From assembly GCF_035594765.1 (NCBI RefSeq), contig NC_085846.1:12759190-12823189 (forward strand): a stretch of DNA of 64,000 nt. The letters are read 5' to 3'. Each line of letters opens with the position of its first letter. The stretch's first letter is position 1. This DNA is from Anolis carolinensis. Lineage: Eukaryota. Made by a program: the position numbers and the translations under genes. The notes beneath the pieces are model-generated. The model did no database searches and had not been told where the DNA came from. It worked only from the letters and a program-made list of their open reading frames with translations. Shown here piece after piece: positions 1 to 64,000 of this stretch.

Positions 1-600
1 CGGGAAGGCAGCACAGCGCGAGAGCGAGCGAGAAAGAGAGAGGGAGCTGCAGGGAGAGGGAGGCCTCAGGCCCGGCCCGTCCGCCATCTTACCTGGGTGG
101 GAGGGGGGAGGAGGGAGGAGGGAGGGGAGGCGCCTCCTGCCCCGCCTCCTCCTGCCGCCGCCTCAGCCCCAGCGCCGCCGCCGCCTCGGCCGCAGAGAAT
201 CCGCCGCCATCCGTGGCCCCAAAGCCGCCCCCGCCCGGCCTCTCTCTCCTCGCGGGTCCCGACGGTGCTGCCCGAAACGCCGCCGGCTCCTCCCGCTCGG
301 CAGCCGCTCCTTCACCGGGCCTCGCAGAGCCAGACCCGACCCGCCGCGGCAAAATGGCGGCCGCCACCACCAAGCGCCAGGGCCAGCCCCCTCCTTCCCT
401 CCCTCCTCCCACCGCTCCCCCCGCCCGCCGCGGCCCAGCAAGCCTCGCGAGAGCCCCGGCAGCGCGAGAGTGGGACTGAGGGGGAAAAAAAACACATCCT
501 CGACGGAAGATGGCGCCGCTCGCCTGAGGTCACGCTGAGAGGCTTAGGCGGAAAGAAGGGCAGGATGGCGCGACTATTCGAAAGTACTGTACATTGATTA
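1..600 (-). promoter_or_regulatory. SRCAP: CpG-island promoter and non-coding first exon of the next minus-strand gene, probably SRCAP
   Basis: GC/CpG-rich. Minus-strand donor CAG|GTAAGA with the exon ending at 93. Several YY1-type AAGATGGCG motifs. No coding sequence is visible, so identity rests only on the conserved order PRR14-FBRS-SRCAP. Confidence 0.6.
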
Positions 601-614
601 GAAGATATACACTA

Positions 615-916
615 CAGTAGAGTCTCACTTATCCAACATAAACGGGCCAGCAGAATGTTGGATAAGCGAATATGTTGGATAATAAGGAGGGATTAAGGAA
701 AAACCTATTAAACATCAAATTAGGTTATGATTTGACAATTTAAGCACCAAAACATCATGTTATGCAACAAATTTGACAGAAATGCTATGTAGTAATTACT
801 GTATTTACAAATTTAGCACCAAAATATCATGATGTATTGAAAACATTGACTACAAAAATGCATTGGATAATCCAGAATGTTGGATAAGCGAGGCTTGGAT
901 AAGTGAGACTCTACTG
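615..916. mobile_element. Tc1/mariner (Tigger/pogo-like) MITE, family A
   Basis: TIR CAGTAGAGTCTCACTTATCCAA at both ends and TA target duplication. Six copies in the window. Confidence 0.85.
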
Positions 917-1063
917 TATATGTTAATGAATGCGGAAACATTCTCTAACCTTGTCAATCAAGTTTCTGCACCCCTACAAACCACTTCAAAAATAACAAAG
1001 GTGGAAGAAATGGGTTGCTGCGAGTTTTCCTGGCTGTATGGCCATGTTCCAGAAGCATTCTCT

Positions 1064-1104
1064 CCTGACGTTTCGCCCGCATCTATGACAGGCATCCTCA
1101 GAGG
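1064..1104 (-). ncRNA. Minimal type I hammerhead ribozyme motif, Penelope-associated
   Basis: Minus strand reads CCU-CUGAGGA-U-GCCUGU(CAUAGAU)GCGGGC-GAAA-C-GUC-AGG. It has core boxes CUGANGA and GAAA, stem I CCU/AGG, stem II, a palindromic ACGU stem III and a GUC cleavage triplet. Confidence 0.7.
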
Positions 1105-1118
1105 TTGTGAGGTCTGTT

Positions 1119-1775
1119 TATTTATCGTGTCAGAAGCGAACCGAGGGTACAAGCTATAATGTATTTGAAAGCACAAAGTTAAAGAAAACTTGGCATTATA
1201 CTAAATGTCCTTTGACGAGTAGCTGGCCGCTTGAAGTGGCTCTGATGTCGCTGTAAGAAGGTCCTCCATTGTAAGAAGGTACTCCAGGGCTCAGACTGCA
1301 CTGTAGTAATGGCTCGTGGTTTGCTCTTCATCACACTCGCATGTCGTGGACTCCACTTTGTGGCCCCATTTCTTAAGGCTGGCTCTGCATCCCATGGTGC
1401 CAGAGTGCAGCCTGTTCAGCGCCTTCCAAATTGTCCAGTCTTCTGTGTGCCCAGCCACTGATTGAGATTTTGGGTTTAGCCTGCCACTTTTGGACTCTCA
1501 CTTACTGAGGTGTTCCTGAGAGAATCTCTGTAGATCTTAGAAAACTATTTCTTGATTTAAGGTGTTGGCATGCTGGCAGATACCCAAATGGGATGGGTCA
1601 GAGATGTCACTGCCTTGGTCCTTTCAATGCTAGCTGCCACTTCCCAGCCGATGTCAAGTGGTGCAACAGTATAATTTCTCCAGTGTTGTGGGGCGTAGAC
1701 ATCCTGTGATAATGTGGCATGTCTCATTAAGAGCCACATCCACTATTTTAACGTGGCGAGATGTATTCCACAGAT
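1119..1775 (-). mobile_element. Vingi-type LINE 3' fragment, degenerate
   Basis: Resembles the Vingi copy at 40789-41527, including the 3' tail TGACACGA+A-rich. Flanked by a TSD-like repeat tgaggtctgtt at 1108-1118 and 1790-1800. Confidence 0.65.
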
Positions 1776-2252
1776 CTGTTGAAAACTGTTGAGGTCTGTT
1801 GAAAACTAGGTAAGGGGTTTATATATCTGTCGAAAGTCGAGGGTGAGAGAAAGAACTTTTGTCTGCTTGAGACAACTGTTAATGTAGCAATTGGCCACCT
1901 TGATTAACATTTAATGGCCTTAATCATATAAGCATTTAATGGCCAGCTTGATTAACATTGATTAACAGTTTCAAGGACTGGCTGCTTACTGCCTGGGGGA
2001 ATCCTTTATTTATTTATATATTTACTACTTATAAAGGACAGTACTCAGAAAACAGGACAATTCCAGACAAGAAACAATTAGGGCCAGTTAACACCTCCCA
2101 ACAAAGCATTCCTCAGGCAGGAAGCAACCAGGCTTGGAAACTGCAAGGCTTTTCAATGCTAATCAAGCTGGCCAATTGCCACATTCACATTTCCTCAGGC
2201 AGACAAGAGTTCTTTCTCCCACTCTGAACATTCCACAGATGTTTATTCCAGA

Positions 2253-2436
2253 GCAGTGGTTCCCAACCTTTTTTTGACCAGGGCCTACTTTGACCAGGGA
2301 CCACTTTCCAATATTAGTACCAAAAGGGTTTGGTCAACTTTAGATTTGCTTTGGTTCAGAAAGGAGATGAAATAAAATAAATAAAATAAAGAGGAATGAG
2401 ATTCGCGGACTGTATTTTCATTCTCGTAGCCCACTG
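2253..2436. mobile_element. hAT-type MITE inserted in the Penelope repeat
   Basis: Starts CAGTGGTTCCCAACC and ends ...CCACTG; it splits the Penelope sequence. Confidence 0.5.
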
Positions 2437-2813
2437 CCTGCCATAGATGTGGACAAAACGTCAGGAGAGAATGCTTCTGGAACATGGCCATACAGCCCGG
2501 AAAACTCACAGCAACCCAGTGATTCCGGCCATGAAAGCCTTCGCCAACACTTCAAAAATAATAAAGATGGAAGGAGTGCTATATATTGCGTTTGTAAAGC
2601 GAAAAGTGATTTATTTCACTCAATTTACAACCTTAAATGTGTGGAATCAAATGCCAAGGTACACTTTTAAAAAAAACTATGTGGGAACTTCAAAGCACCA
2701 ACAAAAGTTTTTACATCTCAAATTTCCCCCAAACTGTCATGGAGATTCAAAAGCATGAATGTGATCTTCATGTCAGAAATTCCACCTATATCTGGAAGTG
2801 TTTTTTTATTCTG

Positions 2814-4437
2814 TATATTAGCTTGGGTACCCAGCATTGTCCAGGTTATTTGAAAAAGTCAATTTTTAATTGTACAAAATGCATAAGGTTGTGGATTAAC
2901 TACAACTGACATCATGCCAGGTTAACCCCCTATAACTCCATCAGTGCTTGAAGTTTGTTATGTTGAGCAAGTTTGCTGTGGATGCATCACCGGTGGGGTA
3001 CAGTGTGCTCTCTGAATGTAGGGTAAACTACAACTCCCACTATAGTGAGTCAGCCCCCACCCAACCCCTCCAGTAGGTTGAGTTAGCCATGGGGATTCTA
3101 CGTTCCAAGTTTGGTTCAGATCTATCATTGGAGGTCACAGTTTCCCTGGTTGTGAGTGAACTACAGTTCCCAGAAAGGAAGGCCAGTCCCCACAAACCCC
3201 TTCAGTAACCAAATTTCCGCATATCAAGTATGTGTGCCAAGTTTGTTCCAGATCCATCAGTGTTTGGGTTCACAGTGCTCTCTGGATGTACGTGAAATAC
3301 AACTCCCCCAAATCAAGGTAAATTTTCCCCAAAGACCTCCAGCATTTTTTGTTGGTCATGAGGGCTCTGTGTGCCAAGTTACTTCCAGGTCCATCGTTGG
3401 TGCAAGTGAACTATAAATCCCAGTACCTACAGCTCCAAAATGTCCTGGCCAATTACCCTCAAAAGCTATCAGTTTTCAAATTTGGACATGTTAGATATGT
3501 ATGCCAAGTTTGGTCCATCATTGTTTGGGTTCATAGTGCATTCTGGATGTAGGTGAACTACAACTCCTATAAATCCCTCCAAAGATCTCCAGTATGTTTT
3601 GTTGGTCATGGGGGTTCTGTGTGACTAGTTAGTTCCAGGTTCATCATTGGTGGAGTTCAGAGTGCTCATTGATTGCAAGTGAACTATAAATCCCAGTACC
3701 TACAGCTCCAAAATGTCCTGGCCAATTACCCTCAAAAGCTATCAGTTTTCAAATTTAGACATATTGGATATGCATGCCAAGTTTGGTCCAGATCCGTCAT
3801 TGTTTGGGTTCATAGTGCATTCTGGATGTAGGTGAACTACAACTCCTATAAATCCCTCCAAAGATCTCCAGTATGTTTTGTTGGTCATGGGGGTTCTGTG
3901 TTACTAGTTAGTTCCAGGTTCATCATTGGTGGAGTTCAGAGTGCTCTTAGATTGCAGGTGAACTATACATCCCAGTTCCCACAACTCCTATAAATCATGG
4001 TGAATTCTCCCCAAACCTCTCTAGTATCTTCAGTTGCTGATCAATTTCTCTGCTGTGTGCCATAGAAAAGAATAGGAAAGGGTTATGGGAGAGGCAGTGG
4101 GCTGGGGCTTGAAAATTCTACACCAATGGAGGCATTAAGAAACACTGGGATGTCTGTGGTGGAGGAAAAACAATCTAGGATGAAATTGTTTCCCCGTATG
4201 AAAGCCTTCACTTGGATGCTGGCCGTGGGCAGTATGGTGTTTGTGGAGAACATTGGCAGGCTCTTGTGCATGTTTACAGCGTTCTCTATAACCTGCAATG
4301 TAATTGGAGGGAGGGCTATTGATGTCTCCCTGACTAGTGGGAGCTATAGCTATTTGTGGAAGTGGGAGCTTGTCTGTGGAAGTGGACATCCCAGCCACAC
4401 ACATACGTATTTTTCACTTTTATTATGTGTATAGATA
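2814..4437 (+). mobile_element. Non-autonomous Helitron/Helentron-like element with an internal tandem repeat array
   Basis: Termini (tattagcttgggtaccc... and ...tttattatgtgtatagat) resemble those of 51810-52275. Internal units of about 279 bp (3601 vs 3880) are built from about 140-bp subunits. Confidence 0.55.
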
Positions 4438-5623
4438 AATATATATGAGCTTGCTAAGTAAGTATCTTGACTGTTCTGTACATTTTCAGTTCTTCCTCAT
4501 AATCTTTGGCTCGCGCAAGAAACCTTTATTTGCAGTTTCAAACCCTGTCCATGCACATTTTGAGTTTTAAAGCAGAAGACAGGACAACATGGGATATTTG
4601 AACTAAAGCGTGAGCAGTAGTTTCATTTTGTTTCATATCTTCCATGTTATTGTTTTATTTCCTACTGGGTTTCTAATATGGTTTCAAAGCCGAAATCCTA
4701 TAACTTGTAAAATCTATTAAAATCAATCATATTTCTTAGCAGGCAGTATAATAATTTTATTTCTTACCTGCCTCTCCCCATGGTATAAATTCCAGCCTTG
4801 TCATGCCCAGTTCAATCAATGGGCCTAAACCGAAGCATTAGTATCTTTGTTGTGATGTGTTTTCTAGAGAAAACAGTATTCAGAAAAGATTTACAATGTC
4901 ATTTCTCTGAGGCTGAGAGAGCATGACTTGCCCAGCACTATCCATTGGTTTCATGCCTAAACAAGAATTCAAATATATATCTGTGGCCCCCAATTTAGTC
5001 ATTAATACCTTATAATATTAATACCTTATAATATTTTGGAATTGCCTCCCAGAAGAGACCAGGATGCCCCATCCCTGCTGGCCTTCCACAAGCAGGTCAA
5101 GACCTTTTTATGTCAACAGGCATTTGGGAAAGGGGAAGGGGCGGGCTTTTGGGGGGGGGGTTGAGTGGGATTTGGGGAAAATAGGAGTTTTAAAGGCCAT
5201 TTTAGTGCATTTAGTGTATTTTGTTTTTACCACACTATTACTATTTTTTAACTTTTGTATTCATCCTTTAGACTTGTCTAGTGTGGAGTGTTAGTGGGGA
5301 GTCCCCACGGTGAGAAAGGTGGGGTATAAATAAAGATAATAAAGCATCTCCACTGAAGCTTTCTCACCACTCCTTGTTTCCACAAGCCGTATTTTTTTAA
5401 AAATCCAAGGGACAGGAAGAGACATGAAATCTTCTGAACAGGAGCACAGACAGAAAAACGAACTCCACAGAAGATTTTACCTTTCCCTATGCTGTCCAAA
5501 GCTGAAATATCTATACTTTTGAATGGAGTTATATTTAAAACAGGTACCTGTTCGGACGTACAAATTCAACTTAAAAACAAACCTACAGAACTTATCTTGT
5601 TCATAACTTGGGGACTTCATATA

Positions 5624-5966
5624 CAGTGTTCCCTCATTTATCGCTGGGGTTAGGTTCCAGGACCACCCGCAATAAGTGAAAATCCACGAAGTAAGGGCAC
5701 TATATTTATTTTAATATTTATACATTATTTTAGTAGTTATACACTATTTTAAGTCTTTATCAACCAATCGTGTGTTGATAAATCACCTCCTTCTCCTCCC
5801 GTTGCTGCTTGGGCTCCCTTTCTCTTCCTTTGGCTTCTCCTTCCTCCCTTCCTAAGGCTGTAAATTGTAATTTTTTATGATTTATAATAGTCTTCTAGGG
5901 TTTATTGAAAAACCGCAAAACAGCGAATCCGCAAAAAGTGAACCGCAAAGTAGTGAGGGAACACTG
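5624..5966. mobile_element. Tigger-like MITE
   Basis: TIRs CAGTGTTCCCTC/GAGGGAACACTG with TA on both sides. Confidence 0.8.
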
Positions 5967-7639
5967 TAGTTGGCTTCTTATTGTTTATATGCAGCTTTAC
6001 TACACACATGTATTCAGGTCAGTCTCTTACAACATTTAGAAAAGAGCAGCAGTTAAATCCAAGGGTTGCATAACCCAAATGATATATTCTTACAACAGGA
6101 CAGGTTGGCTCCTTACTTGCTTTGTCAATAGCAGCTATATATCTATGCAAATCTGATGTTTGCACAACAATAACAAGTTGTATTGCTGACCTTGCATATG
6201 TTCATGTCATAAAACTGTTGAATCATATTATTATACTAAGGCTTATAATTAATTTTGAACAAGGAACTACAGTATATCAAAACTGGCTCCTTGGCAGATT
6301 ATGAATATGCTGCTATGGTCTTATTAAATTACGTTAACAATTTAAGGAAGGTTAAGTGGAAAACATTGGACTTATGTATTGTTCTTCCCTGTCTGATGTC
6401 CTTCAGCTACATTTTACTTTAGTCCCCATTGTCCACATTTCTGCTTTTCTTCCACTATCAGCACATTTCACTGGCATCACAAGCACAAGTTTTACCTTAT
6501 TGTGTTTTGACATTTTCAATTTCTTTTTTTGTCATTTGTTTTTAGTGAACCCGTCACACCGTTTTCTTGGCAAGATTTGTTCTGAGAGGGTTTGCCACTG
6601 CTTTTCTCTGGGGCTGAGAAAGTGTTACTTGCCCAGCAACACCCAGTGGGTTTATGTAGCGAAGTTGGGATTCAAACTCTGTTCTCCTAATGTCAACATT
6701 CAAATCACCACATCTTTCTCTCTTTTTCGGGGGGGGGGGGGGTTACAAACAGTTCAAACAAACCCTCAGAGCATGATTTTTTTCATATAATGTTATATAG
6801 TAAGATTTTATGGACACCAGAAGAAAAAACCTATCAATATTTCATAGGAAAAATCTTTCTCTGAAAGAATCCAAATATATAGAATGCTTAAGACTGTATT
6901 AAGACAAGGCTAATAGAGAAAGCTGTTATCAAGGATATCTAAAAGCATTCCACCATGCAGTTGGCTGAATCATTAGAATAGGAACTCTCAGTATTTTTTG
7001 TTTTAATTGGTTGGAAATTAACACTAAGGCTATGGATGTTCAACACAAATTACCGAATGCAATGTTATTTTGGTATCAGGCACCACTGAAATAAGGGGAT
7101 AACTACAATTCTATATCCACTTGCTTTACAGCAAATCCACCCCTTGGAAAGTTCATTTTTAGACTAGAATTTCATTGTTAACTGGCAGGATTCTGGGATC
7201 TACCGTGCACTAAAGTAACTTCTAATTTGTCAGCGAACCTCATTGAATAAATTAATTTTTAAGAAGCTATGTGTGGAATTAGAATCTTTGGCTTTGCATT
7301 GTACAGATTATAAGATTCAAATATATTTGATGTGTATGTTTAGTATATAGAAAGCCTCTAGAAATGTATTGCTTTGATAGGTAAGGAAATTCCCTCCAGA
7401 GGTATTATCGTATTAGTTTGTTATAACAGTGTTGCGGCACTTTAAAAGATGAGCATTTATTATGTTATTATTATTATTAACTATGTTATAATAAAGGTAA
7501 GCTGCAACTATTTTGTTCTTGTGTGCTTTCAAGTCATTTCCACGTAAATCTATCATGGGATTTTCTTGTCAGGTTTTAGTAAATGTGCCTGAAACTGAGC
7601 ATTTGTATCTTTGTTGTGGTGTGCCTTCAATCATTTTCT

Positions 7640-7800
7640 ATAACAAGGTTTTCTTGGCAAAATTTGTTGAGAAGAGATTTACCATTGCTTTCCTCTGAGA
7701 TTGAGAAAGTGTGGCTTGCCCAAGGTCACTTCGTGAGTTTCCATGGCTGAGTAGGGACCTCAATCTGTGTATCCAGAGTCATAGTTCAACACTGAAACCA
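7640..7800 (-). mobile_element. CORE/MIR-like SINE with RTE-type tail (relatives near 4855-4970, 6550-6700, 34060-34180)
   Basis: CORE-like ctgagagagtgtgacttgcccaaggtcac joined to an RTE-like ttcttggcaa...tttgccattgc tail. Confidence 0.55.
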
Positions 7801-8412
7801 CTGTACAATAATAAATGCAGTCTATATTTCTTACATAGATTGCACACCAATATTACTGGTAGGCTTTGGGCAATCATCAATCCATTGTATGAATTTTCAA
7901 TGTTAAATCAATTATCTGCTGTAGTCGTGGAAAATTCCAAGTTTTCTTGCTGCAGAATATGAGTTATTGTAATTACTCAAAAATACTATGAGAAAACTAA
8001 TTATCTAATCAAACAATTTTTCCTTCTCTTCTGGGACTTTACTATCATACAAGAAACACGAATGACTGCAGATTCTGTATAGCATTTAACATTTCTTTTA
8101 TGACAAATAGTATGAGAGAGCTTCACTTGAACATATTCTTTCTAGTAATCCTGGACCACTCTAAAATGTGTGTGCGCCATTTATTTGGAGTTCAAATTTT
8201 GCCAATTTCTATTCTTATTTTAAAATAATTTTAAAAATGAATTGCATTTTTAAAGCTGGGAATTAAGTTTCCAACCATTCTATGGAAAACTTCAAATATT
8301 CATCATCTGACTATCTTGTGTGTGAAACCCATCCTTCCCTAACCTGACATCAAGTCGTCCAAAGACATACGCAGACACACAGAACAAGGAATCCAGAAGC
8401 ACCAGTTTGGGG

Positions 8413-8418
8413 TTTAAT
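8413..8418 (-). terminator. Candidate FBRS polyadenylation signal (ATTAAA)
   Basis: ATTAAA about 810 nt after the stop codon, followed on the minus strand by GT/T-rich sequence. Confidence 0.45.
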
Positions 8419-9225
8419 TAACCAACCTGGGGAAGAAAAGGGCACCAGGCAAGTGCGTTGCACCCTCCTTGTTGCACCTTTCCAATCAATTACAGGAGGA
8501 AAGGGAGCCAGAGGTGGGAAGGAGCAGATACAGGTATAGAAAAGAGCAGTACAGTAAAAACAAGGGGAACCGTGGAGAAAGGGAAAGGGCAGGAGAGGAG
8601 AGAGAAGTCACTTTTAAAATCACAATCTCAAACCTTTTATAAATGTACAAAAACCTTTTCCCCCCACCTGCCTGGGGCAGAATATATAAATATTTACACT
8701 GCCTTGTGGGGGGAGGCACCTCAAGATGCAGCCCTCCCTCTCCCCTGAAAGCAGCCTTCCCGTTTGTCCATAGAGGGAGAAGAGCACCCCCCAGACTCAG
8801 AATTTCAGTCCAGTAGGATATGAAATCCCCTGACAGAACACCCAAATCCACAGAGGCAGAAAGAGGGGGCTTTTGCAGAAATCAGGAACAAAGACTGAGG
8901 GTGCTTGAGATGTGGATTCCTGCTCCTGTTACCAGCAACAGCCCAAAGAGACCGCATCATCCTAAGCCTCAACCTGAGGCCAGAAAGAAGTACCCATTAG
9001 TCACAACTGTTGGGGGCTAAAGTCTTTCTGGGGTGGTAGTGGCAGCAGTGTCATGCCTCTACCTCAGCCTAAGGTGACAGGCAGCTATGTTTCTATTCCC
9101 ACTAATGTGAAGGGGAGCCTAGATATCTGACCGGGATTCACACTGACCCTGTCCGTAAGTCTGCCAGAATTAAAGGAAGCTGCTGAAAACAGGCACTCAT
9201 GTGCCAGGACCCCACTGCAGCCCCA

Positions 9226-12200
9226 TTATCTGGAGTCCCGGTCCTTGTATGCAGCTGCCAGTTCTCGGATGTCAGGGGCACGGCGAGGGGAACAGGGGCG
9301 AGCGTTAGAAGCCGGGATCAGAGGTGGGGGGGCACTCAGCAGAGCTGCAGCTGCGGCCGAGGGGGCAGCTTTGGCCAGAAGCCCATTTTGGTGGCGGGGA
9401 TAGGCCATGAGGCCAGGATGGGGGGGTGGCGCCAGGCCATATAGCCGGCCATAGTCCTCAGCAGCTGCAGCAGCAGGCGACGGCGCCTCCAGGTAAAGGG
9501 GCTGGCGCTGTAACGAGTGCAACTCCAGCCGCCGATGGTAGGGCTCACGCCAAGCTTCAAGTGCAGCATAGGAGGCAGCTGAAGGTGGGGCAGCCACCAG
9601 GTACGGTGAGACACTTCCACCAGTCCCGGCCTGGGGCCGCTCAAACACAGCCAGTGTTCCCAAGGGGTGGGAGACATGCAGGGTGCTGTGGTAGGGTGCC
9701 CCCGTGCGCAGTGCCCCCTCAAACCCGGTCAACTCTGGCTCTTCCTTGACCTTCACTTCCTTCTTCAGAGGCAACTCTGGATAAGGGGAGCGGGAGGCAT
9801 GCCCTGAACTTGCTGGGCTTCCATAGCGATGGTCACGTTCCACTGGTACGTGGGGCCGACCTGGAGGCTCCTCATGGGCCAGTGCTGAGTTCTTTGGGGT
9901 GGGTGTAGCAGGAGAAGCACGCAGGGGATGGCGGGAAAAGAGGACATCTCTGAAACAAACACACAATATATTCATAGAGCCAGTTCTTCAGAAATTAATC
10001 ACAATCATCTGTGTCTATTACGCTCAAACCAATTCTCTGCTGCCCTACTGTTGAGATTGGTCAATTCTTCTAGTCAAATCCTTGTTTCCGACCATGCTGT
10101 AACTTCTCAATTTCTTCTTCATCTTCCCTTAATTACCCTCTGAACCACCACCCCCATTTTGTTTGATCTCCAATATATCCAATGCATCTCTTTCCTTCTT
10201 CTTCTTACATCTAATCCCTTCATGCTCCAACCTAGTACTGAACTGACAGATTTAAGCCAGGGCTTGGAAAAATTACTTTTTTGGGACTACCTAGCCAGTG
10301 GCTATGCTTGTTGGAAATTTTGGTAGTTCATTTTTCCAAGCTCTGATAAAAACATGGACATTTTAATATCTTCAAGGATGGGTGAACTTTCTTCCACTCC
10401 AAAATCCTCAACCATCACCTCGATATCCTATCTGTCACTTGTGCCTCACCTGTCCTTTTCATCCTTGATCACTGGCCCATCAGGCTTTTCACCCTCCTTG
10501 TCATGCTGGGGGCCTCCGCGCTCGGTGCCATCTCCAGTGCCACTTTTGGGCCAAGCTGGGGCAGTGGGGAAGGAAGGGGGTGTACGGTGGAGGCGGTTCC
10601 AGGTGTCATGTGGATTAGGGAAGGGTGGTGCTCCAGGGCTGTCCTTTTGCCCAAAGACAGCGCTTGAATCTGAAAGGTAGAGCATAAAATTCAGATCCAG
10701 CACAGCACAAGCACTCCCTGCCAAACCCTTAGGCCTAACTGTGGTGTAAAACATCTGCAAGTCTGGGAGATACAGAAGCAACTACATTCTCACCAAGGAA
10801 TAAGGACCCTGGTGAATGTTACATCATTTGGAAAAGTTACATGGTAGAGTTTTCTCAACCTGTAGTATTTAAGGTATTAGCAATTCTGCTGAATGGCCAG
10901 GGTGAGTGGGAAGGGTAGGCTAGATCTCTCACAACAATAATGTATCACTGGCTGTGCTGGTATGGGTTGATGGAGACTACAATCCAGCTACACAGCACCC
11001 ACCCCTTGCTCTTTGACAAAGAAATGACAGTGGGAAATAGATGGGCTCCAGGATTTTTGAGTTTTATCCCCTTCTGGAAAGGTAGTGAAAGGAAGAAAGG
11101 AAGGAGGAAAACCCAATAATCCCAAATTTCTTTCTCCAGCACTTTATTAAAGGGCCTAGAAACCGGATCTCCCCAGGTTGCTCTTTCAGCTCTAGCATCT
11201 TAACTGCCCTAAGGATGATTTGGATCTGAATTGCCTGAACCAGTATGATCAATGGTCAAGGAGCCTGAGATTTGTAGGCAAAAACGCAATCACTACTGCC
11301 ACCGTTTAGAGCTTTTTCCACCTCTTTCCCCAAAAATACTCACTAAAGGATGGGCTTCCCAAGCCTCCAAAAGCACCATTGGAGAGTGCTCCCAGGGATG
11401 CAAAGCTGGGGGGCCTGCTGAATGGATCTGGAATAAAACAAGGAAGCATAGGAGTGATTCAACAGTGCCTTGCTCCTGTTCCATTTGCCCCATACTTCTA
11501 GTGCTCCAGCTCTTACCAATATGTGGGCCAGGGCTGAGGAAAGAGCCATGAGGAGTGCCGGGAGGACCAAATGATGCCCCACTGCCAGGATGGACAACAC
11601 CTGGAAGACAGACAGACAGATAGCAGGAATAAGGAGAGTTCATTGGCAAGGAATCTGCTTAGATCAAGGAGAAGAATGCAATTTCCTGCTTCTTGGCAGG
11701 GGGTTGGACTGGATGGCCCATGAGGTATTTTCCAACTCTAATGACTCTAAGAGGGAGTATCCCATTGCCAAGGGACACTGGGCCACCAAAGCAAAACTAC
11801 TTAAGGGATAAAAAAAGTCATCAATACAGCTCACAACCTGGTCTGGTATTTTAATTGGTTTCACTCTGAGTTTGAAAAGGTTTTTTAGACATTTAAACTT
11901 CAACTTAATCCTATGGAGGGGGGAATTAAGAGTTGTAGACTAAATCTTTTCCAAGCTCTGCCACTACACAATAAAAAGGAAGCAAACCAACACAAAAGCC
12001 CTAGAAAGTCTACTAATATCTTTTTTGAATAGGACACAAGAGTCTCGGGATGTAAAATGAAATGTTTTATTTCAGAAATAAGACCAATGTGTTTTGACCG
12101 AAAAAAACATATGGCCTACCAAGAAATATATATATGGCTTTCTGCAGAATCTGTTGGAAAACGTGTCAGTACGCATACATGAATAATTTTATGCATGGCA

Positions 12201-24200: not shown

Positions 24201-27200
24201 GCCTTTCCTCAGCCTGATGTGCTCTAGATATGTTTGGGCTGCTACTATCATCACCCTCAGCCTACCCTGAGCTCTTAGAAATAAGGGTGTGATTATAACA
24301 TAAAATATACCATAATACCGTACTACAATGGGCCCTTGGTATCAGCTGAAGGTTGGCTCCAGGACTCTTCAATGGTTAACAAAATCCTTGGACGTTCCAA
24401 GTCCCATGATATAGAATTGCACAGTAAAATGGTGTCCCTTGTATATAAAGGGAAAATATTTTGGATTATTTTTTCTTTGGAGTATTTTCAAGCCATGAAC
24501 GGTTGAATTTGGGGGTAGACAATTCATGGATACAGAGGGCCAACTGTCTGTCATATTTTCCAACTGAGAACCAGAGAAATACAGTGGTTAGAGTGTGATA
24601 TAAGATAAGCACATAAAAAGCATAGATTTAAAATTGCCTCCAATCAGATTTCCAGTGAGCCCAGTTCAAGTTGAATGGGAAAATTTGGGTCAGTCATTCC
24701 TTCTCAGAGTAAGGGGGTGGGCAAGACCTCACTGTATAAAATCAAAAATGCAATAGATCTACTACATACAGAGACTGTATGGCCATCTGCTAGGAGTGCC
24801 TCAACTGTATTCTTGTACAGCTGGACTGGATAGCCTCATGGTTTCTTCTATCATTCATTCTCTGCCAAAGCATAGTCTTTCCTCATTCTGGGATTCTCTT
24901 GTGCATTGAGTGGTTCTGAAATTCACACTGAATTCTTTCAGAGATTGATGAAGACACCTGGGCCCACGCCCTGCTCCTCACCCAGTCCTGCCCAGCCAGA
25001 AAGACAGGTGCAGCCAGTACAGGATTGGCTTACAAGCTCAGTCTAGAGTGCTTGTGAGTGAAAAAAAAAACTCCCTCCACTGTTTCATAAGGTGAAACAG
25101 CCGTGCCTTGCATGAAATCCACCCACCATAGTCCAGTGATTTCACACCTACCAACTAGACATTAACCACTGGGTCATATCCCAGCACTAGATCAAGTTTC
25201 ATTTTATCAGGCACAGGAAACAAGTGGCAATCTCGCTCTTGGAAAAGAGGAAATAAAGCCTCATGTTCACTACTTTATGTCTTATGTTACATGACTGTAT
25301 CCCACTCTGATTTGATGCATCATCAGACCAAAACATAAAGGGCTATTTCACATGGAAACACATGACGGGTCTATCTGCCTCAGCACTCCTAATGGTTTTA
25401 ACTGAGGTCCTAATCCAAACACATTTGCAATTTTAGCACTGATATAGGAAAACACACCTAAGCTGATACAATCCACCATTTTTAATAATCTTTCAAAAAA
25501 AGAAAAGAAAACTGCTTTGACTTCTCTCAGGGCTATCTTTGGTCTCAGGGAGCAATGTATCTGCTCATTTTCTCTCACATGTCAATCAGTTTCAATGTCA
25601 GAGTTTGTGTGCCTTTCTATTTGTGCTGGCCAGCAATAAAAAGGACCAAGGAAGCACCATCCTCTTTTGGTGGCCTTGTCTCAGGAAGTGAGAATCAGAG
25701 GTTTTTATGACTCTGTTTGGTATGGAGGCCAAACAGAAGTTCATCTCCCTGTCTGCCTTTGTTTTCCATTAGCTGGCTTGAATAGTAATGACAGGTTTCA
25801 ACCTTCTCTCTTAACACAGGATTTTCATGTTTCCCTAGAGAACGAGCAGGTTTATCCCTGCAATATTCAGATCTGTTCTATCAGATATCCTAAACCAGGC
25901 CTCCAGATGTAGCACACAACTACTACCCTTCTCCGATATTGTTGGTAAGGGCTGGTGGCAGCTGCAGTCCAACCACATCTGGAGGGGAACACTTTTGGCT
26001 ACTGTGACCACCATCATTTACTACTGTTTTTTGACTTCACAGGTCCATCATTTCAGAAATACCACAGGATGACTATCTTTAATCCAAAATGCTTGGGACC
26101 AAAAGTATTTAGGATTTCATATTTTTTTAGTCCAGAATATGTGTATTTGCATATACAGTATATATGTAATGAGCTATCTCAGAAATGGGACTGAACTCTA
26201 AAAAGCAAAATTCATTTATGGTTCACATTTCTACACATCGTTTGAAAATAATTATAACCACAATATTTTAAATAATTTTGAGCATTAAACAAAAGTTTGT
26301 GTACACGGAACCATCAGAAAGCCAAGGTGTCACTCTCTCAGCCAGCCACATGGACAATTTTGGGTTTTTGGAGTTTTCCAGGATAAGAGGAGCTCAACAT
26401 GTCCTATATTAAAGGATATAGGCACCTCAAAAGTCTTCAGGTGCATCTATTACAATGCAGTATGATACCACTTTCTGCCATGGCTCAATGCTATGGAATT
26501 ATAGGAGTTGTAGTTTTACATGATCTTGAGCCTTCACTGCCAAAGAGTGCTACTGTCTCTTCAAACCACAACTCCCAAGATTCCATAGAATGGAGCTGCA
26601 GCAGTTAAAGTGATGTCACGTTGCATTAACTCTACACCTTTCATTTCCATTCTCCGATAGACTTGGCCATTACTCACTTTATCCTGTAGAGAAGGCCGGC
26701 ACAACCTGTGTTCCTCTGGGTGTTTTGGACCAACTCCCAGAATTCCTCATCATTGAACAAGCTAGCTAGTGCTTCTGAGGGCCCTTCCACACAGCTGAAT
26801 AAAATCCCACATTATCTGCTTTGAACTGGGATATATGGCAATGTGGACGCAGATATTCCAGTTCAAAGCAGATACTATAGGTTATTCTGCCTTGATGTTC
26901 TGCGTTATATAGCTGTGTGGAAGAGCCCCCAGTTCAAATAAGATTTTTTGGGGATTTTCTGCCTTGATATTCTGGGTTATATGGCTGTGTGGAAGGACCC
27001 TGGGAGTCTAAGTCCAAAAACCTGGAAGACTACAGATTGTGAAGACCTGCTAAAGACTGAACTCAGCCACAGAAGTGACTGGATCCATTTTTCTTCCTTG
27101 TGACACCACAAAGCTAAGGAATCCCAAAAGGCACCTCCTCCTACTCTATGGACTCAGACTCCAGACTATGTGGCAACACTGTGTCTCCAGAGATCAAAAC

Positions 27201-27610
27201 AGCTTCCTCACCTCAAGTGCCTCAAGGCTGACAAAGCTGGCAATGGCAAAGCCATCAATGAGATCTTCCTCCTCTTCTTCCTCCTCCTCCTCCTCACGGC
27301 TGCAGGACGATCCAGAGGCCTTCTTCCGCCGGAGGGGCCGGCGCCGACGGCGTTGTTGCTGTTGCTGAATGGGGCGGCCTTTGCCAGGGGCCACAGGGGC
27401 AGGTGGGGAGGGCCCTTCACTGTCCGATCCCGAAGACGAGGATGACAAGATGCCCCGATGGGAAGCATCTCCGGCCCGGCCTCCCCGGCGGCGAGTGCAG
27501 CGGCTCTCACGGTCCCGCCGTGAGCAACGCCGTTGCCTTCGGGCCCGGCTACTGCTGCCTCCCCCTCCGCTCCAACACGGGACCGGCGCTGCAGCAGCAG
27601 TTCCTTCCAT
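9226..27610 (-). CDS. FBRS: Fibrosin (AUTS2/FBRSL1 family, PRC1.3/1.5-associated), 18 coding exons, about 1034 aa
   Basis: Exons with GT-AG sites and consistent phases: 27212-27610, 22330-22515, 21109-21144, 19578-19607, 19140-19188, 17723-18131, 16595-16833, 15343-15542, 15141-15185, 14876-14971, 13538-13606, 13419-13448, 13128-13199, 12665-12797, 11517-11600, 11344-11427, 10450-10669, 9226-9949 (3105 nt). Diagnostic peptides: [100 protein letters not shown]. Start context GGCATCATGG. Confidence 0.95.
11678..11750 (+). mobile_element. Short CR1 3' end
   Basis: tgcaatttcctgcttcttggcagggggttggactggatggcccatgagg matches the CR1 end at about 61495-61575. Confidence 0.65.
13995..14500. mobile_element. 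Tc2/pogo-like MITE
   Basis: TIRs CTGTATTTCACCGATTCTAA / TTAGATTCGGTGAAATACAG. Confidence 0.7.
20154..20876. mobile_element. hAT-Charlie-like non-autonomous element
   Basis: TIR CAGGGGTCC...GGACCCCTG and a perfect 8-bp TSD gtctagca (20146-20153 and 20877-20884). Confidence 0.9.
23165..23285. mobile_element. Short palindromic hAT MITE (other copies 23605-23723, 45100-45225, 60737-60870)
   Basis: CAGTGGTTCTCAACC...GGTTGAGAACCACTG termini and a self-complementary body. Confidence 0.7.
23840..24167 (+). mobile_element. L2-type LINE/SINE 3' end with (TTA)n tail (similar tails near 37745, 47830-48118, 61992)
   Basis: gtaagccgccccgagtccctccggggagatggggcgggatataagaataaa followed by (tta)n. Confidence 0.55.
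26778..27000. mobile_element. Palindromic MITE with GGGCCCTTCCACACAG termini, possibly PIF/Harbinger-like (relative at 60895-61015)
   Basis: Terminal inverted repeats and internally repeated halves. Confidence 0.55.
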
Positions 27611-28379
27611 GATGCCCCCCTTGAGGTACAGAGAACGGGTCGTGTTGTGTCTAGTGGTTGTTGCAGACACGCAAGAGAAGGGGGGTGCGGCCTTCACCCC
27701 TCCCCAGCCAGTTGCATCGCAGCTGCTCTCAACCAGTTCCTTGCTCTTCTGCGACTGAGAGAGAAGCGCCAGAATCTAGAAAATGGCTCTCCTTTTTGAG
27801 AAAAATAAATAAATAAAAAGTGTTCTGTTTCCTGGCCTCAACCTCTCCTTCAATTTGATTCAAATTTAACTCCCAACTGGCAGGAGAGTCTGGCTGAGTT
27901 GATAAATGTCAGAAACCTCTCCTTAATTGAGATTTAGAGAGCCCTCTCAGTGGCAGGAAGGTCCTCTTTGCTGCTGGAAAGTCCCCTTTTGTTTAGATTT
28001 CACTCCCAACTGACAAGAGATTCTGGTTTAGTTGACAAATGTCAAAAACCTTTCCTTAATTTAGATTTCTGTGGCAGGATGGTCCTCTTTGCTGTGGGAA
28101 TGTCCCCTTTTGTTCAAGTTTAACAAGGGATTCCTGTTATGTTGTATTTACGTCTCCTTCTTCACAGGGGGATCGTTAAGAAATTAAATACTTTCAAAGC
28201 AAAACTGAAGAAAGAAGAAGACTGCGATCCAGGATTATTTCAACCCGGAGAGACAAGGCAGTGCTCTTGGCGCTTCTTCCTTGGGCCCAGGAGACAAATC
28301 TGTCAGTCCATTAAAGGCATCTAAGCCTCCTCAAGCAACGAGTCTGGGCTGAGACTGACAGCCTTGCCTTGCAGCTTCC

Positions 28380-29780
28380 GATTTAAGTGCCGTCAGGGAA
28401 AACAAAATGTCCTCAGATGTCTGCTTGCAAGAGCGAGGCCTCCCCGATCATGGCAGGCCGGGAGGAAGTGCTTGCTTGCAAGAGCGAGGCCTCCCCTTTA
28501 AGACTGCAGAGGCGACTCCTGCCAACAATGGCCAATGGCTTCCGCTCGGAGGGCAGCCCCTTCCTCCCCTCGGGTGACGGGCAACGCCGTGGTCCCAGCG
28601 CCTTCCTCCGCCTCGCAGTCTTAGGGGCGAGAGGGCCCTCCGAGATCCCCTGCTGCAGGGCGTGACCTTGCCTTTTTCAGATCCCAGCTCCGAGAACCTC
28701 CTTCTCCTCTCCTCCTTCCATCCCCTTTAAAGGGCCTCCCATTTAAAGTCCGCCACACATTTCCTGCCAAGGTGCATGTCCTCCCCTTTAAGTGGCCGGA
28801 ACCCTTCCTTTTTTCCTTCCCCTCCCTTTAAAGGCCTCTCTCATTAAGAATCCGCAGTTGCCACAAAAAGCCCTCCGAACATTTCTTCTCTCACCTCCCC
28901 CCTCCTCCTCGCCGCCGTCGCCACAATGAAGGCCTGAGGAGAACTTCCCTTTAAGAGGGCCGAGCTCTCTTTAAAGCCATTGACAGGCGCTGGAGGGGTG
29001 GTTGTTGTTGTTGTTGTCCTCCGGCGGAAAAGGCCCCCCTACTGCCCCACTTCTCGCAGCCTTAAACCCCCTCAAGGTGTACCTTTAAGAGCGCCGGCGG
29101 TTGAGGGTGGTTTCGACTCACCCCCTCCCTCGGTACTTTTTTTTCTCCTGTCTCCGTCCTTCAAGAGAAGCTCGGGCGCTGATTGGTCGAGAAGCTGGTG
29201 CCCCTCCGCTCTGCTCGAGGCCCCCCCAGCTGATTGGCTGGAGGCGAAAACGGGTGGGGGAGGCAGATCAATGCGCGCTCCCCCCTCCGCGCGTCTTGGT
29301 CTCGTCCTCCCTGGCGGCCCCCCCTCCCTCCCTTGCCTTTGGTCCTGGCCTCCGACTCCCCTTCTCTCCCTCCCTCCCTCTCTCTCTCAATCTCTCTGTC
29401 TCTGCCGGATCTCCTTTCCACTCTGCGCACGGCACGCAACTCCGCCCACAACGTCAGATCCCTCCGCCTATCGCAGCAAATCCAGGGTAGGAAGCTACTC
29501 GCTATACCCTTCCGCCGGAAGAGGAAGGGGCGATGAGAAAAATAGTCCCTCCCCGTCTCGCTCTTCTTTCTTTTTTGTCATTTCCGTCCTGCGTGTGCTG
29601 ACGCCATGGAGGCAGTGATGTCATTTTCCCCTCCTCAGTCTTGGTGATGTCATGACGCAGGGAGGGACGCAACAAAAGGGCCTTCGTTCTCCCAACAAAG
29701 GAGCCCCTGACGTCACAGCAGTGTCATGGAGACGTCACAGTGGAGCTGTCAGTCACTCCCAGTGCGGCTGAAGGCTGTTC
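28380..29780 (-). promoter_or_regulatory. FBRS CpG-island promoter and long 5' leader
   Basis: CpG-rich. CCAAT boxes (gattgg at about 29181 and 29232), a full CRE TGACGTCA at 29708-29715, and a CTTTAAR cluster. Confidence 0.7.
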
Positions 29781-30104
29781 CTCAGGCACAGGCCTGTGTC
29801 CTTGGCAGAGGGAACTATACATCCCCTTCCTTTTGTTTGAGAGTGAATCTATACCAGACTATTAATCCACTTTGATGCTGCTTTAACTGCCATGGAATTC
29901 TGGGGTTTTTAGTTTCACAAGGTCTCTTGCCTTCTCTGCCCAAGAGTGCCTCCCCAAACTACAAGTCCCAGGTTTCCACAGCATTGGTTAAAGTGGTATC
30001 AAACTGCATTCGTTCTAGTCTAGAACAGGCCTGGGCCAACTTTGGCCCTCCGGGTGTTTTGGTCTTCAGCTCCCATAATTCCTAACAGCCAGTTCCCCCT
30101 GGAG

Positions 30105-30520
30105 CAGTGATGGGCAACCTTTTGAGCTTGGTTTGTCAAAATTCAACAAAAAACCGAGCATAACTTGGGTGGTGTGTCACTTTGAGAAAAAAACCTTAAT
30201 TTTGCGATATTCACAGTTTAAATAACAGAAATGTATAATTGTAATATACATGCTGAGCTATGCTCAGACTTGCAGATGTTAAATTTGTAGAGCCGTTTAC
30301 AAATTTACGGATGGAATTAGATTGGCTCTTATAAAGGTGTAGCTGCCTGGAAATGTATTCCTTCCTTTCATCATCTTCACTTTTTTTCAAGAGCTGGGAA
30401 TGACTAGTTTCAAAATGTCTATTTAGATTCCACGTTCTGCTTACTACCGTTGGATCTGCCATTTTTTCTATGCCATACATCTCGGTCCATGTCTCTTGAA
30501 AGGGTCAGCTACTGCTACTA
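30105..30520 (-). mobile_element. Internally deleted hAT-Charlie element with a transposase N-terminal remnant
   Basis: TIR CAGTGATGGGCAACC at 30105. Minus-strand peptide QETWTEMYG...VVSRTWNLNRHFETSH...ASLSIAQH resembles GTF2IRD2/EPM2AIP1-like hAT transposases. Confidence 0.6.
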
Positions 30521-30539
30521 CCACTTCCTTTTACTTATG

Positions 30540-30883
30540 AAGTAGAGTCTCACTTATCCAACATAAACGGGCCGGTAGAATGTTGGATAAGTAAACATGT
30601 TGGATAATAAGGAAGGGTTAAGGAAATGCCTATTAAACATCAAATTACATTATGATTTTACAAATTAAGCACCAAAACGTCATGTTTGACAACAAATTTG
30701 ACAGAAAAGCAGTACAATACACAGCAATGTTATGTGGAAATTACTGTATTTACGAATTTAGCACCAAAACGTCACAATGTATTGAAATGATTGACTACAA
30801 AAACATTGACTAATAAAAGGCAGGCTGCGTTGGATAATCCAGAATGCTGGATAAGCGAATGTTGAATAAGTGAGACTTTACTG
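30540..30883. mobile_element. Tc1/mariner MITE, family A
   Basis: Same TIR and body as 615-916. Confidence 0.85.
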
Positions 30884-31018
30884 TACTAGAATTATAGCCT
30901 GTTAGCCCTGCAGGCAATTAGGGGTTAACTAGCCTAGCTGACCACAAAATGGCACATGTAACTGTCTTTTAGGAAAGGGCAGGATTAATAAGCAGAAATA
31001 GGGGTTAATAAGAATGCA

Positions 31019-31313
31019 TGGAGCCCCGGTGGCAAAGTGTGTTAAAGCACTGAGCTGGAGACCTGGGAGCGGCGTGAGTGGCCACTGTTAGCTCCAGCTT
31101 CTGCCAACCTAGCAGTTCGAAACATGCCAATGTGAGTAGATCAATAGGTACCGCTCCGGCGGGAAGGTAACGGCGCTCCATGCAGTCATGCCGGCCACAT
31201 GACCTTGGAGGTGTCTACGGACAACGCTGGCTCTTCGACTTAGAAATGGAGATGAGCACCAACCCCCAGAGTCAGACATGACTGGACTTAACGTCAGGGG
31301 GAAAGCTTTACCT
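31019..31313 (+). mobile_element. Sauria SINE
   Basis: tRNA-like head ggagccccggtggc, body gtgagtagatcaataggtaccgct...ggacaacgctggctcttcg, acctt tail, and 10-bp TSD taagaatgca. Confidence 0.9.
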
Positions 31314-32150
31314 TAAGAATGCACAACAGTAAGAGTGGTGAAATGGAGTCTGCACTATGCTGCAAGATGGCATTCCTTATGTAAATTAAGATGACTGCTG
31401 CTATTTCTAATGGTGGGAAACAGCACCCATAGCAGAGGCCCTCGTCGCTCCCAGCCACCCCCTCACTTATCTCAGTAATGATGGTGAATTAGAAATCCAT
31501 GACACCCCAGAACAGTAGATTGCATGATGTTTGCTGTGGTTATGTGGTTGCTAGTAATGGCGATCACAGGGCCCCAGAAATGTGTCCCCCACGCCATTCC
31601 GCTGCTCCCTGCTCTGCCGGCTGGAAGTAAGGTCAAAGATCCCCTAAAGGCCTAACCGGACGTCTCAGAACTAGACACTCTGTGCTAGAGTTCTGTTGTT
31701 TTGGCCTACAGACCTCTGGCACACACTACACTACAGCAAATGTTTCATCCTCGGCTACAGCACTGATCATGCAAGAGCTGAAGATGAAATGTTCTTCTCG
31801 GTATGCAGCCCCATACTTCTTGGACATTAATGACCAACATACTGGAACAGATGCCATAGACCACAGGGTGCACTCCACCCCCCCCCCTTTTTTTTCTTTC
31901 ATCATCTATTTAGACAGTCTATACACAAAAGCTGAGCACCTGCAGTTGGCTGCAATGATTATCCCAAAGTATCCCCATCACCCAGCATAGCATGTACTGC
32001 ACCTCAGAGGCATTCTAAGCTAAGAGGAAAATAAGACATTTCAGCCATGTTGCTACCCATCCCATCATGCGTTTGAGAGTGGAAAAGGTCCCCACACAGA
32101 GAACAGATAAGCAAACCCCCAAAGTTTGTTTCCCCCCCCAAGCTGTAACG

Positions 32151-32156
32151 TTTATT
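32151..32156 (-). terminator. Candidate PRR14 polyadenylation signal (AATAAA)
   Basis: Canonical hexamer about 900 nt after the stop codon with downstream GT/T-rich sequence. Confidence 0.55.
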
Positions 32157-33059
32157 AGAAATATAGCTTAATACAAAAATGCAAACAAATGAACACCCTT
32201 CATGCTTAACTGAACAGTCCAAACAAAGTGATCAAAGCAAAGTGATCAAAGCCTGATGGACTTCAATCTATTCAATTTATGGACTGCCCATGTTTTAACA
32301 ATGAGTAAGGACACAGGCCCTTTTTCCTGGCCTCTTTATACACCTTCTGGGGTGTAAAACATTATTCTTTTGAATTATAACTCCTAGAATTGCCGCCATG
32401 AAGGCTGGAGGATTCTAGGAGCTGTACTCCAAAGAGGTAATGTTTTCAAGCTCTGGTTTTACTCTGCACATCATCTGCTCCGTAAAATAAGCACACAGTT
32501 GCTTCCTTTTCAGCAGACCATTTGCTATTTAGTCCATTTCTTTGGGCTTCTACTTTCTGCATTTGGTTTTTTGTTTTTTGGCGGAAAGCACAGAGACATG
32601 TTTCTCATGGAGTTGAGCTCATCCTTTGATGGTCCAAGTCTCTAAAGGATGGAACTATATCAGACAGCATTAGATCAATACTCCATGCAAGGCACCAATG
32701 GTCAGGTTGTGCGCAAGTAGCGGAATGCAGAGAACAGGTGACTTTTGGACACTGCAAATATTGCTCACTTTGGGTGATATGATGCCAGCACAGGCAGCAT
32801 GGTGATTGTCCGTGGTATTTTCAGAGCAACCACCTCCATGGAGTGTTACGGCTACCTAGATAGAGGACAAAGTGGCAGCCACAAGCACCAGAGATCAATT
32901 TGTCTGGGAAAGTTGAGAATGAAGGAGGCCACAGGAGAAGCCTGGAGTGGTTAAATGGTGGGTTGGTGGTTTGAGATGCAAACAACCCCTCTGGGATGAG
33001 GGAGGGAGAAGAGCTTCCAGGAATATAACCCCCTTCCTCTACTTAGAGAATGGCTCTGC

Positions 33060-42589
<9,530 letters not shown>

Positions 42590-42743
42590 GGCAGATCTCA
42601 ATCCTCCTCAGGATTGGAAATTTGGTGGCCGCCCTGGTATGGTCCACCAAATTCTCATTCCTCACGTTTCTGCATCGGGGAAGGAAGATACATTGGTTTA
42701 GTTGCAGACATTTGTATCATTAGCAGTTCCTTCTTCACAAATA

Positions 42744-43450
42744 TAAGTTGAACGTCCCTTTTCCAAAATGTTTGGGAACAAAAGTGTTTGGGATTTTGAT
42801 TTCCTTTGGATTTTGGAAAACCTGCATTTTCTCTCATACATATATACACACACACACTTTAAATATTCTTTAAATAAACATATACTGGTAGTTCCCGAGT
42901 TCCAGACATCCGGTTTACATACGACTCATAGTTAAGAACATGGGTGAGACAACAGGAAGTTAAGAGAAATCTAAACCTCAGAAGGGAAATTCACTTCTAG
43001 AGGTGTTATAAATGGAAACAAGTGTCTCCAATGAAGCTGTATCGCCAATCTTTGTTCCTACTAAAAGCCATTTTTTAAAAATTTTAATTATCACAGAAAC
43101 AGAAATCTGAGGAGGGGCATAGACAGCAAAACAAACATCACAAGGGTGTTACCCCTTCCCTATGCTATTCAAAGATAGATATAGATAGTTATGGCTGGAG
43201 ATACATTTAAAAATGTCCATATTCCAGCTTACATATAAATTCAACTTAAGAACAAACCTACAGAACATATATTGACTGTAACTTGGGGACTGCCTGTAAT
43301 GATATATCTTGGAGACAAGATCCCAATCTAACCACAGCATTCATCAGTGTTTCATACACACACAGCATGAATGTAATGTTATACAATATTTTTAATAATG
43401 TTAGCCATGAAAGTAAGTCTGTGTACACTGAAATATCAAAAAGCAAAGAG
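42744..43450. mobile_element. Nested Tigger-like elements (relatives at 5340-5617, 24327-24547, 26070-26400)
   Basis: An element ending gtaacttggggactgcctgta (about 42885-43297) lies inside a second Tigger-like element that matches 26070-26400. Confidence 0.55.
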
Positions 43451-45466
43451 TATGTACAGTACTACTAATGAAACTATGAAAAATACCATTAAGGCAGAAG
43501 CAGTGGCGGGTGACTGGTGCGAGATGAAAGAAACAAAGACAACAAAAGCTAGTGAGTCATGCCAAGCAGAAGTAAGTACACACAAACAGGATGGGCAGAA
43601 AGTAGGTGTCAAAGCCATGTCATCCTAGGGATTCTCAGCCCACACTTTCTCTAACAAGGCTCACCCTAAACAGCTTGGGAACAAATCCCATTCCTCGGTC
43701 TTGAATTCTTCTACATGTGATATCTCCCTTTGATATAGATGCCATTCCTCCCAACCTGTTGCTTGATAACGCTCAATTTGCATTTTATGCCCATCAGCAT
43801 CTCTGCCAGAACATGGCTAAAACTCCAGCTTGGGGAAAAAAATCAACACTGTAAAATTAATGCAGTTTGACACTTTAACTGCCATGGTTTTTGATATGGA
43901 ATCATGGGAGTTGTAGTTGTACAAGGTCTTCATTCTTTGCTGCCAAAAATTGTTAATGTCTCAGCAAACTACCATTAACTCCATAGTATCGAGCCACGGC
44001 AGTGAAAGGGTAGCAAAGCACATTAGTTCTACAGTGTAGATGCATTTCTGGTTCAGTTTAGTACCAAAAGGCGACTTCTAATAGATTCTTAGTCAAGGGA
44101 AAAGAGTTATTATAAACCACGGCTACACCCAACCCAAAGATCTGTCCCTGATTCTTCTGTTTCCAATGACTTTAGCGATGTTCTGGACATGACAAAGAGA
44201 AAAGATTCCCGTGTGGATGGAAAATTACAGCAAATGAGTCTTGTTCTCACATCTCTTCCTTTCTGATGATGCTTCACAGCTTAGGAGCGTACACACCACG
44301 CCCTTTCGTGGGATGGCTCATCCTCATCATGCCCCAAAATGTACCCACATCAAGTTGTCATCATGTTCCTTCAAGTTCTGTCTGACTTATTCCCATCTCT
44401 TATGCTCCCTTAGATAACCCATCTAGCCTCTTCCACACAATGTTATAGCGATCACTGAGCCAACACCTCACTTCTGCCTGTTGCCCCTTCTTGGGCAGTA
44501 TAATTGATGTGACTTGGCACCACTTCGGCTGCCCTGGCTGAATGCTATAAGAAGCCAGGGGTTTGTAGTTTGGTGAGGCACCAACCCTTTTTGGAAGAGA
44601 AGGCTAAAGACCTTGCAAAATTACAACTCAGAGGATTCCGTAGCATGAAGCCATATCAATTCAGGTACTGTCAAACTGCATGAATTATAAAGCGTCAATT
44701 GGTGATCCCCAAACTTTTGTCCTTTATTGGATTGGGACTACAGTTCCTAGAAGCTTCAGCCAACTTGTTCAATAATCAGAAATTTTGGAAGAGGAAATCC
44801 CAAACTCCTGGGGAGCAAAAGTTTGGAAACCACTGATAACTGTACCCCCAATCTCTCCCTAACTGTCCAGCAACCTGATTTGGAGAAGGAATATGGGTTG
44901 GAAAGACTAATCCAGTGCAAAAAAATGACTTGAGTTGAAAATTGCCACTGGGTTGTTTTCCCATTAAATTTTCACAGCAAATTAGAAGCAAAAGGCACTC
45001 AAACAAGAAGCAAATAAAATAACCAAATGTCATAATAATCCTATAATCTCCCTAGCCCCGTTAACACCCCTATCCCTGCCATCAAAGGGTGCATCTACAT
45101 CAGTAGTTCTCAACCTGTGGGTTCCCAGGAGTTTTGGCCTTCAACTCCCAGAAATTCTAACAGCTGGTAAACTGGCTGGGATTTTGTTGGCCAAAAACCT
45201 GGGAATCAACAAGTTGAAAACCATTGCTTCACATTGTAGATTCAATGTGGTTTGTTTGGTACCACTTTACTGCCCTGGCACAATGCTATGGAAATCCAGC
45301 ATGCTTTGACAGAGATGGTTAAGGACCTTGTAAAACTACAACTCCCATTATTCCATAGCATTGAGCCATGGCAATTAAGGCATTGTAAAACATTCTTAAT
45401 TCAGTGGAGATGCACTTTCTGTTAGCCACTTCTGAGTCTCCTAATAATAATAACAATAATAATAAT

Positions 45467-45839
45467 ATCACAGTTGTGGAAAAGAAAAAGGTTTGGATCA
45501 TTGATGTCGCCATCCCAGGTGACAGTCGTATTGACGAAAAACAACAGGAAAAACTCAGCCGCTATCAGGACCTCAAGATTGAACTTCAAAGACTCTGGCA
45601 GAAACCAGTGCAGGTGGTCCCGGTGGTGATCGGCACACTGGGTGCCATGCCAAAGGATCTCAGCCGGCATTTGGAAACAATAGTCATTGACAAAATTACG
45701 ATCTGCCAACTGCAAAAGGCTACCCTGCTGGGATCTGCGCGCATCATCCGAAAATACATCACACAGTTCTAGACACTTGGGAAGTGTTCAACTTGTGATT
45801 TTGTGATATGAAATCCAGCATATCTATCTTGTTTGCTGT

Positions 45840-45840
<1 letters not shown>
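45467..45840 (+). mobile_element. Dong/R4-clade (restriction-like endonuclease) retrotransposon 3' fragment
   Basis: Peptide IIDVAIPGD...EKLSRYQDL...VVPVVIGTLG...QKATLLGSARI. Flanked by (TAA)n on both sides. Confidence 0.85.
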
Positions 45841-45886
<46 letters not shown>

Positions 45887-46159
45887 TCTATAACAAAAAA
45901 GCATTCAATTAGGTCAGACCAAGGCATGGGCAAACTTAGGCCCGCAAGGTTTTTTAATTCCAACTCCCACAATTCCTAACAGCCTGTTAGGAATTGAGGG
46001 AGTTGAAGTCCAAAACACCTGGAGGGCCCAGGTTTGCCAATGCCTGGGTTAGAGTGAGGCTAGAATCCCAACAGTTAGTTCTAATTAAAGTAGACCCATG
46101 AAGTCACAAAGTCCTCCCAGGAGATAGGGCGGGTTACAAATAAAGCATTGTTATTATTA

Positions 46160-46333
46160 TTTGATACACAGCAAGCTTAGTACACAGCAAACAAGATCAC
46201 TATGCTGGCTGTTGTATTGGATCACACATCAGACACTTCCCAAGTGTCTAGGACTATGTGATGTGTCGGCAAGTAATTCGTGCAGACCTAAGTAGGGTGG
46301 CCTTTTGCAGCTGACAAGATGGTAATTTTGTCA
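46160..46333 (-). mobile_element. Second Dong/R4 3' fragment, inverted
   Basis: Reverse complement of about 45690-45840; flanked by (TTA)n. Confidence 0.75.
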
Positions 46334-46979
46334 TCATTATTATTACTATTATTGGTCAGTCTAACAATGTAAAACGACCAGTTTGAATTCACTTTGCCAG
46401 GGCTCAATGGTATGGAATCCTGGGAGTTGTAGTTTTCCAAGGGCATTCTCCTTCTCTGCCTGGGCCTCGTTGGAACTACAAATCCCAGGACTGCATGGTA
46501 CTAAACCATGGCAGTTAGTGGTGCCAAAGTGCATTAATTCTATACAGACGCATCCTAAAACTCACAACTTAACTCTACCACCCTTTTGAAAACATATAAT
46601 AAAATAGAAAACACCAAAGCATTAAAATGCAACTTAATTTTCTTTTTCTAAACTTTCAAAGTTAGCTTTTTTTTGGAGACGAACCCCATAAGGATTCCCT
46701 AAACCTGGTTCAAAAGCCAAAACCAAGCCTCTCCTCCTATTTTCTTTTCAAACCGAGTAACTTCTGGTGCCACATGATCTCCATCCTCCCTTCAATTTGT
46801 GGCCTTAAGCCCCACTTCCAAGACTCCTCTGCCATCTTCTCCATCTCTTCCTCCAAAAAAAAACACTCCACTCTCTTATCAGTTCTTGAAATCTCACCTT
46901 TTTTGCCCACTCCCTTGGGCTTCTTATCACTAAGCAAGCACCCGTTCTCGAGTCAGTTAAACTCAGTTTTGAAAAACAG

Positions 46980-47480
46980 CCCCCTCCTCCTCTTTCCCCC
47001 CTCCCTCCAACTCACCAATTAGCTCCCTCTTCCTCCTCCCTCCTTGCCCTTCTCTGACTAACACCTCGACGCTATCCGATTCCTTTCGTGATCCACACCA
47101 GCCAATGGCGGTGCGGCTTGTTTTCCCTCCCAGCCAATCAGCGCGCGGGCTCTATTTCGAGGTCGCGTGGCCAAAACCGCCGCCATCACGATGAAGGGCA
47201 AAGGCGGCTCGCGGGCTTGTTTAGCGTTGGAAGAAAAGCATCTTGCGGCCGCCTTCTTTATTAAGGGCGAAGGTGCCGGTGAAGTTGGGAAAGCTGCCAT
47301 CTTGGCTCAGGGCAAAGCTGAAAGAAAAAAAGGCGGGGTGAGTGAGAAAAAGAGAAGAAAACAAGGAAGGCGTCGAGGGCGGTAGCCATTTTGAGTGAGG
47401 GCAGATATTTGGTGGCGCCGTTTAGAAGGCCGCCATTTGAGGCGAGGATCAGAGGAGGGGGATTTAAAGGGGCAGGCTTT
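46980..47480 (-). promoter_or_regulatory. PRR14 CpG-island promoter and non-coding exon 1
   Basis: CCAAT boxes near 47102 and 47134, YY1-type motifs oriented on the minus strand, and donor TTG|GTGAGT with the exon ending at 47016. Confidence 0.7.
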
Positions 47481-48119
47481 TAAATATGATGGAAGAAGGC
47501 TGACAATGCAGTTTGATTCTTTATTTTAGGCCCCTTCTACACTTCCATATAAAATATAGATTATTTGCTTTGGACTGGATTATATGGCAGTGTAGACTCA
47601 TATAATCCAATTCAAAGCAGATAATATGGATTATCTGCTTTGATAACCTGGATTATATAGCAGCAGACAAAGATTCAAGTAGACTTCGCTAAAATGACAT
47701 GGTACATTTCTTGTCAGGTTAAACTTTTAAACATTTAAGCTTATATGGTAGACCCCTCTCACTGACATACTGATTCCTTGCACTTTAGCTTCTCCCCTAT
47801 CTTTCCTAATCCAAATTAACTCAAGAAACTTTCTCACACTTGTCAATGCACTTTATTAAAGATCCTGAAACAAACAATGCACTTTTTGACCTGATGGCCC
47901 CCATTTTATCTATTGATGGTGATGTTTGTTTTATTATCTTCCCTACTTGGTTTTTTTGTATTCTGTATTTTGTGCTTTTAACTTGTTTACTGTATTGGAA
48001 TATTATGTTTGATATTGGTTTTATTTGTCGTTTTGTTTCTGTTTGGGCTTGGCCCCATGTTAGCCTCCCCAAGTTCCTTCAGGGAGACGGTGGCGGGATA
48101 GAAAAATAAATTATTATTA

Positions 48120-48442
48120 CAGTAGAGTCTCACTTATCCAACACTCGCTTATCCAACGTTCTGGATTATCCAACGCATTTTTGTAGTCAATGTTCTCAAA
48201 ACATCATGATATTTTGGTGCTAAATTCATAAATACAGTAATTACTACATAGCATTACTGTGTATTGAACTACTTTTTCTGTCAAATTTGTTGTATAACAT
48301 GATGTTTTGGTGCTTAATTTGTAAAATCATAACCTAATTTGATATTTAATAGGCTTTTCCTTAATCTCTCCTTATTATCCAACATATTCGCTAATCCAAC
48401 GTTCTGCTGGCCCGTTTACGTTGGATAAGCGAGACTCTACTG
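48120..48442. mobile_element. Tc1/mariner MITE, family A, reverse orientation
   Basis: TIRs and TA target duplication, inserted in a (TTA)n tail. Confidence 0.85.
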
Positions 48443-48769
48443 TATTATTATTATTATATCTTTAACTTATAGTCTTTAACAGTCTCTTCAAAACTATTTC
48501 ATAACAGCTCTCTTTCATAACAGTCTACTTCCAAGGGACTCAAGCGCCCTCAACGGTCTTCTAACTCCTAACACTGACTTCCAGTTTCATGATGTAATTG
48601 TCTTTCTTTTTTATTTGTGTCAGAAGCGGCTTGCAGTAATTGTCTGCTGCACACCATGTATGTTTTAGGAAGCATCTACACTGTAGAATTAATGCGGTTT
48701 AGCATCACTTTAACTGCTACACAGCTCTGCAAGTGCAGCATTTTCCCTATGAAGCAGAGTGTGCAGCAT

Positions 48770-49505
48770 TTTCCAGAATGAAGCAATGAGTGTGTGAGGA
48801 TGGGGACATCCATAGTGATACCAAGGTGCTTGTTTATAAAGCTATTGTCCTCCCAACTCTGTTATATGCCTGCCAAATGTGGACTATCTAGAGACTTCAC
48901 ACTCAACTCCTGGAACAATGCCATCAGCGCCTCCGAAAAATCCTGCAAATCTCTTGGAAAGACAGGCAGACAAATGTCAATTTGCTGGAAGAAGCAAAGA
49001 CCTCCAGCACTGAAGTGATGGTCCTATGCCATCAACTCTGCTGGACTGGCCACATTGTCCAAATGTCCGATCAACCGTCTCCCGAAGCAGTTACTTTACT
49101 CTACTCCCAACTCAAGAACAGGAAACGGAATGTTGATGGAAAGGAAAAGAGATTTAAAGATGGGCTCAAAACTAACCTTAAAAACTGTGGCATAGACACC
49201 AAGAACTGGGAAGCCCTGGCCCTTGAGCGCTCTAACTGGAGGTCAGCTGTGACCAGCAGTGGTGTAAAATTTGAAGAGGCACGAATGGAGGGAGAAAGGG
49301 AGAAACGTAGGAACGCCAAGAGGAAGGCGCATCAAGCCAACCCTGATTGGGACCGCCTTCTGTCTGGAAAGCAATGTCCTCACTGTGGAAGAAGATGTGG
49401 ATCAAGAATTAAGAATAAGGCTCCACAGTCACCTACGTATCTATCACCAAGACACTGCACTTGGAAGACCATCATATTCGGACAAGGAGGGATCGCCTAA
49501 GAGAA
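48770..49505 (+). mobile_element. RTE-clade LINE 3' fragment, degenerate
   Basis: Peptides QLCWTGHIVQM, LLYSQLKNRKR, KRFKDGLK, WEALALERSNWR and a terminal CPHCGRRC finger; frameshifted. Confidence 0.8.
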
Positions 49506-50002
49506 GAAGACCACTGGTTCACCTAATCCAAGACCTGTCAAGGAAACAACAGAACGGGAGCAAAGAAAAGAAGCTGTCATTGGACTTTATATGAACAAGT
49601 GAAAGTTCAATCAGTGAAAAAATCACAAACTTCTTTGCCAGGATATGTATTTCCTATGAATAAGAAGAGGCACCTAAGATTTCAACCCAAATGGTTCAGC
49701 AGATTTCCCTGGTTGGCATACTCATTCCATGTATAAGGTGCGCTCTGTAAGTACGGTGTGGTGTTTGGAGAAGAAGTTGACGGTAAAGGTGTTCATCAGA
49801 AGCTTGGCGCATTGGTTGCTGAACCATTTGTGCGATGGAAAGATGCAATAGAAGTCTTCAATAAACACCAAAAAACAGAGTACCACCAGAACAACTTGCC
49901 ATTAATGCTAATCAAGGTGATTAATTACAACATTCACACTGGTCTCCAACAGACGAGTTCTTTCTCCCACCCTGGACCTTCCACATAAACCTTCCTTGCT
50001 TA

Positions 50003-50291
50003 GGTAAAGGTTTCCCCTGACGTTAAGTCCAGTCATGACCGACTCTGGGTCCATTTCTAAGCCGAAGAGCCGGCGTTGTCATATGGTCGGCATGACTGCA
50101 TGGAGCGCCATTACCTTCCCGCCGCAGCGGTACCTATTTATCTACTCACATTTGCATGTTTTCGAACTGCTAGGTTGGCAGGAGCTGGGGCTAACAGCAG
50201 GCGTTCATTCCACTCCTGGGATTTGAACCTGGCACCTTTTGGTCAAAAGTTTAGCAGCTCAGTGCTTTAACACACTGTGCCACCAGGGGCC
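50003..50291 (-). mobile_element. Sauria SINE
   Basis: Reverse of 31019-31313; TSD ccttgctta. Confidence 0.85.
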
Positions 50292-50314
50292 CCTTGCTTA
50301 GCTTTTCCAATATA

Positions 50315-50636
50315 CAGTAGAATCTCACTTATCCAACATAAACGGGCCGGCAGAACGTTGGATAAGTGAATATGTTGGATAATAAGGAGGGATTAAGGAA
50401 ATGCCTATTAAACATCAAATTAGGTTATGATTTTACAAATTATGCATCAAAACATCATGTTATACAACACATTTGACAGAAAAAGTAGTTCAATACTCAG
50501 TAATGCTATGTAGCAATTACTGTATTTACGAAGTTAGCACCAAAATATCACGATGTATTGAAAACATTACTACAAAAATGCGTTGGATAGTCCAGAACGT
50601 TTGATAAGCGAGTGTTGGATAAGTGAGACTCTACTA
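50315..50636. mobile_element. Tc1/mariner MITE, family A
   Basis: TIR and body match 615-916. Confidence 0.85.
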
Positions 50637-51061
50637 TACCTCACAACCTCTGAGGATGCCTGCCATAGATGTGGGAGAAACATCAGGAGAGAATGCTTCT
50701 GGAACATGACTGTACAGCCCAGAAAATTCACAACAACCCCTGAACAAGTTGTGCATGGCTGAAAACTTACCGCTAATTCACAGTGGAAAACGTCTTGATG
50801 GTAAAGGAAATAGGAAGAAAACAGAAAAACTTTTGCCAATTGTGGAAACTATTGTCCTTTGTGGGCGACAAAAACTGGCTTGAAGAGGGAGCAATGATTC
50901 AGGATCTATTACCTGTGAGGAACCTTTCCAAAATGATGGTCATTTCGGGGCCTTGTTGAGATCTCGTGCCAAATCAGGAGACACTAGCCTGAAGAGTCAA
51001 GCTACATACCTGACCAACACTATCACTATGGCATCCTGGGAGCTGTAGATTGCATCTACAC

Positions 51062-51255
51062 CAGGCATGGGCCAACTTGAGCCCTCTAGATGTTTTGGAC
51101 TTCAACTCCCACCATGCCTAACAGCCTCAGGCCCCTTCCTTTTCCCCCTCAGCCGCTTAAGCGGCTGAGGGGGAAAAGGAAAGGGCCTGAGGCTGTTAGG
51201 CATGGTGGGAGTTGAAGTCCAAAACACCTAGAGGGCCCAAGTTGGCCCATGCCTG
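51062..51255. mobile_element. Fold-back hAT-like MITE forming a 194-bp palindrome (shorter relatives 45921-46045, 60267-60390)
   Basis: CAGGCATGGGCCAACTT termini; centre ccgctt|aagcgg. Confidence 0.8.
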
Positions 51256-51279
51256 AGAGACAGCAGTTGATGGGAAAGG

Positions 51280-51299
51280 ACTACATTTCCCAGGGTGCA
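51280..51299 (+). promoter_or_regulatory. ZNF143/THAP11 composite motif in the zinc-finger gene promoter
   Basis: ACTACATTTCCCAGGGTGCA fits ACTACAnnTCCCAnnnTGC, at the 5' edge of a small CpG island (51300-51560). Confidence 0.7.
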
Positions 51300-51427
51300 G
51301 CGCGGCGCCAGCTCTCTCTCTTTCCCGTGTTGCCCCGCGCGGCGTGTGTCTGTTGGATGGCGAAGGGAACTCCGTTGGAGGCGAGTCCCGCGCTTGGAGC
51401 CTCTCGCTCGCCTCCTTCTCCTCCGCC

Positions 51428-52284
51428 ATGGCTGCCTCTCTCTCCCCGCTGAGGTTCGGGGCTCCGGCCGAGAGCTCCGTCTGCCTCCTGCTTCCCCTCG
51501 TGATCCCCGCCGGAAGGTCCCTGGTCCTGTCGCGAGGTGAGCGCTTCCAGTTGCGCGTCTGCACTGCAGTGTGGCACCGCTTTAACTGCCAGGGCTCCAA
51601 GTCAGTGAGCGGGATTTGAAGTTTGCCTTATGTCTTTGGGACCTTGGGAAACCACAACTCCCAGTCGCCTTGAACTCTGTCATTTAAAGCGGTACCCAAC
51701 TGCATTAATTATATAGTGTGGATGCGAATTCAGTTCATGATTGCCTTCCGCTTTATAATTAGAACTAACTGTTGATATAGTATAATATACTGGTAGTGCA
51801 TTATATATATACTAGCTGTGCCCGGCCACGCGTTGCTGTGGCAAAGTGGTGGTGGTATTGGTTAAAAATTGTTGTGTAATGTTTATTTGACATTATTTGT
51901 ATTTTTTAATTAATTTTATTGTAAGTTATCTTTTTATTTATTATATTTTATTATTTTCTTGTATTATTTTTAGTTATTTTCTGTTATTATAGTATTTTAT
52001 TGTATTAATTTTTTAGTGTTTTTAATTATTTTTAGTGTTTTTAATTATTTTTTATTGGGTTGCTAGGGGAGGAGCTTAGCCTTCTAACTGACAGCAATTG
52101 GATAAAAGCAATTATTCCTCTCTCTCTAATTAGGACTTTATTTTTCTTTTCTTTTTGTTGTATCAACCTAGAGCCGTGGATGATGGGTTGTGTCGTCAAA
52201 TTTCGAGGTTGGGGGCCTGTAGTTTTGTTGTTTTGTGGGTCGCCGTGATGCCATCACTCTTTTATATATATAGATTGTGGCATA

Positions 52285-52330
<46 letters not shown>

Positions 52331-52645
52331 GTAGAGTCTCACTTATCCAAGCTAAACGGGCCGGCAGAACCTTGGATAAGCGAATATCTTGGATAACAAG
52401 GAAGGATTAAGGAAAAGCCTATTACCCATCAAATTAGGTTATGATTTTACAAATTAAGCACCAAAACTTCATGTTTAACAACAAATTTGACAGAAAAAGT
52501 AGTTCAATATGCAGTAATTACTGTATTTACGAATTTAGCACCGAAATATCATGATGTATTGAAAACATTGACTACAAAAATGCGTTGGATAATCCAAAAC
52601 GTTGGATAAGCGAGTGTTGGATAAGTGAGACTCTACTGTAGTACA

Positions 52646-52690
<45 letters not shown>

Positions 52691-55600
52691 AGTAGAGTCT
52701 CACTTATCCAAGACTCACTTATCCAAGGTTCTGGATTATCCAAGGCTTTTTTGTAGTCGATGTTTTCAATATATCGTGATATTTTGGTGCTAAATTTGTA
52801 AATACGGTAATTACAACATAACATTACTGCATATTGAACTACTTTTTCTGTCAAATTTGTTGTATAACATGATGTTTTGGTGCTTAATTTGTAAAATCAT
52901 AACCTAATTTGATGTATACAACAAATTTGACAGAAAAAGTAGTCCTCCTTATTAGTAGAATCCCTCCTTATTATCCAAGATAATAATTTATCCAAGGTTC
53001 TGCTGGCCTGTTTAGATTGGATAAGTGAGACTCTACTGTAATTGTAAATTATAGGTTGCTGTGAGTTTTCCGGGCAGTATAGCCATGTTCCAGAAACCTT
53101 ATATTAAATATACAATAATAAAACAGTATATCATTATGTTATCAGTAGTAATTATATTTAAAATATTATAATATTATTATAGATTATTATGTTATACGTA
53201 TTAGTATTAGTATTATATTGTATTACATTATAATAATATTACCAATATTATATGTATATACAATGTGTTGTTGACGGCTTTCATGGCCGGAATCACTGGG
53301 TTGCTGTGAGTTTTCCGGACTGTATGGCCATGTTACAGAAGCATTTGCTCCTGAAGGCAATTTAATGCTAATCAAGCTGGCTAATTGCAACATTCACACT
53401 TGCCTCAAACAAACAAGAGTTCTTTCTCCCACCCTGGACCTTATTCCACAGATATATAAACCCCACTTGCCTGGTTTCCAGCAGATCTCACAGCTTCTGA
53501 GGATGCCTGCCCATAGTTTTAGGCAAAACGTCAGGAGAGAATGCTTCTGGAACATGGGCAGACAGCCCGGAAAACTCGCAGCAACCTAGTGATTCCAGCC
53601 ATGAAAGCCTTCAACAACATATGGTATATACATATAATATTGACAATAATATTAGAATGTAATACAATAAAATACTAATAATACAATATAATAATATGGA
53701 ATAATTATAATGTAATATAGTAATACTATTATATTAAATATAATTACTACTGATAATATATAATGATATACTGTTTTATTATTGTATATTTGTATCTTTT
53801 AAGTTGTAATGTTTTTAATTTTGAGCCACTTTGATTCTCTGCATGGAGAGATAAAGTGGGATATAAATAAATAAACTCTCGGGAACCCAGCCATCAACCT
53901 ATTTATTTATTTATGACATTTGTGCCCTGCCTTTCCCCAATCAAGGGCCCAAGGCAGCTTACAGCCAATAAAAACATACAATATAAAAGTGAAGAACAAG
54001 TTAAAATCATAAATATTAGAAAATGTTGTAAAACCCTTATTAAAACCCTAACAATACTGAGATAAATGGATTATGGCCTGTTAGGATCACAACCCATTAG
54101 GGAGATTAGATTATGACCAATTAGGATCACAGCCTAATGGGGAACAGAGTTTCAGGAGTGTTCCTTCAGTTTCTTTTGTAATGGATAGATTCTTTTGTAA
54201 TGGGTGGTAGATATTTTGTTTCTATTTGATGCTTTCAGCAGACAAAGATTCAAGCAGACTTCTTTTTAAAGTAACATATTTGTTTAGTCATAGCTTCATG
54301 TATTTAAAGATACAGGCCCATTTGTCAGGTTAAACTTTAACAATGCTTCAGTTTGTATCTTTAACTTACAATCTTTAAAGGTCTCTTCAAAACTATATTG
54401 CTTTGTACAGCTCTCTTTAATAACAGTCTACTTTAAAAGGAACACAAGCCTCAACAGTTTTCTAACTTCTAACACTGGCTTGTGCACTCTAACAGACTCA
54501 GGCCTCAACTGACTTCTAACTGTCATCCTTTTAAAACTGAACATTCTAAACTGGCACTGAACCAATCACATGGTCTGCTTTAAGCATATAGAGATAAGGA
54601 GACTGCAAACCAAAATAAGACATACATGTCAGGAAATAAGCCGATACAGTACAAAACAGACAAACATCAAATAGAGGGGGCTTGAGAATGTTGCTGTTTC
54701 CAACAAATGAGATAAATAAAACCACCCTGATAACACCTAACAAAGTCAAATGGCCTTCTTAATCATAGGATATCATTGTCATTCCTTCTACAGCCCCGCC
54801 CAAAAGGCTCTTCCTGAAAGCCAACAGAGAGGGTGCAGATCTCATCTCCTGTGGGAGGGCATTCCAAAAAGAGGGCACCACTCCCGAGAAGTCTTTAGTC
54901 TAGCAGTCTTTAGATGAAGAGTGTCCTGAATACTTGACACCAACAATTTCTCACTAGGAACCTAATCTCATTGGATGTTATAGAATAACAGGAAGTGCAT
55001 CTACTTTGAAGAAATAACAACAATAATAATCAGAATCAATGTATCTGTAACAGTCTTCTTGCTATAGGTACCTTTGCTGCACGCTTGGAGTGACTTCGGG
55101 TTCATCTACACTGAAGAATTGATGCAGTTCGACACCACTTTATTTGCCACAGTTCAGTGCTGTAGAATCATTGCAATTGTAGTTTTACAAGTTCTTCAGG
55201 TGCATCTACACTGAAGAATTGGTACAGTTTGACATAACTTAAACTTCCATGGTTCAATCATGGGAGTTGTAGTTTAACACATTCTTTAGCTCTTTTGCCA
55301 AAAAGTGCTGGTACCTGGCCAAACTACAATCCTAAAATTTCATAGCATTAAGTAGTAGCAGTCAAAGTACTGTTGAATTACATTAATTCTACAGTATAGA
55401 TGCACCCTTTAACCGCTGTGTCTCATTGCTGTGGATTTATGGGATTTGTAGTTTGATGAGGCATCAGCACTCTTTGGCAGAGAAGACTAAAAACCTTGTT
55501 AAACTACAGCTCCCATGATCCCAAACCATTGAGCCATGGAAGTTAAAGTGATATCAGAGTGCATTAATTCTACAGTGTATGTGCACCTGAATTCAGCCCA

Positions 55601-56920
55601 GTGTGCAGCAAGGGATCCTATAGCAAGAAGACAGATTCCATATGGGGTGTGTGCCCCTTTTCTAAGACACCTTCTGTGTTTGCGGGAATGAGGATGGGGT
55701 TTCTTCTCAGCTACCCAAATAGCTTGGTTTGCTGACCAAAAACCTGTTTACTGTTGTTTCTAACAGATGGGACAAAAACTGCCTGGATTCTGTCTCTATC
55801 AGAAGAAAATAAGAGCAAAGGGGAAAATCCAGAAGGTGGTTCAGAACTGCGTAAGACATCCTCATGCAGCCCCCAAGAGGGTGGCCTTGAGGGAACCCAA
55901 CAGGGAGACTCCGTAAAAGAGCAAGTGGCCTTTTGTAAAGGGAACTCTAAGGATCCCCAAAGGAGCATCAAACCCAAATCCTACAAATGCTCCGACTGTG
56001 GGAAAGTTTACCGAAGGAACACCGATCTCGGGAGGCATCAACGGACTCACACCGGAGAAAGGCCTTACCCGTGCCTGGATTGTGGGAAGAGCTTCAGTCG
56101 GAGTTCGATCCTCATTGAACATCAGAGGATCCATACCGGTGAAAAGCCATACATTTGCAGCCATTGCGGGCAAGGGTTCAGCCAGAGCTCCAACCGTAAA
56201 CAACATGAGAAGATACATGGGAAGGATAAAATGGGCAATCCAACACATTGGGTACAAGGAACACAGACAAGCCAGCATGAGAAGATCCAGGTCCAGGAGA
56301 AGGTGGACAAGCCAACACACTGGGAACAGAAAACACGGACAAGCTGGCAAGAGAAGATGAAGGGCAAGGAGAAGCTGGGCAAGCCAACCCAGTGGGGGCA
56401 AAGTCAGCAGAGGACAGAGGACAAGAACCTTGGCCCTAAAAGCAAGATGAGAACAGAGGAGGGATTGGGGCATAAAGTAGGTTCTGGAAAGGTTTCTCCA
56501 TCTCCTAAGAAAAGCCCTTTGTGGAGCTCAAAGGTGGTCCTGAAGCACCAGAGAAGCTTCCTCCTTGAAAAACCCTACAGGTGCCCTCAGTGCGGAAAGT
56601 GCTTTGCCCGTAGCACGGATTTCATCCGGCACCATATCACCCACACAGGAGAGAAGCCCTACACTTGTATAGAATGCGGCAAGAGTTTTACCCGCAGCTC
56701 CGTCCTCAACGAACACCAGAGGATCCACACAGGAGAGAGGCCCTACAAGTGTCGGGTCTGTGGGAAGGGCTTCAGCCAGAACTCCAACCGGAAGCAACAC
56801 GAAGCAATCCACCAAGTGAAGAAATCAGCTGAGCCTTTCCTAAATGGACAAGAAAATTTGAACTGGGGTGCAGGACTGGTGCAGCAACAGAGAGCCAATC
56901 CAAAGAGGGGAAAGACCTGA
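51428..56920 (+). CDS. C2H2 zinc-finger protein, 6 fingers (3+3), no KRAB or SCAN detected, about 420 aa
   Basis: Exon 1 at 51428-51536 (GCCATGG start, donor GAG|GTGAGC, phase 1) splices in frame to 55767-56920 (ttgtttctaacag|AT). Six CxxC...HxxxH fingers with TGE(K/R)PY linkers. The exon 1 linkage is inferred; the finger exon is certain. Confidence 0.85.
51810..52275 (+). mobile_element. Helentron/DINE-like non-autonomous element
   Basis: 5' actagctgtgcccgg followed by hairpin gccac-gcgttgct-gtggc, an AT-rich interior, and 3' ttttatatatatagat. Confidence 0.65.
52330..52638. mobile_element. Tc1/mariner MITE, family A
   Basis: TIRs; lies within (TAA)n. Confidence 0.85.
52690..53038. mobile_element. 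Tc1/mariner MITE, family A, inverted relative to 52330-52638
   Basis: TIRs, TA target duplication, reverse body. Confidence 0.85.
53263..53620. mobile_element. Penelope-like inverted terminal repeats
   Basis: Minus piece 53263-53354 abuts plus piece 53355-53620; degenerate hammerhead at 53494-53535. Confidence 0.7.
54079..54742. mobile_element. Possible solo LTR (partial second copy at 47662-47740 plus 48458-48580)
   Basis: TGTTAGG...CCTAACA ends, a CCAAT box, and internal sequence repeated elsewhere in the window. No matching TSD seen. Confidence 0.35.
55099..55587. mobile_element. Cluster of GGTGCATCTACAC-type MITEs (abundant family; also about 26440, 29845, 41755, 43848, 45087, 46380, 62875, 63773)
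   Basis: TIR ggtgcatctacactg..gaattaatgcag / ctgcattaattctacagtgtagatgcacc. Confidence 0.65.
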
Positions 56921-58735
56921 GACAAGATCAAGGGGTAGGAGATATTCCATGAAAGTCAAATCTCAAACCCAAAAAGGAAGAGGACTAGTGTGGAGATATT
57001 TTTTTTTTAATGAGAGGTACATTTCAGCTGCTGTTACATAAAAATGAAAGTATTGTTGGTGCAGAAATTCCAAGCAAAATGCATCGATGGGATACATCTA
57101 CTACTATACTATTGCTATTAATAATAATAAAAAGAAGAGGCAAAATAATTTCCTATATTTATAGTTTGATTGTGCACATACTGAACCATTTGTCTTCTCT
57201 ACAACCAAAGACTGGGAAAGACCACTTTCTACAGCCAAGATGAGAAATATGCAGATCTCTGGATGCTGTCAGACTGTAACTCCCAGCATTTCTCACCGTT
57301 GTTACGCATGCATTAGATCACACTGCCTTTTAGCCAGGGGTTACCTGCAAGTTTTATTTTTCATTCACCAGCTGCTCTCCAAATGGGCATTTCATTCACC
57401 AGACTAATCCTTCCCAATAGCCAGAGCCAAAGTTTTAAAGGAATCAAATAGAATTTTGCTAAAAATTGTGTCAATGGCATAACCTCAGAATTTAACTTTT
57501 CCTGGAAATAGAATGCCTTTGAAACTATGCAGATTGCATTTTCTTACCAGTGGTTAACCACAGTCCAATTAAGGGACAGGATCTCCAAATCACAAGATCC
57601 AACTTAAGCCCCATCTGCACTGCTGTATAATGCAGTTTTGGAATACAGCTTAACTGCATTATATGGTAGTGTAGACTCATGTAATCTAGTTCGGTGCAGT
57701 TAAACTGAAACTGAATTATATGACAGTGTAATAGGGCCTTAGGTTTAGCCTGAGGATAAACACTTTCTGCCTCTTGAACCATTTTTAAATTAACAGGCTA
57801 GATATGTATTTATTGGCCTCATTCGGGCAGCAATCTTATTTTCACTTAGCTGAAAGTATTCCCATTTAACTCAGTGCAAGTTCTAAAGTAATAAACGGTG
57901 GGCTGCACTGTTAGGACTAAAATCAAATTATTAGTTTCCACTAGAGGAAGCTGTTTGAACCAAGAGTAAGTCACTTTGACTCATTGAGTCTATTCTGTTT
58001 GAGACCAGGAACTGCACTGAGGCCATAGTGCAATATTTGGTGTAGAACAATGCTAAATAAACAACAAAACATCTAATTTTCAACTTGGTTACTTTTATAT
58101 TAACCTGATCATATTGATATCTGTATTTCCTCCCTGCTTTCTTTCGACATGTAACTGTCTGATTGAGCAAGATGAGGGTTGGCTGCGGAACCTTCTCAGA
58201 TGAGACCTATTTGTGCTGCAAGGTCTCCACCTGGGCTACAATAAAATAAATCTGCAGTGGAATGTGTGACTTGGGGCTGTGGTGTTTGACTGAGCTCTCA
58301 ATTCAAGTGTGAAGGTTTCCAGGTATCTATGGACCAGTCATTCTGGTTCCCTCAATAAAACCTGCCTCAGAGGCTTGCAGGTGTGTAGCTACAAAGTCAA
58401 CAAAGTTAGGCTTCTGCCTTCCCTAAGAGGAATTCTGTCCTCCAATATATTTCCTTCGCTCCCCAAATTTTTAGCATTGAAGAGAATGAGACAAACTTGC
58501 TCACACCTAGAACTCATATGATTTACTGTGTCTGTATTTCCTTTGTAGCTTTGTCTGCCCAGACTAAATGCTCAACAGAGCTTTTATGTTACTGTAATGC
58601 TAGGAATTTGAGGAAAGAAAGAAAAAATATTGTTGTGGATAGCAATATCCTCATTTTGGGACGTTTATATTATTTCCTTTTTAAAAAATGGGGCTGTCAG
58701 GTATATAGATAGTTGTTTTGAGAGGTGTTTGTGTA

Positions 58736-58778
58736 TGAGTGTGTGTGTATGTGTATATATGTGTGTGTGTGTGTGTGT
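58736..58778. repeat. (GT)n microsatellite; (TAA/TTA)n tracts at 24140, 39493, 39784, 45841, 52288, 52648
   Basis: Directly visible simple repeats. Confidence 0.9.
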
Positions 58779-58831
58779 ACATACATGTCTACAGTTTGCC
58801 TACTGACTTATAGTGACTATGAATATCGTAG

Positions 58832-58984
58832 AGTTTTCTTTGGCAAGGAATACTCAGAGGCCTTTTGTCAGTTCCATCCTCTGAAATAGCACCTACAGCA
58901 ACTGATATTCATTGGCAATCTCCCATCTAAGCACTAACCAGGGCTGCCCCTGCTTAACTTTCAAGGTGAGATGGATCTGATGCC
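58832..58984 (-). mobile_element. 5S rRNA-derived SINE with RTE-type tail
   Basis: Minus strand aagttaagcaggggcagccctggttagtgcttagatgggaga...tgctgtagg aligns with the 5S internal control region and is followed by an RTE-like tail. Confidence 0.7.
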
Positions 58985-59044
58985 CTTTAAAATATTTAGG
59001 TTTTGTGTTGTCATTCCTTTGAAATATACTCCAGCCTTCATTTT

Positions 59045-59312
59045 TAACTGCCATTAAGTTGACTTACACTTAAAGCATCCCTATTAACGTTGAGACCTAC
59101 AAATCATCCTATGATTAATACCCTGCTCAGGTCTTGCAGACTGTGGGCTATGGCTTCCTTGATTCAGTCTATCCATCTGGAATCTGGTCTTCCTCGTGTC
59201 CTGTTGTCATCTACCTTACTGAGCATTGTTGCATTTCCAAGTGAGTCATGTCTTCTCATGATATAGCCAAAGTACAGCAGTCTCAGTTTGGTCATCTTAG
59301 CTTCTGGGAAGA
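59045..59312 (-). mobile_element. RTE/BovB-like LINE 3' fragment
   Basis: Minus-strand translation resembles YFG.IMRRHDSL...RGRP..RWID. Confidence 0.65.
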
Positions 59313-61036
59313 GTCAGCACCTATATTTCAGAGGAAGGGAGTGGCAAAACCACCTCTTGAGTATGCCTTGCTTAAGAAAACGATGAAATCCACCACTCAA
59401 TGGGCAACTTAGTGGCTCATACACACAGAAAGATAATAACCTTTGGAATAAGTAGCCTATCAGGTTTGACTGCTTTTCCTTAATACCTTTGCTAGGCGAA
59501 GGGAAGAAGATAAACATCTTCATTGCCTTAAGGAAGGGTTAGTAGAAGAGGGTAAAGGCATTCTGCCAAATGACGTGGTAAAGAGCAATCCTCCCCAGAT
59601 GCTGTCAGTCACTATGATCCTTGAGTAATAAAAAGATGGCATTTAGTAGCAATGGGAGCTCTGTTTTGGTGGTCCCAAAGATGGCCACCATGCTGGAAAT
59701 TGTTTTGTTGGCTTGTCTCCAATTGCAAGTAGAGTTTCCACAGCTCACTTGCCAAGTTGTATGATCCGCACTCAAATGTGGGGCTACACAGAAGACAAAG
59801 AAATTTCAATGTCATAATGTATAAATCAGATGAGAAAAGAATGGATATCTAAAAATAGTTGGATTGGTAGCTCCCAGCATCCACTTCAATGGACCATTGA
59901 CAATGGGAATTGTTCAGTATCTGGCAAGCCATACCATCTCACATCTATCCTATTGGCTTAAAACTTTGGGAGAGGAAGGAAGAGAGGCATGAAAGATTCA
60001 CCCATCTAGCATAATTACATTTTCTCAATGGGGAATGTTATGTTATCCCTGAGACATAATTTTTCAGTGTATGAACACAAAAAAAAATTTCCAGCATTCA
60101 GGGAGAAACCTCTTCTTTGTACTAGTAATGGTACAGTACTTGTATTGAAGAACAGGTGACAGAAATCATGCTCTACAATGCAGATTCTCATTTAGTTTAG
60201 TGATCTGCACTTGTGTTGGCCATTAGTTTTGGGTGTTGTGGATAGAGGAGTTTGCAGCAACTCAGACAGGCATTAGCCAACTTCAGCCCTCCAGGTGTTT
60301 TGGATTCCAACTCTCTCCTCCTACCAGCTGTTAGGAATTGTGGGAGCTGAAGTCCAAAACACCTGGAGGGCAAAAGTTGGCCCATGCCTGGCTTAGATGG
60401 AGGCTAGAGTCCCAACAGATTGTTCTGATTAAGTTTTTTTTGTGTGTGTGTCAGGAGCAACTTGAGTCACTTCTGGAGTGAATTGGCTGTCTGCAAGGAC
60501 GTTGCCCGGGGACGCCCTGATGTTTTGATGTTTTTACCATCCTTGTGGGAGGCTTCTCTCATGTCCCCGCATGGAGCTGGAGCTGATAGAGGGAGCTCAT
60601 CCGCACTCCCCCTGGGTGGGATTCGAACCTGGCAGCTTTCAGGTCAGCAACCCAACCTTCAAGTCACTTAGTCCACTGCGCCATCTGGGGGCTCCTTCTG
60701 ATTAAGTTTGCCCATGCCTGAACTAGAGCATAGTGCAGTGGTTCTCAACCTGGGGTCCCCAAATGTTTTTGGCCTTCAATTCCCAGAAATCCTAACAGCT
60801 GGATAACTGGCTGGGATTTCTGGGAGTTGTAGGCCAAAACATCTGGGGGCCCACAAGTTGAAAACCATTGCATAGTTCAACACCTTTTGCACTCAGGGCT
60901 CTTCCACACAGCTATATGAATCAGAATATCAAGGCAGATAATCTATAGTATCTTTCAACTGGGTTATCTGAGTCCACACTGCCACATAATTTCATACAGC
61001 TGTGTGGAAGGGGCCTCAGTTCATCTGTTTCACAGA

Positions 61037-61575
61037 TTCTATTCTGCCTTGGTCAGACCACACCTGGAATACTGTGTCCAATTTTGGGCACCGCAGCTGA
61101 AGGGAGATGTTGACAAGCTGGAAAGCGTCCAGAGGAGGGCAACTAAAATGATTAAGGGTCTGGAGAACAAGCCCTATGAGGAGCGGCTTAAAGAGCTGGG
61201 CATGTTTAGCCTGCAGAAGAGAAGGCTGAGAGGAGACATGATAGCCATGTACAAATACGTGAAGGGAAGTCATAGGCAGGAGGGAGCAAGCTTGTTTTCT
61301 GCTGCCCTCCAGACTAGGACGCGGAACAATGGCTTCAAACTACAGGAAAGGAGATTCCACCTGAACATCAGGAAGAACTTCCTCACTGTGAGGGCTGTTC
61401 GACAGTGGAACTCTCTCCCCCGGACTGTGGTGGAAGCTCCTTCTTTGGAGGCTTTTAAGCAGAGACTGGATGGCCATCTGTCGGGGGTGCTTTGAATGCG
61501 ATTTCCTGCTTCTTAGCGGGGGTTGGACTGGATGGCCCATGAGGTCTCTTCCAACTCTACTATTCTATGATTCTA
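61037..61575 (+). mobile_element. CR1 LINE 3' end
   Basis: Open ORF2 C-terminus [18 protein letters not shown]...QRRATKMI...RRLRGDMI...WNSLP and an attctatgattct tail. Confidence 0.92.
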
Positions 61576-61666
61576 AGCATATTATATTATAATATTACAA
61601 TATATTGTATATACATGTAATATTAATTATAATATTATGATGTAATACAATGTAATAATAATTATA

Positions 61667-61878
61667 GGTAAAGGTAAAGGTTTCCCCTGACGTTAAGTCC
61701 AGTCATGTCTGACTCTGGGGGTTGGTGCTCATCTCCATTTCTAAGCCAAAGAGCCGGCGTTGTCCGTAGACACCTCCAAGGTCATGTGGCCATGGGCATG
61801 ACTGCATGGAGCGCCGTTACCTTCCCGCTGGAGCGGTACCTATTGATCTACTCACATTGTCATGTTTTCGAACTGCTA
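61667..61878 (-). mobile_element. Sauria SINE, 5'-truncated
   Basis: aggtaaaggtaaagg tail and Sauria body. Confidence 0.85.
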
Positions 61879-62109
61879 ATAATAATTATAATTCACTATT
61901 ATAATTGTATATTTATATTACATGCAATATTACTAATAATAATGCAATATAGTCATATAATATAATATATTGTATATATGTATATATACATGTAAACCGC
62001 CCTGAGTCCCCTTCGGGGCGAGAAGGGCGGGATATAAATGTCGCTAATAAATAAATAATAAATGTATGGAGCAAAGGTTCAACAAGAAATCAAAGGGCTC
62101 TATCTTGGC

Positions 62110-62700
62110 AGCCCAACATTTCCAACCAATGACAGAGAAGACAAAAAGGAGGCGACGTAAGCCAATCCGGAGCCTTTCTTTCGCCTAGTCCCGCCCTTCA
62201 GCCGCCTAACATTCTTTCCCCGCCCCCTCTTGGGGGGTCTTTAAGTACTTGGCGAGGAAGGGAAGCCAGGGCGCAGGCGCACTAGGAAGAGGCGAGGGAA
62301 GGAGCGCGCGCATGTTGGCTGCCGGGGCGCGTGCCCAAAGGCGGGGAGTCCCCGGATCTCAAAGCCCCGCCCCTTTTTGCTCCCCATCAGTAGCCAGCAA
62401 TAGCGGCAGAAGGAAGGCAGCTCCTTGCAAGAGGCCTGGGTGAGTCGAAGGGGTGGGGGGGAGGAGGAGGAGGAAAGAGAGCAGGAAGCGGTCACTCCCT
62501 CCTCCAACTTCCTTCCTAGTTGCAGCTCCTCCTCTTCTGCCCCCCTCCTTTCCAGAAGGGGGACGTGGCGGGGAGGGGGATTTGAGGGAGGAAGAGCCCC
62601 TCCAGGTGGGTGGGAGGAGCAGCTGTTGCTTGACTAGAAAGCCTCTCCTTCCCTTGGCATCATCAAGAGGCATTGCTTAAGCTAATAGGTATGTATTGGG
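62110..62700 (+). promoter_or_regulatory. CpG-island promoter and probable first exon of an unidentified downstream gene
   Basis: CCAAT boxes (about 62126, 62162), GC boxes, donor TGG|GTGAGT at 62439/62440, and a second donor-like TAG|GTATGT near 62688. Confidence 0.55.
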
Positions 62701-63159
62701 GGAAAGGTTTTTATTTGGAAGGTAGCAGGATTTTCAAATGGGGAGCTTGTTGGACATGTCATCTGCACATGCCCAGAGGCAGCTATTGATGAATGTATTG
62801 GAACATGAGAAATGTCAGTTCCTGCTCAGCTATGGCTTCCTCTGAGCATGTGCAAATGGCACATCCAACAAGTGGGTGCATCAAGGCTGTGGAATAAATG
62901 CAGCTCAGCACCCACTTGAACTACTGTGGAATCATGGGAGATGTAGTTTGATGAGGCCCCCGGCCCTGTTGGAAAGAGAAGGCAAAAAGACCTTGCAAAA
63001 GTCCCACAATTCCATCATATTGAGCCATAGCTGTCCAACTGAATGAATTCTGCCTCCAAGGTCACTGCTCCCCAAACTCTGCTCTTTCGGGTGTTTTGAA
63101 CATTAACTCCCAAAATCTACTTTCATCATCCAAAGCAGTTGAGGCTTCTAGGCTGAAAA

Positions 63160-63493
63160 TGATGCTCCAGAAGATAGGAACAGAATTCAAAACAATCTTA
63201 AAAGATTGGAGAGATGGGTCGAAACTAACAAAATGAAGTTCAACAGGGACAAATGCAAGATACTCCACTTAGGCAGAAAAAATGAAATGCAAAGATACAG
63301 AATGGGTGACGCCTGGCTCGAAAGCAGTACGTGTGAAAAACATCTTGGAATCTTTGTGGACAGGAAGGTGAACATGAGCCAACAATGCTATGCAGCAGCT
63401 AGAAAAGCCAATGGGATTTTGGCCAGCATAAATAGGAGTCTAGATCCAGGGAAGTCATGCTACCCCTCTATTTCACCTTGGTCAGACCACACC
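63160..63493 (+). mobile_element. CR1 internal RT fragment
   Basis: Peptide LERWVETNKMKFNRDKCKILHLGRKN...NMSQQC...KANGIL. Confidence 0.85.
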
Positions 63494-64000
63494 TTGCAAA
63501 ACTCTCACGATTCCATCATGTTGAGCCATAGCAATTTAAAGTGCTGTCCAACTGCATGAATTCTGCCTTCAAGGTCACCGTTCCCCAAATTCTGCTCTTT
63601 CGGGTGTTTTGAACGTTAACGTCCAGAATCCACTTTCATTGTCCAAAGCAGCGGAGACTTCTGGAAGTCTACGTCTAAATCTCCTATAGTACCAGACTTT
63701 GGAGATTACTAGCCTAGATGCATCCAGTGTGGAGACAGCCTGCCTTCTCCCCAGCTATAGCTCAACCAAGAGGGCATTTACACTGCTAAATTAATGCAGT
63801 TTGATGCCACTTTAACTGCCATGGCTCAGTGCTATGGAATCATGGAAAATGTAAGGGGCCATGGTGGTGCAATGGGTTAAACCCTTGTGCTGGCTGAACT
63901 GCTGACCTGAATGTCGGCGGTTCAAATCCACAAGACAAGAGTGAGCTCCTGTCTGTCAGCCCTAGCTTATGCGGGAACATGAGAGGAGCCTCCCAGCAGA

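Follow-up and report, generated by a model that had tools for sequence, protein, structure and literature searches.

Minimal type I hammerhead ribozymes are known from the pLTRs of metazoan Penelope-like elements (PLEs; Cervera and de la Pena, 2014, PMC4209133). As described in the portions of that study available to us, they have a bulge at 9/10.1, G10.1-C11.1, a palindromic 15.2-16.2 without loop 3 and an enlarged helix II, and they are mostly dispersed single copies from truncated elements. In the Schistosoma families helix I spans 4-5 bp and helix II 7-8 bp; among vertebrates the same portions name turtle and snakes, not the anole. Single minimal hammerheads are given there as inactive (PMC4209133) and dimers as weak (PMC4209133, PMC6765202).

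For Anolis carolinensis, Frangieh et al. (2024; PMC11167929) describe the PAc (Poseidon_Ac) element and its hammerhead. According to the excerpts of that paper on which we draw throughout, the PAc ORF begins where stem II begins, and the RNA is cut 26 nt after the start codon. The ribozyme did not cleave in vitro without PAc protein; the protein, which is expressed, enables cleavage. In the same excerpts, the ribozyme is not required for insertion, and RNA-seq yielded no reads ending at the cut site. Insertion by the protein in vitro needed the first 172 nt of the ORF, a requirement that concerns insertion and not ribozyme cleavage. The main reverse-transcription start is given as 111-118, and in vitro the start site was the same on either DNA strand. 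Inverted pLTR insertions, with a one-sided tail of 30-40 bp and a target duplication, have been described as well (PMC3846280, PMC8557442, in the passages on one-sided tails). The PAc family, its ribozyme, the ribozyme's activity and the anatomy of its insertions are thus already published.

We analysed a 64,000-nt stretch of the A. carolinensis genome (the window), whose initial annotation had reported a core-intact hammerhead on the minus strand. Read from 1104 to 1064, the sequence contains a 3-bp stem I (CCU/AGG), CUGAGGA, one extra U after A9, a stem II of 6 bp (G-C, C-G, C-G, U-G, G-C, U-G) closed by a loop of 7 nt, then GAAA, the palindrome ACGU with no loop, and GUC, so that every core element, the 6-bp stem II, the extra U and the palindrome were found again; cleavage is predicted between 1067 and 1066. 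The PLE-type core (CUGANGA, GAAA and NUH in type I order) is accordingly present, as are G10.1-C11.1, the extra nucleotide after A9 and the palindromic 15.2-16.2 without loop 3, all shared with the published PLE hammerheads, as is the enlarged helix II; the helices, at 3 and 6 bp, are shorter than those of Schistosoma. A generic hammerhead descriptor, run over both strands of the 64 kb, matched twice, and only the match at 1064-1104 combines a 6-bp stem II with the ACGU palindrome. A 41-nt family motif allowing at most 3 mismatches matched two sites in the window, 1064-1104 and 50647-50687, each with 2 mismatches, whereas 100 shuffles produced no match. The minimal type I architecture that had been proposed is borne out.

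The check with hammerhead models that the initial annotation had suggested came out differently: Rfam gave no hammerhead match at E≤10, either across the whole window or with 950-1200 alone. Rfam models miss a loopless helix III, so the motif is not thereby absent. The lack of an Rfam match would nevertheless fit a chance match to a short descriptor, a reading that we consider wholly implausible; it is refuted by the shuffles and by the identity to a full-length PAc unit given below, and the same placement is found in the published, assayed PAc ribozyme. The sequence comparisons thus confirm the motif as a genuine minimal type I hammerhead. Its position and those of the surrounding features are collected in the table.

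Table. Features of the window (position 1 is its first nucleotide)
Feature	Coordinates	Strand	Evidence or remark
SRCAP-like gene: CpG-rich promoter, and likely first exon with donor after 93	1..575	-	
Flank duplication, left copy, 27 bp	985..1011	+	23/27 identical to 2551-2577
Short (tail-less) arm end: last pLTR bases and ORF codons 1-28, to ORF nt +84	1012..1118	-	alignment to the tandem PAc locus L166
Minimal type I hammerhead of PAc/Poseidon element	1064..1104	-	descriptor, family motif, unit alignment, published geometry
5'-truncated 3' piece of another LINE inside the pLTR, just upstream of the hammerhead	1119..1789	-	
Rest of minus-arm pLTR	1790..2010	-	multi-copy coverage to about 2010
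pLTR of inverted arm	2031..2240	+	copy comparison, L166 alignment
Short element with 6-bp inverted ends	2254..2436	.	occupies the site of the CUGAGGA loss in the plus arm
Long arm with tail: damaged hammerhead and ORF up to +117, the 33-nt tail (2518-2550) included	2435..2550	+	
Flank duplication, right copy	2551..2577	+	
FBRS-like last exon (stop 9226) and 3' UTR	7416..9987	-	
Other PAc short-arm copy, broken hammerhead	50638..50739	+	
Another pair of inverted PAc arms; hammerhead broken in the plus arm, its core missing from the minus arm	53265..53619	.	

The hammerhead can be assigned to a particular element. Its A9 doubles as the first base of the element's ORF start codon, and the ATG at 1095 and C17 at 1067 reproduce the published PAc spacing. 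Compared by eye with the RNA given in the methods of PMC11167929, it has 2 differences in 41 nt. Elsewhere in the genome, locus L166 (G000:C4:8822400-8832000) carries four PAc ribozymes that recur every 2664 bp, along with three complete open ORFs of 846 aa that start at A9 and contain a reverse-transcriptase domain (RVT_1, E 8e-14). To each of its four tandem units the ribozyme studied here is identical at 39/41 positions and its arm at 92/102 (1012-1113), and the 28 amino acids that the arm encodes match the N-terminus of the unit at 21/28. By sequence, then, 1064-1104 is shown to be the hammerhead of a truncated PAc/Poseidon copy, and the Penelope-like origin proposed earlier holds; the copy itself appears to be a dead truncated arm from a sister subfamily of PAc (92/102). 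It shares with the published PAc ribozyme the ribozyme itself, the start codon at A9, the cut spacing and ends at the tail boundaries. It differs in that only 84 ORF nt remain, a LINE piece cuts it off from its pLTR and it is not in tandem; the reverse-transcriptase domain and tandem units are features of the parent at L166 that are absent here.

Several observations concern the wider family. The L166 array offers a natural tandem context for dimer cleavage. Near its C-terminus the L166 ORF has a GVY...YIG motif, with no match to Pfam PF01541 at E≤0.01. A genome search with PF01541 for the full-length parent was set aside: of its 10 loci, nine had no PAc 5' piece, and the tenth had only an incidental PAc copy on the opposite strand. 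We also noted a second type of long, open PLE-like ORF at G000:C3:264454086-264457343; it has reverse-transcriptase and GIY-YIG motifs and an extra Cys-rich linker, and we infer it to be Neptune-like. For a 33-nt motif from PMC11167929 that extends beyond the tail, the genome contains 92 exact matches, and no common continuation past the tail was found among the 149 PAc copies compared.

The intact hammerhead lies in what is likely the tail-less arm of a two-armed inverted insertion spanning 1012-2550. The end points of this arm are common to many other copies. The LINE piece that interrupts it is flanked by two identical 11-bp sequences (1108-1118 and 1790-1800) that occur nowhere else in the window; the piece matches the LINE frame at 40781-41437 (tblastn, E 1e-27), is 75-80% identical to four other genomic copies, and we take it to be Vingi/Ingi-like. 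Beyond it, the segment 1790-1850 corresponds in alignment to about -76 to -13 of the full-length unit. The plus arm is identical to the minus arm at 77/83 positions and 90.5% identical to the full-length unit, and the element at 2254-2436, by its ends, appears MITE-like. The two arms end at +84 and +117, the 33-nt tail lying between these points. No match of at least 19/26 to the flank duplication occurs elsewhere in the window, and the duplication is likely a target-site duplication. It is 27 bp long with 4 mismatches, against 9-17 bp at other pairs, which makes a single event for the two arms likely but not proven; no empty site joining 1011 to 2551 was present among the joints listed. Like the published inverted pLTR insertions (PMC3846280, PMC8557442), the locus has head-to-head arms, a one-sided tail and a flanking duplication; it departs from those described in the passages available in its 27-bp duplication (about 8-17 bp there) and in the two later insertions that split the arms.

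These features suggest how the locus would have arisen. PAc protein would nick both DNA strands and copy its RNA from two internal starts, which, going by the excerpts of PMC11167929, we infer to lie at +84 and about +117. Such internal starts would put the hammerhead into almost every truncated copy. The LINE piece and the MITE-like element would have inserted after the two-armed PAc insertion.

In a survey that mixed blind and selected genomic stretches, we found 51 head-to-head PAc pairs, 35 of them long plus short, 4 short plus short, 1 long plus long and 11 with an unclassified end. The focal pair is among these 11 because its alignment extended 9 bases further; inspected by eye, it is short plus long. 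A flank duplication was present in 29/51 pairs (one of the 29 being a microsatellite) versus 0/153 mismatched controls. Across 172 PAc 3' ends, 85 were short, 62 long and 25 other. The predominance of long plus short arms, in 35/40 classifiable pairs, suggests that each DNA strand uses one of the published reverse-transcription starts in vivo (PMC11167929). We found no published count of such pairs in the passages on one-sided tails, and the rule may be useful to specialists.

The minus-strand gene upstream of the hammerhead encodes an Auts2 domain and the one downstream an HSA domain, the latter located on the minus strand 7.7 kb to the left of the window; we take the first to be FBRS by synteny and the second to be SRCAP by synteny and sequence. 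The hammerhead has the same orientation as FBRS and lies some 500 bp away from the CpG-rich promoter zone of the SRCAP-like gene, in agreement with the identities and orientation given in the initial annotation. That annotation had gone on to suggest, from the intact copy and its position, that the ribozyme could cleave FBRS read-through RNA. In its strongest form, the host would keep the copy as a fail-safe cutter that shields the SRCAP promoter, which we judge highly improbable. The position is as this would require, and the mechanism is feasible in principle for a good ribozyme: an efficient hammerhead after a poly(A) site is cleaved during transcription, and the RNA still attached to the polymerase then undergoes 5'-3' decay (PMC2288634, in the part seen by us). 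Against it, spliced FBRS contigs end at 8080, 7946 and 7416 (3/4 runs), 6.3-7 kb from the hammerhead, and the 3' UTR has three poly(A) hexamers (8418, 8185 and 7461). The orientation carries little meaning as well, since a two-armed insertion brings a sense-oriented copy every time, both orientations likely having been inserted together.

Some transcription may occur near the site. One RNA-like run gave locus-specific contigs at 6232-7517, 2514-2847 and 1956-2125, at a depth of about 8-13 (about 8-10 for the latter two) versus 103 for FBRS. These contigs are unstranded, have no defined ends and may be DNA, and other PAc copies pile on the hammerhead site itself; bins close by that lack coverage carry no weight either way.

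Being intact does not set this copy apart. A 35-nt intact pattern has 7517+7422 = 14,939 exact matches in the genome (control, 0), and the focal variant itself occurs twice. To follow decay, we used 95 blind 10-kb stretches (950 kb), with a rule for strict intactness built on the minimal-hammerhead features in the available portions of PMC4209133. They contained 84 PAc copies, of which 20 lacked the full span, 41 were broken, 12 were leniently intact and 11 strictly intact, that is, 11/64 of full-span copies. (An earlier 560-kb sample under a looser rule, contained in this one, gave 9/30.) Strictly intact copies are therefore expected at 0.74 per 64 kb (P(≥1)=0.52), so that about one intact copy in such a window is what the co-option reading has to be set against. 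Extrapolating from 11 in 950 kb, the genome would hold ~21,000 strictly intact hammerheads, an estimate that, together with decay mainly through two core CpGs, may interest specialists.

Conservation within the motif is also no higher than outside it. Across the family, non-CpG core changes numbered 30/768 (3.9%) versus 128/2969 (4.3%) outside the ribozyme (p=0.69; nine subfamily-variable columns excluded from the non-core counts), and the CpG at C11.1-G12 was changed in 40/128. Divergence outside the motif is lowest in the strictly intact copies (1.8% vs 4.7%). In the focal copy, 2/40 positions are changed within the ribozyme and 1/53 beyond it, a single-copy comparison of low power. Both changes within it leave stem II paired, a point against the neutral reading; about 0.4 of single changes are tolerated, and two tolerated changes have a chance of about 0.16. 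That the hammerhead is complete comes down to two substitutions that by chance preserved the pairing of stem II and to two core CpGs that have so far escaped mutation. Decay was measured on the family and not at the orthologous site, so a recent co-option would look the same.

The other copies in the window are damaged as had been described. The copy at 2435-2465 lacks CUGAGGA and additionally has G12->A; that at 50647-50687 has C11.1->A and GUC->AUC; and that at about 53494-53535 has G12->A plus loop changes. Further fragments at 53054-53095 and 53298-53354 (minus strand) lack the hammerhead 5' half and stem II. The earlier statement that 1064-1104 is the only intact copy stands insofar as it is the only descriptor match in the window with a 6-bp stem II. 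Its damaged neighbour at 2435 probably forms the second arm of one and the same insertion, and with one insertion for both arms the intact and the damaged copy are likely of the same age. Protection of the core CpGs by the nearby CpG island was considered and dropped, the evidence being mixed: the repeat at 613-918, which lies closer to that island, is poorer in CpG than 57/67 copies, the LINE piece is CpG-richer than 6/6 copies, and the CpG content of the focal arm is matched or exceeded by 29/196 copies.

Could the hammerhead cut? Without a loop 3 it needs a partner, as had been noted, and we agree on the architecture; no hammerhead-bearing copy on the same strand was found in 104 kb (the window plus 40 kb to its left). 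A cis dimer is therefore not available to the focal copy, which weakens co-option further, this ribozyme type being weak or inactive alone according to the portions of PMC4209133 cited above. The helix III self-duplex has a predicted energy of only -3.1 kcal/mol. Stem II is predicted to form: five of its pairs have probabilities of 0.97-1.0, and the U-G that closes the loop has one of about 0.5. In local folds, CUGAGG is paired elsewhere and stem I reaches a probability of at most 0.004, equally low in the full-length unit; the hammerhead-like fold lies 6.6-13 kcal/mol above the minimum here and 10.7-12.2 in the full-length unit, under a model that ignores core contacts and protein. Since the full-length unit shows the same penalty, it is a family trait, and since that unit can cleave with protein, the penalty is no proof of inactivity. 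A hairpin (1096-1112) predicted both here and in the full-length unit pairs CUGAGG with pLTR bases just upstream. In the folding model, this hairpin may keep the ribozyme off until protein binds. A scan for bacterial promoters and terminators, irrelevant to a lizard, only found the same hairpin again.

The parent ribozyme works with help from the element's protein, and probably from a neighbouring unit in tandem RNA. Having neither a same-strand partner nor the full RNA that the protein needed (84 of the 172 ORF nt), the focal copy would rarely fold or cut even when a polymerase passes through it. One could still imagine that, in PAc-expressing cells, PAc protein or RNA sometimes folds it in trans so that it cuts read-through RNA, with no benefit and no selection. 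The intact core is compatible with such incidental activity, as are the full-length tandem elements with open ORFs in the same genome, the expression of PAc and the in vitro effect of its protein (PMC11167929, as excerpted), and the low-depth contigs that approach the site. We regard it as unlikely, given the 84 remaining ORF nt, the weak helix III, the lack of RNA-seq reads ending at the cut site in those excerpts, and the tens of thousands of other copies that would compete for the protein. Nothing points to read-through cutting at this hammerhead, and the proposed role finds no support in motif conservation, in a cis partner or in the reported behaviour of the ribozyme without PAc protein.

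Some vertebrate ribozymes have been retained by their hosts. The intronic amniote hammerheads, the Clec2 3' UTR hammerhead and CPEB3 are low-copy, conserved at orthologous sites and active alone. The focal motif resembles them in being self-cleaving by type and in its place within or close to a host transcription unit; it differs in belonging to a high-copy type without helix III whose family decays neutrally. We found no natural hammerhead co-opted as a terminator in the titles and abstract openings of the matches listed, which is not proof of absence. That PAc trans-activates some twenty thousand intact hammerheads to cut host RNAs, with this copy kept as an FBRS/SRCAP terminator, would mean that a transposon ribozyme had been recruited for gene insulation and that an active element had a route to cut host RNA; we consider it very unlikely.

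Our data are instead consistent with a truncated PAc/Poseidon hammerhead, likely in the tail-less arm of a two-armed insertion, likely inert and neutrally decaying, a reading in which we have high confidence. Such a relic would be a retrotransposon hammerhead that has not yet decayed and no switch for neighbouring genes. As found, the locus matters little, since its family, ribozyme, activity and insertion anatomy are published.

Other features of the region deserve brief mention. At 53202-53683, both arms of the inverted PAc pair are long, in contrast to the usual long plus short arrangement, and the pair is nested within larger AT-rich inverted repeats. A frequent MITE-like repeat of ~310 bp with inverted ends occurs at 613-918, 30537-30885, 48112-48457, 50312-50638 and 52326-53040, one copy abutting the SRCAP-like CpG island. 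At 39775-39883 (minus strand), a 5' fragment of U2 snRNA that continues into an (AAT)n microsatellite (Rfam, 60 bits) is likely a retrocopy. Within what is presumably intron 1 of the SRCAP-like gene (G000:C6:12753805-12757746, or L031:4616-8557, minus strand) we noted an uninterrupted Glu-rich ORF of 1313 codons with internal repeats and no Pfam match at E≤0.1. It is on the SRCAP strand, upstream of an exon resembling the usual SRCAP N-terminus, and may represent either a nested gene or an alternative exon of unusual length. Finally, a 394-codon frame at 55736-56920 (plus strand) contains, by eye, two clusters of C2H2-type zinc-finger repeats.
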